From: Acidimicrobiia bacterium
GTDB lineage: Bacteria > Actinomycetota > Acidimicrobiia > Spongiisociales > UBA5794
Direction: 5' to 3'
Assembly (NCBI GenBank): GCA_026985095.1
Contig: JALSQW010000012.1
Location: 51,810 to 115,809 of the forward strand
DNA: 64,000 bases
A program made the position numbers and the translations under genes. Shown one piece after another: positions 1 to 64,000 of the stretch. The notes beneath the pieces are model-generated. The model saw only the letters and a list, made by a program, of their open reading frames with translations, ran no database searches and was not told where the DNA came from. The first letter of the stretch is position 1; each line of letters starts with the position of its first letter.

Positions 1-1199
1 TCGAGTCGGAGCTCCATGTTGCCCGTGCCCTTGAACTCCTCGAAGATCACCTCGTCCATCCGCGAGCCGGTCTCGACCAACGCGGTTCCGAGGATCGTGA
101 GACTGCCGCCTTCCTCGATGTTGCGGGCGGCCCCGAAGAAGCGCTTGGGCGGGTACAGGGCGGTCGAGTCGACGCCACCCGACAGGATCCGACCCGACGC
201 CGGCGTCGCCAGGTTGTGGGCGCGAGCCAACCGGGTGATCGAGTCGAGCAGGATGACCACGTCGGTGCCCATCTCGACGAGGCGCTTGGCCCGCTCGATG
301 GCCAGCTCCGACACCTGGGTGTGTTCCTCGGCGGGACGATCGAAGGTCGAGTAGATGACCTCGCCGCGGACCGACCGCTGCATGTCGGTGACCTCTTCGG
401 GTCGTTCGTCGACGAGGACGACCATCAGGTAGACCTCGGGATTGTTCGTCGTGATCGAGTTGGCGAGCTCCTTGAGCACGGTCGTCTTGCCGGCCTTGGG
501 CGGTGAGACGATGAGGCCACGCTGTCCCTTCCCGATGGGAGCGATCAGGTCCACGATCCGGGCGATCATCGCGTCGGGCTTGTCCTCCATCTCGAGGCGA
601 AGGCGCACGTCGGGGAACAGTGGCGTCAGGTCGGAGAACCGGGGACGATCCTTGGCCTGCTCGGGATCCATCCCATTGACGGTGACGGCACGCACGAGCG
701 CGGGGAACTTCTCTTGTGCCCGGGCCGGACGGACCGGTCCCTCGACGACGTCGCCCTTGCGGAGCCTCGCTTTCCGGATGACGTTCGCGGCGACGTAGGC
801 GTCCTTGTCCCCCGGCAGGTACCCGCTGGTCCTGATGAAGCCGTATCCCTCCGGCAGGATGTCGAGGATCCCCTTGCGGACCTCGAGCTCGGATTCGTCG
901 ATGGGCTCCTGGCTGCGGTTCCGGTTTCGGTTACGCCGGCTCCGGCGTCGGCCTTGACCCTGGCCCTGGCTGTCGTCGCGACGGGGACGGCCACCGTCGC
1001 CGTTGGTGTCGACGGACTCCGCCTTCGGCGCCTCGGTGGGCGCTTCGGGGACCATGGAGGCCTCGAACTTGTCGGATTCGAGGATCGCGGCGATCAGCTT
1101 CGACTTCTGAAGCCCTTCCGGATCGACGTCGACGTTGCCCGCCATCTCGCGGAGGGCGTCGAGGCCCAGTTCCTGCAGCCTGGCTCTGGTGGTACTCAT
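1..1199 (-). CDS. rho: Transcription termination factor Rho (N-terminus in window; C-terminal end runs off at position 1)
   Basis: My own reverse-strand translation; the ORF is absent from the track because it has no stop in the window. Start is the complement of cat at 1197-1199, giving [21 protein letters not shown] (Rho_N-like). This is followed by an R/N/G/Q-rich insert, then [28 protein letters not shown] (RNA-binding domain). The Walker A region reads [36 protein letters not shown]. Confidence 0.95.
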
Positions 1200-1412
1200 C
1201 TCGGCTTTCGACCCTTTCCAGGTGGAGCCTGTGGACGGGCCTGGACGGCCCCTTCGAACGTGGCGACGACGGGAGGGAACGCCTCTCGGACGCCGGGATC
1301 CTCCGACCCGGGGCACGGGGACGTGCCGCAGCGGGAGGAGGGGATGACCAGAGTGTACATCGGTCGGTCCCCTAATCAAGTGAAGCCCTTCGCGACCGCC
1401 ACGGGCGGGCCT

Positions 1413-2432
1413 TCACCAGCCGAGGAGCTCCACCACCGCGTCGAGCCGAGGAGGCACCGGTTCGGGCAGGCTCGCCGACCCGGCGGCCGTCTCGGGATCC
1501 TTCAGTCCATGGCCGGTGAGCGTACAGACGACGGGACCGCCGGGAAGCTCGTCGGCGTACTTCATGACGCCGGCCACCGAGGCGGCGGACGCCGGCTCGC
1601 AGAAGACCCCCTCTCGGGTGGCGAGGAACCGGTAGGCGGCGAGGATCTCGTCGTCGGTGACCGCTTCGATCCGCCCACCGGACTCGTCGCGGGCAGCGAC
1701 TGCCCCGTCCCAGCTCGCCGGGTTGCCGATCCGGATGGCGGTGGCGATCGTCTCTGGGTGTTCGACGATCTCGCCGGATACCAGCGGCGCCGCGCCGGCG
1801 GCTTGGAACCCCCACATGCGGGGAGCGGCATCGACGGTTCGGTAGCCACGCCAGTACGCGGTGATGTTCCCGGCGTTGCCGACCGGCAAGGCATGGACGG
1901 CCGGGGCTCCGAGGGTGTCGACGATCTCCCAGGCGGCGGTCTGTTGACCGGCGATCCGATACGGGTTGATCGAGTTGACCAGGGTCACGTCGTGGACGGC
2001 CGTGAGCTCGAGTACCAGCCCGAGGGCGTCGTCGAAGTTCCCGTCGACTGGCACGATCGCCGCACCGTGGGCGATGGCCTGAGCCAGCTTGCCGCGAGCG
2101 ATCTTCCCCGCCGGGAGGATCACGATGGCGGAGATCCCCGCCTTGGCCGCGTACGCGGCGGCCGAGGCGGAGGTGTTGCCCGTCGATGCGCAGGCGACGG
2201 CCTTGGCTCCGTCCTCGACCGCCTTGGAGACAGCCAGGGTCATGCCGCGGTCCTTGAACGACCCGGTCGGGTTCGTTCCGTCGAACTTCAGGTAGACGTC
2301 GGTTCCGACCATCTCGGCGACCGCCGGTGCGGGCAGGAGGGGCGTGCCGCCTTCGAGCAGGGTGACCACCGGGGTCTCGGCGGTGACCGGCAGCCGATCC
2401 CGGTACTCCTCGATCACGCCTCTCCAGCTCAT
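1413..2432 (-). CDS. thrC: Threonine synthase
   Basis: ORF track, 339 aa. PLP-lysine region [20 protein letters not shown] start/stop overlap with hom at 2429-2432. Confidence 0.93.
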
Positions 2433-3715
2433 GGTTCGTCGCTCTCGACCCGGATGACCGCCGCCACTCGCTCGACCGACGCGAGCCTGCCGACGGCCTC
2501 GACGGCGGCTCGCTGCGCGGCTTCGACGGCTCGGTGGGTGATGATCAGCAACGTCGCCTCATCTCCTCTGCCCTCCTGCCACACCGACTTGATCGACACC
2601 CCGGCGTCGCCGAAGACGCCGGCGACTCGAGCGAGCACGCCTGGTCGGTCCTCGACCTCGAGCCTGACGTACCACTTGGTCGCCACGGTGGAGAAGTCGA
2701 CGAGGTCACCCGGCGAGAACCGGATGCGCGGCGCGACCTGGGCGTGAGCGAGGTGCTCGCGGGCGGCGTCGATGACGTCCCCGAGGACGGCGGTCGCGGT
2801 CGGTTCGCCGCCGGCGCCCGGCCCGGCGAAGAGGAGCTCGTCGATCGATGGGCCGGTGATGAAGATGGCGTTCGTCGCTCCCCGGATCGATGCGAGGGGA
2901 TGGTCGCTGGGGATCATGGCCGGATGCACCCGTGCCGTGACCCCGGTCTCGAACCGCTCCGCGATGGCGAGCAGCTTGATGACGTAGCCGAACTCCGCCG
3001 CGAAGGCCATGTCGGCGGCAGTGACGTCGACGATGCCCTCACGATGGACGTCGTCGACCCCGACCCAGGTGCCGAACGCCAGGGACGCCAGGATCGCGGC
3101 CTTGGCCGCGGCGTCGTCGCCTTCGACGTCGGCGGTCGGGTCGGCCTCTGCGTAACCGAGAGCCTGCGCTTGCGCGAGCGCCTCCGCGAACCGGGTCCCT
3201 TCCTCGGCCATCCGGGTGAGGATGAAGTTGGTCGTGCCGTTGACGATCCCTTTGACGGATGCGATCTGTTCACCGGCGAGGGTCTCCGAGAGGGGACGGA
3301 TGATGGGGATCCCGCCGCCCACCGCGGCCTCGAACAACAGCGGCACTCCGGAGCGTTCGGCGGCCGCGATCAGCTCCGGTCCGCGGGCGGCGATGAGCTC
3401 CTTGTTGGCGGTGACGACCGGTTTGCCGGCGTCGACGGCGGCCAGAACCAGGTCGCCCGCCGGATCGCGGCCGCCCATCAGTTCCACGACCAGGTCGACG
3501 GCGTCGTCGCGGACGACCGTCCACGGATCGGCGACGATCCGGTCGGGAGGCAACTCGAAGGGCCGCGCCTTGCCAGGCTCGCGCACCGCGATCCGCCGGA
3601 CCTCGAGATCCAGACCGGTCTTGGCCGAGATGGCGTCGCGATCGCCGACGAGGCGACGGATGAGTGTCCCGCCGACGGTGCCCGCCCCGAGGATGCCGAT
3701 CCCGATCGTGTTCAT
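2429..3715 (-). CDS. hom: Homoserine dehydrogenase
   Basis: ORF track, 428 aa. N-terminal Rossmann motif [11 protein letters not shown], a homoserine dehydrogenase catalytic core, and a C-terminal ACT-like tail ([21 protein letters not shown]). Confidence 0.93.
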
Positions 3716-3812
3716 GGTGACCGGACCATAGACGGTCCCGCCGGTAGTCTCGGCTCAGGAGGCGCCCGTCCCGTGCCGATGGAACCTCCGACCCCGATCG
3801 AGGATCCAGTCC

Positions 3813-5063
3813 GTGCGAACGCCCGTCACGACCGATGCCGCGACCCCGAGCCGGCACGACCAGCTCCTGGCAACGGTCCGCCGCTGGGTGGTGGCGATCA
3901 GCCTCCTCCTGGTCCCCGGCCTCACCCAACCGTTCGTGGATTCACCGCGGCTGGCCTTCCTGTTCGTCGTCGAGTTCCTGTTGTTGATGATGCTCCCTCT
4001 GTCGCTGAGGGAGCTGCCCACGATCCTCCGCAGCGATCGCCGGCTCCCGGTCCTCACGGCGATGACGCTCTCGGTCGCCATGGTCGTGGCCGTCGTCTTC
4101 CATCCCTCGCCTGCGGGGTTCACCATGACGCTGTTCGCGGCGATGGGGGTCGGTCTGACGACCGCGATCGCCACGATGGACCGCTCCGAGGTGGGGTCGT
4201 TCGTGGCGGTTCCGCTGCTGGTCGCCGCGTCGTTCGAGGCGGGCGTCATGGCCGTCCAGTGGCTCACCGGCCGGCCGTTCGTCCTCGATTGGGTGTTCCC
4301 CGGCGCCGAGATCCCTCCGATCGACGGGTTCCCCCGTCCGCCGGGCACGCTGATGCACGTCTACCAGGCGGCGATCCTCGGGCTCGTCGCTCTCGCCGCC
4401 GTGTTCGCGGCCCGCGGCCGAGGCCCGTCCCGCCTCTGGCTCGTGGGGATCGCCGGCGCGTCGGCGGCGGTCGGCCTGACGAACTCGCGATCGGGCCTGC
4501 TGGCGATCGTGGCGATCGTGGCGACGCTCGCCTTCGGGTTCCTCCGCCGGCGGAGCCCGACCTTCCGGAACGTGGCGGCGGCCGTCGTGGTCGGGTTCCT
4601 GGTGTCCGTGCTCGTCGCCGGGTCGGGGTGGTTGGCGCGACTCGAGGACTCGACGACGACGGACCTCGACGAACTGTCCTTGGGAAGGGTGACGCTGGTC
4701 GAACAGTCGCTGCGGACGATCCGGACGTCGCCGTGGGTCGGCGTCGGCCCGGGTCGCTACGTCGATGTCGGGAAGCAACGCGGGGACATCGACGAGCGCC
4801 GGGCCCTACCGGTGCACGATCTCGGGCTCATGATCGCCGCCGAGCTGGGGATCCCGGCGGCGCTGGCCGTCGTCGGCCTTCTGGCGGCGGTCGGTGTGGC
4901 TGCGTGGCGGCGTGGACCGTGGGCGTTCGCCGCGTTCGTGGCGGTCCTTCCGTTCCTGGTCCTCGACGTGAACCTCTATGACCGTCCCTTCGGGCTGGTC
5001 CTCTTCGCGGCGTGGCTCGGTTCGCTGTCGGTCGCCATCTCGACCAGCCCGCCGTCGCGATGA
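3813..5063 (+). CDS. O-antigen ligase/polymerase-like (Wzy_C family) polytopic membrane protein
   Basis: ORF track, 416 aa, GTG start. Many hydrophobic helices, and the motif region TNSRSGLLAIVAIVATL ... SPWVGVGPGRY ... VHDLGLMIAAELGIPAAL is typical of O-antigen ligase-like proteins. Confidence 0.7.
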   Translation: MRTPVTTDAATPSRHDQLLATVRRWVVAISLLLVPGLTQPFVDSPRLAFLFVVEFLLLMMLPLSLRELPTILRSDRRLPVLTAMTLSVAMVVAVVFHPSPAGFTMTLFAAMGVGLTTAIATMDRSEVGSFVAVPLLVAASFEAGVMAVQWLTGRPFVLDWVFPGAEIPPIDGFPRPPGTLMHVYQAAILGLVALAAVFAARGRGPSRLWLVGIAGASAAVGLTNSRSGLLAIVAIVATLAFGFLRRRSPTFRNVAAAVVVGFLVSVLVAGSGWLARLEDSTTTDLDELSLGRVTLVEQSLRTIRTSPWVGVGPGRYVDVGKQRGDIDERRALPVHDLGLMIAAELGIPAALAVVGLLAAVGVAAWRRGPWAFAAFVAVLPFLVLDVNLYDRPFGLVLFAAWLGSLSVAISTSPPSR

Positions 5064-6067
5064 CGCCCCGATCGTCGTCGACCGTGGAGACCTCGCGGAT
5101 CCCCGAGCCGCCGGGTTGGATCGATCGCGCCCTCCCGACGCTGGTTGCCGTCGTCGTCTTCTCGCTCCCGACCTTGAGCGTTGCGTACACCGAGACGTCG
5201 TTCGGCCGAGCGCTGACCGGTTCGGCGGTGGGCACCGCCCTCCTGCTCACACCCCTGGCGATGGCGCGGGTGCGGCGAGTCGCCACGATGGCGCACCAGG
5301 CGCCACTGTTGGCCCTCGGCGTCATGACCCTCTCGATGACGGTCTCGGTAGCGGTCCATCCGTCCCAACAAGGGATGACGTTGACGGCGGCCGCCTGGAT
5401 CGGCTCGGCGCTCGCCGTGGCGATCGCTTCGTTCGACCGCAGGACCATCGCGTCCCACATGGTGACACCCCTCCTGTCGGCGGCAGCCCTGCAAGGCGTC
5501 TTGATGACGGTGCCATGGTTCACCAAGGAACCAGTGGGACTGCGATGGCTGGCTCCGAGTCGTTCGCTTCAGGAGATCGACGGGTTCCTCCGCCCTCAGG
5601 GGACCGCGACGCATGTCTACGAGCCCACCGTGCTGGCGTTGCTGGCCATCGGAGTGGCGGCCGCGCTCGCCGACGATGGCCGCCACCACCGGCTCTGGCC
5701 GGCAGCGGCCGAGGTGATGGCGACCTCTCCGCAGGTGGGAGTGGGACCCGGCCGCTATCTCGACGTGGCCGCCGACCTCGGCATCGCCGACCCGGAGTTC
5801 CCGATCGCCACCCACGGATTCATCCTGCTGGCGGGGGCGGAGCTGGGTCTCCCCGCTGCCGCCGCGATCGCCGTGCTGCTGGGATGGACGTACGTCACGG
5901 CGTGGCGGACGAACCGGGTGGTGTTCGCCGCGGCGATGGGCGTCCTTCCGTTCCTGGTCGTCGACAAGCTGCTGTACGACCGGATCTTCGGGATCGTGCT
6001 CCTGTCGATCTGGCTCGGAACCACCGCTGCCCTACTCGGGCGACCGGATCCCGACGTCGCGACGTAG
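5060..6067 (+). CDS. Wzy/O-antigen-ligase-like paralogue with an internal deletion (possibly non-functional)
   Basis: Track ORF 5012-6067. I prefer the ATG at 5060, which forms an ATGA overlap with the upstream stop at 5061-5063. It is collinear with the upstream paralogue at both ends (..IDGFxRPxGTxxHVY.., ..VGVGPGRYxDV.., ..AGAELGxPAA..). It lacks about 85 aa that include the TNSRSG helix region. Confidence 0.55.
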   Translation: MTPRSSSTVETSRIPEPPGWIDRALPTLVAVVVFSLPTLSVAYTETSFGRALTGSAVGTALLLTPLAMARVRRVATMAHQAPLLALGVMTLSMTVSVAVHPSQQGMTLTAAAWIGSALAVAIASFDRRTIASHMVTPLLSAAALQGVLMTVPWFTKEPVGLRWLAPSRSLQEIDGFLRPQGTATHVYEPTVLALLAIGVAAALADDGRHHRLWPAAAEVMATSPQVGVGPGRYLDVAADLGIADPEFPIATHGFILLAGAELGLPAAAAIAVLLGWTYVTAWRTNRVVFAAAMGVLPFLVVDKLLYDRIFGIVLLSIWLGTTAALLGRPDPDVAT

Positions 6068-7309
6068 AAGGTCGTCGTAGGTCTCCCGCCGCGACACGAG
6101 TCGCGCCGTCCCGCCGGCGACGAACACCACCGGAGGGCGCCTGATCATGTTGTAGTTGGAGCCCATGGAGTGCCCATAGGCGCCCGTCACCGGCGTCGCC
6201 AGGATGTCACCGACGGCAACGTCGACGGGCAATGCCGCCTCGTCGACGATCACGTCACCCGACTCGCAATGCTTGCCGACGACCCTGACGGTGATGGGCC
6301 GCTCGGCGTCGGTCGCCCGGGGAAGGAACGCCTCGTACCCGCTCCCGTACAGGACCGGACGGGGGTTGTCGCTCATCCCTCCGTCGACGGCCACGTAGGT
6401 GCGGATCCCCGGGACCTCCTTGATGGTGCCGATCCGATAGAGCGTGACCGCTGCGGCCGCCACGATGGAACGGCCCGGCTCGGCGACGATCCGGGCATCG
6501 ATCCCGTGGGTCGCGGTGGAGCGGCGGATCGCGGCCGCCCATTCGGTGATCGACGGCGCCTCCTCTCCGGCCACGTACGGCACGCCCAGGCCGCCGCCGA
6601 TGGAGAACTCGTCGACGCCGCGTGCCAACGGGGCGAGCACCGCGACCGCCTTGGTGAACGACTCGACGTCGAAGACCTGGCTCCCGATGTGGGCGTGGAT
6701 CCCGACCAGCTCCATGACCGAGGAGCGCCGCACACGCTCGATGGCCTCGCCGGCTGCGCCCGACATGAGCGCGAACCCGAACTTCGAGTCGACGACACCC
6801 GTCTGCAGGAAACGATGGGTGTGGGCCTCGACGCCGGGGTTGACCCGGACCAGCACCCTGACGGTCTCGTCGGTCGCGATGCGCTCGATCCGATCCAGCT
6901 CGTCGAACGAATCGACCACGATCCGTCCGACCCCGGCGGCGAGGGCCGTGGCCAGCTCCTCGTCCGATTTGTTGTTCCCGTGGAGGACGAGCCGATCGGC
7001 AGGGACCCCGGCGGACAGCGCCACGTGCAACTCCCCTCCCGTGGCGACGTCGAGGTGCATCCCCTCTTCGTGGACCAGCCGAGCCATCGCCACGGTGAGG
7101 AACGCCTTCGCCGCGTAGGCGACGCCCGGCCCGAACGCAGCGACGGCTTCCCGGCATCGCGAGCGCAGATGCTGTTCGTCGTAGACGAACAGCGGCGTCC
7201 CGAACCGCTCGGCCAGCTCGATCACATCACAGCCCCCGATGGAGAGACGACCACCGGCATCCACCGCCGCGGTCTCGGGGAGCAGATGGCGGGGGATGGC
7301 CGAGGTCAC
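6032..7309 (-). CDS. lysA: Diaminopimelate decarboxylase
   Basis: ORF track, 425 aa. FGTPLFVYDE start of the Orn/DAP/Arg decarboxylase fold, PLP-Lys region AYAAKAF, and CESGD near the C-terminus. Confidence 0.93.
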   Translation of the reverse strand: MTSAIPRHLLPETAAVDAGGRLSIGGCDVIELAERFGTPLFVYDEQHLRSRCREAVAAFGPGVAYAAKAFLTVAMARLVHEEGMHLDVATGGELHVALSAGVPADRLVLHGNNKSDEELATALAAGVGRIVVDSFDELDRIERIATDETVRVLVRVNPGVEAHTHRFLQTGVVDSKFGFALMSGAAGEAIERVRRSSVMELVGIHAHIGSQVFDVESFTKAVAVLAPLARGVDEFSIGGGLGVPYVAGEEAPSITEWAAAIRRSTATHGIDARIVAEPGRSIVAAAAVTLYRIGTIKEVPGIRTYVAVDGGMSDNPRPVLYGSGYEAFLPRATDAERPITVRVVGKHCESGDVIVDEAALPVDVAVGDILATPVTGAYGHSMGSNYNMIRRPPVVFVAGGTARLVSRRETYDDLLRRDVGIRSPE

Positions 7310-9090
7310 ATGCGCTCCGGGATCTCGATCCCGAGGATCTCGAGCACGACCGCCAAGGTCCGCAACGTGATCGCAACGAGCTGCAGCCAGGAGGCCTGAC
7401 GATGTGGATCCTCCTCGCGAAGGATGTGGCAGGCCTCGTAGAACCGGTTGAAGACCGTGGCCAGGTCGTATGCGTACTCGGCGATCTGGTTCGGCGCCCG
7501 CAGGTCCGCTGCTCGCTCGAGGACCTCGGGAAGCTCGAGAAGCGCCAGCATCAGATCGCGTGCTCGAGGGGCGGTGGGAGGGTGCACGACGCCGGGGGCG
7601 AGATCGCGTTCCTCGGCCTTCCGCAGGATCGAGCGCATCCGTACCGCCCCGTACTGGAGGTAGGGCCCGGTCCTGCCTTCGAAGGAGGTGAACCGATCCA
7701 GGTCGAGGATGTAGTTGGACATCCGGTGGTTGGCCAGGTCCCCGAACTTGAGGGCGGCGATGCCGACCTGGCGGGCGATCTGCGCCCGCTCCTCCGGAGG
7801 GTACTCCTGGGCGATGTCGGCATCGGCGAGGCGACGTTCGGCGGCTTCGGTGACGAGCCTGATCAGGTCCTGGAGACGGAGGATCCCGCCTTCTCGGGTC
7901 TTGAAGGGCTTGCCGTCTGGGCCGTTGACCGTCCCGAATGCGACGTGTTCGAGGATCATGGAGGGTGCGACGATCCCCGCCTTGCGGGCCGCCCGGAAGA
8001 CCTGCTCGAGGTGGAGGCTCTGGCGGGCGTCCACCACGTAGAGCACGAGGTCGTATCCCGCTTCGGCCCGCATCTCCAAGGTGGCGAGGTCCGTCGTCGT
8101 GTAGAGGTAGGAGCCGTCCGACCGCGTGAGCAGCAGCGGGGGGATCTCGGTCTTGTCGTCGGGCTCGGCGACATCGATGACGTAGGCCCCGTCGGATTCG
8201 ACGGCGATCCCTTGCTCGACGAGGCGCTGCACCATGGGGGCGAGCCGGTCGCGGACCGTGCTCTCACCGAACCACAGGTCGAAGTCGACGTCGAGCGCCT
8301 CGAAGTCCTTGCGCTGACCGGCGATCGACACGGTGTGGAAGTGGCGCCAGAGAGCGACGTATCCAGGGCGTCCGTTCTGCAGCTCGAAGGTCGCCCGGCG
8401 GGCTCGTTCCGCGATCTCGGGATCCTCGTTGACGAGAGCGACGATCTTCGGGTACATCTCGGACAGATCGTCGAGGGTGACCGGCGGGTCGTCCGGGTAG
8501 GGACCCGTGTGGTCGGGATCGAAGTAGGGGAGGTCGGGTCGCTCGAGCTCGAGGGCGACGATGAGCTGGCCGACCGGCATGCCCCAGTCCCCGATGTGGA
8601 TGTCGCCCACGACGTGATGTCCCATCGACCGGAACAGGCGCTTGAGGCTCTCGCCGATGATGGCCGACCGGAGGTGACCGACGTGAAGCGCCTTGGACAT
8701 GTTCGGTCCGCCGTAGTCGATGAGGATCTCCGTCGGCACGTCGGGCTCGCCGATGCCGAGGCCGAGGCCGAGATCGTCGGCCATCTCCTGGACGCGGCGG
8801 GCGACGACCGCGTCGGTGACGGTGATGTTGATGAACCCGGGACCGGCGATCGACAGATCGGCGAAGCGATCTCCTGCTTCGGCTGCGACCCCGGCCACGA
8901 TCCGTTCGGCCAGGTCTCGTGGGGTCATCTGGGCGACCTTCGCCGCTGCCAGGGCCCCGTTGCACTGGTACTGGGCGAGCTCGGGCCGTTGCGACACCAT
9001 CACCTCGCCATAGGCGGGATCGAGACCGAGACCGGCGAACGCCTCACCGAAGAGGTCCGAGAGCTCTGCACGCAGCGACATGGGGTTCAC
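7306..9090 (-). CDS. argS: Arginine--tRNA ligase
   Basis: ORF track, 594 aa. HIGH-type motif ALHVGHLRS and a C-terminal DALR-type anticodon-binding region. 4-nt overlap with lysA. Confidence 0.93.
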   Translation of the reverse strand: MNPMSLRAELSDLFGEAFAGLGLDPAYGEVMVSQRPELAQYQCNGALAAAKVAQMTPRDLAERIVAGVAAEAGDRFADLSIAGPGFINITVTDAVVARRVQEMADDLGLGLGIGEPDVPTEILIDYGGPNMSKALHVGHLRSAIIGESLKRLFRSMGHHVVGDIHIGDWGMPVGQLIVALELERPDLPYFDPDHTGPYPDDPPVTLDDLSEMYPKIVALVNEDPEIAERARRATFELQNGRPGYVALWRHFHTVSIAGQRKDFEALDVDFDLWFGESTVRDRLAPMVQRLVEQGIAVESDGAYVIDVAEPDDKTEIPPLLLTRSDGSYLYTTTDLATLEMRAEAGYDLVLYVVDARQSLHLEQVFRAARKAGIVAPSMILEHVAFGTVNGPDGKPFKTREGGILRLQDLIRLVTEAAERRLADADIAQEYPPEERAQIARQVGIAALKFGDLANHRMSNYILDLDRFTSFEGRTGPYLQYGAVRMRSILRKAEERDLAPGVVHPPTAPRARDLMLALLELPEVLERAADLRAPNQIAEYAYDLATVFNRFYEACHILREEDPHRQASWLQLVAITLRTLAVVLEILGIEIPERM

Positions 9091-9145
9091 CTGGGTCGAC
9101 GGCCCCGAGGGGTTGGCGAGCCGTGAAGGTTACAATCGTTCGCGC

Positions 9146-9217
9146 GCCCCAGTAGCTCAGGGGATAGAGCACCGGCCTCCGGAGCCGGGAGCGCAGGTTC
9201 GAATCCTGCCTGGGGCA
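9146..9217 (+). tRNA. tRNA-Arg (anticodon CCG)
   Basis: Hand-folded cloverleaf. Acceptor GCCCCAG/CTGGGGC, D arm GCTC-AGGGGATA-GAGC, anticodon arm CCGGC-CTCCGGA-GCCGG (anticodon CCG). Variable loop GAGC, T arm GCAGG-TTCGAAT-CCTGC, discriminator A. CCA is not encoded. Confidence 0.9.
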
Positions 9218-9285
9218 CCCCGGCGCGTCCCGCGCCATCCCGGGAGCGAATGTAGGCTGGCATTTCGCGACCGTTGGGATCCACC

Positions 9286-10065
9286 ATGCGACCGATCTGG
9301 AAGGGCGCCATCTCCTTCGGGCTCGTCACGATCCCGGTCGGCCTGTACGCGGCCACCGAGAACAAGCGTCCCAGGTTCCGTCAGCTCCGCGATTCGGACG
9401 GTTCTCCGATCCGGTACAAGCGAGTCGCCGAGGTCGACGGCACCGAGGTGCCCTATGAGCACATCGTCAAGGGCTACGAGATCGAGAAGGGCACCTACGT
9501 CGTGTTCACCCCCGAGGAGGTGCAGTCGGTGATGAACCAGGTGACCGGCGGCACGGTCGATGTGGTGCAGTTCGTCCCGACCGAGGACATCGATCCGATC
9601 TACTACCGGTCCGCCTACTACCTGGCCCCCGAGAAGATGGGCGTCAAGGCGTACAAGATCTTCCTCGCGGCGCTCGAGGACAAGAACATGGTCGGTATCG
9701 CCAAGGCCGCGATCCGCGAACGGGAGTACCTGTCGGCCCTCCGCGCCGAGGACGACGTGATCGTCCTGGAGACGATGTGGTGGCCCGACGAGATCCGCGA
9801 ACCGGAGTTCGAGACCCTCCACGAGGAGGTGGAGATCCGGGACGAGGAACTGCAGATGGCCGAGATGATCATCGACAACCTCGCCGGCCACTTCGACCCT
9901 TCGGCCTGGCACGACGAGACCCGGGAGGCGATCGAGGCTGCGGCCCGCAAGAAGCTGGAGGGCCATGAGATCGTCACTCCCGAGGCGACGCGTCCCGCCG
10001 GCGTGGTCGATCTGATGGAGGCGTTGAAGGCCAGCGTCGAGGCCACCAAGGCGAAGGCGGGCTGA
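9286..10065 (+). CDS. ku: Ku protein (non-homologous end joining DNA-end binding)
   Basis: Track ORF 9274-10065. The canonical Ku N-terminus MRPIWKGAISFGLVTIPVGLY begins at the ATG at 9286. Confidence 0.9.
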   Translation: MRPIWKGAISFGLVTIPVGLYAATENKRPRFRQLRDSDGSPIRYKRVAEVDGTEVPYEHIVKGYEIEKGTYVVFTPEEVQSVMNQVTGGTVDVVQFVPTEDIDPIYYRSAYYLAPEKMGVKAYKIFLAALEDKNMVGIAKAAIREREYLSALRAEDDVIVLETMWWPDEIREPEFETLHEEVEIRDEELQMAEMIIDNLAGHFDPSAWHDETREAIEAAARKKLEGHEIVTPEATRPAGVVDLMEALKASVEATKAKAG

Positions 10066-10220
10066 GGGCCGTCGGGTGCCGTCGTTCGCCTGGGAGCGCG
10101 ATCATGTCGGCGGATCATCTGGGACCCTCCGACGGTCGCCTCCCGCAGATGTCCTTCGAGGGTCCATCCCCGGACGCCTCGGACCGCCGGCGCGCGACCC
10201 AGGACGGAAGCCGGGTCGGG

Positions 10221-10676
10221 CTATCCGCCGAGCTCGTCGCGGACGATCTTGGCCACGAGGGCGCCGTCGAGGTCCGCTCGCGAGCGCATGACGGCACCGA
10301 TGACCTTGCCCGACTCCTTCAGATCGGAGGCGCCGAGTCGGGCGACGGTCTCGCGAACGAGCTCGCGGGTCTGTGACTCGTCGAGCTGTTGGGGGAGGTA
10401 GCGGGACAGGTAGTCGATCTCGAAGGCGAGCTTGGCGGCCTGTGCGGCGCCGCGGTCGCCCGCGGCTTCGAACTCCGCTTTGGCCTTCCTCATGCGCTTG
10501 GTGTAGCTCGCGATCGTCGCGCGGTACAGATCGTCGTCGACCTCACCGGTGAAGCCGGGCGCGGCCTTGGCGACGGCGACTTCGCTCTGGATCTGGCGGA
10601 TGACGTCGAGAGTCGGCTTGTCGCCGGCTCTCATCGCCTCCTTCATGTCGGCGACGAGTCGTTCTTGGATGGTCAT
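10221..10676 (-). CDS. GatB/YqeY domain-containing protein
   Basis: Track ORF 10221-10754. Similarity to YqeY begins at MTIQERLVADMKEAMRAGDK (complement of cat at 10674-10676) and extends to ..YLPQQLDESQTRELV..GKVIGAVM. Confidence 0.8.
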   Translation of the reverse strand: MTIQERLVADMKEAMRAGDKPTLDVIRQIQSEVAVAKAAPGFTGEVDDDLYRATIASYTKRMRKAKAEFEAAGDRGAAQAAKLAFEIDYLSRYLPQQLDESQTRELVRETVARLGASDLKESGKVIGAVMRSRADLDGALVAKIVRDELGG

Positions 10677-10826
10677 GTCGTGCTCCTGGGCGCGAAGGGT
10701 AGTCGCGGAGGGTGCACTTCCCTCGGGGGACGTGGGGCGGAGCCGAGAAACCACTTGAACCGGCCGTTCTCACGGCGTAGACTCGGCGCTGGCCGGGTCG
10801 GACCCGGCTCATTGAACGCCCAACTT

Positions 10827-10864
10827 TGTGAATGTCTTCACAAGCGCATGTGAACGTATTCACA
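10827..10864 (+). promoter_or_regulatory. Two tandem CRP/FNR-type operator boxes (TGTGA-N6-TCACA)
   Basis: TGTGAATGTCTTCACA at 10827-10842 and TGTGAACGTATTCACA at 10849-10864. Both are perfect inverted repeats, centres 22 bp apart, in a locally AT-richer patch directly upstream of the WhiB-like gene. Confidence 0.7.
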
Positions 10865-10897
10865 ATCACGAACGCCGAACGCTGGAGGACCGCCACC

Positions 10898-11170
10898 GTG
10901 CTGACCGTAACCGATTGGAGGGAGCTCTCCGCCTGTAGGGATTCCGATCCCGACATCTTCTTCCCCGTGGGGACGACCGGCCCGGCGGTCGACCAGATCC
11001 GCAAAGCCGTCGCCATCTGTTCGGCGTGCTCCGTCAAGGAGGAATGCCTCCAGTACGCCCTCGAGACCAACCAGGAGGCCGGCGTGTGGGGTGGCTACCC
11101 CGAGGACGACCGCCGCCGCCTGCGCAAGCGGTGGCTCGCCGAACGCCGCCGCCGCCGCCAGGCCAGCTGA
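10898..11170 (+). CDS. whiB: WhiB-family (WhiB1-like) Fe-S transcription factor
   Basis: Four-Cys Wbl signature: C-x(27)-C-x2-C-x5-C in ..SACRDSDPDIFFP...AICSACSVKEECL.., then the GVWGG turn and a basic tail. The track start at 10832 lies inside the CRP boxes. I prefer the GTG at 10898, preceded by GGAGGA at 10885-10890. Confidence 0.85.
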   Translation: MLTVTDWRELSACRDSDPDIFFPVGTTGPAVDQIRKAVAICSACSVKEECLQYALETNQEAGVWGGYPEDDRRRLRKRWLAERRRRRQAS

Positions 11171-11236
11171 CCGACTCGGACGATCCGAACCGATGGGCCC
11201 CGCTCGACGGGGCCCATTCACATGGCCGAACCGGGA

Positions 11237-11473
11237 CTAGGCCGGACTGAACCCGATCTCTCGGGGCCGGGCCTTCTCCACCTCGACGAAGGCCACCTTG
11301 TCCAGCACGATGCCATGCCGATGGCCGTTGATGTCGGCGACCCACAGCACCTTCGCGTTCTCCGCCATCGCCAGGTCGAAGGCGGCGGCGATGTCCTCGG
11401 CCGGATCCACCTCCAGCTCGATCTCCCTGGCCGACGAGACACCGAACCTGATCTTGACCCATTCGGCGGTCAT
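11237..11473 (-). CDS. DUF3107 domain-containing protein
   Basis: ORF track, 78 aa. KIRFGVSSAREIELE...VAFVEVE pattern characteristic of the small actinobacterial DUF3107 family. Confidence 0.7.
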   Translation of the reverse strand: MTAEWVKIRFGVSSAREIELEVDPAEDIAAAFDLAMAENAKVLWVADINGHRHGIVLDKVAFVEVEKARPREIGFSPA

Positions 11474-11551
11474 CGTTCTCCTCTCAGTCTCCGTGTGCGG
11501 AATCGTACCGCTGTCGATGCGGGTCGCCGCCCCACCTCAGGACGCCCCACC

Positions 11552-12385
11552 TCAGGAGATGACCAGCTCCGGATGCGAACGCACCCGGGGGCGCCGCCGC
11601 TCCACCTCGTCGGCGAGGGACTCGAACGCCGCCGACGCCTCCGAGTCCGGCGCGGACACCACCACCGGCTTCCCCTCGTCGGCACCCTCACGCAACGCCG
11701 GCACGAAGGGGATCCGAGCCAGGAGGGGCACCTCCAGCTCGGAGGCCAGACGCTCCCCTCCCCCGGCTCCGAACAGCTCGTAGCGGGTGCCGTCGTCGCC
11801 GGTGAACCACGACATGTTCTCGACGACGCCCATGATCTCCTGGTTCACCTTCTCGGCCATCAAGCCCGCCCTGGCGGCGACCCGCTGGGCGGTCGGCTGC
11901 GGAGTCGTGACGATGATCGTCTGGGAGCGCGGAAGGAACTGGCTCATGGAGATCGCCACGTCTCCGGTGCCCGGCGGCATGTCGATCAACAGGTAGTCCG
12001 GATCGTTCCATGCGACGTCGTTCAGGAACTGCTCCAGCGCCTTGTGCAGCATCGGGCCGCGCCAGATCACCGCCTGGTCCTCCCGCACGAAGTAGTCCAT
12101 GGAGATCACCGCCACCCCATGGGCGACCGGCGGCACGAGCGTGTCCTCGAGGACCTGGGGAGGCTCCGCGGCGCCGATCATGCGCGGGATCGAGAACCCC
12201 CACACGTCGGCGTCGATGATCCCGACCGTGCGACCACGCCCGGCGAGCGCGATCCCGAGGTTCGCCGTCACCGACGACTTGCCCACCCCGCCCTTGCCCG
12301 ACGACACGGCGATGACCCTCGTGGTGGAACCGGGCTTGCCGATGCCGACCGATCCTCTGCCTGGCTGTGCGTCCACCACTTCCAA
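11552..12385 (-). CDS. mrp: Mrp/NBP35/ApbC-family Fe-S cluster carrier ATPase
   Basis: ORF track, 277 aa. Deviant Walker A SGKGGVGKSSVTANLG, plus DADVWGFSIP and ..DYLLIDMPPGTGD. Confidence 0.88.
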   Translation of the reverse strand: MEVVDAQPGRGSVGIGKPGSTTRVIAVSSGKGGVGKSSVTANLGIALAGRGRTVGIIDADVWGFSIPRMIGAAEPPQVLEDTLVPPVAHGVAVISMDYFVREDQAVIWRGPMLHKALEQFLNDVAWNDPDYLLIDMPPGTGDVAISMSQFLPRSQTIIVTTPQPTAQRVAARAGLMAEKVNQEIMGVVENMSWFTGDDGTRYELFGAGGGERLASELEVPLLARIPFVPALREGADEGKPVVVSAPDSEASAAFESLADEVERRRPRVRSHPELVIS

Positions 12386-12388
12386 CTC

Positions 12389-12400
12389 CTATCCGGATAG
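12389..12400. promoter_or_regulatory. Perfect 12-bp palindrome in the divergent mrp / regulator promoter region (candidate operator)
   Basis: CTATCCGGATAG at 12389-12400, in an 85-nt AT-richer intergenic region. It is followed by two TATCCGAC direct repeats (about 12426-12433 and 12445-12452). Confidence 0.4.
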
Positions 12401-12470
12401 TGCATAGAAACTATAGTGAGGGACGATATCCGACCGTCCGGCGGTATCCGACACCTCGAAGGGGGCACCG

Positions 12471-13166
12471 ATGAACCTCGAGCAGATGGACCGCCAGATC
12501 GCCGACATCGCGTCGAGCCTCGGCGACACGACCCGCCGCGGCATCTTCATCTCGGTCCGCGAGTCCGCCGATCCCATGACCGCATCCCAGATCGCGACGC
12601 TGTTCGGCATCCATCCCAACGTCGCCCGACATCATCTCGACCGTCTCGTCTCCGATGGCTACCTTCGGGTCACCCGTCGCCGCGCCCAGGGCCGAGCGGG
12701 ACCGGGCGCGGGTCGCCCCGCCAAGCACTACGAACCGACCGACAAATCGATCAGCCTGCAGTTCCCCGTCCGCAGGTACGACCTCCTCATCGACCTCCTC
12801 GTCCGGGTCATCGAACGTCTCGCCCCCGAGGACGCGCCCCAGGTCGTCGAGGAGATCGGGATCGAGTACGGGCGAGAGATCGCCGCCGAGCTGGGGTTGC
12901 CCGACGACACCGGCTACGAGGCCGCTGCGCTGGCGGTGGCCAAGGCCATGACCGGGGTGGGGTTCGAGACCGAGGCGGACGCCGACGGTCGTCGACTCCT
13001 CACCAAGTACTGCCCCTTCGGCGAGGCCGCCAAGACCCATCCGCATCTGGTCTGCCGCCTCGATCAGGGCATCGTCAAGGGCCTTCTCGAGGCCGGTCGA
13101 CGGCGGCCGGTCGCCGTGGTGATGCCCCACGCCGACGAGGACGACCACTGCGTCACCGAGCTGTAG
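12471..13166 (+). CDS. Winged-helix (ArsR/SufR-like) transcriptional regulator with a Cys/His-containing C-terminal domain
   Basis: ORF track, 231 aa. N-terminal wHTH (MTASQIATLFGIHPNVARHHLDRLVSDGYL). C-terminal ..KYCPFGEAAKTHPHLVCRLDQG...DHC. Confidence 0.6.
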   Translation: MNLEQMDRQIADIASSLGDTTRRGIFISVRESADPMTASQIATLFGIHPNVARHHLDRLVSDGYLRVTRRRAQGRAGPGAGRPAKHYEPTDKSISLQFPVRRYDLLIDLLVRVIERLAPEDAPQVVEEIGIEYGREIAAELGLPDDTGYEAAALAVAKAMTGVGFETEADADGRRLLTKYCPFGEAAKTHPHLVCRLDQGIVKGLLEAGRRRPVAVVMPHADEDDHCVTEL

Positions 13167-13225
13167 GCGCCGTCGCGACTCCCGAGGGAGCGACCGTCGG
13201 AACCGACCCTGCGATACTCCTCGCC

Positions 13226-13780
13226 ATGGCATGGATCGAAACGGTGCCCGAAGGCGAGTGGGACGGTGCGCTGGCGGACCTCCGCGGCCGGGTGGTCGAT
13301 CCCGTCTACGACCGCGTCGACCACATCATGCAGATCCACTCGCTCGATCCCGACGCCATGGCGGCGCACGACGGGCTCTACCGATCTGCGATGCGCAGCA
13401 CGAAGACGCTCCGCAGGGTCGATCGCGAGCTCATCGCCTTCGTGGTCAGCTCGATCAACGACTGTCACTACTGAACGGTGCATCACCGGCGCGGTCTGCG
13501 CCGGCTCCTTCGGGACGACCATCTCCTGGCGACGATCGAGGCTGATTGGCGAAGCGCCCCGCTCGACGACCGTCGCCGAGCGATGCTGACCTACGCCGCC
13601 AAGCTGACCGAGACGCCGGCGGCGATGGAGCAGGGGGACGTCGAGGCCCTCCGCGATGCCGGGTTCACCGATCGCGACATCCTCGACATCGCCCAGGTGG
13701 TCGCCTACTACGCCTACGCGAACCGGATCGCCGACGGCCTCGGCATCGAGCTCGAGCCGTGGATCCCAACCGACGGATAG
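13226..13780 (+). CDS. AhpD/carboxymuconolactone-decarboxylase-family peroxidase-related protein with an in-frame TGA at 13472-13474 (candidate selenocysteine; alternatively a pseudogene)
   Basis: Two same-frame track ORFs: the tail of 12416-13474 (MAWIETVPEGEW...VSSINDCHY*) and 13478-13780 (.HHRRGL...). Joined, they give a 184-codon protein collinear with the family. The TGA replaces the second Cys of the conserved N-x-C-x-Y-C-x-x-H-H motif. Confidence 0.7.
13486..13504 (+). other. Candidate bacterial SECIS hairpin
   Basis: CCGGCGC-GGTCT-GCGCCGG: a perfect 7-bp stem with a 5-nt G-first loop. The stem starts 11 nt after the TGA. The loop resembles the GGUCU apical loop of the E. coli fdhF SECIS as I recall it. 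Confidence 0.5.
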
Positions 13781-13822
13781 CGCCTGGCATCCCTCGGCGC
13801 CTGGGCGGACGCCGGTGTCCGA

Positions 13823-16504
13823 TCAGCTCCGGGCCATACGCCGGAGGACCATGTGAAGGATGCCGCCGTTGCGCAGGTACTCGACCTCGACGGGGGTATC
13901 GACCCTGGCGAGGGCCTCGAACGACACCACCGTGCCGTCGCTGCGGGTCGCCCGCACCGGGATCAGTGCCCGGGGCGCCAGCTCGTCGTTCACGTCGATC
14001 TCGAACGTCTCGGTGCCGTCGAGACCGAGGGTGTCGGCGGTCTCCCCCACCGGGAAGGTCAGCGGCACCACCCCCATCATGACGAGATTGGAGCGATGGA
14101 TCCGCTCGAACGACACCGCCAGTACCGCCCGGACCCCGAGGAGGTAGGTGCCCTTCGCCGCCCAGTCGCGCGACGACCCCATGCCGTAGTCCTTCCCGGC
14201 CAGGACCAGCAGTGGCACGCCCTCCTGCCGGTAGTGCATGGCGGCGTCGAACACCGGCTTCACCTCGCCGTCGAGGAAGTCGGTGGTCCAGCCACCCTCG
14301 GTCCCCGGAGCGATCTGGTTCCGGACCCGGACGTTCGCGAACGTCCCTCGCATCATGACCTCGTGGTTGCCGCGCCGCGACCCGTAGCTGTTGAACATCG
14401 GCGGGGCGACCCCCTTCGACAGCAGGTACCGACCGGCCGGCGAATCCGCCGGGATCGCGCCGGCGGGACTGATGTGATCCGTCGTGACCGAATCGCCGAG
14501 CTTCAGCAACACCCGCGCCCCGACGATCGGTTCGATCGGGGCCGGCTCGGGCGACAGGTCCTTGAAGAACGGCGGCTCCTGGATGTAGGTGCTGTCCGGA
14601 TCCCAGTCGTAGAGGATGCCCCCCGTGGTGGGGATGGCCTGCCATTCGTCGTTGCCTTCGAACACCGCGGCGTACTCGCGCTCGAACTCCCCCCGGGAGA
14701 CGGACCGTTCGATGATCTCGGCGATCTCGGCCTGGGTCGGCCAGATGTCGCGCAGGTACACGGGGCGACCCTCGGGATCCTCGCCGATCGGTTCGTTCAC
14801 CAGGTCGATGTCGACGGTCCCGGCGATGGCATAGGCGACCACGAGGGGCGGCGAGGCCAGGTAGTTGGCCCGCACGTAGGGGCTGATCCGTCCCTCGAAG
14901 TTCCGGTTGCCCGACAGCACGGACGCCACGACGAGGTTCCCTTCGTCGATCGCCTCGGCGATCGGCTCGGGCAGCGGGCCCGAGTTGCCGATGCAGGTCG
15001 TGCAGCCGTACCCGACGAGGTAGAAGCCCATCGCCTCCAGGTCCTGCATCAACCCGCAGTCCTCGAGGTAGTCGGTGACGACCTTCGATCCGGGAGCGAG
15101 GGACGTCTTCACCCACGGCTTGCGGAAGAGGCCCTTCTCGCGGGCACGCCTCGCGACGAGGCCGGCGCCGACCATGACCTCGGGGTTGGAGGTGTTCGTG
15201 CAGCTCGTGATCGCCGCGATCACCACCGCGCCGTCGCCGAGTTGGAACGTCTCCCGCTCGTAGGTGACCTCGACCGCCCCGGTGCCTTCCCTGGCCGGAG
15301 GCCGCAAACCGCCTTCCAGGTCCCGATGCCACTGCTGCTTCATGTCCGCCAGATCGATGCGGTCCTGCGGACGCTTGGGTCCCGCCAGCGACGTGGTGAC
15401 GGTCGACAGGTCGAGCTCCAGCTCACTGCTGTAGGTGACCGATCGCGCGTCGTCCCGCCACAACCCTTGCAGCTTGGCGTACTGCTCGACGGTCGCCACC
15501 AGGGGCTCGGGACGGCCGGTCAGTCGCAGATAGTCGAGGGTCCGGTCGTCGACCGGGAAGAACCCGACGGTGGCCCCGTACTCGGGGCTCATGTTGGCGA
15601 TCGTGGCGCGGGTGGCGACCGGCATGTCGGCGAAGGCCGGACCGTAGAACTCCACGAACTTGCCCACCACGCCGTGCTCGCGGAGCATCTGGGTGACGCG
15701 CAGCACGAGGTCGGTGGCGGTGACGCCCTCGCGGAGCTTGCCGGTCATGCGGAACCCGACGACCTCGGGAAGCAGCATGTAGATGGGCTGTCCGACCATG
15801 ACCGCTTCGGCTTCGATCCCGCCGACGCCCCAACCCACGACGCCGAGCCCGTTGATCATCGTCGTGTGCGAGTCCGTCCCGACGAGCGAGTCGGGGTACA
15901 ACACGCCGTCGGCGTCCCACACGACCTTGGCGAGGTACTCGAGGTTGACCTGATGCACGATGCCGGTGTCGGGAGGGACGACGTGGAAGCGATCGAAGGC
16001 GGACTGGCCCCATTTGAGGAACTCGTAGCGTTCCCGGTTCCTGCTGAACTCCTTCTCGGCGTTGATCTTGAGGGCGAGGGGCGTGTTGAACACGTCGACC
16101 TGCACCGAGTGGTCGATGACGAGGTCGGCGGGAACCTGGGGATTGACCTTCGTCGCCTGCGCCTCCTCCCCGGTCATCGAGACGATCGCCGAACGCATGG
16201 CGGCCAGATCCACCACCGAGGGGACGCCGGTGAAGTCCTGCAGCACGACCCGGGCCGGCATGTAGGCGATCTCGGTCTCGCCGACCTTCGTGGCGTCGTA
16301 CTGGGCGACGGCACGGACGTCGTCGTCGGTGAACACCCGTCCGTCGTGGTTCCGAAGGACCGACTCCAACAGCACCTTGATCGTGTAGGGCAACGCGTCG
16401 ATGTCGCCCATGTCCTTGAGGGCGTCGAGCGCGTAGACGACCCGATCCCCGAGGGGCGTGGATACGGTTCGCCGGGCTCCGAAGGGATCGTGGACGTTCG
16501 TCAT
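13823..16504 (-). CDS. acnA: Aconitate hydratase A
   Basis: ORF track, 893 aa. The full-length aconitase/IRP pattern includes ..[10 protein letters not shown].. and ..[12 protein letters not shown].. Fe-S ligand motifs. Confidence 0.95.
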
Positions 16505-16641
16505 GGCGACCTCACAGTTCGCTGGCGGTTGGGGCGTGCTCCAAGGACACCAAGGTTAGAGGCGGCGAACGGCGGTTCTCGCCGACGGTCGGGGCATGAA
16601 CTTTCCACTGGACGAAAGAACCGGCGAAGTTCCGGCGGTCG

Positions 16642-17238
16642 TCAGTCGCCCCAGAACCGCTGCTCGCGCCATGGATCCCCGTACATGTGATAGCCGTTGC
16701 GCTCCCAGAACCCGGGGCGGTCATCGGCCAGCAGCGTGAAGCCCCGCACCCACTTGACGGATTTCCAGAAGTACAGGTGAGGCACGACGAGCCGGAGCGG
16801 CCAGCCGTGCTCCGGCGCCAGCGGCTCGCCGTCGAAGCGGTACGCGAACACCGATCCCTCCGCGAGGAAGTCGTCGATCGGGAGGTTGGCGGTGAACCCG
16901 TGCTCGGCGTGGACCAGAACGTGGGTGGCGCCGTCCAGCGGCTCGAGGTGATCCCACACGGTCCGGGTCGCGATGCCCGTCCATGTCGTATCGAGTTTGG
17001 ACCACTTGGTCACACAGTGGATGTCGGCGCGGATGCGCACCGGCTCCATCGCGACGAACTCGTCGTAGGTCCAGCGCCGTTCGTCGACGACGAGACCGCC
17101 GACCGTGAAGTCCCACCGTTCGAGGTCCACGTCGGGCACGTTCCCGACGTGGAGGACGGGAAAGCGCGACGTGACGTACTGGCCCGGCGGGATCCGTTCG
17201 GGGTCGACGTCGTCGGGGATGCGGCGGAAGAGCTTCAT
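16642..17238 (-). CDS. Sulfite-oxidase-like molybdopterin-dependent oxidoreductase (small cytoplasmic form)
   Basis: Track ORF 16642-17571. The homologous part begins at MKLFRRIPDD (start 17238). It includes ..IHCVTKWS.. (Mo-ligand Cys) and ..HGWPLRLVVPHLYFWKSVKWV.. . The upstream 111 codons look like junk. Confidence 0.8.
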   Translation of the reverse strand: MKLFRRIPDDVDPERIPPGQYVTSRFPVLHVGNVPDVDLERWDFTVGGLVVDERRWTYDEFVAMEPVRIRADIHCVTKWSKLDTTWTGIATRTVWDHLEPLDGATHVLVHAEHGFTANLPIDDFLAEGSVFAYRFDGEPLAPEHGWPLRLVVPHLYFWKSVKWVRGFTLLADDRPGFWERNGYHMYGDPWREQRFWGD

Positions 17239-17298
17239 GCCCCCATCGTAGGAGCCCGCCGTCGAACCGCTAGCGCGCGAGGTGGGTATCGTTCGCCC

Positions 17299-17922
17299 AT
17301 GACCCAGACCACCGAGCCCGCCCAGCCCGACCATGTCGAAGCCGCTCGGCGGCTGCCGCGATGGGTCCTGGCGCTGGCGGCGGTCGCCATGGTCGTCGGC
17401 GTCGTCGGTATCGCGACGCTCGTCGTACGCGGGGGCGACGATCAGACGATCGGTACCCTCCCCGACCTCGCCGCCTTGGGGCTGGAGGACAACGGTCCGT
17501 CGGCGGCCGCGATGGCCCCCGACTTCACCGTCCCCACCCGCGACGGCGGCACCTTCACGCTGTCGGAGCATCTAGCGAACGACGGCAGACCGGTGTTCCT
17601 GAACCTGTGGGCATCGTGGTGTCCTCCGTGCCGAGCCGAGATGCCCGCCATCCAGCAAGCATCGATCGACCATCCCGACGTCCTGTTCATCGGTGTCTCG
17701 GTCCAGGACGACCGGGTCGCGGCTCAGGCCTTCGCCGATGAGATCGGGATCACCTACACGATCGGGTACGACGACGACAACGTGGTCGACGCCGGCTACG
17801 CCCCTCTCGGCCTCCCGGCCACCTATCTGATCTCCGCCGACGGCGAGATCGTCGAGCGCCTCTTCGGCGGCTTGACCGAGCAGCAGATCGAGGACCGGCT
17901 GGCCGCCGCGTTCGGAGGCTGA
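17299..17922 (+). CDS. TlpA/ResA-family membrane-anchored thiol:disulfide oxidoreductase
   Basis: In the frame of track ORF 16687-17922. The ATG at 17299 gives MTQTTEP..., one TM helix, and the thioredoxin motif NLWASWCPPCRAEMP. Confidence 0.85.
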   Translation: MTQTTEPAQPDHVEAARRLPRWVLALAAVAMVVGVVGIATLVVRGGDDQTIGTLPDLAALGLEDNGPSAAAMAPDFTVPTRDGGTFTLSEHLANDGRPVFLNLWASWCPPCRAEMPAIQQASIDHPDVLFIGVSVQDDRVAAQAFADEIGITYTIGYDDDNVVDAGYAPLGLPATYLISADGEIVERLFGGLTEQQIEDRLAAAFGG

Positions 17923-17923
17923 C

Positions 17924-18133
17924 GTGGACGTCATCTCCGACATGGTGGCCAAGGTCTGGGAGGTCAGGGTCTCGGCCGGTGAAGCGGTGGAGGAAGGCGA
18001 CGAGCTCCTCACCTTGGAGTCGATGAAGATGGAGATCCCCGTCCGCGCGCCGGCGGGTGGACGGGTCGTCGCCGTCAACGTGGCCACCGGAGAGACGGTC
18101 GGCGAAGGCGACGTGCTGTTGGTGATCGACTGA
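17924..18133 (+). CDS. Stand-alone biotinyl/lipoyl carrier domain protein
   Basis: ORF track, 69 aa (GTG start). Biotinylation motif LESMKMEIPV. Confidence 0.8.
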   Translation: MDVISDMVAKVWEVRVSAGEAVEEGDELLTLESMKMEIPVRAPAGGRVVAVNVATGETVGEGDVLLVID

Positions 18134-18154
18134 TCGCCCGGGTCGACGGGCCCG

Positions 18155-18922
18155 TCAGCGACCGCGCCATCGGGCGGCACGCTTGCCGACGAAGGCGGCG
18201 ATCCCCTCGGCTGCGTCTTCGGTCATGGCCAGGGCGGTGAGGCCCGCATGGAGGTGGTCGAGCGCCGTGTCGGCGTCCATGTCGGCGACCGCGTAGAACG
18301 CGCGCTTGCCCAGTCCGATCGCCGCCGGGCTCTGCGCCGCCAGCCGCTCGACGATGTCGTCCACCGCGTCGTCGAGCCGCTCACGGTCCACCGCCCGGTT
18401 CACGATCCCCAGGCGCTCCGCCTCGTCCGCATCGATGGTACGGCCGGTGAGCATCATCTCCAGCAGGGGCCTCCGCGGCGCCAGTGGGAGGAGGACCGCG
18501 GTGATCATCATCGGCCACAGTCCGACAGCGATCTCGGGCGTCCCCAGCTTGGCTCCTCGCACGGCGACGGCGATGTCGGCGGCGGCGAGGAGCCCGAACC
18601 CTCCACCGAGGGCGTGACCGTTGACGCGCGCCACGATGGGTTTCGGGCATCGATGCATCGATCGGAACAGCTCGGCGAGGGCGCCTCGGGCACCGTGATC
18701 CGCGAGGGGTCGATCCACGAACCCGCCCGCCAGGTCGCCGCCGGCGGAGAAGGCTCGGTCCCCGGCCCCGGTGACCACCACGACCCGAACGCGCTCGTCC
18801 GCGGCGGAGCGCTCGACGGCCTCGCCGAGCATGGCCATCACCGGGTTCGACAGGGGGTTCATCCTGTCGGGGTCGTCGATGGTGATCGTCGCGACGGACC
18901 GGGCGACCTCGTAGCGCAGCAT
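18155..18922 (-). CDS. Enoyl-CoA hydratase/isomerase (crotonase) family protein
   Basis: ORF track, 255 aa. ..VVVTGAGDRAFSAGGDL.. and ..VNGHALGGGFGL.. oxyanion-hole motifs. Confidence 0.88.
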   Translation of the reverse strand: MLRYEVARSVATITIDDPDRMNPLSNPVMAMLGEAVERSAADERVRVVVVTGAGDRAFSAGGDLAGGFVDRPLADHGARGALAELFRSMHRCPKPIVARVNGHALGGGFGLLAAADIAVAVRGAKLGTPEIAVGLWPMMITAVLLPLAPRRPLLEMMLTGRTIDADEAERLGIVNRAVDRERLDDAVDDIVERLAAQSPAAIGLGKRAFYAVADMDADTALDHLHAGLTALAMTEDAAEGIAAFVGKRAARWRGR

Positions 18923-19014
18923 GTGTGTCCTCTCTGTGGGGAACCGCCGCCCAGGATACGGGACCCCTGCGGTGCCCCACGTCCGGTACCGCTGCGGACG
19001 GCTATCGTCGGCTC

Positions 19015-19578
19015 ATGCTGTGGATCCTGGTCGTGATCGCCGTCGCGGCCCTCGTCGGGTTCGTCAGAGGGGGCAAGCTGGCCAACCTGGTCGAGCTGAG
19101 GGTCAGCGGCCTGGCGCTCCTGGTCATCGGGTTCGCCATGCAGTTCGGTTCGTCGTTCCTCCCCGACACCCAGCGGGGCCTGGCCGTGGGCCTGCTCCTG
19201 GGCTCGTACCTGCCGATCCTGCTGTTCGCCTGGTTGAACCGGCAGGCGGCCGGGATGTGGATCGTGGGGGTCGGCATCTTGATGAACTTCTCGGTCATCG
19301 CCCTCAACGGCGGGATGCCGGTACTGGCCGAAGCTGCCGAACTGGCCGGGGTCTCGACGACCGATCTGGCCTCGGCGGCCAAGTACGTCTCCCTCGACCA
19401 GACGACCCGCCTGGCATTCCTGGCCGACATCATCCCGCTGCCCGGCGCGGTGGTGTCGCTCGGCGACGTGCTGCTCGCGGCCGGCCTCGGGGTGTTCGTG
19501 GAGGACGAGCTGCGACGTCCACCACGCCTGTTCGCCCGAGGCGTCCAGGCCGTCCCGGGGTCGGCGGCCGAACGCTGA
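19015..19578 (+). CDS. DUF5317-like small polytopic membrane protein
   Basis: Track ORF 18925-19578. The hydrophobic protein starts at MLWILVVIAVAAL (ATG 19015). It has 4-5 predicted helices, ..NGGMPV.. and ..LADIIPLPG..SLGDVLL.. The family assignment is from memory. Confidence 0.55.
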   Translation: MLWILVVIAVAALVGFVRGGKLANLVELRVSGLALLVIGFAMQFGSSFLPDTQRGLAVGLLLGSYLPILLFAWLNRQAAGMWIVGVGILMNFSVIALNGGMPVLAEAAELAGVSTTDLASAAKYVSLDQTTRLAFLADIIPLPGAVVSLGDVLLAAGLGVFVEDELRRPPRLFARGVQAVPGSAAER

Positions 19579-19602
19579 GGGGTCCCCGACGGGCGGAGCG
19601 GT

Positions 19603-20826
19603 TCAGGCCGCGACGATGCCGCGATGGACGAGGACCCGTCGCAGGGAGGCGGCGATCTTGGGGTCGTACTCGTAGGCGGATCCCTGGTGGATCCGTTCGA
19701 GGGCCTCGATCGGCGAGAGCCCCATCTCGTTGACCCCCTGGTCGTAGGCGCTGGCGACCTTGATGATCTTGGAGGCGACGGGCACGTCGGGATCCCGCTC
19801 GGTCCCCGGCGTCCGGTAGGGCTGGTACTGCTGGGCGACGAGTTCGGACACGTGGCCCAGGTAGGGGGCTTCGGCGACGATCTGGGATCCCCACCGGGCG
19901 ATGTCCTCGTCGGTGTAGCCGGCCTTGATGATGGCAGGCTCGTTGAGGGTGATCCGGCCGACGTCGTGCAGCATCGAGGCGTACTCGAGCCAGGTGACCT
20001 CGCTGGGATGGAGACCCAGCTCCTTGGCCATGGCCATGGCCAGGTCCTGGGTCCGGTAGGAGTGACCGATGGGGGCCAGTCCGGCGACCTCGGGGATCTG
20101 GGCGAGGGCCCGGATCGTCTGGCTGTAGGTGATCCGCGTCGAGTCGTACCGTTCGAACGCGACGTGGCTGAACCCGTACGGGACCAGGGCGAGAGGGAAC
20201 GCCCACAACTGGAGCACGGGCCACGACAGCGCGAAGAGCCCGCCGGCCGAGATGAGCGCCACGACGACGGTCCAGTCCTCGAGGGCCAGCAACCACAGGT
20301 ACCTGGGCGACAGATCCGCACGTTCGAGACCGACGAGTGCCGACACGATGGCCCGCACGAGGAACCACACGGTCCCTGCCGCGGCGAGGGAGACGAGGTG
20401 CTCCCATCCGCCTTGGAAGTCGTCCGTGACCGCGTCGAGGACCCAGAAGAAGGTGAGGCCGTAGGCCGCCATGGCCACGGTCTCGGCGAGGAAATCGCCG
20501 TCGCGTCGCCCCAGCCGGCTGGTCCGGAGCTGGACGACGATCCATGCCAGCGCCATGCCGACCGAATAGGCGACGGCCACGTCGAGGGGCTCGGCGAGGA
20601 GGATGGAGGCGGCGACGGCGGGCCCGATCCCGAGGTTGATGCGATGGCCCGAGGGCGTGGGCACGTCGAGGAGGTGGGCGACGGCGATGACGATGGCCCA
20701 CAGGAGGACCCCGGCCGGGTCGGCGATGTCGCCCACGACTGAGCCGCCGCCGAGGAACACGCCGGTGGCGACGAGCAGCATCCCGAACATGCCGACCGAT
20801 GCGGCGCGGATGCGAACCTCAGCCAT
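19603..20826 (-). CDS. Polytopic membrane protein with a degenerate HD(-GYP-like) domain
   Basis: ORF track, 407 aa. The N-terminal multi-helix region is paralogous in architecture to the next gene. The HD domain has GHSYRTQDLA and MLHDVGRI but lacks the HHExxDGxGYP block (QQYQPYRTPG in its place). Confidence 0.7.
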   Translation of the reverse strand: MAEVRIRAASVGMFGMLLVATGVFLGGGSVVGDIADPAGVLLWAIVIAVAHLLDVPTPSGHRINLGIGPAVAASILLAEPLDVAVAYSVGMALAWIVVQLRTSRLGRRDGDFLAETVAMAAYGLTFFWVLDAVTDDFQGGWEHLVSLAAAGTVWFLVRAIVSALVGLERADLSPRYLWLLALEDWTVVVALISAGGLFALSWPVLQLWAFPLALVPYGFSHVAFERYDSTRITYSQTIRALAQIPEVAGLAPIGHSYRTQDLAMAMAKELGLHPSEVTWLEYASMLHDVGRITLNEPAIIKAGYTDEDIARWGSQIVAEAPYLGHVSELVAQQYQPYRTPGTERDPDVPVASKIIKVASAYDQGVNEMGLSPIEALERIHQGSAYEYDPKIAASLRRVLVHRGIVAA

Positions 20827-22258
20827 GGCTGTGCTCGCGGCGGTCGAGGGGGGCGACGGGGAAGTCCCTGCCGTGGACCTGGTCGGCTTCGCGCATGGCG
20901 GCGACGCCCTCTTCGGCCATCCTCCTGGCCTCCTCGTCGGTGAGCTCGAGGACCGAGCCGAAGTTCCGGCCGGATCGTTCGATGGCGACGATGAACGCCT
21001 CCACCACCTCGGGATCGAACTGGGTGCCGGCGTGGCGTCGGAGCTCCTCGAGAGCGTACCGCTGGCTCATCGCCACCCGGTAGGAGCGGGTGGTGGTCAT
21101 GGCGTCGAAGGAGTCGGCCACGGCGATGATGCAGGCTTCGACCGACGGGGTCTCCCCGGGACCGTGCCCGGCGCCGTGGTACCCGCGGCCGTCGTAGTGG
21201 GCATGGTGGTTGGCGGCGATCTCGACCATCGGATGGAGGAACTCGATGTGGTCGAGGAGGTCCTCGACCAGATGGACGTGGCGCTTCATCACGTCGTACT
21301 CGTGCTCGTCGAGGCGACCCCGTTTGCGGATGAGCTCGCGGGGGACGGCCAGCTTGCCGACGTCGTGGATGAGGGCGGCCCAGCGGAGCCGCTCGAGCCG
21401 GGTGCCGTTGAAGCCCATCTCCCGGCCGATCATCTCGGAGTACATCGCGACCCGTTCGGTGTGGCCGCGGGTGTAGAGGTCCTTGGCCTCGAGGGCCTTG
21501 ATGAACCCCTTGAGGGTGGATTCCTGGGCGAGGCGGAGCATGGCGAAGGACTCGAAGGCCATGTAGCCGGTGAAGAAGACGATGAAGATGAAGGGCAACA
21601 TGACGCTGCCGACGAGCAGGTAGGCGGCCCCGAGGAGCCCGCCGAGGAACCCCATGGCGACGGTGCCGAGGTTGATCTGGATGAGGTGGGACCAGGGTCT
21701 GGTCATCTTCTGGCCGTAGACGCGGTCGACGATGAAGGCCACGAGGCGGTAGTTGACGATGCCGTTGACGAGGGCGGCGATGGCGGAGCCGGCGACCACG
21801 ATCCACAGCCGGCCCGGGGTCAGGTCCCAGCCCGGCGCGGGCCCGTCGGCCAGCCAGAGGAACCCGGCGAGCACGGCGGCGGCCGCGGCGTTGGAGAGCA
21901 CGAGTTGTCCGAAGTTGACGGCAGGCTGGAACCAGCGTCGGCCCTTGATGTCCTTGGGCGTGAGGAGCCCGAAGAGCGCCATGGACGCAGCGGCGAGGAT
22001 GCCCGCTCTGGGCCCGAAGACCACCGCGGCGGTCATGGTCACCATCGCACCCGGACTCCCCCGCAGCCGGTCGTTGACCTCCACCGATCGCCAGGAGAAC
22101 ACGGCATACGCGGCGGCGAACGCGGCCCACAGCCACGATGGCTGCGGGAGATCCTGCGAGAGCCACAGCGCGGCCATCGTGCCGATGCCGGCGCTGCCGA
22201 ACCCGACCGCGAAGCGGTGTTTCGTCGACGGGAGGATCTTGGACAGTCCTCGTGGCAC
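20819..22258 (-). CDS. Membrane-anchored HD-GYP domain protein (putative c-di-GMP phosphodiesterase)
   Basis: ORF track, 479 aa. GHTERVAMYS, LIHDVGKLAVP, and NHHAHYDGRGYHG (a GYP-like block reading GYH). 8-nt overlap with the downstream paralogue. Confidence 0.8.
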   Translation of the reverse strand: MPRGLSKILPSTKHRFAVGFGSAGIGTMAALWLSQDLPQPSWLWAAFAAAYAVFSWRSVEVNDRLRGSPGAMVTMTAAVVFGPRAGILAAASMALFGLLTPKDIKGRRWFQPAVNFGQLVLSNAAAAAVLAGFLWLADGPAPGWDLTPGRLWIVVAGSAIAALVNGIVNYRLVAFIVDRVYGQKMTRPWSHLIQINLGTVAMGFLGGLLGAAYLLVGSVMLPFIFIVFFTGYMAFESFAMLRLAQESTLKGFIKALEAKDLYTRGHTERVAMYSEMIGREMGFNGTRLERLRWAALIHDVGKLAVPRELIRKRGRLDEHEYDVMKRHVHLVEDLLDHIEFLHPMVEIAANHHAHYDGRGYHGAGHGPGETPSVEACIIAVADSFDAMTTTRSYRVAMSQRYALEELRRHAGTQFDPEVVEAFIVAIERSGRNFGSVLELTDEEARRMAEEGVAAMREADQVHGRDFPVAPLDRREHSHG

Positions 22259-22810
22259 GGGGGGTGCTCCTGTGTTCGGTTCGGGGTGGACGGCGGCGGG
22301 GCTTCCCGGGCCGCGAGATCAGCTAGTCGACTCTGAGGTTGGCCACGCCTGCCAGGGGTCCGGCGGCGAGGTCCGCAAGGTATCGACGGATGTTCTCGTA
22401 TCTACGCTTCACGAACCTCTCCATGGGGGGATGTCCTCGGTCGGCGGCATCGTCGCCGCCTGCGGGGATACGCATACGCTCCGCTGGATCGGTTGTGTGT
22501 CGAGACGGCCCGGTCCGCCACCACCTCCCACTCGCCCGGCTCTCACCGGGCGAAACTCGCTTTTCCTGGTGCTCGCCTGGCCCCACCCGGATCGATCGGT
22601 GTCCCCAATCCGGTGCGGTCCTCGGACCGCTCGATCCACTCGCCCGTGGGTCGGCCGCCGCGCGGCCTGTGGACAAGTTAGGCGGGAGCCCTCGCTCGCG
22701 CAAGGGAATATCGGCCCGGATCGGCTCGGACCCAAGGCCCTTGTGGTGCCCTCGGCCGGCAGAGCCGGATCGTCGGCCGACACTCCGCGTCGAACCTCCC
22801 GCTACGCGGC

Positions 22811-23470
22811 GTGGTCGGGATGACTACGCTACGGGCCATGCCGCCACACCCGCGAGAACTCGAGGAGAGCATCACCCGCATCGCCGCGGTGGACGCCGCC
22901 CGCGTCGTGATCGACGGGGACCGCATCACCGAGGTCCACGTGATCGCCGCCCCCGAGAAGCCCGCCAAGCAGGTCGTCCGCGACGTCCAGTCCCTCGCCA
23001 TGGCCCGCTTCGGCACCTCCATCGACCGCCGCATCATCTCGGTCGTCCAGATCGCCCCCGACAAGGTGCGTGCCACGGCGCCCGTCCGACCGGCGGTCAT
23101 GGCCATCGACGCCGACGCCAACGGCGCCAAGACGAACGTCCGCGTCACCCTTCGCTACGCCGAGGTCGAGCACGTGGGCGAGTCGTCGGGTCCGAGCGTG
23201 GCGTCGGCCCGCCTCCGACTCGTCGCCGAGGCGACGATCAACGCCGTCGAGCGGACCTTCGCCGAGGCCGGCCCGATGGCGCTGGATTCGGTGACCGCGG
23301 TCCCGGTGGGCAACCACACGGCGGTCGTCGCCGTGGTCATCGGCGCCGCCAGTGACGGCACCGAGCGGGTGACCGTGGGGTCGGCCCTCGGAGACGACGA
23401 CACCGAGAAGGCCGCCGTGCGAGCCGTCCTCGACGCGCTCAACCGCCGGCTCATCGACCGGCGCTCGTGA
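22811..23470 (+). CDS. Hypothetical two-domain cytoplasmic protein
   Basis: ORF track, 219 aa. Alternative starts at the ATGs at 22820 and 22838. Good codon bias. ..RITEVHVIAAPEKPAKQVVRDVQSLAMARFGTSIDRRIISVVQI.. I cannot name a family. The stop overlaps the ggt start (GTGA). Confidence 0.55.
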   Translation: MVGMTTLRAMPPHPRELEESITRIAAVDAARVVIDGDRITEVHVIAAPEKPAKQVVRDVQSLAMARFGTSIDRRIISVVQIAPDKVRATAPVRPAVMAIDADANGAKTNVRVTLRYAEVEHVGESSGPSVASARLRLVAEATINAVERTFAEAGPMALDSVTAVPVGNHTAVVAVVIGAASDGTERVTVGSALGDDDTEKAAVRAVLDALNRRLIDRRS

Positions 23471-25083
23471 CCCGCGACCCCCGCGCCACCCTCGCGACGG
23501 GACCCCTCGGGCCGGATCACCACGTCGCCGTCAGCCCCCACCATCTGGCGTCTTCGGCGGCGGTCGAGCTCATGGGATCGGGCGGCACCGCGGTCGATGG
23601 GGCCGTGTGCGCCAATGCGGTGCTGTCGGTGGTGGCGCCGGAGACCTGTGGTCCGGGCGGGGACCTGTTCGCCCTCGTGCACGCTCCGCAGATGAGCGCC
23701 CCGGCGGCACTGAACGCGTCGGGACGTGCCGGCTCGGGAGCCACCGCCGCCGACATCCGCGCCGCGGGCTACGCCGAGCTCCCGCCCCGGGGTCCGTGGG
23801 CGATCACGATCCCGGGGGCCGTCGACGGATGGTTCGCGCTCCTCGATCGGTTCGGTCGGCTCGAGCTCGACGCCGTGTTCGCCCCCGCCATCGAGCTGGC
23901 GGAGCACGGCTTCGAGGTCTCGGCGGAGCTGGCCGATGCCCTCGAACGGCTGCGACCGACGTTGATCGGTCAGCGATCCGCCCCCGAGCTCTATCCCACC
24001 GGGCGCACCCCGCGACCCGGCGACGTGATCCATCGCCCGGCGCTGGCATCGACGCTGCGTGCCATCGTCTCGGAAGGCCGCGCCGGGTTCTACGAGGGTC
24101 CCGTCGCCGACGGCATCGTCGCCGCCGCCGAGGGAGCGATCCGTCCCGAGGACCTCCGGGCGCCCCAGGCCGAGTGGATCGAACCCCTCGGCGCCGACGT
24201 GTTCGACCGTCGCCTGTGGACGATCCCGCCCAACAGCCAGGGCTACATGGTCCCGGCCACCCTGGCCGTGTTCGAACGGCTCGGATCGTTCGACGACCCG
24301 GCCGACCCCGCGTTCCAGCACGCGCTCATCGAGGCCTACCGGGTGGTCGCCGCCGAACGGGACCAGGTCGTCGCCGATCCCACCACGGCGCCCATCGCGC
24401 CCGACGACCTCGTCGACCCCGAACGGCTGTCCGCCCTGGCGGAGCTGGTGGCGCCCGATCGCGCCGGGCGGTACGCGGGCCTCCGCCAGGCACCGGGAGG
24501 CACCGCCTACCTGTGTACCCGGGATGCCTCGGGCATGGGCGTCTCGTACATCCAGTCCAACTTCATGGGCATCGGCTCGGGACGCTCGGCCGGAGCGACC
24601 GGCGTGTGGCTCCACAATCGAGGCGCCGGGTTCAACCTCATCCCGGGCCACCCCAACGAGTACGCTCCGGGACGTCGCCCGCTGCACACCCTCTCCCCGA
24701 CCCTGTGGACCGACGGGGACCGGCTGGCCCTCCTCCTGGGGACCCGAGGCGGGCACTATCAGCCGCAGCTCCTCGCCCAGATCGCGGCCGATCTGCACGT
24801 CGGCGGGTCGTGCCCGGACGATTCCCAGGCGTTCCCCCGCTGGGTCGTGCACGACCTGGCTCCGGGGTCGACTTCGCGGGTCGAGTACGAGCCACGGTTC
24901 CCGCGGCGAACGATCGCCGGGCTGTCCGAGCGGGGCCACGACCTGGTCCCCGTCGACGGATGGATGACCGGTTGGGGGCCCGTGTCGATCATCCGGATCG
25001 AGGACGATCTCCGCGGCTCGGCGGATCCGCGGGTCTCGACCGCGGCCGCGGTCTCCCGTCCGGCCGGCACGCCTCGCAGCTAG
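23467..25083 (+). CDS. ggt: Gamma-glutamyltransferase family protein
   Basis: ORF track, 538 aa. GGT-fold N-terminal region (..GGTAVDGAVCANAVLSVVAPETCGPGGDLF..) and the autoprocessing/nucleophile region ..APGGTAYLCTRD.. Confidence 0.85.
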   Translation: MTRDPRATLATGPLGPDHHVAVSPHHLASSAAVELMGSGGTAVDGAVCANAVLSVVAPETCGPGGDLFALVHAPQMSAPAALNASGRAGSGATAADIRAAGYAELPPRGPWAITIPGAVDGWFALLDRFGRLELDAVFAPAIELAEHGFEVSAELADALERLRPTLIGQRSAPELYPTGRTPRPGDVIHRPALASTLRAIVSEGRAGFYEGPVADGIVAAAEGAIRPEDLRAPQAEWIEPLGADVFDRRLWTIPPNSQGYMVPATLAVFERLGSFDDPADPAFQHALIEAYRVVAAERDQVVADPTTAPIAPDDLVDPERLSALAELVAPDRAGRYAGLRQAPGGTAYLCTRDASGMGVSYIQSNFMGIGSGRSAGATGVWLHNRGAGFNLIPGHPNEYAPGRRPLHTLSPTLWTDGDRLALLLGTRGGHYQPQLLAQIAADLHVGGSCPDDSQAFPRWVVHDLAPGSTSRVEYEPRFPRRTIAGLSERGHDLVPVDGWMTGWGPVSIIRIEDDLRGSADPRVSTAAAVSRPAGTPRS

Positions 25084-26114
25084 CGACCGCCCCCTTCGCT
25101 GAGCCCGTCGACGCGGGCGGCAGTCGCCCGGTCCTGGTCGACGGGAGCGCCGGAGAGGCCTTCGGGCATCTCGAAGAAGCCGGGGATCGGGGGCGGTGTC
25201 GGCGGTCGTCTCCGGCCGAGCCGTTTCGAGATGAACCCGGCGAGCGCCACGATCAGGGCCAGGGCGAGGGCCCCGAGTGTGAACGCCAACCCACCCTTCC
25301 ATCCCGTGCTGTCGTCCTCCGAACCGCGTAGCTCGTTGCGCAGCGCCGTTCGCCAACGCGTCTCGATCGCCGTCCAACGGACAGGGTCGGGATCGGTGAG
25401 GACGTCGGATCCCTCGGTTCTGACGGCGAAGTCGACCATGTCGCCGAGGAGGCCGTCGTTGGTCTCGGGATCCCAGGCGACGACGGGTGCCTGGCGCGAT
25501 GCCGCCCAGTCGATCCGCGCCTCGGTATCGAAGAAGTTGGCGATGCGGATCGCGGCATGGTCGAGGACGATGCGCTGCAGCATCCGCGCCCGGTACCAGC
25601 GAGCGATGGCCGTGGCCAGCGGTTCGGGCCAGCCGAGGCGATCGGAGCGTTGCCACAGCGCCAGGTGAGCGAGGGCGAAGGCACCGGCCGGGCCGACCTG
25701 CCCGACCCGCTCCGCGGACAGGGTGATCCGACCGGCCTCCAGATCGCGTACCGCGTGGAAGCGCACGCCGGGTCGTTCGAAACGATCCGTGTCGAAGGAA
25801 CCGCCCGGATCGGCGATACAGACCGTGGCCGTCGTCGGGCCGATCTCGCCGGCGATCCACCCCGCAGCCGTGTCGAGCTCGCGGGCGAAGCGCGCCGCCA
25901 AGCCGTCGGGCACGTCGGCGACCTCGACGATCAGGCCCGGGGTCGTGACGGGTTGCCCGATCCACGCCGCCTCGGGATAGGCGGCGGCGCATCCCGCCGC
26001 GGCCACCCCCCGAGCCGACGGGACGACAACGGCGACGATCACGAGCGCCACGAACACCACGATGCGGTGAACCATCATCGGAAGGCTACCGGTGCGGCCG
26101 AACCACGCGGCCAC
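25080..26114 (-). CDS. Hypothetical bitopic membrane protein (N-terminal signal/anchor plus a C-terminal TM helix)
   Basis: ORF track, 344 aa. The start may be the MM at about 26078. Hydrophobic segments IVVFVALVIVAVVV and GGLAFTLGALALALIVALAGFI. No family recognised. Its stop and the ggt stop share a GCTAGC palindrome. Confidence 0.5.
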   Translation of the reverse strand: MAAWFGRTGSLPMMVHRIVVFVALVIVAVVVPSARGVAAAGCAAAYPEAAWIGQPVTTPGLIVEVADVPDGLAARFARELDTAAGWIAGEIGPTTATVCIADPGGSFDTDRFERPGVRFHAVRDLEAGRITLSAERVGQVGPAGAFALAHLALWQRSDRLGWPEPLATAIARWYRARMLQRIVLDHAAIRIANFFDTEARIDWAASRQAPVVAWDPETNDGLLGDMVDFAVRTEGSDVLTDPDPVRWTAIETRWRTALRNELRGSEDDSTGWKGGLAFTLGALALALIVALAGFISKRLGRRRPPTPPPIPGFFEMPEGLSGAPVDQDRATAARVDGLSEGGGR

Positions 26115-26241
26115 CAGATCTGGCAGGAACTGTCAGGGATCGGGTTGCCGTTGCCCATCCTCGTCGATAGCCTGACTGGTCGCGGGTGCGCTGAGCCCGC
26201 TGGCCGGCCCAGCCGAGCCCTCGTCGATCCAGGCGGAGTTC

Positions 26242-27315
26242 GTGAGAACCAAACGCAGGAGCCCCATCGCATACGCCGCAGTGCTCATCGTCGCGCTCGT
26301 CGCCGCCGGGGGCGCCGCCGCCTACTCCAACGGCCGAGCCGCGACGCCCGCCGACGCCGCCACAACGAGTACCGCCGCCACCCTGACGACCAGCGCCCCC
26401 GTCTCTGCCCGAGTGGCGTCGGCGATCTTCGCCCTGTCGGTCTCCCGCAAGCCGCCCACGGTCGGGACCACCACCACCGTCGCCGCCTTCGAGGTCGCCC
26501 CCGCCCCCCAGATCGAGGTCGCCCCCTCCACGACGGACCCGACCCCGGCGACGACCACGACCGCCACCACCGGCACCACCGAGCCCAAGGACCGCACACC
26601 CCCGAAGATCACCGTCACCAGTCCTCGCGACGGCGACATCGTCACCAGCGACCTCGTGACGTTCAAGGGCGAGACCGAGCCCGGCGCCAAGGTCTTCTCC
26701 GGTCCGTTCGAAGCCGACGTCGACGACACCGGCCACTGGAGCATCAAGCTGGTCGTCACCGAAGGGCCCAACGGGGCCGTGTTCTTCGCCAGGGACGCCG
26801 CAGGCAACGAAGCGAGCGTCCGGATCGTCGTCCACTACGAGCCGCCCACGACCACCACCCGACCCCGATCCACGACGACGACGACCCACCCGCCGTCGGG
26901 ATCGACGACGACCACGACCACGGCGCCGCCCACCGACCAGTGGTCACCCAACTGGCCTGCCGACGCCGCCGGCAAGCGCAACGTCGAGAACTGGCGCGCC
27001 ACCGTCGTGCGGTACTGGGACGAGGACAAGGTCGACTGCGCCCTCGGACTGATCTACCGCGAATCGCGCGGCGACCCCCAAGCCCACAACCGTTCCACCG
27101 GAGCCGTCGGCCTGTTCCAGCACCTCCTCAAGTACTGGCCCGGACGGGCAGGCGCGGCGGGATTCGTCGACGGCGATGGACGGTACGCCGACCCCTACAA
27201 CGGCGAGGCCAACATCGCGGCCTCGGCTTGGCTCGCCGGCTACTACGAGTCCCGCGGGCTCGACTGGTGGAAGCCCTGGGGCAGCGCCCCGTCCTACGGC
27301 ACCTGCCAGCCGTAG
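26242..27315 (+). CDS. Secreted/anchored lytic transglycosylase (SLT domain) with Thr/Pro-rich linkers and an Ig-like middle domain
   Basis: ORF track, 357 aa, GTG start after GGCGGAG. TM anchor, T/P-rich low-complexity stretches, and the SLT signature ..LIYRESRGDPQAHNRSTGAVGLFQ.. Confidence 0.8.
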   Translation: MRTKRRSPIAYAAVLIVALVAAGGAAAYSNGRAATPADAATTSTAATLTTSAPVSARVASAIFALSVSRKPPTVGTTTTVAAFEVAPAPQIEVAPSTTDPTPATTTTATTGTTEPKDRTPPKITVTSPRDGDIVTSDLVTFKGETEPGAKVFSGPFEADVDDTGHWSIKLVVTEGPNGAVFFARDAAGNEASVRIVVHYEPPTTTTRPRSTTTTTHPPSGSTTTTTTAPPTDQWSPNWPADAAGKRNVENWRATVVRYWDEDKVDCALGLIYRESRGDPQAHNRSTGAVGLFQHLLKYWPGRAGAAGFVDGDGRYADPYNGEANIAASAWLAGYYESRGLDWWKPWGSAPSYGTCQP

Positions 27316-27350
27316 CGAACGGCCCGATCGCGACGCGGTAGCATCCCGGC

Positions 27351-27698
27351 ATGAACATCCCATTCAAACGCTTCCTCGGGATCGGCGGCGTCCTCGCCGG
27401 GATCGGCGCCACGATCTGGGCGCTCCGCGACCGCCTGCTCCCCGCACCACAGGTCCCCGAGGGGCCCCCACCGCGGTTCCGCACCGCGACGGGGGCCGCG
27501 GCGCCGGTCCCTGCCGGCAGCGACGACCTGACCGACATCAAGGGCATCGGCCCCGTCTACGCGGGGCGCCTCGCGGACGCCGGCGTCACCACCTTCGCCG
27601 AGCTCGCCGGAGCCGATGCCTCCACCCTCGCCGAGCGCATCGACGTTCCCGAACCGTCCGTCGCCGACTGGATCGAACAGGCCGCGAAACGGACCTGA
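27351..27698 (+). CDS. Small membrane-anchored helix-hairpin-helix domain protein
   Basis: ORF track, 115 aa. N-terminal TM helix and the HhH motif LTDIKGIGPVYAGRLADAGV. Confidence 0.6.
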   Translation: MNIPFKRFLGIGGVLAGIGATIWALRDRLLPAPQVPEGPPPRFRTATGAAAPVPAGSDDLTDIKGIGPVYAGRLADAGVTTFAELAGADASTLAERIDVPEPSVADWIEQAAKRT

Positions 27699-27699
27699 C

Positions 27700-28758
27700 G
27701 TGTACCTCACCGCCCCCGAGGATCTCGGGTCGATCCTCGGAGACCAACCCGCGTACCGCACCGATCAGGTCCGGAACTGGCTGTACCGCACGCCCGTGCT
27801 CTCGATCGCCGACATGACCAACCTGCCCGCCGAGCTCCGGCGCCGGCTCGCCGACCGCCACTGGCCCTTCCATCTCGAGATCGAGCAGACCGCAGACGCC
27901 CACACCACCCGCAAGTGGCTCTTCCGCACCCCCGACGGCGCCGCCATCGAGACCGTGTTGATGGGGTACCCGAAGCGGACCACCGTCTGCATCTCCTCGC
28001 AGGTGGGATGCGCCATGGGATGCACCTTCTGCGCCACCGGACAGTACGGCTTCGATCGGCACCTGGAAGCCGGAGAGATCGTCGCCCAGGTTGCCTACGC
28101 CAACGCCGCCCTCCGCAGCTCCCCCATCGCGGGATCACCCGACCACGTGACCAACGTCGTGTTCATGGGCATGGGCGAGCCCCTGGCCAACTACGACCGG
28201 GTCCGCGAATCGCTCCGCCGCCTCATCGAGACGATGGGGATCTCGGCCCGTTCGATCACCGTCTCGACCGTCGGCGTGGCCCCGGGGATCCGCCGTCTCG
28301 CCGCGGAGCCCTGGCCCGTCAATCTCGCCATCAGCCTCCATGCCGCCGACGACGCATCCCGTTCGGAGATCGTGCCGCTCAACCGCCGCTACCCGATCGA
28401 CGACCTCGTCACCGCGGCGAGGGAGTTCTTCGCCGCCAAGGGGCGGCGGGTGTCCATCGAGTGGACCCTCATCGCCGGCAAGAACGACTCGGAGGGTGAC
28501 GCCGCCGCCCTGGCCGGCATCGCCGAACGGATGCGGGCCCATGTCAACGTGATCCCGCTCAACCCGACCCCGCTGGGCGAGGATCGACCTCCGGATCGCT
28601 CTCGTGTCACCCGGTTCGTGCGCACCCTCCGCGATGCCGGGATCACCGCCACCGAACGCGACACCCGAGGCCGCGACATCGACGCCGCGTGCGGTCAGCT
28701 CCGCCTCCGCTCCGCCCGCCGCACGGAGCTGCCCGAGCGCGTCGTCTCACCGCGGTAA
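27700..28758 (+). CDS. rlmN: 23S rRNA/tRNA (adenine-C2)-methyltransferase RlmN (radical SAM)
   Basis: In the frame of track ORF 27616-28758, with a GTG at 27700 just after the upstream stop. ..YRTDQVRNWLY.. and the radical-SAM motif SSQVGCAMGCTFCATG. Confidence 0.9.
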   Translation: MYLTAPEDLGSILGDQPAYRTDQVRNWLYRTPVLSIADMTNLPAELRRRLADRHWPFHLEIEQTADAHTTRKWLFRTPDGAAIETVLMGYPKRTTVCISSQVGCAMGCTFCATGQYGFDRHLEAGEIVAQVAYANAALRSSPIAGSPDHVTNVVFMGMGEPLANYDRVRESLRRLIETMGISARSITVSTVGVAPGIRRLAAEPWPVNLAISLHAADDASRSEIVPLNRRYPIDDLVTAAREFFAAKGRRVSIEWTLIAGKNDSEGDAAALAGIAERMRAHVNVIPLNPTPLGEDRPPDRSRVTRFVRTLRDAGITATERDTRGRDIDAACGQLRLRSARRTELPERVVSPR

Positions 28759-28791
28759 CGTGACGGCGATCGACCGGAGAGGAACGATACG

Positions 28792-29262
28792 ATGCGACTC
28801 GAACCAGGGGACGCCGCACCCCCGTTCACCCTGACCGACGACCGCGGACGCCAGGTCTCCCTCGCCGACTTCGCCGGCAGGAACGTCCTCATCTACTTCT
28901 ACCCGAAGGCCTTCACACCCGGATGCACGACCGAGGCGATCGACTTCTCCGAACGGTATCCCGAGCTGTCTCGAGAAGGCTACGAGGTGATCGCGATCAG
29001 TCCCGACGATCCCGAACGCCTCGCCCGTTTCAAGCAGGAGCACGGACTGCCGTTCGTCCTCCTGTCCGACCCCGACCATGTCGTCGCCGAGACCTACGGT
29101 GCGTGGGGAACGAAGAAGAACTACGGACGCGAGTACGAAGGGATCATCCGCTCGACGTTCGCCGTCGACGCCGACGGCACGATCATCGACGCCTGGTACA
29201 ACGTGCGGGCGAAGGGCCATGTGGCTCGCGTCGCCCGGGAACTCGACGTGGAGTCGACGTGA
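28792..29262 (+). CDS. bcp: Thiol peroxidase Bcp (peroxiredoxin)
   Basis: ORF track, 156 aa. ..YFYPKAFTPGCTTEA.. peroxidatic Cys motif. Confidence 0.9.
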   Translation: MRLEPGDAAPPFTLTDDRGRQVSLADFAGRNVLIYFYPKAFTPGCTTEAIDFSERYPELSREGYEVIAISPDDPERLARFKQEHGLPFVLLSDPDHVVAETYGAWGTKKNYGREYEGIIRSTFAVDADGTIIDAWYNVRAKGHVARVARELDVEST

Positions 29263-30131
29263 GCGCGATCCGCACCGCGGTGTTCCCGGTCGGTGGCCTC
29301 GGAACCCGGTTCCTGCCCGCGACCAAGGCACTGCCCAAGGAGATGTTGCCGGTCGTCGACAAACCCCTGATCCAGTACGCGGTCGACGAGGCTCGCGCCG
29401 CCGGCATCGAGCAGTTCGTCTTCGTGACCGGTCGCGGGAAGCTGGCGATCGAGGATCACTTCGACCGCAACCACGAACTCGAAACGACCCTCGCGGACAA
29501 GGGCAAGGACGATCTGCTCCGCTCCATCACCGACGACCTGCTCGACCCCGGCACCGCCGCGTACGTGCGCCAGACCGAGCCCCTCGGACTCGGCCACGCC
29601 GTGTGGTGCGCCCGCCATCTCATCGGGAACGCACCGTTCGCCGTTCTCCTCGCCGACGACCTGATCCACGGTGACGGGCCATGCCTCGCCGATCTGATCG
29701 CCGCCCACGCCCGCACCGGCGGTTCGGCCATCTCCGTGATGGAGGTCGACGCCGACGAGACCAGCCGATACGGGATCATCGAACCCGGCGACCGCACCGA
29801 CGCCGGCATCGAGGTGCTCGGCATGGTCGAGAAACCCGCCCCCGAGGAGGCCCCGTCGAACCTGGCGATCGTCGGGCGCTACGTGCTGCTCCCCGAGGTC
29901 ATGGGTCTCCTGGGAAGCCAGGACACCGGCGCCGGCGGTGAGATCCAACTCACCGACGCGCTGCGCGGGCTCATCGGGGTCGGGCCGTTCCATGCCGTTC
30001 CCGTCCGCGGCACCCGCTACGACTGCGGCACCAAGCTCGGGTTCCTCGAGGCGAACGTCGCGCTCGCCTTGTCCCGTCGCGACCTCGGTGGCGACCCCCG
30101 CCAGGCGCTCCATGCGATCCTCGAGGCCTGA
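29259..30131 (+). CDS. galU: UTP--glucose-1-phosphate uridylyltransferase
   Basis: In the frame of track ORF 28923-30131. The GTG at 29259 overlaps the bcp stop (GTGA). AVFPVGGLGTRFLPATKALPKEMLPV. Confidence 0.9.
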   Translation: MSAIRTAVFPVGGLGTRFLPATKALPKEMLPVVDKPLIQYAVDEARAAGIEQFVFVTGRGKLAIEDHFDRNHELETTLADKGKDDLLRSITDDLLDPGTAAYVRQTEPLGLGHAVWCARHLIGNAPFAVLLADDLIHGDGPCLADLIAAHARTGGSAISVMEVDADETSRYGIIEPGDRTDAGIEVLGMVEKPAPEEAPSNLAIVGRYVLLPEVMGLLGSQDTGAGGEIQLTDALRGLIGVGPFHAVPVRGTRYDCGTKLGFLEANVALALSRRDLGGDPRQALHAILEA

Positions 30132-30201
30132 TCCGGCGGACGTCCGGGTCGCGCCCGAGGCATGAGAGAATCGATCCGAACGACTCACGAAGGGACCTGC
30201 C

Positions 30202-31290
30202 ATGTTGAGCAAGCTCGAAGCGCTCCTCGAAGCCGGACAGTCCGTCTGGCTCGACTACATCCGGCGGGACCTGCTCGGCTCCGGAGAGCTCCGAGGCCTC
30301 GTCGACGACGGCGTCCGTGGCCTCACCTCCAACCCCACCATCTTCCAGAAGGCCATCGCCGGGACCGACCTGTACGACGACGAGATCCGGCACCACTCCG
30401 GTGAACCACCCGAGCGGATCTTCGAGGCGCTCGCCGTCGCCGACATCCGTGCCGCCGCCGACGTCCTCGCCGACGTCCATCGCGAGTCGAACGGGCGGGA
30501 CGGCTTCGTGTCGCTGGAGGTGTCTCCCCTCCTCGCCGACGACGCCGAACGAACGATCGCCGAGGCACGGCGCCTGTGGGGTCTCGTCGACCGCCCCAAC
30601 GTGATGATCAAGGTCCCGGCCACCGATGCCGGCGTCGTCGCGCTGGAGCGACTGATCGCCGAGGGGATCAACGTCAACGCCACCCTCATGTTCTCGCTGG
30701 CCCACTACGAGGCGATCGCCGGCGCCTACATCCGGGGGGTCGAGCAGGCTGCGGATCCGTCCGCGGTCGCTTCCGTGGCCTCGTTCTTCGTCAGCCGGGT
30801 CGACACGAAGACCGATGCCGCCCTGGAGAAGGTCGGCACGCCCGAGGCCTTGGCCCTGCGAGGCACCATCGCGGTCGCCAACGCCAAGGTCACGTACCGG
30901 CGCTACCGAGAGCTGTTCGAAGATCGGCCGTTCGCCATCGCCGCCCGCCGCGGGGCGACCCCGCAGCGGCCGCTGTGGGCGAGCACCTCCACCAAGAACC
31001 CGGCCTATCGGGACGTGCTGTACGTCGAGTCGCTCATCGGGCCGAACACGGTGAACACGCTCCCCCCGACGACGCTCGACGCCTTCATCGACCACGGCGA
31101 GGTCATCCCGAACGCCCTCATGGTCGGCGTCGACGACGCCGAGGGACGACTCGCCGCACTGACCGACCTCGGCATCGACTTCGACGAGATCACCCAGCAG
31201 CTCCAGATCGAAGGGGTGGCGGCCTTCGCGGCGTCGTTCGACGAGCTCCTCCGGGCGATCTCGGACAAGCAGGCGCGACTCGTCCGATGA
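30202..31290 (+). CDS. tal: Transaldolase
   Basis: ORF track, 362 aa. ..SVWLDYIRRDLL.. and ..MIKVPAT.. active-site Lys region. Confidence 0.9.
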   Translation: MLSKLEALLEAGQSVWLDYIRRDLLGSGELRGLVDDGVRGLTSNPTIFQKAIAGTDLYDDEIRHHSGEPPERIFEALAVADIRAAADVLADVHRESNGRDGFVSLEVSPLLADDAERTIAEARRLWGLVDRPNVMIKVPATDAGVVALERLIAEGINVNATLMFSLAHYEAIAGAYIRGVEQAADPSAVASVASFFVSRVDTKTDAALEKVGTPEALALRGTIAVANAKVTYRRYRELFEDRPFAIAARRGATPQRPLWASTSTKNPAYRDVLYVESLIGPNTVNTLPPTTLDAFIDHGEVIPNALMVGVDDAEGRLAALTDLGIDFDEITQQLQIEGVAAFAASFDELLRAISDKQARLVR

Positions 31291-32879
31291 CGGCCTCGCT
31301 GGAGATCGAGCCGGGACGAGCCGCCGGCGCCGTCTCCCGACGATTGGCCCGTTGGGGCTCGGAACGTTTCGCCCACCGGCTGTGGGCGAAGGACCCGACC
31401 CTGTGGTTCGCCGATCCTCGGCCCGAGATCGTCGATCGCCTCGGCTGGCTCGAGCTCCCCGACCCTGCCAAGGTCGCGGCGATCGAGGCGTTCGCGGCAA
31501 CGATCGTCGCCGGGGAGATCGACCACGTCGTGCTCCTGGGGATGGGGGGATCCAGCCTCGCCCCGCAGGTCTACGGTGCGGTGTTCGGCGAACGCCCGGG
31601 CCATCCCCACCTCGTCGTCCTCGACAGCACCCACCCCGATGCCGTCGCCGCCGTCGACGAGCGCGTCGATCCCGGCCGGGCCCTCTTCATCGTGGCATCC
31701 AAGAGCGGTACGACCCTCGAGACGATGTCGTTCTTCCGGTTCTTCTGGGCACGGGTCGCCGAACGGACCGACGACCCCGGAAGTCGCTTCGTGGCGATCA
31801 CGGACCCCGGTACGCCGCTGGATTCGCTCGCCGTCGAACGGGCGTTCCGAGCCATCTTCCATGCTCCTGACGACGTCGGAGGACGGTACTCCGCGCTCAC
31901 CGACTTCGGGCTCGTTCCGGCGGCCCTGACCGGGGTCGAGATCCGCTCCGTCCTCGACCGGGCCGCCGAAGCGATGGACGCCTGCGCCCCCGGGGTCCCG
32001 GTCGACGAGAACCCCGCGCTCGTTCTCGGCGCCACCCTGGGTGAGCTGGCGGCGAGCGGAACCGACAAGCTCGTGTTCCTGTTCGACCCGCCGTTCGGTG
32101 AGGTGCCCGACTGGACCGAACAGCTCATCGCCGAATCTCTGGGGAAGGACGGGAGGGGCATCGTCCCGGTCCCCCACCCGGCCCGTCCCGCCCCGTGGGC
32201 CGATCGCTGGGTGATGACCTCGTCGGATCAGACGATCGACGACCTCCCCCGGGCCCGACTGACCTTGGAGGACCCCGCCGATCTCGGTGCCGCCTTCTTC
32301 CTCCTCGAACTCGCCGTCGCCGCCGCCGGGTCCGTCCTCGGCGTCCATCCCTTCGACCAACCCGACGTGCAAGCAGCCAAGGAGTTCGCCAGGACCGCCA
32401 TGGGATCGACCGCGGAGCTCGACGTGGAACGCATGTCCCTCGGCGACCCCGCCGTGGCGTCTGCCGTCGCCGCGGTACTCGGCGATCTCACCCCGCCCCG
32501 GTACCTGGCGATGCAGGCCTATCTGGCTCCCACCACGGTCACGACCGAACAGCTCGACGCGATCCGGGGGGACATCGAGGCAGCGACCACGGTGGTCTCG
32601 ACCCTCGGATACGGCCCCCGCTTCCTCCACTCCACCGGCCAACTCCACAAGGGCGGGCCCGATACCGGGGTCTTCCTCCAGATCGTCGACCGTCCCCGGA
32701 GACGGCTCGACGTGCCCGGCACCGACTTCTCCTTCCAACAGCTCATCGCGGCGCAAGCCGCGGGCGACCAGGCGGCCCTCCGCCAGCGGGGACGGACCGT
32801 GCTGATGATCGACATCGGGGAGACGGAGCCGTCGAGCCTGTCGCGGCTACGCCTCACGGTCGGAACGGCGATGCGATGA
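31287..32879 (+). CDS. pgi: Glucose-6-phosphate isomerase (the type found fused or adjacent to transaldolase)
   Basis: In the frame of track ORF 30576-32879. The ATG at 31287 overlaps the tal stop (ATGA). ..LLGMGGSSLAP.. and ..VASKSGTTLET.. SIS-domain motifs. Confidence 0.85.
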   Translation: MTASLEIEPGRAAGAVSRRLARWGSERFAHRLWAKDPTLWFADPRPEIVDRLGWLELPDPAKVAAIEAFAATIVAGEIDHVVLLGMGGSSLAPQVYGAVFGERPGHPHLVVLDSTHPDAVAAVDERVDPGRALFIVASKSGTTLETMSFFRFFWARVAERTDDPGSRFVAITDPGTPLDSLAVERAFRAIFHAPDDVGGRYSALTDFGLVPAALTGVEIRSVLDRAAEAMDACAPGVPVDENPALVLGATLGELAASGTDKLVFLFDPPFGEVPDWTEQLIAESLGKDGRGIVPVPHPARPAPWADRWVMTSSDQTIDDLPRARLTLEDPADLGAAFFLLELAVAAAGSVLGVHPFDQPDVQAAKEFARTAMGSTAELDVERMSLGDPAVASAVAAVLGDLTPPRYLAMQAYLAPTTVTTEQLDAIRGDIEAATTVVSTLGYGPRFLHSTGQLHKGGPDTGVFLQIVDRPRRRLDVPGTDFSFQQLIAAQAAGDQAALRQRGRTVLMIDIGETEPSSLSRLRLTVGTAMR

Positions 32880-34270
32880 GCGGACCCATCGATCCGCATC
32901 TCTTCGTCATCTTCGGCGGGACCGGCAACCTGGCCCGGACCAAGCTCCTCCCTGCCCTCCATGCGCTGCTGTACGGCGAAGGACTGGCCGACCGGGTGAT
33001 CGTGCTCGGCGTCGGGATGGGTGCCCGCTCGGACGACCAGTACCGCACGATGGCCCGCGATGCGGTGATCGCGGCGGGCGGCGACCCGGAGACGGCTGCG
33101 GCATGGTGCTCCGAACGGGTCCACTACCGGGCCGTCGGCGACGATCCCCGGCTCGTGGGGCTCCGCGAGTCGATCCACCACATCGAGCAGGCCCACGGCC
33201 TGTCCGGCAACCGGATCTTGTACCTCGCGCTGCCGCCGTCGGCCGTCGCCCCGACGGTCACCGCCATCGGCGACAACGACCTCGCGACAGGCCCCGGATG
33301 GCAACGTCTCGTCATCGAGAAGCCCTTCGGCCACGACCTGGCCACCGCCATCGAGCTCAATGCCACCGTTCACCGCTACTTCGACGAGTCCGACGTCTAC
33401 CGCATCGACCACTACCTGGGCAAGGAGACGGTCCGGAACCTCCTCGTGTTCCGCTTCGCCAACGCGCTGTTCGAACGGACCTGGAACCGGGACCACATCG
33501 AGTCGGTGACGATCACGATGGCCGAGACCGAAGGCGTCGACGACCGGGCCCGCTACTACGACGAGTCGGGTGCGGTCCGCGACATGGTGCAGAACCATCT
33601 CGCCCAGGTCCTCACCCTGGTGGCGATGGAACCACCCACGGGTCTCGGTTCCGAGGACATTCGCAACGAGAAGGTGAAGGTCCTGCGGGCCATGCCCGAA
33701 GTGGCGCCCTCCGAAGCCGTCTTCGGCCAGTACGGGCCCGGCACGATCGACGGCGACGACGTCGCCGGGTACCTGGAACTGGCAGGGGTGACGGAGGGAT
33801 CGACGACCCCCACGTTCGTGTCCCTGACCGCTCACGTGGACAACTGGCGCTGGCAGGGGGTTCCCTTCACGCTGACCACGGGCAAACGGCTCCCCGAACG
33901 TCGCTCGCGGATCGAGGTCCGCTACCGACGTCCGCCGGTGTGCCTCTTCCACGAGGACTGCCCGGGTCACCAGAACCTGCTGTTCGTGACGCTCCAACCC
34001 GAGGAGGGCTTCGATCTGTTCTTCGACGTCAAACGGCCCGGAGACGCCGTGGAGCTCGACCGCATCCCCCTCAGCGTTCGGTACGCCCAACGCTTCGGAG
34101 AGCTGCCGGATGCCTACGAGACCTTGCTCAGGGACGTGATGGAGGGCGACCAGTCCCTCTTCGTACGAGCCGACGAGGTCGAAGAGTCGTGGCGGGTGTT
34201 CGCTCGCGTCCTGGACGCCAGCGAGCTCGTCACGTACCCGGCAGGCTCGCCCGGTCCGGTCCCTTGCTGA
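32876..34270 (+). CDS. zwf: Glucose-6-phosphate 1-dehydrogenase
   Basis: In the frame of track ORF 32195-34270. The ATG at 32876 overlaps the pgi stop (ATGA). FGGTGNLARTKLLPAL, RIDHYLGKE, EKPFG. Confidence 0.93.
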   Translation: MSGPIDPHLFVIFGGTGNLARTKLLPALHALLYGEGLADRVIVLGVGMGARSDDQYRTMARDAVIAAGGDPETAAAWCSERVHYRAVGDDPRLVGLRESIHHIEQAHGLSGNRILYLALPPSAVAPTVTAIGDNDLATGPGWQRLVIEKPFGHDLATAIELNATVHRYFDESDVYRIDHYLGKETVRNLLVFRFANALFERTWNRDHIESVTITMAETEGVDDRARYYDESGAVRDMVQNHLAQVLTLVAMEPPTGLGSEDIRNEKVKVLRAMPEVAPSEAVFGQYGPGTIDGDDVAGYLELAGVTEGSTTPTFVSLTAHVDNWRWQGVPFTLTTGKRLPERRSRIEVRYRRPPVCLFHEDCPGHQNLLFVTLQPEEGFDLFFDVKRPGDAVELDRIPLSVRYAQRFGELPDAYETLLRDVMEGDQSLFVRADEVEESWRVFARVLDASELVTYPAGSPGPVPC

Positions 34271-37097
34271 GGGACCTGCCGGCCGTCGGCGGATCCGGAG
34301 CTTCGATGGGGACCTCCACCATCGTCCTCGCCGAGGCGGGCAGCGACAACTCGAAGACCGACCCGCCGTCGTAGCGGTAGCGGAGGGCCCCACCCATCAA
34401 CTCGGCGAGCGTCCGGGACACGGTCAGTCCCAGCCCCACGGATCCGGGTTGGCCCGTGTGGTCGTGCGCCCGCTCGTACGGGGCGAAGATCACGTCGCGC
34501 CGATCGTCGGGGATACCGGGACCGTCGTCCCGCACCAGGATCGCCACCGCCTCGCCGCGGTCCTCACAGGCGATCTCGATCGTGGGACCGCCGTAGCGGA
34601 TGGCGTTGGTGATCAGGTTGCGGAGGATCTGCCGCATCCGGACCGGGTCGGCCCGGAGCCGGCCGGTGAACGGTTCGACGACGATGCGCTTGGTCGCGCC
34701 GCGTCCGAGCGACGCGACCACCGCCTCGATCTCGGCCGCGACGTCGAGATCCGTCGGATGCACCGACACCTTCCCGATGTCGGCTCGGGCGGCGACGAGG
34801 AGATCCTCGATGAGATCGGCGAGGTCCATGCTCTGTTCGGCTAGGAGCCGAGTGAACTCGGCCATCTCGTCATCCTGGAACTCGCGCCAGCGGTCCCGCA
34901 TCTCGTGAGCCATGCCGGTCACGACCGTCAACGGCGTCCGCAGCTCGTGACTCACCGAGGCGATGAACTCGTCCTTGGAGCGCACCAGCTCCTCGAGCCG
35001 CTCCCGAGAGCGACTGCGATCGATCGCCGCGGCGAGCACGTTGGCCGTGGCGACGATGAAGTTGAGGTCGTCCGAGGAGAACACCCGCTCGGTGGTCGAG
35101 AACGCCCAGATCGCGCCGAAGGGCCGGTCGACGCCCGGCACCATGACGCTCACTCCGCTGCGGTATCCAGCCTCGCCGAGCTCGGGAACGGCGAAACGAA
35201 CCTCCTCGGCGCTCCGCAACACGATCGGACCAGGGGTACCCACGGTCCGGCTGACGAGCGACCGGGTCAAGAGCCTCGCTCCCGGTGGCCATCCGACACC
35301 GGCCCGCATCACGAACGAGCCGCTCCTGCGGAGCTCATGCAACGCGGTGGTCTCGACGTCGAGCATCGAACCGAGGGTGGCCATCGCCCGTTCGAAGACC
35401 TGGTCGAGATCGACGCCCTCGAGGGCGTACTGACCGAGCGCGGCGACGGACTCCTGCTGCATGGCCCGCATCCGGAGCTCGGCTTCGACCCTCCTTCGTG
35501 CGGTGATGTCGACCAGGGCCCCCTCGAAGAACGTGCCCTCGTCGGTCTCGACGAGGCGTGAGGAGTCCGACACCCATACCGTGGAGCCGTCGAGGCGGAT
35601 CAGCTCCTCCTCGGCGCCGTCGACCAGCCCTTCGTCCATGACCCTGCTGGTGAGACGTTCCCGTTCCCCATCCCGGACGTAGAAGTCGTGGGCGTCGAGA
35701 CCGACCACGTTCGCGTCGTCGTCACCGCCGATCAGCTCCCGCAGGGCGGCGTTGGCCTCCATGATCTCGCCGTCGGGCCGGGTCCGGTACAACGCCACGG
35801 GGATCCGCTCGAACAGCGACCGGTAGCGACGCTCGCTGTCTTCGAGGGCCTCCTGAACCGCGAGCCGCTCGGTGATGTCGTGGACCAGAGCGAAGAAGCG
35901 GCTCGGTCGACCGTCGGACCCCGCCAGGACGGCGACGTCGAGCACGCACCGCCGTCGGGAACCGTCGGAACGGATGATGCCGACGTCGGCCGAGAAGGTG
36001 TCTTGTCGTCCTTCCATCGCCGCCCACCCGAACTCGAGCACCAGGCGGTGACTGTCGGGATCGACGACCTCGGTCCAGCGGGTCCCGATCAACTCGGCCC
36101 GCGGCCGCCCGACCAGGTCGGCGAAGGCCTCATTGACGTCGCTCATGACCAGGTCCGCCTCCGTCATGACGAAGGGGGTCGCGGCTCTCGTGAACGCCGA
36201 CCGGAACCGGTGCTCGGCCTCACGCAGCGCCTCCTCGGCGCGGGCTCGTTCGGTCACGTCGGTGAACACGGCCTGGACGACGACGTCGCGCCCGCGGTGC
36301 AGCACCGTCAAGGTCACCTCGAGGACCGCGGGGCGTCCCGATCCGGCGTTCCGCTCGATCCGCTGCAGAGACGTCCGCTGGCGGTCCGACGCCACGAGGT
36401 CGTGGTACCCGGCGACGACCTCGGTGGGGAACCGCTCGTCGATCGGCCCGTCGAGAGCGCCGAGCAGGCGATTCGCTTCGGGGTTGGCGTACTCGATGGC
36501 GCCGTTGCGGATCTGGACGACACCCACGGGGGCCACTTCGAGCAGGGCCTCGAACCGCGTTCGGCTCTCGGTGAGCGCGGCGTGATTGCGGCGAACGAGA
36601 TCCATCAACACCGCCGATCCCGCCACGAGCACGCCGATGGCGAAGACCCGCACGACGACCTCGATGATCCCCGCCCCTTCGTCCCCCGCGAGCCTGCCCG
36701 TGACGAGCGGCACGAGTCGCGCCAGCTCGAGGACGATCGCCAAGCCCACGATCCGGGCGGCCGTCCGACGACCGAGCAACATGACCGCCAAGGAGGAGGA
36801 ACCGGCGACCAGCACCAACGTGAGCTCTGAGGCGACGGCATGGCCGACGGCGTAGGCCACGACGAGGTCGATGGTCAGCACCAGCGGGAGCGCTCGGAGG
36901 GACCCGAGGCGCGGCACCATCACCGGCAGCACCGCCAGCGTCGAGAGCGCCACCGCGCCGGCGACGCCGATCCGGGGGGACACCGACGGCGAGACCATCA
37001 CCGCGAAGGCGAGGGCCAGGTAGACGCCCGCTCGGACGATCATGATCGTTCGATCGGATACGGCGCCGTGCAGATGTCTGGTGGGTGCCGGTGCCAT
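34230..37097 (-). CDS. Multi-sensor histidine kinase (TM region, several PAS domains, GAF-like domain, HisKA, HATPase_c)
   Basis: ORF track, 955 aa. H-box FIASVSHELRTPL, N-box ILRNLITNAIRY, G-boxes DDGPGI / GSVGLGLTV. Its 3' end overlaps the zwf 3' end by 41 nt (convergent). No response regulator lies adjacent. Confidence 0.88.
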   Translation of the reverse strand: MAPAPTRHLHGAVSDRTIMIVRAGVYLALAFAVMVSPSVSPRIGVAGAVALSTLAVLPVMVPRLGSLRALPLVLTIDLVVAYAVGHAVASELTLVLVAGSSSLAVMLLGRRTAARIVGLAIVLELARLVPLVTGRLAGDEGAGIIEVVVRVFAIGVLVAGSAVLMDLVRRNHAALTESRTRFEALLEVAPVGVVQIRNGAIEYANPEANRLLGALDGPIDERFPTEVVAGYHDLVASDRQRTSLQRIERNAGSGRPAVLEVTLTVLHRGRDVVVQAVFTDVTERARAEEALREAEHRFRSAFTRAATPFVMTEADLVMSDVNEAFADLVGRPRAELIGTRWTEVVDPDSHRLVLEFGWAAMEGRQDTFSADVGIIRSDGSRRRCVLDVAVLAGSDGRPSRFFALVHDITERLAVQEALEDSERRYRSLFERIPVALYRTRPDGEIMEANAALRELIGGDDDANVVGLDAHDFYVRDGERERLTSRVMDEGLVDGAEEELIRLDGSTVWVSDSSRLVETDEGTFFEGALVDITARRRVEAELRMRAMQQESVAALGQYALEGVDLDQVFERAMATLGSMLDVETTALHELRRSGSFVMRAGVGWPPGARLLTRSLVSRTVGTPGPIVLRSAEEVRFAVPELGEAGYRSGVSVMVPGVDRPFGAIWAFSTTERVFSSDDLNFIVATANVLAAAIDRSRSRERLEELVRSKDEFIASVSHELRTPLTVVTGMAHEMRDRWREFQDDEMAEFTRLLAEQSMDLADLIEDLLVAARADIGKVSVHPTDLDVAAEIEAVVASLGRGATKRIVVEPFTGRLRADPVRMRQILRNLITNAIRYGGPTIEIACEDRGEAVAILVRDDGPGIPDDRRDVIFAPYERAHDHTGQPGSVGLGLTVSRTLAELMGGALRYRYDGGSVFELSLPASARTMVEVPIEAPDPPTAGRSLSKGPDRASLPGT

Positions 37098-37145
37098 CCG
37101 ACTGGATATCGGCAGGTCGCCTCCCGACCTTGACCGGCACGGCGG

Positions 37146-37484
37146 TCAGTCCCGGCCGCGGTAGATCCGCACTTGGACCCGTTCGACGGTGACCATGCCC
37201 TCGGTGACCATACGGTCGACGGCCGGGAGGACCCCCTCGATCTTGTCGGCGACGTCGACGCATTCGATCACCATCGGCAGGTCCTCGGACATGCGGAGGA
37301 GATGGGCCGTGTGCACGACGGACGACCGGCCGAACCCGGCGACGCCCCGCAGCACGGTGGCCCCAGCGAGACCCTCGGTCCGGAGCAGGTCGAGGATCGC
37401 CTCGTAGAGGGGGCGGCCGCCGCTGCGATCGCTCTCCCCCACGAAGATGCGCAGGAGCAGGCCTTCCTGTGTCTGGTTCATCAC
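37146..37484 (-). CDS. DUF190 (PII-like) domain protein
   Basis: ORF track, 112 aa. ..LLRIFVGESDR..GRPLYEAI..LRTEGLAGATVLRGVAGFG.. is typical of the DUF190 proteins linked to crcB. Confidence 0.8.
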   Translation of the reverse strand: MMNQTQEGLLLRIFVGESDRSGGRPLYEAILDLLRTEGLAGATVLRGVAGFGRSSVVHTAHLLRMSEDLPMVIECVDVADKIEGVLPAVDRMVTEGMVTVERVQVRIYRGRD

Positions 37485-37494
37485 CGTTCCCTTC

Positions 37495-37854
37495 TCATGC
37501 CACGCGGGTTGCGACGGTCACGCCCACCACGAACGCGATCGTACCCACCACTGCGGTCACGGCGAGGTTGATCGCTCCCCGCCGGGTTCCGACCCCTCCG
37601 TCGGCCACGAGCCCGACCGTCTCGACCATCCACGTCGAGAACGTCGTGAACCCCCCCACGAACCCTGCTGCGAGGACGTCGCGGGCGGTGCCGTCGGCCC
37701 GGGCGACGACCACGCCGAGCACGAACGCCCCAAGCACGTTCACCGACAGCGTCCCCCACGGGAACGCCGAGCTCGCACGCCGCTGCACGACACCCGACAG
37801 CCAGTAGCGGGCGACCCCGCCGAGCCCACCGGCGACCACGATCGCGGGCCACAT
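37495..37854 (-). CDS. crcB: Fluoride channel CrcB/FEX (subunit 2)
   Basis: C-terminal 119 aa of track ORF 37495-39909, starting MWPAIVVAGGLGGVARYW..FPWGTLSVNVLGAFVLG..GFVGGFTTFSTW. The rest of that track ORF is antisense junk. Confidence 0.88.
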   Translation of the reverse strand: MWPAIVVAGGLGGVARYWLSGVVQRRASSAFPWGTLSVNVLGAFVLGVVVARADGTARDVLAAGFVGGFTTFSTWMVETVGLVADGGVGTRRGAINLAVTAVVGTIAFVVGVTVATRVA

Positions 37855-38249
37855 CAGCGCCGCCCCAGGGCGATGCCTGCCGTCGCCACGGCCACGCCCA
37901 CCAGGATCGAGCCGACGCCGTACACCAGCGCGCCCAGCCATCGGTCTCCGGCGATCTGCACGATGTCCTTGGCGAAACCGGCGAAGGTGGTGAAGGCTCC
38001 CAGCATCCCGATCCCCCAGAACGTCACGAGGATCCGGCCGGGTCCCGGACGGCGATCCCGCCAGCCGACGAACCACCCGAGGACGAACGCCCCAGCCAGG
38101 TTGACGACGACCGTCGCCGTCGGCGACGCCCATCCGGCGCCGGCGACCGCGGCCGCGACCACGATCCGGCCTGCCGTGCCGACCGCGGCGCCGGCGAAGA
38201 CGGCCGCGAAGCGACGCAGCGGATCGGGAGCGGCGCGGACGGCGAACAT
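37854..38249 (-). CDS. crcB: Fluoride channel CrcB/FEX (subunit 1)
   Basis: In track ORF 37854-38420. ..VVVNLAGAFVLGW.. and ..GMLGAFTTFAGF.. ATGA overlap with the downstream crcB. The start is either MFAVRAAP (38249) or MTGAATFW (38276). Confidence 0.82.
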   Translation of the reverse strand: MFAVRAAPDPLRRFAAVFAGAAVGTAGRIVVAAAVAGAGWASPTATVVVNLAGAFVLGWFVGWRDRRPGPGRILVTFWGIGMLGAFTTFAGFAKDIVQIAGDRWLGALVYGVGSILVGVAVATAGIALGRR

Positions 38250-38322
38250 CGGCCAGAACGTAGCAGCGCCGGTCATGGGACCGGCACACCGCGCCCGGTA
38301 GGCTCTCGTTGGAAGTACCGAT

Positions 38323-38643
38323 ATGGAGGGAGGCCGCATGGCAACGCAGTCCGGTGGGTTGGGTGACATCTTCGATCTGACGTTCGAGAAGTTCGTCACG
38401 CCGTCGGTGGTGAAGATCATCTACATCCTGATCCTGGTCTTCGCCGCCCTCGGATGGCTGTTCATCGTCTTCGCAGGGATCACCCAGGGCTTCGCGTCCT
38501 TCCTGGGTGCGTTGATCTTCGGCACGATCGGCGTCCTCGTCGGCGTGCTGCTGTACCGCATCATGCTGGAGATGGTGATGATCGTCTTCCGCATCGGCGA
38601 CAACACCGAACGGATGGCCGACGCCCTGGAGAACCAAGGCTGA
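38323..38643 (+). CDS. DUF4282 domain-containing small membrane protein
   Basis: ORF track, 106 aa. ..IFDLTFEKFVTPSVVKIIYIL.. followed by two hydrophobic helices. Alternative ATG at 38338. Confidence 0.65.
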   Translation: MEGGRMATQSGGLGDIFDLTFEKFVTPSVVKIIYILILVFAALGWLFIVFAGITQGFASFLGALIFGTIGVLVGVLLYRIMLEMVMIVFRIGDNTERMADALENQG

Positions 38644-38664
38644 GGAACGACGACCGAGTGACCG

Positions 38665-38690
38665 TTGGAGGCCCCTTCGGGGGCCTCCAA
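38665..38690 (+). terminator. GC-rich stem-loop downstream of the DUF4282 gene (candidate intrinsic terminator without a U-tract)
   Basis: TTGGAGGCCCC-TTCG-GGGGCCTCCAA: a perfect 11-bp stem with a tetraloop, starting 22 nt after the stop codon. There is no T-run after it. Confidence 0.55.
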
Positions 38691-38712
38691 CGCGTCCGCC
38701 TACCATGCGGAG

Positions 38713-39465
38713 ATGGACGGCGATACCAAGATCCCCCTCATCTTGTTCCCCACCTGCGTGATGGAGGCCATGGCTCCGGCGGTCGGCGAGGCCGTGGTCC
38801 GCACCCTGCGGGATCGAGGGTTCGCACCGTCGATCCCTCCCGACGCGACCTGCTGCGGCCAACCGGCCTGGAACGCCGGCTATCCCGAGGAGGCCGCCAC
38901 CGTCGCCCGGACCACTCTGGCGGCGTTGACGGACGCACCGTCCGGCCCGGTCTGTGTCCCGGCGGGGAGCTGCGCGACGATGATGCGCGTCTACTGGCCG
39001 GAGCTGTTCCGCCGAGTCGGGGACGAGGAGGCACGAGCGGCCGCCGTGGAGATCGCCGACCGCATCGTCGAGTTCACCCGTCTCGTCGCCGACGACCGCC
39101 GGCAGGCCGACCGGCAGGGGACCGTCGCCTATCACCACTCGTGCCACATGCTGCGCGAGCTCCACATCCACGACGAGCCCGTCGCCCTGCTCACCGATGC
39201 CGGGTACGCGGTGGCCGACTGGGACGACGACGATCGCTGCTGCGGCTTCGGCGGGCTGTTCTCCGTCAAGGAGCCGGAGATCTCGGTGGCCATGGCCGAC
39301 GAGAAGATCGACGGTCTCCCCCTCGACGGGATCGAGGCCCTCGTCGGATCCGACCTGTCGTGCCTCCTGCAGCTCGAAGGCAGGATGCGACGCCGGGGCA
39401 TCGACCTCCCCGTCCGTCACATCGCCGAGCTCCTCGACCCGTCCGGTCCGACCGATGTCCGATGA
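38713..39465 (+). CDS. lutA: Lactate utilisation protein LutA ((Fe-S) oxidoreductase, CCG-domain)
   Basis: In track ORF 38665-39465, ATG at 38713. ..LFPTCV.., ..ATCCGQPAWNAGY.., ..YHHSCH.., ..DRCCGFGG.. paired CCG motifs. Confidence 0.85.
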   Translation: MDGDTKIPLILFPTCVMEAMAPAVGEAVVRTLRDRGFAPSIPPDATCCGQPAWNAGYPEEAATVARTTLAALTDAPSGPVCVPAGSCATMMRVYWPELFRRVGDEEARAAAVEIADRIVEFTRLVADDRRQADRQGTVAYHHSCHMLRELHIHDEPVALLTDAGYAVADWDDDDRCCGFGGLFSVKEPEISVAMADEKIDGLPLDGIEALVGSDLSCLLQLEGRMRRRGIDLPVRHIAELLDPSGPTDVR

Positions 39466-40813
39466 TCTCCGCACACGGGCCACGGAGGCGCTGGCCGACC
39501 GGGGACTCCACGAAGCCCTCGCCCGGGCGACCGACCGCTTCGTCGAGATCCGCCGAGCCGGCGACGACGTCGCCAACCTCGACGCCCTGAAGCGCGCCGC
39601 CCGGTGGCAGCGCCATCGGGTGATGGAACGGCTTCCCGAGATCCTCGAACGCTTCGCCGACGCCGTGGGCAGGGCAGGCGGGGTCGTGCATTGGGCCGCC
39701 GATGCCGCCGAGGCGAACGACATCGTCGGCGACCTCGCCGCCCGGCACGCGGTGCGGACCGTGGTGAAGTCCAAGTCGATGCTGACCGAGGAGATCGGGC
39801 TCAACGAAGCCCTCGAGGCCGTCGGGATCGACGTGGTCGAGACCGACCTGGGGGAATGGATCGTGCAGCTCGCCGGGGATCGCCCATCGCACATCTTGGG
39901 ACCGGCCATCCACTACACGCGGGAACGGGTGGCGGAGCTGTTCTCGGCCCGCGCCGGCGAGGAGCTCCCTCCCGACCCGGAGGTGCTGTGCGCCTATGCC
40001 CGAGCGTCGCTGCGGGAACGGTTCCTGGAGGCCGACATGGGCATCTCGGGATGCAACTTCGGCGTGGCCGAGACCGGGACGGTGGTTCTGGTCACCAACG
40101 AGGGCAACGGGCGGATGGTGACGTCGGTCCCGCCCATCCATGTCGTCGTGATGGGCATGGAGCGGATCGTCGAGACCTGGGATCAACTCGACCTGATGAT
40201 GACGCTGCTCCCTCGTTCGGCCACCGGCCAGCAGCTGTCGGTCTACACGACGCAGGTGACCGGCCCGCGCCGGGACGGCGAGATCGACGGACCCGACGAG
40301 CTGCATGTGGTGATCGTCGACAACGGACGTAGCCACGTCCTCGGGACCGGCGCCCACGAGATGCTGCACTGCATCCGCTGTTCGGCCTGCCTCAACGTCT
40401 GTCCGGTGTACCGGCAGATCGGCGGGCACGCCTACGGATCGGTGTACTCGGGGCCGATGGGCGCCGTCCTCACGCCGCTGCTCGACCCGTCACCCGCCGC
40501 CACCGAGCTGGCGAACGCCTCGAGTCTCTGTTCGGCGTGCCACGAGGTGTGTCCGGTCGGTATCCCGCTCCAGGATCTCCTCCTTCTCCGCCGGGCCGAC
40601 AACGCCGCCGGCGGCGCCCCGGCGGCGTTCCGGGCGTGGGCGAAGGTGTGGAGCCGTCCGGCGGCGTATCGGGCGTCGATCGCCGCGGTGCAGACCGGCG
40701 CCCGGATGGTACCCGACACGTTCGTGCCCTCGGCGTGGACGGACGGCCGGACCGTTCCCCGACCGCGGGGCCGCGGGTCGCTGCGGGAGCGACTCGCCCG
40801 GGGGGAGATCTGA
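39455..40813 (+). CDS. lutB: Lactate utilisation protein LutB (4Fe-4S ferredoxin-type)
   Basis: In track ORF 39197-40813, ATG at 39455 (MSDDLRTRA..). CIRCSACLNVCP and CSACHEVCP cluster motifs. 11-nt overlap with lutA. Confidence 0.88.
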   Translation: MSDDLRTRATEALADRGLHEALARATDRFVEIRRAGDDVANLDALKRAARWQRHRVMERLPEILERFADAVGRAGGVVHWAADAAEANDIVGDLAARHAVRTVVKSKSMLTEEIGLNEALEAVGIDVVETDLGEWIVQLAGDRPSHILGPAIHYTRERVAELFSARAGEELPPDPEVLCAYARASLRERFLEADMGISGCNFGVAETGTVVLVTNEGNGRMVTSVPPIHVVVMGMERIVETWDQLDLMMTLLPRSATGQQLSVYTTQVTGPRRDGEIDGPDELHVVIVDNGRSHVLGTGAHEMLHCIRCSACLNVCPVYRQIGGHAYGSVYSGPMGAVLTPLLDPSPAATELANASSLCSACHEVCPVGIPLQDLLLLRRADNAAGGAPAAFRAWAKVWSRPAAYRASIAAVQTGARMVPDTFVPSAWTDGRTVPRPRGRGSLRERLARGEI

Positions 40814-41466
40814 TGGACCGCGACGCCTTCCTCGCTCGCGTCCGCCGTCGGGTCGATCTGGGGTTCCCGCCCAACGCGGCGCATCCGCTCGCTCGAGTCG
40901 ACGACGTGCCCGAGGCGGTGTACACCGAGCCCCTCGACGATCTGGTCGGCGCCTTCGTCGCCGCGGTCCGACGTCAAGGCGGGGAACCGCATCGAGCGAC
41001 GACGATGGAGGCGCTGGAGACGGTCCTCGACGACGTGCTGGCCGGCGCCGGGACGGTCGCGGTCTCCGCCGATCCGGAGGTGGCGCTCGTCACCGACCTG
41101 CTGGACGATCGATCGATCGACATCGTCCACCCCCGGGGAGCGAACGAGCTCGCCGACGTTCCGATCGGCGTCACCGGCGCGGCGGGGGCGATCGCCCGGA
41201 CCGGAACGGTCGTGGTGGCGTCGTCGCGGGCGGCGAGCCGCAGCGTCTCGCTCATCCCCCCGGTCCATCTCGCCTTGGTGCCGGCCGGGTCGATCGTGGC
41301 GACGCCGTCGGACTGGTGGAGGAACATGGACGATCGACATCCCGACGGACCGCCGTCGCAGCTCGTGTTCATCACCGGCCCGAGCAAGTCGGCCGACATC
41401 GAGTTGACGCTGACGGTCGGCGTGCACGGGCCGAAGCGGCTCGTGGTCGTCGTCTGGGAGGGATGA
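40813..41466 (+). CDS. lutC: Lactate utilisation protein LutC (LUD domain)
   Basis: In track ORF 40537-41466. The ATG at 40813 overlaps the lutB stop (TGATG). ..IGVTGAAGAIARTGTVVV.. and ..TGPSKSADIE.. Confidence 0.8.
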   Translation: MDRDAFLARVRRRVDLGFPPNAAHPLARVDDVPEAVYTEPLDDLVGAFVAAVRRQGGEPHRATTMEALETVLDDVLAGAGTVAVSADPEVALVTDLLDDRSIDIVHPRGANELADVPIGVTGAAGAIARTGTVVVASSRAASRSVSLIPPVHLALVPAGSIVATPSDWWRNMDDRHPDGPPSQLVFITGPSKSADIELTLTVGVHGPKRLVVVVWEG

Positions 41467-41469
41467 GGG

Positions 41470-43074
41470 TCACCCTTGGTCGGGGAAGCACTCGTCGCCG
41501 CGGGTCGACGAGGACTGTCCGGACCGTCCCGCCAGCACGCTGCGCACCTTGGACCGGATGCGGTCGACGTCGGGGATGGCGTTGAACGCCTGGTCTCGCA
41601 CCGGCGCGTAGTAGGGAGGGATGAGCCCCACGGTGGTGACGTCGTCGAAGTCGAGCTGAGCCGCCGCGGTCACGAGATCGGGGAGGAAGCTCAACGGGAC
41701 GTTCGTCACGACCGAGCTCTCGACGGCGTCCGCGATCGCGGGGAACGACCGCAGGATCGTATAGGTGTCGAACTCGGCCGCGACGGCCTTGAGGAGGCAA
41801 CGCTGACGTCGCATCCGGGTGTAGTCGGACGATCCCTTTCGGGCGCGGATGAACGCCAACGCCTCGGTGGCGGTCAGGTGCTGCCAGCCCTCGTCCACGT
41901 CGATCGTCGCCCATTGAGCACCCTCGGTCGGCGGGGAGACCTCAGCGACGAGTGGCTTGTCGACGTAGACGTCCACGCCCCCGATCGCGTCGACGAGATC
42001 GACGAACCCTTTCATGTCGATGAGGGCGTAGTAGTCGATCCGCAGGCCGAGGAGCTCCTGGAGGGTCCGGCGCAGCATCTCCATGCCCGGATCCACCGCG
42101 TCGGGGAAGGTCCGGGTCCACTTCCGCGTCGACGCGTACAAGGCGTTGATCTGCCCGGGGTAGCACTTGCACGGTTCCCACGGCGGCGGTTCCTCCCCTT
42201 CGACCGGCGGCGGTGGCGGGAACAGCCGGAGCTCGAGGTTCACGAAGGCGTCTTCGAAGCGCTTCGGGACCGGAACGTGGCCGTAGTTGCGAGGGACCCC
42301 GAACAGGGCGGCCTTCCCGGTGGTGGTGTCCAGAGTGGCCACGATCATCGTGTCGGTGCGCAGTCCGGACCGGCCCGGACCGGCGTCGCCGCCGGCGAGG
42401 AGGATCGTGATCCGGTCGACGTCCACCCGCTCGTCGAACGGCAGGAACGGCGCCGGTGCGTGATGTGAGGTGAGCTCCTCCCTGCGGAGGGCGACGGCGT
42501 CGGGGTCGCCGACACCGTCGTGGAACATGAGCCCGGCACGGCTCTCGCGGGGATCGAAGTGAGGATCTGGGACCTCTGCCTCGTCGGGCGGGCCGACGTC
42601 GACGATCGTGGTCGGTGTCGCGACCTGCCCTTCGCCATCGGCCACGAACACGGTGTCGAGGAGCCGGATGGCGAGGACGTCGTAGGCGACGACGGCGACG
42701 TGGGGGACGATGGTCAACGCCACGAGCGCCGCCATCGTCACGGTCCCGGCCCGTCCCGATGCCGCTCCCCCGGCTTCCCGCCAGGCGTCGACGACGGCGT
42801 AGATCCTCCATGCCATGGCGACGACGACGATCCCCATGAGGGCCCACAGGAGGGCGGGCGTGACTGCCCATCCGACCAACGTCGACTTCGAGGCGCCACG
42901 CACCACCAGGAGGCCGCCGACGAGCGCCAGGTTGGGAGCGAACAGGGCGACGGCCTTGGTGCGGCGACCAAGGTACCAGTGGCCGGTGCCCGGAACGACG
43001 AAGGATGCGACCACGGCGATCAGCGGCGAGGCGACGCCGGCCGGTCGGATCTGGATCGTGGATTCGCCACTCAC
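41470..43074 (-). CDS. LCP (LytR-CpsA-Psr) family cell-envelope glycopolymer transferase, membrane-anchored
   Basis: ORF track, 534 aa. N-terminal TM helices, ..ITILLAGGDAGPGRSGLRTDTMIVATLD.. and ..ALAFIRARKGSSDYTRMRRQRCLL.. Confidence 0.85.
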   Translation of the reverse strand: MSGESTIQIRPAGVASPLIAVVASFVVPGTGHWYLGRRTKAVALFAPNLALVGGLLVVRGASKSTLVGWAVTPALLWALMGIVVVAMAWRIYAVVDAWREAGGAASGRAGTVTMAALVALTIVPHVAVVAYDVLAIRLLDTVFVADGEGQVATPTTIVDVGPPDEAEVPDPHFDPRESRAGLMFHDGVGDPDAVALRREELTSHHAPAPFLPFDERVDVDRITILLAGGDAGPGRSGLRTDTMIVATLDTTTGKAALFGVPRNYGHVPVPKRFEDAFVNLELRLFPPPPPVEGEEPPPWEPCKCYPGQINALYASTRKWTRTFPDAVDPGMEMLRRTLQELLGLRIDYYALIDMKGFVDLVDAIGGVDVYVDKPLVAEVSPPTEGAQWATIDVDEGWQHLTATEALAFIRARKGSSDYTRMRRQRCLLKAVAAEFDTYTILRSFPAIADAVESSVVTNVPLSFLPDLVTAAAQLDFDDVTTVGLIPPYYAPVRDQAFNAIPDVDRIRSKVRSVLAGRSGQSSSTRGDECFPDQG

Positions 43075-43134
43075 GTTCGTGCCCTCGGGTCGTCGAAGGC
43101 GAACGCTACGACGTCATCTCCGATATCGGAAGCC

Positions 43135-43638
43135 TCACCCCGCCGTGTCGACAGGTGCTTCGACGTGCACGAAGGCTTCCGCCGTGTAGCCGACGCTGGT
43201 GCGCATGGTCAGGGCTTCTCCCACCTCGGGGGGCGGTTCGTCGTCGACGAGGGCGGCCGTCTCGAACCGGGCCTCGAGCTCGGCGATGCGATGCTCACGG
43301 TCCGACAGGAGACGACGGAGCCGTTCCACGTCGTCGCCGCCGGCAGGGGCCGCCTGGAGGCGGGCCACCTCCCGCCGGAGGGCGGCGGCGTCCTCCCGTT
43401 CGGCTTCGAGCTCCGCCACCGTGGTCTTGGCAGCCACGAGGCGCTCCTGGAGGTCCGCCATCCGCTTGCGGAGCCGGTCGACCTCTTCGCTGGAATCGGT
43501 GGCGGGCAGGCCCACCGGGGACGGGGCATTGCGACGGCCGACGACACGTCCGATCAGGATCCCGGCGACGATGCCGATCGACGTCGCTGCCGCCATGAAG
43601 ACGACGATCTCGGCCGCGGCGAACAGGGCTCCTCGCAT
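43135..43638 (-). CDS. Hypothetical membrane-anchored coiled-coil protein
   Basis: ORF track, 167 aa. N-terminal TM helix, then a heptad-like E/R/L-rich region (..EEVDRLRKRMADLQERLVAAKTTVAELEAERE..). ATGA overlap with the upstream OmpA-like gene. Confidence 0.55.
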   Translation of the reverse strand: MRGALFAAAEIVVFMAAATSIGIVAGILIGRVVGRRNAPSPVGLPATDSSEEVDRLRKRMADLQERLVAAKTTVAELEAEREDAAALRREVARLQAAPAGGDDVERLRRLLSDREHRIAELEARFETAALVDDEPPPEVGEALTMRTSVGYTAEAFVHVEAPVDTAG

Positions 43639-44966
43639 CAGTTGCTTCCTCCTTGCTGCATCAGCATCTCGATCGGACCGAACCGGAACTCGACGCGACG
43701 GTTCTGGGCTCGGCCTTCGGGGGTCGTGTTGGGAGCGATCGGGTGTCCCTCACCGAAGCCGACGGCGATGATCCGTCGCTCGTCGATCCCGGCGGCCACG
43801 AGCCAGGCTTTGGCGTTCCCGGCTCGGCGTTCCGACAGCACCTGGTTGGCGGCCCGGGTTCCGACCGAGTCGGTGTGCCCTTCGATGACGATCCCGAGGG
43901 TCGGGTTGCGGGCGAGGATGCCTGCGGCAGTGCCCAACAACGTCTGGAGCTGCGGCGACAGCTCGGCGCTGCCGCTCTCGAAGGTCGCGCCGCCCCGCAA
44001 CGAACCGGTGATGACGTCGTCGTCGATGTCGAGGGTCCATTGCGGGATGGCGGCGAGTTGAGGGATCACGAACGGCAGGCGGTAGAGCGAGAACGAGGCA
44101 TCGGTGCCGCGATCGACGACGAGTCGGTCCGTGACCGCGTCGGGCCCGAAGGCGGCGATGGCCGCCGAGCGCAACGCGTCGGCGATGTCGTCGGTGGGGA
44201 CGGTCCCCGAGAGGGTGAGGGTCCCGTCGCCGGGCGCGTCGGCGTGGAAGTCGGGTGGCGTGAGGCCGTTGACTCGGACCCGATCGTCGAGGACGACGTC
44301 GGGACCGAGTGCCGACCCGATGGCTCCCAGCAGCTTCGCCTTGCGCTCCGGCGTCGGGGCGGAACCTTCGACGACCGCCCGCTGCCCGTCGACGACGAGC
44401 TTCGCCTCGGGAACGATGGCGAGGAAGGCCACGGCGCGGGGAGCTCCTTCGAGCCAGGTGGCGGGGGGCACGTCGCCGACGTCGACGCCGCCGTCGAGGA
44501 GGGGGGCGTAGATCAACTCTGCGACCTGCTGGATGCCTTCGGCGACGGCCGGGGCCGGCACGACCCCCGACAGGGTCAACGTCCCCTGATGGAGGGTGGC
44601 CTCGAGGCGGGAGGAGGCGAGGATCGACGTGGAGGTCGTCGACGTCGGGTCGGCGGGTCGAGTCGGTTCGGTCGGCTCCGGTCCGGGACGCTCGCCCACG
44701 ACGTTGAACTCGACGGTGCGGATGCCCTCGACACCGGCGAGGGCATCGACGACGGCCTGCCGGTCGTAGCCGGGGGTGACATCGACGGTGACGTCGCGCC
44801 CGTCGACCGAGATGGCGGCGTCGACGCCCACGGCGGCGACGGCCGCGGTCGCAGCCTGGGAGATGGCGTCGCGTTCGTTGGGAACCCCGACGAACACGGC
44901 GAGGACGACCAGCGCGAGCCAGGCGCCGGCGAGCGCGGCCAGCGTCCTTCGGGTGCTCTCCGACAT
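43638..44966 (-). CDS. OmpA/MotB-domain peptidoglycan-binding protein with repeated BON-like domains (ArfA/OmpATb-like architecture)
   Basis: ORF track, 442 aa. Signal anchor, repeated ..G.LTLSG.VP... modules, and a C-terminal OmpA_C motif ..IEGHTDSVGTRAANQVLSERRAGNAKAWL..NRRVEF. Confidence 0.8.
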   Translation of the reverse strand: MSESTRRTLAALAGAWLALVVLAVFVGVPNERDAISQAATAAVAAVGVDAAISVDGRDVTVDVTPGYDRQAVVDALAGVEGIRTVEFNVVGERPGPEPTEPTRPADPTSTTSTSILASSRLEATLHQGTLTLSGVVPAPAVAEGIQQVAELIYAPLLDGGVDVGDVPPATWLEGAPRAVAFLAIVPEAKLVVDGQRAVVEGSAPTPERKAKLLGAIGSALGPDVVLDDRVRVNGLTPPDFHADAPGDGTLTLSGTVPTDDIADALRSAAIAAFGPDAVTDRLVVDRGTDASFSLYRLPFVIPQLAAIPQWTLDIDDDVITGSLRGGATFESGSAELSPQLQTLLGTAAGILARNPTLGIVIEGHTDSVGTRAANQVLSERRAGNAKAWLVAAGIDERRIIAVGFGEGHPIAPNTTPEGRAQNRRVEFRFGPIEMLMQQGGSN

Positions 44967-45047
44967 CCGGTACCTCCTCGATGGGGGTATCGGCGCTCGA
45001 GGCCCTGGAGTTGACGGCTTTCTCGGCTCGGATCGGCGGTGTGTGTG

Positions 45048-45749
45048 TCACCCGGGCGCGTCGATGAACGCCATGATGGCGGCGGCGACGGCGCTGGCGT
45101 CGGTGGCCTCGTCGAGCGAGCGGATCGCGATGTCCACCACGTCGCCACCGATGCGGTCACGGCGACCCTCGCACAGGGCGGCGACGTATGGGGCGGTGAA
45201 CTCGGGATGGCCTTGGAATCCGATGGCGTGGTCCCCGACGGCGATCACGGCCACAGGACAATGCGGCGATCCCGCCAGGACCTCGGCTCGCGTCGGGAGC
45301 GCGACGACCTGGTCTCGATGGCTGGACAGGAGCTTGAGGTCCGTCGGGATCGGCGAGGCCCACGGGGGCCGGGGGCCGGTCCAGGTCACGTGGGAGACGC
45401 CGACCTGCCAGCCCTGCGGCGCCTTGGCCACCTCTCCGCCCAACGCCTGAGCCATGAGCTGCATGCCGAAGCAGATCCCGACGAAGGGCCGCTGTGCGCC
45501 GATCACGTCGACGACGAACGATCCGAGCCGGCGGATCCACGGTTCGGGGTCGTAGACCGATGCCGCAGATCCGGTCGTGATCCAGGCGTCGCACTCGGCG
45601 ACGGAGGCGGGCAACTCGCCCGAGACGACGTCGTACGAGCACAGCTCGACGGCCCCTCCGAACAGCGCCGCGAACATGTCCGGGTAGTCGCCCGCGATCG
45701 GCAACAACTCGTCGCGAACGTGGTCGCAGACGAGCAGACCCACACGCAC
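45048..45749 (-). CDS. Class I glutamine amidotransferase-like protein (candidate gamma-glutamyl amide hydrolase)
   Basis: ORF track, 233 aa. Nucleophile elbow ..VGICFGMQLMAQALGG.. and ..FQGHPEF.. His motif. Confidence 0.8.
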   Translation of the reverse strand: MRVGLLVCDHVRDELLPIAGDYPDMFAALFGGAVELCSYDVVSGELPASVAECDAWITTGSAASVYDPEPWIRRLGSFVVDVIGAQRPFVGICFGMQLMAQALGGEVAKAPQGWQVGVSHVTWTGPRPPWASPIPTDLKLLSSHRDQVVALPTRAEVLAGSPHCPVAVIAVGDHAIGFQGHPEFTAPYVAALCEGRRDRIGGDVVDIAIRSLDEATDASAVAAAIMAFIDAPG

Positions 45750-45753
45750 GGCG

Positions 45754-47202
45754 TCAGTCCCTTCCGACGAAGACGGTCTTGTACTCCGAGTAGTGGTCGA
45801 GGGCGACCATCCCCTGTTCCCGCCCGATCCCCGAGCGCTTCACGCCCCCGAAGGGGGCTTCGATGTGGACGCTGGAGCTGGAGTTGATCGACAGCATCCC
45901 GGTCTCGAAGGCCCGGGCGACTCGCAGCGCCCGGCCGATGTCACGGGTCCAGATCGAGCCCGACAGCCCGTACCGGCTGGTGTTGGCCAGGGCGACGGCC
46001 TCCGCCTCGTCGGCGAAGGGCAGGATCCCGACGACCGGCCCGAAGATCTCGTCCTGCATGAGCTGCATGTCGGGCCGCACATCGAGGTACACCGCCGGCG
46101 TGAGGTAGTTCCCTCGGGACCCGAGGCGTTCGCCTCCGCACACCCGCCGGGCGCCTTCCTGCTCGCCCAGCTCCAGGTAGCCCTGCACCCGTCGGAGATG
46201 ATCGGCGGTGACGAGCGGGCCGATCTCGGTTCCCTCGTCCATCGGATCACCGACGATGAGGCGCTCGGTCCGGTCGACGAAGCGAGCGACGAACTCGTCG
46301 AAGACGTCTCGCTGAACGAGGATGCGGCTGCGCGAGCAGCAGTCCTGGCCGGCGTTGTCGTAGACGGCGAAGACGGAGGATCCGACGGCGTCGTCGAGGT
46401 CGGCGTCGGCGAAGACGATGTTGGCCGACTTGCCGCCGAGTTCCAACGAGACCCGCTTGATGTCACCTGCGGCCCGGCGCATCACCTCGGCGCCGACCTC
46501 GGTCGAGCCGGTGAAGGAGACCTTCCGGACGTCGGGATGCTCGACGAGGGCGTTCCCGACGACCGACCCGGCGCCGGGAACGACGTTGAGGACCCCGGGC
46601 GGTAGCCCGGCTTCGAGCGCGACATCGCCGAGCGCCAATGCGGTCAGCGGCGTGATGCTCGCCGGCTTGGCGACGACGGTGTTGCCCATGGCCAAGGCAG
46701 GCGCCACCTTCCACGAGAGGATCAGCAGTGGGAAGTTCCACGGGACGATGGCGGCGCATACCCCGATGGGTTCCCGGAAGGTGAGCAGGGTGCCCTCGGC
46801 GTCGCTGGGGATCGTCTGGCCGTGGAACTTGTCGACGGCCCCGGCGTAGAAGTCGAAGGTGGTGGCGGCGGCGGCGATCTCACCTCGGGCGGCGGCGATC
46901 GGCTTGCCGACGTTCCTGGATTCGTACAGGGCGAGGCGTTCCGCGTCTCGGCGGATGAGTTCGGCGATGCGGCGGAGGACGTCGCGGCGTCGGCGTGGCC
47001 GCATCGTCGGCCAGTCTCCGGAGGCGAACGCGGCCGCTGCGGAGGCGACCGCGGCGTCGGCGTCGGCGCGGGTGGCTCGGGCGACGCGCGCGAAGGGCTC
47101 GTTGGTGGCGGGTTCGACGAGGGTCGACCACGCTCCGTCGGAGGCGTCACGCCGCCGTCCGGCGATCAGGATGCCCTGGTCGGGCACGGTCGTGTCCGTC
47201 AT
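45754..47202 (-). CDS. NAD(P)-dependent aldehyde dehydrogenase
   Basis: ORF track, 482 aa. ..SLELGGKSANIVF.. and catalytic Cys region ..NAGQDCCSRSR.. Confidence 0.9.
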   Translation of the reverse strand: MTDTTVPDQGILIAGRRRDASDGAWSTLVEPATNEPFARVARATRADADAAVASAAAAFASGDWPTMRPRRRRDVLRRIAELIRRDAERLALYESRNVGKPIAAARGEIAAAATTFDFYAGAVDKFHGQTIPSDAEGTLLTFREPIGVCAAIVPWNFPLLILSWKVAPALAMGNTVVAKPASITPLTALALGDVALEAGLPPGVLNVVPGAGSVVGNALVEHPDVRKVSFTGSTEVGAEVMRRAAGDIKRVSLELGGKSANIVFADADLDDAVGSSVFAVYDNAGQDCCSRSRILVQRDVFDEFVARFVDRTERLIVGDPMDEGTEIGPLVTADHLRRVQGYLELGEQEGARRVCGGERLGSRGNYLTPAVYLDVRPDMQLMQDEIFGPVVGILPFADEAEAVALANTSRYGLSGSIWTRDIGRALRVARAFETGMLSINSSSSVHIEAPFGGVKRSGIGREQGMVALDHYSEYKTVFVGRD

Positions 47203-47975
47203 TGGGGCGTCACGTAGGCGGCGGTGATCCCTCCGTCGACGAGGAACTCGGTCCCGGTCATGTACGACGAGTCGTCAGAGGCCAGGAACAGGGCCGCCTT
47301 CGCCATCTCGACGGCCTTCCCGAACCGTCCCATCGGCACGTGGACCAAGCGTCGCTGCTTCTTGGCGTCGGTGTCGAGGAACTTCATCAACAACTCGGTG
47401 TGGAGCGGTCCGGGGCTGAGGGCGTTGACGCGGATGTTCTCCCGCGCATGGACGACGGCGAGCTCCCGGGTGAGCGCCAGGACCGCCCCCTTCGAGGCGG
47501 TGTAGGCGACCTGCGGGGTGGCCGCCCCGAGACGGGCGACGAACGACGCGGTGTTGATGATCGATCCGCCCCCGGCCCGGCGTAGGGCGGGGATCCCGAA
47601 CTTGCATCCGAGGAAGACCCCTTTGGCGTTGATGTCCATCGTTCGGTCCCAGACCGCCTCGGCGGTCTCCACCGCATCTCCGTCGCCGGGATCCATGATC
47701 CCCGCGTTGTTGAACAGCACGTCGAGGGAGCCGAAGGCCTCTTCGGCGGCGGTCACCATCGCCTCGGCGTCGGCGGCGTTCGCAACGTCGGCGATCACGG
47801 CGATCGCCCGACCGCCGGCCTCCTCCACCGCGGAGACGGTTTCGGCCAGGGCCGGCTCCACGATGTCGACCGCCACCACGGCAGCTCCCTCGGCGGCGAA
47901 GATCAGTGCGCTCTCGCGTCCGATCCCGCCTCCGGCGCCGGTGATCAGCGCGACCTTCCCGTCCAGCCGTCCCAT
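47199..47975 (-). CDS. SDR-family oxidoreductase
   Basis: ORF track, 258 aa. TGAGGGIGR cofactor motif and catalytic YTASKGAV (YxxxK). 4-nt overlap with the ALDH gene. Confidence 0.9.
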   Translation of the reverse strand: MGRLDGKVALITGAGGGIGRESALIFAAEGAAVVAVDIVEPALAETVSAVEEAGGRAIAVIADVANAADAEAMVTAAEEAFGSLDVLFNNAGIMDPGDGDAVETAEAVWDRTMDINAKGVFLGCKFGIPALRRAGGGSIINTASFVARLGAATPQVAYTASKGAVLALTRELAVVHARENIRVNALSPGPLHTELLMKFLDTDAKKQRRLVHVPMGRFGKAVEMAKAALFLASDDSSYMTGTEFLVDGGITAAYVTPQ

Positions 47976-47995
47976 CGTTCACCACCCCTCTCTCG

Positions 47996-49411
47996 TCAGA
48001 TCCGTTCGAAGTACCGCCACCGTTCCCAGTCCGTCACGGCGTTGTCGTACGCGGCTTGTTCGGTGCGGTAGAAATGCGCGTAGTGGCGTTGGACCTCTGG
48101 ACCCAACGCGGCAGCGACGAACTCGCTGGCGGCGAACAGCTCGGTGGCGTCGCGGAGGGTGCGGGGGACGTGCGGGAGCTCGGCGGCTCCGTAGACGTCA
48201 CCTTCGAACATGGCTTCCGGCTCGACCTGCTCGTCGATCCCTTCGAGCCCGGCGGCCATCACCGCGGCGTAGGCGAGGTACGGATTGACATCGGCGCCGG
48301 GGATCCGGCACTCGATGCGGAGGCTCTGGCCGTGCCCGACGACCCGGAACCCGGCGGTCCGGTTGTCGTAGCTCCATGCGATCCTGGTCGGTGCCCACGA
48401 CCCGTCCTGGTATCGCTTGTACGAGTTGATGGTCGGAGCGAAGAACGGCATCACGTCGTCGACCCTGCGCATCCATCCCGCGAGGAACCAGCGGAACCGG
48501 TCCGAGCAGCGGACGGGCCCGAAGGTGTCGTCACCGAAGAAGACGTTGCGGTCGCCTTCCCACAGGCTGAGATGGAGATGGGAGCTGGAGCCGGCCTCGG
48601 CGGCGTCGGGCTTGGCCATGAACGTCACGCTCATGCCGAGCTGTTCGGCGGTGTCCTTCATCGCCAGCTTCATCAACGTGTGACGATCGGCCATCTCCAG
48701 GATCTCGGCGTAGCGGATGTTCATCTCGTGCTGTCCACGACCCCATTCGCCCTTCGAGTTCTCCACGGGGATGCCGGACCGGTTGAGGTGTCGTCGGACG
48801 GCGCCGTTGAAGTGCTCCTCCCGAGTGCCTTGCAGGAGGTGATAGTCCTCGATGTACCACCCTAGGGGCGTGAGGCCTTGGTAGCGGCTCGCCGCGGCGT
48901 CGCGGTAGCTGTCCTCGTACAGGTAGTACTCGAGCTCGGATGCGGCCTTGGCGGTGTAGCCCCGTTCGGCAGCCAGGGCGAGCTGGCGCTTCAAGATCGA
49001 CCGGGGAGCGACGGCGACCAGCTCCCCGGTTCGATCGTCGACCAGATCGCATAGGACGATCGCCGTGCGAGGAAGCCAGTCGGCGAGCCGGAACGTCCCG
49101 AGGTCGGGCACCATGTGGAAGTCGCCGTATCCCAGCTCCCAGTTGGCGTACTCGTATCCGGGGACGGGCTCCATCTCCATGTCGACGGTCAGGAGGTAGT
49201 CGCATCCGTGGGTGCCCGCCTCGAAGATCTCGTCGCGGAAGAACTCGGCATCGAACCGTTTGCCGTGCAGCCGTCCGTAGTGGTCGGTGAACGCGACGAT
49301 GACGGTGTCCACCTCGTCGGCGTCGACGAGCTCGCCGAAGTCGTCCAGGCTCAACATCCCACGCAGCGGCGCCACGTTCCCTCCGTTCGTCGTCGGATCC
49401 GGGTGAGGCAT
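47996..49411 (-). CDS. Glutamine-synthetase-family gamma-glutamyl-amine ligase (PuuA/GlnA3/GlnA4-like)
   Basis: C-terminal 471 aa of track ORF 47996-51901, starting MPHPDPTTNGG (complement of cat at 49409-49411). ..NSKGEWGRGQHEMN.., ..GSSSHLHLSLW.., ..NSYKRY.. The remainder of the track ORF is antisense to the serA and permease genes. Confidence 0.85.
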   Translation of the reverse strand: MPHPDPTTNGGNVAPLRGMLSLDDFGELVDADEVDTVIVAFTDHYGRLHGKRFDAEFFRDEIFEAGTHGCDYLLTVDMEMEPVPGYEYANWELGYGDFHMVPDLGTFRLADWLPRTAIVLCDLVDDRTGELVAVAPRSILKRQLALAAERGYTAKAASELEYYLYEDSYRDAAASRYQGLTPLGWYIEDYHLLQGTREEHFNGAVRRHLNRSGIPVENSKGEWGRGQHEMNIRYAEILEMADRHTLMKLAMKDTAEQLGMSVTFMAKPDAAEAGSSSHLHLSLWEGDRNVFFGDDTFGPVRCSDRFRWFLAGWMRRVDDVMPFFAPTINSYKRYQDGSWAPTRIAWSYDNRTAGFRVVGHGQSLRIECRIPGADVNPYLAYAAVMAAGLEGIDEQVEPEAMFEGDVYGAAELPHVPRTLRDATELFAASEFVAAALGPEVQRHYAHFYRTEQAAYDNAVTDWERWRYFERI

Positions 49412-49483
49412 CAACCCTACGGGCCGACCTGCGTCGTTGGCCAACCCGGGCGGGCCGCGGGCGTGCGGTACGCTGCGGCGCCC

Positions 49484-50818
49484 ATGCACCACCACCACCG
49501 CCGCCGCCGTGAGCTCCACCGGGTCGACGAGGGGCTGTTGGGTACCAGAGAGCTCGTCGCCATCGCCGTGGGCGGGATGATCGGAGGCGGGATCTTCTCG
49601 GTTCTGGGCCTGGCGGCGCAGATCGCCGGGCACGCCGCACCGTTGGCGTTGGGCGTGGGCGCACTGGTCGCCGGCGCCGCCGGATACTCGTATGCGAAGC
49701 TGGCGCTCGCCTACCCCCGCGACGGCGCCAGCTACACGTACCTGCAACGGGCTTTCCCGAGCAACCCGGTGGTCGGATCGGTGACCGGATGGACGGTGAT
49801 CCTCGGGTACATCGGGACCCTCGCTCTGTACTCGTTCACCTTCGGGGCCTACGCATCGGATCTGCTCGGCCATCCCGGATCGGCGCCGTGGCGGATCGCT
49901 CTCGGGTTGGGGGCCCTCGGGGCGTTCCTGGGGGTCAACCTGGCGGGGGTTCGGGAAGCGGGGATCGTCGAGGATCTGATCGTGTACGCCAAGATCGCCA
50001 TCTTGGGGTTCATCGGGGCGATTGGGCTCTCCCAGGTGCAGGTAGCGAAGATGACCCCGGTGTTCGATCGGGGGATCGGCGCCGTCTTCAGCGCCGGGGC
50101 ACTGATCTTCGTCGCCTACGAAGGGTTCCAGCTCACCACCAACGCGGTGCAAGAGACCGAGGATCCCCGACGGACGCTGCCCCGGTCGATCTACGCGGCG
50201 ATCGCCCTGGTCGGGGTCATCTACGTGTCGCTGGCGTTCGTGGCGGTCGGGACCCTCTCCGTCGACCAGCTCGTCGCCGCAGAGGAGTACGCCCTCGCGG
50301 TGGTGGCACAGCCGATCCTCGGCAACCTGGGGCGGGTGCTCGTGGGGGTGGCGGCGATGTTCGCCACTTCGTCGGCGATCAACAGCACCCTGTTCGGTGC
50401 CTCGCGGCTCATGGCCGACATGGCCGATACCGGATCGATGCCGGCCGGCCTCGGTGTCCGATCGGCCAGGAACGTTCCCGTGCGGGCGGTCGTGGCGATG
50501 ACGGTGCCCGCAGGCGTCCTGATGCTGGCCGGCACGCTGAACCTGATCGCAGCGTTCTCGTCGATGACGTTCCTGCTCGTGTCGGTGGCGGTGTCGGTCG
50601 CCAACGTGCGGCTCCGGGCCGACACGAAGGCGACGATGTGGCTCATCTGGCTCGGTCTGGTCCTCATGGGCGCCACGATCATCCTCCTGGTCGCCCATCT
50701 CGTCGACACGGACGTCCCGACGCTGTTGGGCATCATGGCGGGCTACGTCGTCGCCGTGGCGCTCGAGGAGATCTATCGCCGTCACCGGGAGCGGCACCCG
50801 CCGGGCACATCGGCTTGA
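49484..50818 (+). CDS. APC-superfamily amino acid/polyamine permease
   Basis: In track ORF 49115-50818, ATG at 49484 (MHHHHRRRR...; a later GTG is possible). ..VAIAVGGMIGGGIFSVLG.. and about 12 hydrophobic helices. Confidence 0.85.
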   Translation: MHHHHRRRRELHRVDEGLLGTRELVAIAVGGMIGGGIFSVLGLAAQIAGHAAPLALGVGALVAGAAGYSYAKLALAYPRDGASYTYLQRAFPSNPVVGSVTGWTVILGYIGTLALYSFTFGAYASDLLGHPGSAPWRIALGLGALGAFLGVNLAGVREAGIVEDLIVYAKIAILGFIGAIGLSQVQVAKMTPVFDRGIGAVFSAGALIFVAYEGFQLTTNAVQETEDPRRTLPRSIYAAIALVGVIYVSLAFVAVGTLSVDQLVAAEEYALAVVAQPILGNLGRVLVGVAAMFATSSAINSTLFGASRLMADMADTGSMPAGLGVRSARNVPVRAVVAMTVPAGVLMLAGTLNLIAAFSSMTFLLVSVAVSVANVRLRADTKATMWLIWLGLVLMGATIILLVAHLVDTDVPTLLGIMAGYVVAVALEEIYRRHRERHPPGTSA

Positions 50819-50827
50819 ATACCGGCC

Positions 50828-52042
50828 ATGCGCATCCTCTTCGCCGACGCCCTGGACGCGTCCCGGGTCGAACGTCTCTCTGCCGCCGGACACCAATGTG
50901 TGGTCGAGCCGGATCTGTCGCCGGCCGCTCTGCCCGGCCGGATCGCCGGTTTCGAGGCCCTCGTCGTCCGCTCGACGCGGGTGGACGCCTCCACCTTGGA
51001 GGCCGCCGATCGTCTCGAGATCGTGGTCCGCGCCGGCGCCGGCACCAACACCATCGACACCGACGCGGCCGCGGACCGGGGGATCTTCGTGTGCAACGTC
51101 CCGGGCCGCAATGCGATCGCGGTGGCCGAACTGACGATGGGGCTCATCATGGCGCTCGACCGGAACATCCCCGACAACGTGGCCGAGCTCCGAGCGGGAC
51201 GATGGGACAAGCGCCGATTCTCCGACGCGCGGGGGCTCTTCGGCAGGTCGTTGGCGATCGTGGGGATGGGCTCCATCGGGATGGAGGTGGCGGCCCGCGC
51301 CCTGGCGTTCGGGCTCCGAGTGGCGACCATCGACCGACCCCGCCCCGCCGAGACCACCGACCGCCTCGCCGACCTGGGGGTGGACCTCGTCGCCGATCGG
51401 GCGTCGCTGCTGGCCGACGCCGACATCGTGTCGCTCCACGTCCCGTTGACCGACGCGACCGAGGGGATGGTCGACGCCGCTTTCCTCGCCGAGATGAAGG
51501 ACGGGGCATGGCTGATCAACACGTCGCGGGGTGGGCTCGTCGTCGAATCGGCGCTGCTCGAGGCGCTGGATCGCCGCGGGATGCGGGCCGGTCTGGACGT
51601 CTACCCCGACGAGCCGTCGGCCGGTGCGGGCGAGTACCGCTCGGCGCTGGCCTCCCACCCGTCGGTGTACGGGACCCATCACATCGGCGCCTCGACCGCA
51701 CAGGCGCAGCGGTCCGTCGCCGACGGGACCGTCGAGGTGCTCGAGGCCTACGCGCGGGGGACGATGCTCAACTGCGTGAACCTGGAGGTCGAACACCTCG
51801 GAGAGACGGTCCTGGCGATCCGCCACTACAACCGGGTGGGCGTCCTGTCGTCGGTCCTGGAGGTCCTCAAACGGGCCGACCTCAACGTGCAGGATCTCCA
51901 CAATCGGATCTTCTCCGGCGCGACCGCGGCGGTCGCGACGTTGGCCGTCGACGGGACCGTACCATCGGATCTGCTGGCGGAGCTCCGTGACGTCCCCGAT
52001 GTGATCCAGGTCACGGCGCGCCCGAGGAAGGGAACACGATGA
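50828..52042 (+). CDS. serA: D-3-phosphoglycerate dehydrogenase with a C-terminal ACT domain
   Basis: ORF track, 404 aa. ..IVGMGSIGMEVA.. NAD motif, the catalytic ..HIGAST.. region, and an ACT-like tail ..HYNRVGVLSSVLEVL.. Confidence 0.85.
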   Translation: MRILFADALDASRVERLSAAGHQCVVEPDLSPAALPGRIAGFEALVVRSTRVDASTLEAADRLEIVVRAGAGTNTIDTDAAADRGIFVCNVPGRNAIAVAELTMGLIMALDRNIPDNVAELRAGRWDKRRFSDARGLFGRSLAIVGMGSIGMEVAARALAFGLRVATIDRPRPAETTDRLADLGVDLVADRASLLADADIVSLHVPLTDATEGMVDAAFLAEMKDGAWLINTSRGGLVVESALLEALDRRGMRAGLDVYPDEPSAGAGEYRSALASHPSVYGTHHIGASTAQAQRSVADGTVEVLEAYARGTMLNCVNLEVEHLGETVLAIRHYNRVGVLSSVLEVLKRADLNVQDLHNRIFSGATAAVATLAVDGTVPSDLLAELRDVPDVIQVTARPRKGTR

Positions 52043-53121
52043 TGCGCATCTACAACTTCAGTGCCGGCCCGTCGACCTTGCCGCTCGAGGTCCTCGAGGA
52101 GGCCCGCGACGAGCTGGTCGACTATCGGGACACCGGCATGTCGATCATCGAGATGAGCCATCGGGGCCCCGAGTACACCGCCGTCCACGAGGCGGCGATC
52201 GCGGATGCTCGTGCCGTGTATCGGGTCCCGGAGGACTTCGCCGCGATCTTCGTCCAGGGCGGCGCGTCCCTCCAGTTCGCGATGGTTCCCCTCAACCTGC
52301 TCGGCCGGGAGCATCGGGCAGGGTACGTCGACACCGGCGCCTGGGCGTCGAAGGCGATCGCCGACGCCGCCCATCACGGCGAGGTCTATACGGCGTGGTC
52401 GGGTGCCGCCGACGGCTATCGGCGGGTACCCGACGACGCCGAGCTGACGATCGAGAACGGCACCAGGTACCTGCATCTGACCAGCAACGAGACCATCGGC
52501 GGGGTGCAGTTCCACCGATGGCCGGAGGTCGACGTGCCGCTCGTGGCCGACATGTCGTCCGACTTCTTCAGCAGACCGATCCCGTGGGAGCGGTTCGATG
52601 TCGTCTACGGCGGCGTCCAGAAGAACCTCGGGCCCGCCGGCGCGGCGCTGGTGTTCATCCGGCGTTCGGTCCTCGCCGAGACCAACCGGGACCTGGCCGC
52701 CTACCTCCGCTACGACGTCCACGTCGCGAAGGACTCGATGTACAACACGCCGCCGGTGTTCACGATCTACATGGTGGGCAAGGTCCTCCGCCACCTCCGT
52801 GAGCACGGCGGGATCGGCGCGCTGGCGGAACGTGCCGAGCAGAAGGCGAAGCTCCTGTACGGGGCGATCGACGGCAGCGGCGGCTTCTACCGGAACCCGG
52901 TCGATCCGGCCAGCCGGTCGTTGATGAACATCGTGTTCCGACTCCCCAGCGAGGATCTCGAGGCCCGGTTCGTCGATCAGGCCGCCGCCGCAGGGCTCTC
53001 GGGTCTGAAGGGCCATCGCAGCGTCGGTGGATGTCGGGCGTCGGTCTACAACGCGATGCCGATCGACGGCGTCCGCGCCCTCGTCGAGTTCATGGACGAC
53101 TTCCTCCGTCGGGAAGGCTGA
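52039..53121 (+). CDS. serC: Phosphoserine aminotransferase
   Basis: ORF track, 360 aa. MMRIYNFSAGPSTLPLEVL.. and ..GGVQKNLGPAG.. PLP-Lys region. 4-nt overlap with serA. Confidence 0.92.
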   Translation: MMRIYNFSAGPSTLPLEVLEEARDELVDYRDTGMSIIEMSHRGPEYTAVHEAAIADARAVYRVPEDFAAIFVQGGASLQFAMVPLNLLGREHRAGYVDTGAWASKAIADAAHHGEVYTAWSGAADGYRRVPDDAELTIENGTRYLHLTSNETIGGVQFHRWPEVDVPLVADMSSDFFSRPIPWERFDVVYGGVQKNLGPAGAALVFIRRSVLAETNRDLAAYLRYDVHVAKDSMYNTPPVFTIYMVGKVLRHLREHGGIGALAERAEQKAKLLYGAIDGSGGFYRNPVDPASRSLMNIVFRLPSEDLEARFVDQAAAAGLSGLKGHRSVGGCRASVYNAMPIDGVRALVEFMDDFLRREG

Positions 53122-54305
53122 TGCGGGTCGGACCGATCCGGGCGAAGCTGGTGACCCCGGAGCTGGCCGACCGGGTGGTCGCCCCCGCCTATGACCTGTT
53201 GTCGGCGGAGGACCGCAAGCGGATCCTGGCCGAGGAACCGCTCAGTTTCCTCCACGCGATCCGATCGCCCGACGAGTACGAGACCGGTGTCGACGAGGAT
53301 CGGGTGCTGGCGGACTCCGCGGCGGGTCTGGACCGGTTGCTGGCTGCCGGAGCGTTCGCCGACGTGGGCGCCCCGGCGTTGTTCGTCTACCGCTTGGCGA
53401 CCGGCGATCACGTCCAGACGGGCGTCGCCGGGGCCCTGGCGGTCGCCGACGTCACCGACGGGGCGGTCCTTCCGCACGAGACGACCCGGATCGACAAGGA
53501 GCACCGCCTGACCCGCTATCTCGAGACGGTGCGAGCGGCGTCGTCCCCCGTCTCCCTGACCTATCGTCCGAACGCCGCGATCGCGGACCTCGTGGCGGCG
53601 GTGACGAACCGCAGGCCGGAGGTCGACACCGTCGGGGACGACGGCCTGCGCCAGCAGGTGTGGGCGATCACCGACGTCGACACGGTCGCGGCGGTCTCGG
53701 ATGCGTTCGATCGGGTGCCCGCCTCCTACCTGATCGACGGGCATCATCGGGTCGCTGCGGCCCTCCGGATGGCGGCGGCGGATCCGGACCGGTCGTCGTT
53801 CTTCGCCGTGCTGTTCCCGGCCGATCAGGTCCGGCTCGTCGCGTTCCACCGGACGCTTCGGAGCCTGCCTGCCGATCTCGTCGACCACGCCGAATCGGTG
53901 CTCCGGTCGCGGTTCGGGGTGGTCGACGTGGCCGATGCATCCGACGTGGCACCCCGCGGTCCGGGCCAGGTCGGAGTGATCCTGCCCGGTCGCCGTCTTC
54001 GGGTCGACCTCGGGGATACCGACGGTCTGCAGGATGCGGATCTCCTCCAGGACCGCATCCTCGGCCCCATGTTCGGGGTGGAGGATCCCCGCTCGGACGA
54101 TCGTCTCGACTACGTGCCGGGGATCTCCGATGCCCAGGCGCTCGCCGATCGGATCGAGCGGGACGAGTTCTCGGCGGCGTTCTTGCTCCATCCGATGTCG
54201 GTCGACGAGATGATGGCGGTGTCCGACGCCGGGCTTCGCCTGCCACCCAAATCGACGTGGTTCGCTCCGAAGGCCCGGTCGGGGGTCTTCCTCACCGCCG
54301 TGTGA
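53121..54305 (+). CDS. DUF1015 domain-containing protein
   Basis: In track ORF 53031-54305. The ATG at 53121 shares one nucleotide with the serC stop (TGATG). ..VVAPAYDLLS.., ..VLPHETT.. and ..LIDGHHR.. motifs as I recall for DUF1015. Confidence 0.75.
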   Translation: MRVGPIRAKLVTPELADRVVAPAYDLLSAEDRKRILAEEPLSFLHAIRSPDEYETGVDEDRVLADSAAGLDRLLAAGAFADVGAPALFVYRLATGDHVQTGVAGALAVADVTDGAVLPHETTRIDKEHRLTRYLETVRAASSPVSLTYRPNAAIADLVAAVTNRRPEVDTVGDDGLRQQVWAITDVDTVAAVSDAFDRVPASYLIDGHHRVAAALRMAAADPDRSSFFAVLFPADQVRLVAFHRTLRSLPADLVDHAESVLRSRFGVVDVADASDVAPRGPGQVGVILPGRRLRVDLGDTDGLQDADLLQDRILGPMFGVEDPRSDDRLDYVPGISDAQALADRIERDEFSAAFLLHPMSVDEMMAVSDAGLRLPPKSTWFAPKARSGVFLTAV

Positions 54306-54320
54306 GGCCCGGTAAGCGGT

Positions 54321-55976
54321 TCAGATGCGGCACTCGCTGTCGCGACCGGTGGCGAAGGTGGTGTCGGGACCGGCATGGATGAGCCGCTGGACCTCGGCGC
54401 GGATCGCATCGATGTCGGGGATCGGTTGGCCCCGATGGTTGCCGGTGGGGGCGTAGTCGGGTGGGCCGAACCCGACGGTGGCGATGTCGGAGAAGTCGAG
54501 GGAGGCGACCTGCTCGATGAGGTCGGGCAACGCGTCGAGTGGGATGTTGGTCTTCACCGAGGACGACACGGCGCGGGCGATCCGGGGGAACCGGGTGGCG
54601 ACGGTGACGGGGTCGGCCTTGGCGGCGACGGCCTTCAGCATGCACCGCTGCCGCCGCATCCGCACGTAGTCCGAGGCGGATTTCCGCTCACGCACGTAGG
54701 CGAGCGCCTCGTGTCCGTTGAGCCGGTGCCATCCGGGCGAGATGTCCACGTGGATCCACTCCTCACCTTCGCGAGCGGGCGACACTTCGGCTTCGACGCG
54801 GCCGGTGACGTAGACCCGAACGCCACCGAGCGCGTCGACGACCCGGACGAACCCCGACATGTTGACCAGCGCGTAGTAGTCGATGTCGAGGCCCAGCATC
54901 AGTTCCAAGGTGTCCCTGAGGACCGCCATCCCGGGGTCCCGCTCGTTGGGGTAGGTCTCGGTCCACTTCCGGGTGTAGGGATAGATGGCGTTGATCTGGT
55001 CGGGGAAGCAGTGACAGGACACGAAGTCGTCGACGCGACCGTCCCCATCGGTGTCGACCCAGCGGGGGTCGGAGCGGGGGGTGATCCGTTTCTCCAGGTC
55101 GACGAAGGCGTCGGCGTAGTCCTCTCGGAGCGGCACCTGGACGAGGTTCCTGGGGATGCCGAAGACGACGGCCTTGCCGGTCGTCGTGTCGAGGGTCGCC
55201 ACGTTGATGGAGTCGGTGCGTGTCCCGCCTCGTCCGGGGCCGCCGTCGCCGCCGGCGAGCAGGATGGTGATCCGTTCGAGGTCGTGGCGTTCCTCGGTCG
55301 GGATGAGGGTGCGCAGGTCCGGTGGTGGACCGCCGAGGATCTCGGGGAGCACGGCGATGGCATCGGGATCACCCACGCCGTCCCAGAAGATCATGTTCCG
55401 CGCGGAGTGCACGTGCGGAACGCCGATGAGGGGGCGGAGCGCCGGGTCGCGGATCTCCTCGTAGGCGAGATCGTCGGGAGCGAACGGGGCGTTGGGGCCG
55501 ACGGCTTCGAACTCGACCGGTTCGTAGTGCTTCTCGGAGAACACCGACTGGAGGAGCCAGATCGCTTCGAGACCGTAGGAGGTCAACAGCGCGTGGGGGG
55601 CGACGGTGACGAGCACGATCGCGAAGACGGCGGCGGTGGTCCACCCTCGGCGGGACACGGCGGCGGCGTCGCCGGACCGGTAGGCGTCGATGAGGGCCCA
55701 CAGCCGCCACACGAGGGCGGCGGCGTTGACGGCGAGGAACGCCCAGATGACGGCCGGCCGAACGGCGAAGCTGAGGATGGCGACCCGTCCCTTGGCGGCG
55801 AGGACGGCCAGGGCCCCGAGGAGGACGATACCGGGAAGGAAGAAGAGCACGGCCTTGACCCTGCGCCCGGTGTACCACTGCCCGGCCCCGGGGACGAGCG
55901 CCGACAGCGCCGACGCCACCAGAGGACGCCTCCCGACGGGGCGTTGTCGCTGACCTACCGACGCCTGAACGCTCAC
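54321..55976 (-). CDS. LCP (LytR-CpsA-Psr) family protein, paralogue of 41470-43074
   Basis: In track ORF 54321-56192. I prefer the GTG at 55976 (VSVQASVG.., preceded by GGGGGAG), which also avoids overlap with the divergent cytochrome c gene. ..ITILLAGGDGGPGRGGTRTDSINVATLD.. and ..ALAYVRERKSASDYVRMRRQRCML.. Confidence 0.82.
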   Translation of the reverse strand: MSVQASVGQRQRPVGRRPLVASALSALVPGAGQWYTGRRVKAVLFFLPGIVLLGALAVLAAKGRVAILSFAVRPAVIWAFLAVNAAALVWRLWALIDAYRSGDAAAVSRRGWTTAAVFAIVLVTVAPHALLTSYGLEAIWLLQSVFSEKHYEPVEFEAVGPNAPFAPDDLAYEEIRDPALRPLIGVPHVHSARNMIFWDGVGDPDAIAVLPEILGGPPPDLRTLIPTEERHDLERITILLAGGDGGPGRGGTRTDSINVATLDTTTGKAVVFGIPRNLVQVPLREDYADAFVDLEKRITPRSDPRWVDTDGDGRVDDFVSCHCFPDQINAIYPYTRKWTETYPNERDPGMAVLRDTLELMLGLDIDYYALVNMSGFVRVVDALGGVRVYVTGRVEAEVSPAREGEEWIHVDISPGWHRLNGHEALAYVRERKSASDYVRMRRQRCMLKAVAAKADPVTVATRFPRIARAVSSSVKTNIPLDALPDLIEQVASLDFSDIATVGFGPPDYAPTGNHRGQPIPDIDAIRAEVQRLIHAGPDTTFATGRDSECRI

Positions 55977-56145
55977 TGCTCCCCCGACGGCACGTTTCGG
56001 AACCGACACTACGTCGGTTTCCGTGCTGTCGCCCTTGGAACGCTCGCGACGGCCAGGCGCGTTCCCGAGGTTCGGTGGCCGGGTATCGTTGCCGTCCGAC
56101 CATGGAGGACTCCCGGTGAGCACGGCGCCGAACGACCGATCCCCG

Positions 56146-56634
56146 ATGACCGTGCTCGCAGTGGCGATGGCGCTCGTCGCGGCGGCCTGCACCGGCAGCC
56201 CTTCGCCGACCGCGTCGTCGACCGTCGCCCCGTCGCCGATCGAGCAGGTGCTCGACGCGATCCCGCCCGTGCCATCGGTGGACGCAGAAGCGGCCGCCGA
56301 GGGCGAGCGACTCTACGCGCAGTTCTGCGCCTCCTGCCACAAGCCGGACCTGTCGGGCGATCCAGACTGGAAGACACCCGACGACGACGGCACCTTCAGG
56401 CCGCCGCCTCACGATGCGAGCGGCCACACGTGGCACCATCCGGTGCCGCAGCTCGTCGACATCGTGCTGAACGGCTCCGGGGCGCCGGGATCGACGATGC
56501 CCCGGTTCGACGGCACCCTGGACGAAGCTCAGGTCGAGGCGATCATCGAGTTCCTCCGCTCTCGCTGGGGAGACGAGGAACGCGCCTTCAACTGGCGGGT
56601 CACGTTCGAGGCGGGCCGACGCGACGAGGGCTGA
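56146..56634 (+). CDS. Mono-haem c-type cytochrome, probable lipoprotein
   Basis: In track ORF 56023-56634. The ATG at 56146 gives MTVLAVAMALVAAAC (lipobox-like); an alternative GTG lies at 56116. Haem motif CASCH, with a distal Met region ..GSTMPRF.. Confidence 0.8.
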   Translation: MTVLAVAMALVAAACTGSPSPTASSTVAPSPIEQVLDAIPPVPSVDAEAAAEGERLYAQFCASCHKPDLSGDPDWKTPDDDGTFRPPPHDASGHTWHHPVPQLVDIVLNGSGAPGSTMPRFDGTLDEAQVEAIIEFLRSRWGDEERAFNWRVTFEAGRRDEG

Positions 56635-56677
56635 CGGCGGCCGCCGAGTCGGTATCGTCGGGGCTCGAGGAGGTGCC

Positions 56678-58324
56678 GTGAAGCTCATCGAGTGTGTCCC
56701 CAACTTCTCCGAGGGCCGCGACCGGACCGTGATCGATGCGATCGTGGCGGCGATCGACGCCGTCGACGGCGTCGACGTCCTCGACGTCGATCCGGGCGAG
56801 GCGACGAACCGCACGGTGGTCACCTTCGCCGGGGCGCCCGCGGCGGTCGAGGAGGCAGCCCTGGCCGGGATGGCGACCGCCGCCGAGCTCATCGACATGC
56901 GACACCACCGCGGTGAGCATCCGCGGATGGGCGCCACCGACGTCTGCCCCTTCGTGCCGTTGGAGGACGCCACCATGGACGACGCCATCGCCCTCGCCCG
57001 CCGGGTGGCCGAGCGGGCCGGGGCGGAGCTGGGCATCCCCATCTACCTCTACGAGTACGCCGCCCCCGAGGGGCGTCGGTCCCTCGCCGAGGTTCGCCGG
57101 GGCGAGTACGAGGGCCTCGCCGGCCGGCAGGACGCCCCGGACTTCGGTCCGCGGTGGAACGAGCGTTCCGGGGCGACGGCGGTGGGGGCGCGCCCGTTCC
57201 TCATCGCCTACAACGTGAACCTGAACACGAAGGACCGGCGTCTCGCCCACCAGGTGGCCCAGGCGATCCGCACCCTGGGGACGCCGGTGCGGGACGCCGA
57301 GGGCAAGATCGTGAAGGACGAGCACGGCAAGACCGTCTTCGAGCCGGGTCGCTTCGAGGAGGTGAAGGCCGTGGGGTGGTACATCGACGAGTACGACCGA
57401 GCCCAGGTGTCGATCAACCTCACGGACTTCCACGTCTCGCCGATGCACGCCGTGTTCGACGCCTGCCGCCAAGAGGCCGCGGCTCGGGGGATGCGGGTCA
57501 CCGGTTCGGAGGTCGTCGGGCTCGTGCCGCTGGAGGCGATGCTGATGGCGGGCGACCACTACCTGCGTGCGCAGGGCACGACCACCGGCGTGCCCGAGGC
57601 CGAGCGGGTGAGGACCGCGATCGTGTCGCTGGGCCTGGAGGAGCTCGGCCCCTTCGAGCCGGGACGGAAGATCGTCGAGTACCGCCTCCGCGGCGAACCG
57701 GGGAGGCTCGGGAGCATGCCGCTCGGTGACCTGGTCGATGCCGTGTCCGAGGCCACGCCGACGCCGGGCGGCGGGAGCGTGGCGGCGGCGGTCGGAGCCC
57801 TGGGGGCGGCGTTGACGTCGATGGTGGCGGGCCTCACCCACGCCAAGAGGGGGATGGAGGACCGGCGGGAGACGATGGAGGACCTGGGACGTCGAGCCCA
57901 GGAGCTGAAGGACCGGCTGCTGCGGGCGGTCGACGAGGACACGACGGCCTTCGAGGCGGTCCTCACGGCGATCCGCATGCCGAAACGGACCGACGAGGAC
58001 CGGGACGCCAGGACCCAGGCGATGGCAGAAGCGAACCTGCGGGCCACGACCGTTCCCCTCGAGGTGATGGAGACCGCCGTCGAGGTCCTCGAGTTGGCGC
58101 GCACCACGGTGGAGCTGGGGAACCCGTCGTCGGTGACCGACGCCGCGGTCGGCGCCGAGTGTGCGGCGACGGCCGTCGAGGGCGCGTCCATGAACGTCCG
58201 GGTCAACCTGCAGGGCCTCGACGGCGACACCACCGGGATGCGGGAACGCCACGATCGGGCCCTGACACGGGCCCGCTCGCTGCTGGCGGCGATCCGCGAG
58301 ACGGTGGACGATCGCCTGGGCTGA
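56678..58324 (+). CDS. Fused glutamate formimidoyltransferase / formimidoyl-THF cyclodeaminase (FTCD-like)
   Basis: ORF track, 548 aa, GTG after GGAGG. N-terminal KLIECVPNFSEGRD (formiminotransferase). C-terminal ..TPTPGGGSVAAAVGALGAALTSMVAGLT.. (cyclodeaminase). Confidence 0.85.
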   Translation: MKLIECVPNFSEGRDRTVIDAIVAAIDAVDGVDVLDVDPGEATNRTVVTFAGAPAAVEEAALAGMATAAELIDMRHHRGEHPRMGATDVCPFVPLEDATMDDAIALARRVAERAGAELGIPIYLYEYAAPEGRRSLAEVRRGEYEGLAGRQDAPDFGPRWNERSGATAVGARPFLIAYNVNLNTKDRRLAHQVAQAIRTLGTPVRDAEGKIVKDEHGKTVFEPGRFEEVKAVGWYIDEYDRAQVSINLTDFHVSPMHAVFDACRQEAAARGMRVTGSEVVGLVPLEAMLMAGDHYLRAQGTTTGVPEAERVRTAIVSLGLEELGPFEPGRKIVEYRLRGEPGRLGSMPLGDLVDAVSEATPTPGGGSVAAAVGALGAALTSMVAGLTHAKRGMEDRRETMEDLGRRAQELKDRLLRAVDEDTTAFEAVLTAIRMPKRTDEDRDARTQAMAEANLRATTVPLEVMETAVEVLELARTTVELGNPSSVTDAAVGAECAATAVEGASMNVRVNLQGLDGDTTGMRERHDRALTRARSLLAAIRETVDDRLG

Positions 58325-58455
58325 GGGTGATGTCCCGGATGACGGTCGTGGTCGTTCGGGTGATCGGATCGGCACCATCCACTTCTGGTGGGATCTGATC
58401 TCCCCGAGGTACGTGCATCGACAGCGAGTGTGTACCGTGGTGATGTGCACGGCCG

Positions 58456-59055
58456 ATGACGGAAGGGACGGCACCCATGGTTGACGGGCGACGACGGAGC
58501 CCCGGCCCGCTCCGGTGGTTGGCGATCGTCGGGATCGTCCTGCTGATCATGGGAGCCGCCAGAGCCGGCGTTCCAGGCGTCGGTGAGGTCGGCGATCCGG
58601 ATGATCCCTTCGACCTGACCGCCGAGGGCAGGTCGTGCATGCAGCGGCAGGGCTTCGACGCCCACACCCTGCGCTTCTCGGCGGGCCGCGATGGTCGCGT
58701 CGGGTTCAACTCCACCGCCACCGACGACCTCCGGACGCTCGATCCGATCGTGCCCCGCATCGACGGGACAAAAGGAGGCGCCCAGGAGGCGCTGGATCGA
58801 TGCCTGGCCGAGCTGCGCCCCGTCGCCGAGTCGCTGGCACCGTCCGTCGTCGCGGTGGATCCGTCCGTGGTCGCCGCCGTCGAGGATTGCCTCGCCTCGG
58901 GACCCTATGGCGACCTCCTCACGGACGTGCGGGTGAGGGCCTGGGACGACGGCACGATGAGCGTCGGCACGTCCCACCCCGACCTGGACGCCACGACCCA
59001 GGCGGGTCTCGACGCCGAGGTCCGGCGTTGCTTCCCCGTCGAGCTGGGCGACTGA
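58456..59055 (+). CDS. Hypothetical secreted/anchored protein
   Basis: ORF track, 199 aa. One N-terminal hydrophobic helix (LRWLAIVGIVLLIMGAA) and four Cys. No family recognised. Confidence 0.45.
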   Translation: MTEGTAPMVDGRRRSPGPLRWLAIVGIVLLIMGAARAGVPGVGEVGDPDDPFDLTAEGRSCMQRQGFDAHTLRFSAGRDGRVGFNSTATDDLRTLDPIVPRIDGTKGGAQEALDRCLAELRPVAESLAPSVVAVDPSVVAAVEDCLASGPYGDLLTDVRVRAWDDGTMSVGTSHPDLDATTQAGLDAEVRRCFPVELGD

Positions 59056-59339
59056 CCCGCGCCGGGCGCGCCCCGATCCCGGCCGCACGGCGCTCGGATT
59101 CTGTCGGTGGCGGAAGGTACCTGTTCGATGGCCGCCTCCCCTGGCGTGCGCCGTTCGATGGGCCGAGCCTCGGCGAACCGGGCGACGCGGGATCGGGAGC
59201 CGGAGCCGCCGACCCGGCCTCCGATCCGCCGTTGGGGAACGGCGCCGAGGATCGGCGCACCGAGGCGGTCCCGGGGACGAGACGCGTCGTCCCCGATGCC
59301 GGGCCAGGCGCGGACTCCCGGCTCTCCGACCTGGCGGAG

Positions 59340-59954
59340 ATGCCCTACGGCGGGTTCCTCTCGGCGGCGCTGTCGACGCTGGGCGAAGCCGACCGCACCG
59401 GCACCGAGCGACTGGAGGCGATGCGGGGGTGGGTCCGGCTCGTCGCCTACGCCGAGAGCCGGCTGTTCACCACGATGGCGTCCATCGTCGACGCCGTCGT
59501 CGAGGATCAGGCGATCGACCTGGACCGACCGACCGGGCTCGGCGAAGCAGCCGAGTCGGTCGAGATCGCTGCCACGCTCCACCTCACCCGACGCGCCGCC
59601 GAACACGACCTCGAGTTCGCGCTCGGGCGCAGACGTCGTCTCCCCGCCCTCGAGCACGGCCGACTCGACCGCCGACGTGCCACCGTGTTCCTCCGAGGAA
59701 CGGCCACCTGTCGGTCCGTGTTCCCCGGGTGCCGCATGCCGGCGGTCGACTGCGACCTCGACCACACCAGACCGTGGGCCGAAGGCGGGCGTACAGCGCC
59801 GGGGAACCTGCAACCGCTCTGCCGCCATCACCACGTCCGTCATCACCGCGGGCGGCGATACGTCCTGCTCGACGACGGTCGCACCCGCTGGCCCAGTCCC
59901 CTCGGCCGGGTGACCGACGTCTTCGCCGACGCCACCAGCCGACCTCCCCCATGA
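59340..59954 (+). CDS. HNH endonuclease, truncated DUF222/REP13E12-like
   Basis: In track ORF 58635-59954. HNH core CDLDHTRPWAEGGRTAPGNLQPLCRHHHVRHH. The DUF222-like N-part is ..LAEMPYGGFLSAAL..RLEAMRGWVRLVAYAES.. The true start may lie upstream (non-ATG) within 59100-59339. It is far shorter than typical family members. Confidence 0.65.
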   Translation: MPYGGFLSAALSTLGEADRTGTERLEAMRGWVRLVAYAESRLFTTMASIVDAVVEDQAIDLDRPTGLGEAAESVEIAATLHLTRRAAEHDLEFALGRRRRLPALEHGRLDRRRATVFLRGTATCRSVFPGCRMPAVDCDLDHTRPWAEGGRTAPGNLQPLCRHHHVRHHRGRRYVLLDDGRTRWPSPLGRVTDVFADATSRPPP

Positions 59955-60036
59955 CCGAGCAGGCAGGGGCCCGACCCGGCCGGGAGCGACCCCAGGTCTG
60001 TTAGACATCGGGCATGGAACCGACCCCTCTCCAGCG

Positions 60037-60939
60037 ATGAGCGAGCATCGCCGCGGCGTCTGGTACGCCCTCGGCGCGTACGTGTTCTGGGGCGTCACCC
60101 CGATCTTCTGGAACCTGCTCCACGGGGTTCCCGCCCCCGAGATGCTGGCCCACCGGATCGTCTGGTCGATCCCGCTCCTCGTCGGCGTCGTCACCGTCCG
60201 ACGGCGCTGGTCCGTGATCCGCCGGGTCTTCTCGTCCCCGCAGACGGCTCGCACCGCGGCCGTCGCCGGCGGCCTCCTCGCGGTCAACTGGGGCCTGTAC
60301 GTGTGGGCCGTCACCTCCGGCCACATCGTCGACGCCAGCCTCGGCTACTACATCAACCCGCTCGTCTCGGTCGCCCTCGGGGTCATCGTGCTGCACGAGC
60401 GCCTCCGCGCCGCCCAGAAGGCGGCCGTCGCCATCGCCGCGGTCGGCGTTGCCGGCATGGCCGTGATGCTCGGCGTGGTCCCCTGGATCTCCCTCACGCT
60501 CGCCTTCTCCTTCGGCTTCTACGGGCTCCTCAAGAAGGGCGACGCCGCGGCGCCGCCCCTGGAAGGTCTCCTCGGCGAGACCACCGTCCTCGCCCTCCCT
60601 GCCCTGGCCTACCTCGGGTACCTCTCGGTTCGCGCCGACGCGAGCTTCGGCTCCGACCTCCAGCTCTCCGTGTCGCTCGTCGCCGCCGGAGCCGTCACCG
60701 TCTTCCCGCTGCTGCTGTTCGGCGCCGCCGCCCAACGGATCCCCCTCTCGATGGTCGGGCTCCTCCAGTACATCGCCCCCAGCCTGCAACTCGTCGTCGG
60801 CATCTGGCTGTACGGCGAGACGATGGGCACGGCCGACCTCTTCGGCTTCGCCACCGTGTGGATCGCCCTCGCCCTCTACTCGATCGACAACGTCCGCGCC
60901 GGACGTCTCGCCGCCGCCGAAGCCCCGGCGCTGAGCTGA
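60037..60939 (+). CDS. rarD: EamA-family transporter RarD
   Basis: ORF track, 300 aa. ..GVWYALGAYVFWGVTPIFW.. and ..GYYINPLVSVALGV.. RarD signatures. About 10 TM helices. Confidence 0.85.
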   Translation: MSEHRRGVWYALGAYVFWGVTPIFWNLLHGVPAPEMLAHRIVWSIPLLVGVVTVRRRWSVIRRVFSSPQTARTAAVAGGLLAVNWGLYVWAVTSGHIVDASLGYYINPLVSVALGVIVLHERLRAAQKAAVAIAAVGVAGMAVMLGVVPWISLTLAFSFGFYGLLKKGDAAAPPLEGLLGETTVLALPALAYLGYLSVRADASFGSDLQLSVSLVAAGAVTVFPLLLFGAAAQRIPLSMVGLLQYIAPSLQLVVGIWLYGETMGTADLFGFATVWIALALYSIDNVRAGRLAAAEAPALS

Positions 60940-60981
60940 CGGGGGCTCCGATCCGCGTGGTCCTGGTCGACGGCGGCGGTC

Positions 60982-61725
60982 TCACCCCACCCGCAGCACG
61001 TCGCCGGAAGCGAAGATCGGGCCCACGTCGATCCTCAACGATCGGCGGTACAGCTCCGGAGGCACGCCGATGTCGGCCAGATACAGCTCGCCGACACATG
61101 CCGCCGCGTCCCCGGCCCGCAAGCCGCGCTTCGGCATCGCCAAGGTGAGGGTCGCCGTGGCGCGAACCGCCGGATCGTGAACGACTCCCGAAGCCGAGTC
61201 GACCCCCGACGGCACATCGAGGGACACGACCGGGGCGGCGCTCCGTGCGATGGCGGAGATGGCGGACGCGGCGGCATCCTTCGGGGCGCCACGGAGGCCG
61301 TACCCGATCACGCCGTCGAGGACGAGATCCGGCTTCGGGAGACCGACGATGTCGCTCTCCCGCCGCACGTCGACGGCGAGACGGTCGAGGATCTCGAGCT
61401 GCCGGCGCGGAACCTCGGTGAACCGATCCCGCTCCGCGGTGGTGACGACGTGGACGGCCGCCCCCCACCCATGCAGCCGCCGCGCAGCCACCAGTGCGCC
61501 ACCGCCGTTGCCCCCGGGACCGGCGACGACGAGCACGCGGGCTCCGACCGGTGACGGATCGAGGAACCGTCGGGACGCCAGCAGCGCCAGCGCCCGCCCG
61601 GCGTTCTCCATCATCCGGGTCAGATCGATGCGATAGTCCTCGATCATCGCCCGGTCGACCTCGACCATCTGCGTGGTCGTCAACCAGGGCATCGCATCGG
61701 CGGGGATTGTCGGGAACGCGTTCAC
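60982..61725 (-). CDS. NAD(P)H-hydrate epimerase (YjeF N-terminal domain only)
   Basis: ORF track, 247 aa. ..LMENAGRAL.. and ..VVAGPGGNGGGALVAARRL.. motifs. Confidence 0.8.
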   Translation of the reverse strand: MNAFPTIPADAMPWLTTTQMVEVDRAMIEDYRIDLTRMMENAGRALALLASRRFLDPSPVGARVLVVAGPGGNGGGALVAARRLHGWGAAVHVVTTAERDRFTEVPRRQLEILDRLAVDVRRESDIVGLPKPDLVLDGVIGYGLRGAPKDAAASAISAIARSAAPVVSLDVPSGVDSASGVVHDPAVRATATLTLAMPKRGLRAGDAAACVGELYLADIGVPPELYRRSLRIDVGPIFASGDVLRVG

Positions 61726-61820
61726 GCGCGAGAGCCTACGGGAACCGTCGCCCGACGCCGGCGAGGATGCGGGGTCGACGATGGAGCGGAAGCGGCCGGC
61801 GGTATCCTGCCCTCGAAGCG

Positions 61821-62642
61821 ATGAGGGCGGCGACCGTGGACCTCCGGACGCACGAGACCGACCGGACCGCCCTTCGGGGTCTGGCCGTCTTCTACCTCCT
61901 GGCCTTCGCCGTCTCGTGGGCCGGGAGGATCCCCCTCGCCCTCGACGCCGCCGGTCGGATCTCCCTCCCGCCCGTCGTGATCATCCCGGCGTTCCTCCTC
62001 GGGGGCGCCGCACCCACGATCGCCGCCGTCGCCGCCCTCGTCGTCACCCGGGAACGGCAGAACCTCCTCGCCGGTCTGAGACGGTGGCGCCTCGGGGCCA
62101 GATGGTGGCTGGCCACGCTCGGCATCCCGGTGCTGACGACCGTGACCGCCGGGATCCTCGACGCTCCAAGGAGCGGCCCCGCCGTCGCCACACTGGCGAT
62201 GCTGCCCGCGGTCTTCGCCACGATGGTCGTCTCGTACGTGTGGGAGGAGATCGGCTGGCGCGGGTACGCCCTCCCCCGGATGGAACGCTTCATGCCGGCG
62301 CTGGCGGCCGCCGCCGTCATGGGTCTCCTCGCCTTCCTCTGGCACCTGCCGCTGCTGTTGGATCCCGACGTTCCCGGCGGCTCGACGGCCGAGGCGGCCG
62401 TCTTCTCGATCGCCTTCGCCGTGATCGTGACCTGGCTGTTCCACAACACCGGCGGGTCCCTCGTAGCGGCGACCACGTTCCATGCGGCCTTCAACACGAT
62501 GGCCGCCTACCAGCTCGACACCTTCGGTGCAGCCGGGTTCGCACGTCAACAGCTCGCCGTGGTGGCGGTCACCACGATCGTCGCGATCGGCGTGGCGCTC
62601 CGGTACGGTCCCGGTCTCGTCCGGGATGCGACCGGCCGCTAG
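61821..62642 (+). CDS. CPBP-family intramembrane glutamic endopeptidase (CAAX protease-like)
   Basis: In track ORF 61494-62642, ATG at 61821. Motif 1 ..VWEEIGWRGY.., motif 2 ..FLWHLP.., motif 3 ..FHAAFNT.. Confidence 0.8.
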   Translation: MRAATVDLRTHETDRTALRGLAVFYLLAFAVSWAGRIPLALDAAGRISLPPVVIIPAFLLGGAAPTIAAVAALVVTRERQNLLAGLRRWRLGARWWLATLGIPVLTTVTAGILDAPRSGPAVATLAMLPAVFATMVVSYVWEEIGWRGYALPRMERFMPALAAAAVMGLLAFLWHLPLLLDPDVPGGSTAEAAVFSIAFAVIVTWLFHNTGGSLVAATTFHAAFNTMAAYQLDTFGAAGFARQQLAVVAVTTIVAIGVALRYGPGLVRDATGR

Positions 62643-62653
62643 CCTCGGCGACC

Positions 62654-64000
62654 ATGCCCCGCGACCCTCGATTCGACGTCCTGTTCGAACCCGTCCCCAT
62701 CGGCCCGGTCGTGGCCAGGAACCGCTTCTTCCAGGTCCCTCACTGCAACGGTATGGGCTACCGAGACCCGTCGATGCTGGCCGCCATGCGCGGCGTGAAG
62801 GCCGAAGGCGGATGGGCGGTCGTAGCCACCGAGGAGGTCGAGATCCACCCGTCGTCGGAGATCGCGCCCTACGTCGAAGGGCGCCTGTGGGACGACCGGG
62901 ACGTTCCCGCCCACCGGCTCGTCACCGACGCCGTCCACGCCCACGGGTCGCTGGCAGCGATCGAGTTCGTACACCATGGACTGTCGTCGCCGAACCTGTA
63001 CACCCGCATCCCGCCGGTGGGCCCGAGCCCCCTACCGGTCGTCGGATGGGACGCGCCCGTCCAGGCGAGAGCGATGACCCTCGACGACATCGAGGCTCTC
63101 CGGCGATGGCACCGCGAAGCCACCGAACGGGCCATCGCCGCCGGATACGACATCGTGTACGTCTACGCCGGCCATGGCCTGTCCACCTTCCAGCACTTCT
63201 TGTCGCCCCGGCACAACCAGCGGACCGACGCGTACGGCGGGTCCTTGGAGAACCGTGTACGGCTCCTGCGGGAAGTGCTGGAGGACACCAGGGAGGTCGC
63301 CGCCGGCCGGGCAGCGGTGGCGTGCCGCATCTCGGTCGCCGAGATGACCGCCGACGGCTATGACGTCGACGACATCCGCCGGGTCATGGGCCTCGTCGGC
63401 GAGCTGCCCGACGTCTGGGACCTCATGGTCGGCCGGTGGGAGCACGACTCGGTGACCTCCCGGTTCGGCGCCGAGGGGTATCAGGAGGAGCTCGTCCGCG
63501 GACTGAAGCAACTCACCTCGAAGCCGGTCGTCGGGGTCGGCCGCTTCACCTCGCCCGAGACGATGCTGCGCATGGTCCGCGACGGCGTTCTCGATTTCAT
63601 CGGAGCGGCCCGCCCCTCGATCGCCGACCCGTTCCTGCCCACCAAGGTCGCCGAGGGGCGCCTCGACGAGATCCGCGAGTGCATCGGCTGCAACATCTGC
63701 GTGACCGGCGACTGGACGATGAGTCCGATCCGCTGCACCCAGAACCCGTCCATGGGCGAGGAGTGGCGCCGCCGATGGCATCCGGAGCGCTCGGCGCCCG
63801 CGAAGTCCCCCGGCAAGGTCCTGGTGGTCGGTGGCGGGCCCGCCGGGCTCGAGGCGGCGATGATCGCCGGCCGGAAGGGCCATGACGTCGTGTTGGTCGA
63901 AGCGACCCGCACGCTCGGTGGAAGGGTGGGCCGGGAAGCGGCGCTCCCCGGCCTCGCCGCCTGGCGACGGGTCGTCGACTATCGCCTCGGCCGGATCGAC
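62654..64000 (+). CDS. Old-Yellow-Enzyme-fold FMN / 4Fe-4S / FAD oxidoreductase (2,4-dienoyl-CoA reductase or tri/dimethylamine dehydrogenase-like); 3' end runs off the window
   Basis: My own translation; not in the track because there is no stop in the window. MPRDPRFDVLFEPVPIGPVVARNRFFQVPHCNG.., ..RTDAYGGSLENR.., the Cys cluster ECIGCNICV...IRCTQN, then the dinucleotide motif VLVVGGGPAGLEAA. Confidence 0.85.
   Translation, partial: MPRDPRFDVLFEPVPIGPVVARNRFFQVPHCNGMGYRDPSMLAAMRGVKAEGGWAVVATEEVEIHPSSEIAPYVEGRLWDDRDVPAHRLVTDAVHAHGSLAAIEFVHHGLSSPNLYTRIPPVGPSPLPVVGWDAPVQARAMTLDDIEALRRWHREATERAIAAGYDIVYVYAGHGLSTFQHFLSPRHNQRTDAYGGSLENRVRLLREVLEDTREVAAGRAAVACRISVAEMTADGYDVDDIRRVMGLVGELPDVWDLMVGRWEHDSVTSRFGAEGYQEELVRGLKQLTSKPVVGVGRFTSPETMLRMVRDGVLDFIGAARPSIADPFLPTKVAEGRLDEIRECIGCNICVTGDWTMSPIRCTQNPSMGEEWRRRWHPERSAPAKSPGKVLVVGGGPAGLEAAMIAGRKGHDVVLVEATRTLGGRVGREAALPGLAAWRRVVDYRLGRID

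Follow-up and report, generated by a model that had tools for sequence, protein, structure and literature searches.

A candidate selenocysteine-containing AhpD-like gene with a conserved SECIS-like hairpin in an Acidimicrobiia-type metagenomic population

Introduction

AhpD-like proteins with a CxxU active site form a selenoprotein family ('AhpD-like 1', COG2128/TIGR01926) that was described from the selenoproteomes of the Sargasso Sea and GOS (PMC1088965, PMC2398784) and is listed in PMC13188914. Its members have Sec in place of the second CxxC cysteine and a SECIS-like hairpin directly downstream, and their Cys-containing homologues are widespread. Relatives of known structure, namely 2PFX, 3C1L (Mlr4105), 2OYO, 2PRR and 6K40 (DR1765 of D. 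radiodurans), have Cys at this position. A passage of PMC8945050 (citing Zhao et al. 2020) describes a DR1765 mutant as H2O2-sensitive, with complementation that needs the CxxC cysteines. The orthodox AhpD of M. tuberculosis (TIGR00777) has the AhpD core domain and a CxxC-type active site, and it reduces AhpC via lipoamide; the TIGR01926 subfamily is not known to share the AhpC partner or the lipoamide-dependent reduction. To our knowledge, the Cys-containing 'peroxidase-related' AhpD-like subfamily has no known partner or substrate.

Selenocysteine insertion in bacteria is directed by a hairpin within the coding sequence, and in the E. coli fdhF element function requires a bulged U that lies in the upper stem's 5' arm. 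The bacterial SECIS model (PMC13188914, Fig. 2) has a 3-9 nt loop that has G in its two leading positions, a stem of 4-16 bp, a distance of 16-37 nt from the UGA and an MFE of ≤ -7.5 kcal/mol.

Here we analyse a gene at positions 13226-13780 of a 64,000-nucleotide stretch of DNA, the whole of which we call the window. It is a new, mis-annotated member of the AhpD-like selenoprotein family known since 2005, a family that the earlier note on this DNA had rightly described as not new. Nothing essential sets the gene apart from that family: the copy in the window is unannotated and comes from an Acidimicrobiia-type metagenomic population, and the SECIS core of its clade is unusually invariant.

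Results

The complete gene lies on the forward strand (13226..13780) and has 184 codons, from an ATG at 13226 to a TAG at 13778-13780 as read from the sequence and its translation. The earlier note had reported two same-frame ORFs split only by a TGA at 13472-13474, coordinates that proved exact on re-reading, and this TGA (codon 83) is the sole internal stop of the frame. The peptide runs INDCHY up to the TGA and TVHHRRGLRR beyond it. The redox motif C-H-Y-U (13463..13474, forward strand) extends from Cys80 (TGT, 13463-13465) to the candidate Sec83 (TGA), and the conserved His86-His87 are encoded at 13481-13486. The C-terminal 101 codons (13475..13777, forward strand), which contain the rest of the region aligned to TIGR01926 and to PDB chains, would be translated in this frame only if UGA-83 is decoded as Sec. 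Nowhere else in the window does coding-like sequence cross an in-frame TGA without two adjacent genes explaining it, and no second in-frame-TGA selenoprotein candidate was found in the window or in the flanks of the carrier loci.

Joined across the TGA, the window protein matched NCBIfam TIGR01926 ('peroxidase-related enzyme') with 138.7 bits (cutoff: 81.8) as a single stretch covering residues 31-175, and Pfam CMD with 52.5 bits. AhpD-like chains in the PDB aligned to residues ~30-176 with E = 1.8e-29 to 2.3e-19; these included 2PFX, 3C1L, 2OYO, 2PRR and 6K40 (E = 1e-29 to 1e-19), whose motif SSIN-C-x-Y-C-x-x-H aligned with the window protein, and the matches to 2pfx (1.8e-29), 3c1l and 6k40 fell at E = 1e-29 to 1e-23, with a Cys opposite the TGA. 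The alignments of 2pfx and 3c1l cover window residues 30-172. Both the proposed collinearity of the joined protein with the AhpD/carboxymuconolactone-decarboxylase family and the proposed match between the TGA and the motif's second Cys were thus borne out. The N-terminus MAWIETVP is kept in homologues, and the AhpD core domain TIGR00778 was matched with 37.2 bits (cutoff: 27.8); from the Pfam CMD and PDB matches, the protein is predicted to have the all-helical fold of the family. Two narrower assignments were rejected. The score for orthodox AhpD of the M. tuberculosis type (TIGR00777) was 21.2 bits against a cutoff of 191.95, which makes the protein AhpD-like and no AhpD orthologue, and the AhpD-related CFYUT (seleno)protein model NF041238 gave 56.1 bits against a cutoff of 175 and represents a different selenoprotein subfamily.

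We compared the equivalent codon across 50 homologous genome loci. It was TGA in 33 of them (Acidimicrobiia, Chloroflexota, Acidobacteriota, Planctomycetota and one myxobacterial MAG of the Nannocystaceae) and a Cys codon in the other 17; the more distant homologues had TGC or TGT here. The Cys-containing homologues read N-x-C-x-Y-C-x-x-H, with the second Cys of CxxC at the position of the window TGA. All 21 Acidimicrobiia-type genes had exactly one in-frame stop, always this TGA, in an intact ORF, with neither frameshifts nor extra stops, and a scan with the SECIS pattern (below) added at least 84 further TGA carriers. Orthologues thus carry the TGA together with a conserved hairpin, and the signs of decay that the earlier note had proposed to look for were not seen in the 21 genes.

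The hairpin, a putative bacterial SECIS element (13486..13504, forward strand), has the sequence CCGGCGC-GGTCT-GCGCCGG, with the 5' arm at 13486-13492, the loop GGUCU at 13493-13497 and the 3' arm at 13498-13504. It forms a perfect 7-bp helix that starts 11 nt past the TGA, and its first loop G (13493) is 21 nt away from the UGA's U, as first described. Its 7-bp stem, 5-nt loop opening with GG, 18-nt spacing between UGA and loop and folding energy of -14.0 kcal/mol fit the bacterial SECIS model of PMC13188914, in agreement with the geometry that the earlier note had proposed. The likeness to the E. coli fdhF loop, also proposed there, holds for the real sequence, which has TGA, 18 nt and GGTCTGC: in both elements the TGA is followed by 11 nt, a 7-nt 5' arm and a loop beginning GGUC, and GGTCTGC from the 19th nt after the TGA provides codons +7/+8 as GGT CTG. 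The stem of the window is a perfect G+C-rich helix of 7 bp closed by a 5-nt loop, whereas that of fdhF appears with a bulged U (U17); the likeness is therefore one of loop and register and not of the whole element, and the host protein families of the two are unrelated.

Stability alone makes this hairpin mildly unusual at best for the GC content of the window. Comparable perfect hairpins (≥ 7 bp, G-first loop) follow 26 of the 1121 TGA trinucleotides in the window (2.3%; 70% GC), and the folding z-score of the 65-nt hairpin region was only -0.85. A search with Rfam, at gathering thresholds for the whole window and at permissive ones for 13380-13620, returned noise only and no SECIS or tRNA-Sec; Rfam covers bacterial SECIS elements poorly. 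It is the comparative data that take the observation far beyond chance. Among the 21 Acidimicrobiia-type genes, hairpin codons +5 to +9 were CGG (19/21), CGC (21/21), GGT (21/21), CTG (21/21) and CGC (19/21), with a third-position entropy of 0-0.55 bit, compared with 1.6-1.9 bit at other conserved Arg and Leu codons of the same gene. Cells of the helix were paired in 90.5% of cases versus 20-52% with slid partners. Compensatory changes were found from G-C to C-G in one gene (L020), from C-G to U-A in three (L004, L006 and L008) and from G-C to U-A in the hairpin of the syntenic relative L178. The near-invariance of the element leaves little covariation: 4 of the 7 stem pairs never vary, and the covariation score was matched in 13 of 500 shuffles, a control that was moderately exceeded. 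Four close relatives with TGC at this codon (L051-L054) still encode the peptide RRGLRR, now by the diverged codons CGGCGTGGGCTG or CGTCGGGGCCTG, and have lost both the perfect hairpin and the GGUCU loop; other TGA-bearing clades have conserved hairpins of their own, with differing peptides, at the equivalent place. As judged from these codon comparisons, the window hairpin is under selection at the RNA level.

Downstream of the SECIS element, dN/dS after the TGA was 0.17-0.57, similar to the N-terminal half. The orthologue L001 (89% identical; MAG JALVQZ01) differed downstream of the TGA by 12 synonymous and 12 non-synonymous codons, a dN/dS of 0.30 that gives no sign of neutral decay. By this measure, the C-terminal part is under purifying selection at the protein level. 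Automated annotation nevertheless splits the gene, as the earlier note had foreseen: the ENA assembly ERZ27262647, from the same population, calls it as 82 aa + 65 aa, and ~100 of the best 120 database relatives are C-terminal 'peroxidase-related' fragments of ~101 aa; several other entries have Trp at the Sec site. An aconitase query identified a 120.7-kb ENA contig of this population, and a query with an ORF close to the end of the window had no match.

We searched for the Sec machinery in the window and in related genomes. A Pfam scan of ~55 ORFs in the 64-kb window yielded housekeeping genes, with selA, selB and selD not among them, and ARAGORN found no tRNA-Sec in the window or in the 33 carrier loci, nor, together with Rfam, beside actinobacterial selAB loci. 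E. coli queries for SelD and SelB had no match in the window or in the first loci; a SelA query of the same kind matched relatives, whose identity was then confirmed with NCBIfam. On one contig (L166/L179), the AhpD-like Sec gene is followed ~40 nt downstream by selA. Two assemblies that carry the AhpD-like gene encode selA followed by selB (DATKBL01, where the contig end truncates selB, and CALAEC01, where selB is full-length), and the Chloroflexota carrier assemblies JAPOOU01 and JAPOVL01 contain selA. Scores were 421-500 bits for TIGR00474 (selA; cutoff: 268) and 308 bits for TIGR00475 (selB; cutoff: 242); selC and selD were not located in the related carrier MAGs with selA/selB. The relatives suggest that the window organism may likewise be able to decode Sec. 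The earlier remark that Sec is uncommon in actinobacteria is true in part and needs qualification, since bioRxiv 10.64898/2026.04.03.716425 reports the machinery for Actinomarinales (an order within class Acidimicrobiia) and PMC13449736 reports it for mycobacteria.

Discussion

We consider it very likely that window positions 13226-13780 encode one AhpD-like thiol/selenol oxidoreductase of ~20 kDa, with the UGA read as Sec and with C80-x-x-U83 as its active site. The hairpin at 13486-13504, 11 nt past the UGA and with its GGUCU loop exposed, would act as a bacterial SECIS and recruit SelB-GTP-Sec-tRNA(Sec), and UGA-83 would then be decoded as selenocysteine with no stop. The full-length protein would rely on Sec83, Cys80 and the His residues that come next. 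Its role is probably in peroxide or oxidative-stress defence, by analogy with the Cys-containing relatives. We infer that Sec is inserted in the window organism and that SelB binds the window hairpin; the nature of the physiological substrate is likewise an inference.

Several other explanations were weighed against this one. One in-frame stop does divide a known family gene here and gene callers do give two fragments, as a pseudogene made by a simple nonsense mutation would require, but that alternative, which the earlier note had retained, is effectively refuted: the same TGA occurs in 33/50 family loci and at least 84 further genomes, 21/21 genes are free of extra stops and frameshifts, the downstream half is under purifying selection, and RNA-level selection on the hairpin is relaxed only in genes that have TGC at this codon. 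No more credible is a truly split gene, with the TGA as a stop and the C-terminal half of a two-subunit protein made from a restart codon. The window does have a GTG two codons past the TGA; however, the first canonical start lies anywhere from codon +1 to +46 among 34 TGA-bearing homologues, with no conserved restart, and splitting would remove the second redox residue of CxxC, for which homologues have Cys at exactly this codon, while leaving unexplained an RNA-level hairpin conservation that is lost in TGC forms. We also assign a negligible probability to the view that the conserved nucleotides reflect protein constraint on RRGLRR, or an RNA function other than SECIS. The peptide is indeed conserved even in Cys forms, yet only TGA-bearing genes show fixed choices among its highly degenerate Arg, Gly and Leu codons, TGC genes encode the same peptide by different codons and lack both the perfect hairpin and the GGUCU loop, and different peptides in other TGA clades go with different hairpins at the equivalent place.

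Read-through of the UGA without Sec, whether by genome-wide reassignment of TGA (to Trp or Gly) or by hairpin-stimulated near-cognate suppression, could call on the Trp at the Sec position in database entries P0002, P0003 and P0005-P0007, which is most simply explained as gene-caller translation of the TGA. We regard it as highly improbable: TGA ends 30/36 Pfam-supported genes of the window, which indicates a standard genetic code; the site is Cys in homologues and not Trp or Gly; the hairpin agrees with the SECIS model of the SelB type and shares its register with fdhF; and SelA and SelB are encoded in carrier genomes. Unlikely, with a small probability that we would still allow, is a recent relic in which the gene is intact but the organism has lost its Sec machinery and makes the truncated 82-aa peptide only. 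The absence of sel genes and tRNA-Sec from the 64-kb window agrees with such a loss, and the syntenic L178, with TTA where the window has TGA, indicates that the Sec site can be lost. Against it stand the joint retention of the TGA, a perfect SECIS and an intact ORF, the dN/dS of 0.30 downstream of the TGA in the L001 comparison, and the selA and selB genes of related carrier MAGs.

Reading the UGA as Sec opens no new kind of biology. The present annotation obscures the active site in an abundant antioxidant family, and its split or Trp-containing database entries imply that Sec use in Acidimicrobiia is undercounted. The nearly invariant string TGA-N13-GGCGCGGTCTGCGCC offers a simple and fairly specific finder of such genes: used as a probe, it gave 84 true carriers among the 120 matches listed. 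The other 36 of these are non-AhpD matches that look like chance hits in non-coding frames, and no other protein family with the same SECIS module was present among the 120. Among the matches listed, the 15-nt SECIS core, which has the E. coli fdhF loop at its register, is identical in AhpD-like genes of Acidimicrobiia, 12 Planctomycetota and 3 Acidobacteriota, and these proteins have only 53-70% identity to the window protein. Tentatively, and with rather low confidence, the gene and its embedded SECIS could be seen as a self-contained selenoprotein cassette that moves between phyla; if so, the SelB recognition code would be nearly universal and the cassette would work on arrival. The carriers of the identical core include a cultured planctomycete, Engelhardtia mirabilis Pla133 (NZ_CP036287.1), in which Sec insertion and the advantage of Sec over Cys are directly testable.

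Neighbouring genes were considered as functional partners. AcnX recurs in 11 loci but is convergent with the AhpD-like gene and not co-transcribed, and selA adjoins it on one contig only; both were rejected as operon partners. More speculatively, the single selA adjacency and the recurrent aconitase/AcnX neighbours may point to a functional link with Sec metabolism or with the protection of Fe-S dehydratases. In the window, a gene for an ArsR/IclR-like regulator (Pfam HTH_20; 12471..13166, forward strand) ends 59 nt upstream of the start codon, and it may be functionally tied to the AhpD-like gene. An HTH_20 gene is absent from this place in most other carriers; it precedes the AhpD-like gene also in L001 and L178, the only two loci that are syntenic with the window.

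Gene product and family

The AhpD-like gene starts with ATG at 13226 (+), carries an in-frame TGA at 13472-13474 (+) and ends with TAG at 13778-13780 (+), as read from the sequence and its translation, and its frame contains no other stop. The peptide around the TGA reads ...VVSSINDCHY*TVHHRRGLRR... For profile searches the stop was replaced by Cys in the 184-aa product, which matched NCBIfam TIGR01926 (“peroxidase-related enzyme”; 138.7 bits, cutoff 81.8) in an alignment that was unbroken over residues 31-175 and so spanned the TGA position; Pfam CMD was likewise matched. Structures of the same subfamily (PDB 2pfx, 3c1l, 6k40, 2oyo and 2prr) aligned with E = 1.8e-29 to 2.3e-19, and in the three alignments inspected (2pfx, 3c1l and 6k40) a Cys of the motif N-x-C-x-Y-C-x-x-H lies opposite the TGA. 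The earlier note, which had proposed a selenoprotein from the sequence alone, was therefore exact in its coordinates for gene, TGA and hairpin, and right that the joined ORFs are collinear with the AhpD/CMD family and that the TGA occupies the family’s second Cys. An orthodox M. tuberculosis-type AhpD identity was rejected, with TIGR00777 scoring far under its cutoff (21.2 vs 191.95 bits). Among characterised relatives the nearest is DR1765 of D. radiodurans (PDB 6k40, E = 2.9e-23); according to the part of PMC8945050 that cites Zhao et al. 2020, a deletion mutant is more sensitive to H2O2, and the CxxC cysteines are required for complementation. Most probably the window protein defends against peroxide or oxidative stress as a thiol/selenol oxidoreductase whose redox pair is Sec83 and Cys80.

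TGA conservation and translation past the TGA

A genome-collection search gave 50 loci encoding relatives (L-numbers denote such loci), of which 33 carry TGA at precisely the Sec codon of the window gene: L001-L027 from Acidimicrobiia-type Actinomycetota and Chloroflexota, and L041-L043 and L045-L047 from Acidobacteriota, Caldilineae, Nannocystaceae, SAR202 and Planctomycetota. The other 17, chiefly from Alphaproteobacteria, carry TGC or TGT. In all 21 genes of a closer set (the window gene and 20 Acidimicrobiia-type loci) there is a single in-frame stop, always TGA at codon 83-86, beyond which the ORFs run on to about codon 183-195. The comparison of orthologues suggested in the earlier note thus came out in favour of Sec, with TGA and a conserved hairpin throughout this set and Cys codons in the 17 loci.

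Codons beyond the hairpin gave dN/dS of 0.17-0.57 in 11 comparisons against the window gene, and the N-terminal half gave a similar range. A split gene with translation restarting after the TGA is unsupported, because the first canonical start past the TGA varies from codon +1 to +46 among 34 TGA-bearing homologues, with no fixed position. The genetic code is standard here, with TGA terminating 30 of 36 Pfam-supported window genes, and the locus is the sole case within the window of an in-frame, coding-like continuation across TGA that two adjacent genes do not explain.

At L178 (2501-3049, GCA_024275815.1; protein P0001), syntenic with the window over WhiB, DUF3107, Mrp, HTH_20 and CMD, the Sec codon is TTA (Leu) rather than TGA, yet a GGUCU hairpin persists, including a compensatory pair (CGUCGC/GCGACG); either Sec was lost recently at this locus or the assembly is wrong. 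L090 and L168, on different contigs of the Acidimicrobiaceae MAG NAT100 (PACE01), hold two AhpD-like Sec gene copies with the same SECIS core.

SECIS hairpin

The perfect 7-bp hairpin CCGGCGC-GGTCT-GCGCCGG (13486-13504, +) begins 11 nt past the TGA, with its first loop G 21 nt from the U of UGA and a predicted folding energy of -14.0 kcal/mol. In isolation it is weak evidence: in this window of 70% GC, a similar perfect hairpin whose loop starts with G follows 26 of 1121 TGA trinucleotides (2.3%), and the 65-nt hairpin region showed no extra folding stability against shuffled controls (z = -0.85). The comparative evidence is decisive. The bacterial SECIS model requires an apical loop of 3-9 nt with G in its initial two positions, an upper stem of 4-16 bp, a UGA-to-loop distance of 16-37 nt and MFE ≤ -7.5 kcal/mol (PMC13188914, Fig. 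2). The window element (GGUCU loop, 7-bp stem, 18-nt spacing, -14.0 kcal/mol) falls within all of these limits, which bears out the SECIS-like geometry first claimed for it. The resemblance to the fdhF loop suggested in the earlier note is also real: in the retrieved E. coli K-12 fdhF sequence (TGA CAC GGC CCA TCG GTT GCA GGT CTG CAC C) and in its window counterpart (TGA ACG GTG CAT CAC CGG CGC GGT CTG CGC C), GGTCTGC begins at the 19th nucleotide past the TGA, and GGT CTG forms codons +7 and +8, an identical register. The helix of the window stem is perfect, whereas that of fdhF, paired by eye, seems to have a bulged U.

In the set of 21 genes the R-R-G-L-R codons, +5 to +9, are nearly fixed (CGG 19/21, CGC 21/21, GGT 21/21, CTG 21/21, CGC 19/21), with a third-position entropy of 0-0.55 bit; conserved Arg/Leu positions elsewhere in the same gene use 4-5 codons (1.6-1.9 bit). 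Pairing of the 7-bp helix held in 90.5% of alignment cells, against 20-52% with partners slid by 1-3 columns. Compensatory changes were found in L020 (G-C to C-G), in L004, L006 and L008 (C-G to U-A) and in L178 (G-C to U-A); the near-invariance of the element leaves little room for covariation, with four of the seven pairs unchanged throughout. Close Cys-encoding relatives provide the best control for selection on the hairpin at the RNA level, a natural one. The TGC forms (proteins P0004 and P0008; loci L051-L054) retain the peptide RRGLRR and encode it with CGG CGT GGG CTG or CGT CGG GGC CTG, so that the perfect hairpin and GGUCU loop are lost. In other TGA-bearing clades the peptide differs, and each has a conserved hairpin of its own in the corresponding position.

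Among the matches listed, an identical 15-nt SECIS core occurs in AhpD-like CxxU genes of 12 Planctomycetota loci, including L170 from the cultured isolate Engelhardtia mirabilis Pla133 (NZ_CP036287.1), and of Acidobacteriota loci L088, L121 and L158. Their identity to the window protein is no more than 53-70%, and the shared core suggests either that gene and SECIS moved together by horizontal transfer or that conservation is very deep.

Selenocysteine machinery

The window is a housekeeping region: its one tRNA is for Arg, with no tRNA-Sec within the 64 kb, and no selA, selB or selD was found among about 55 ORFs scanned. A genome-collection scan for TGA-N13-GGCGCGGTCTGCGCC gave at least 120 matches; of the 120 listed, 84 were AhpD-like CxxU...HH(R/G)RGLR genes and the other 36 look like chance. 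Retrieved DNA was probed with an E. coli SelA sequence, and a selA homologue was identified on L166, an Actinomycetota MAG contig of 2.3 kb (L166/L179, DASUTZ010000216.1). The AhpD-like Sec gene and selA share a strand there, with selA about 40 nt downstream; of about 100 carrier loci listed, no other has the two genes side by side. With this L166 SelA as probe, 80 loci were obtained, four of them in the same assembly as an AhpD-like TGA carrier: DATKBL01 (selA at L180, carrier L018/L092), CALAEC01 (L183, L162) and the Chloroflexota assemblies JAPOOU01 (L199, L026) and JAPOVL01 (L203, L023). In Actinomycetota loci with sufficient flank, selA is directly followed by selB, and curated models confirmed both identities (TIGR00474, 421-500 bits, cutoff 268; TIGR00475, 308 bits, cutoff 242). 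Genomes with the AhpD-like Sec gene therefore possess Sec-insertion genes, from which we infer the machinery in the window organism. Sec machinery has also been reported for Actinomarinales, an order within Acidimicrobiia (bioRxiv 10.64898/2026.04.03.716425).

Annotation and family assignment

Automated annotation splits the gene, as had been predicted: an ENA assembly of the same population calls pieces of 82 aa and 65 aa, and about 100 of the best 120 protein-database matches are C-terminal fragments of about 101 aa, the product of gene callers that stop at the TGA. Several “full-length” entries (P0002, P0003, P0005-P0007) have Trp at the Sec site, most likely from TGA translated as Trp. The clade is thus systematically mis-annotated in public protein databases. 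The family itself is not new, as the earlier note remarked: AhpD-like CxxU proteins (COG2128) were a new selenoprotein family in the 2005 Sargasso Sea data (27 sequences; PMC1088965), “AhpD-like 1” was among the most abundant GOS selenoprotein families (299 sequences; PMC2398784), and a 2026 review includes the family with domain TIGR01926 (PMC13188914). Within this published family the window gene is typical; current gene calls miss it, and it is very probably a functional selenoprotein gene, a reading supported chiefly by the comparative TGA and hairpin evidence.

Genomic neighbourhood

An Fe-S dehydratase gene faces the Sec gene in convergent orientation, and the arrangement takes two forms: a classical aconitase in the window (13823-16504, -) and in L001, the locus of an 89%-identical orthologue of the Sec gene, and the large and swivel subunits of aconitase X (PF04412, PF01989) in the downstream flanks of 11 other Acidimicrobiia loci (L003, L004, L006-L010, L013, L016, L017 and L019). 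Upstream, the window (11552-12388, -), L001 and L178 each encode an Fe-S carrier ATPase of the Mrp/NUBPL type; these Fe-S neighbours may reflect coincidence or a functional link. The same three loci alone share an HTH_20 (ArsR/IclR-like) regulator followed by the Sec gene. In the window this 231-aa protein (12471-13166, +) is encoded on the Sec gene's own strand, 59 nt 5' of that gene, and its C-terminal ~150 residues matched no Pfam family. A small redox cluster lies some 3.5 kb away from the Sec gene, comprising a membrane-anchored AhpC-TSA/Redoxin-like protein (17299-17922, +), directly followed by a 69-aa stand-alone biotin/lipoyl-domain ORF with an ESMKM motif (17924-18133, +), and an adjoining Oxidored_molyb gene (16642-17238, -). 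Two neighbouring HD_5/HD-domain proteins (19603-21066 and 20819-22318, both -), which adjoin a DUF5317 gene, are possibly HD-GYP-like.
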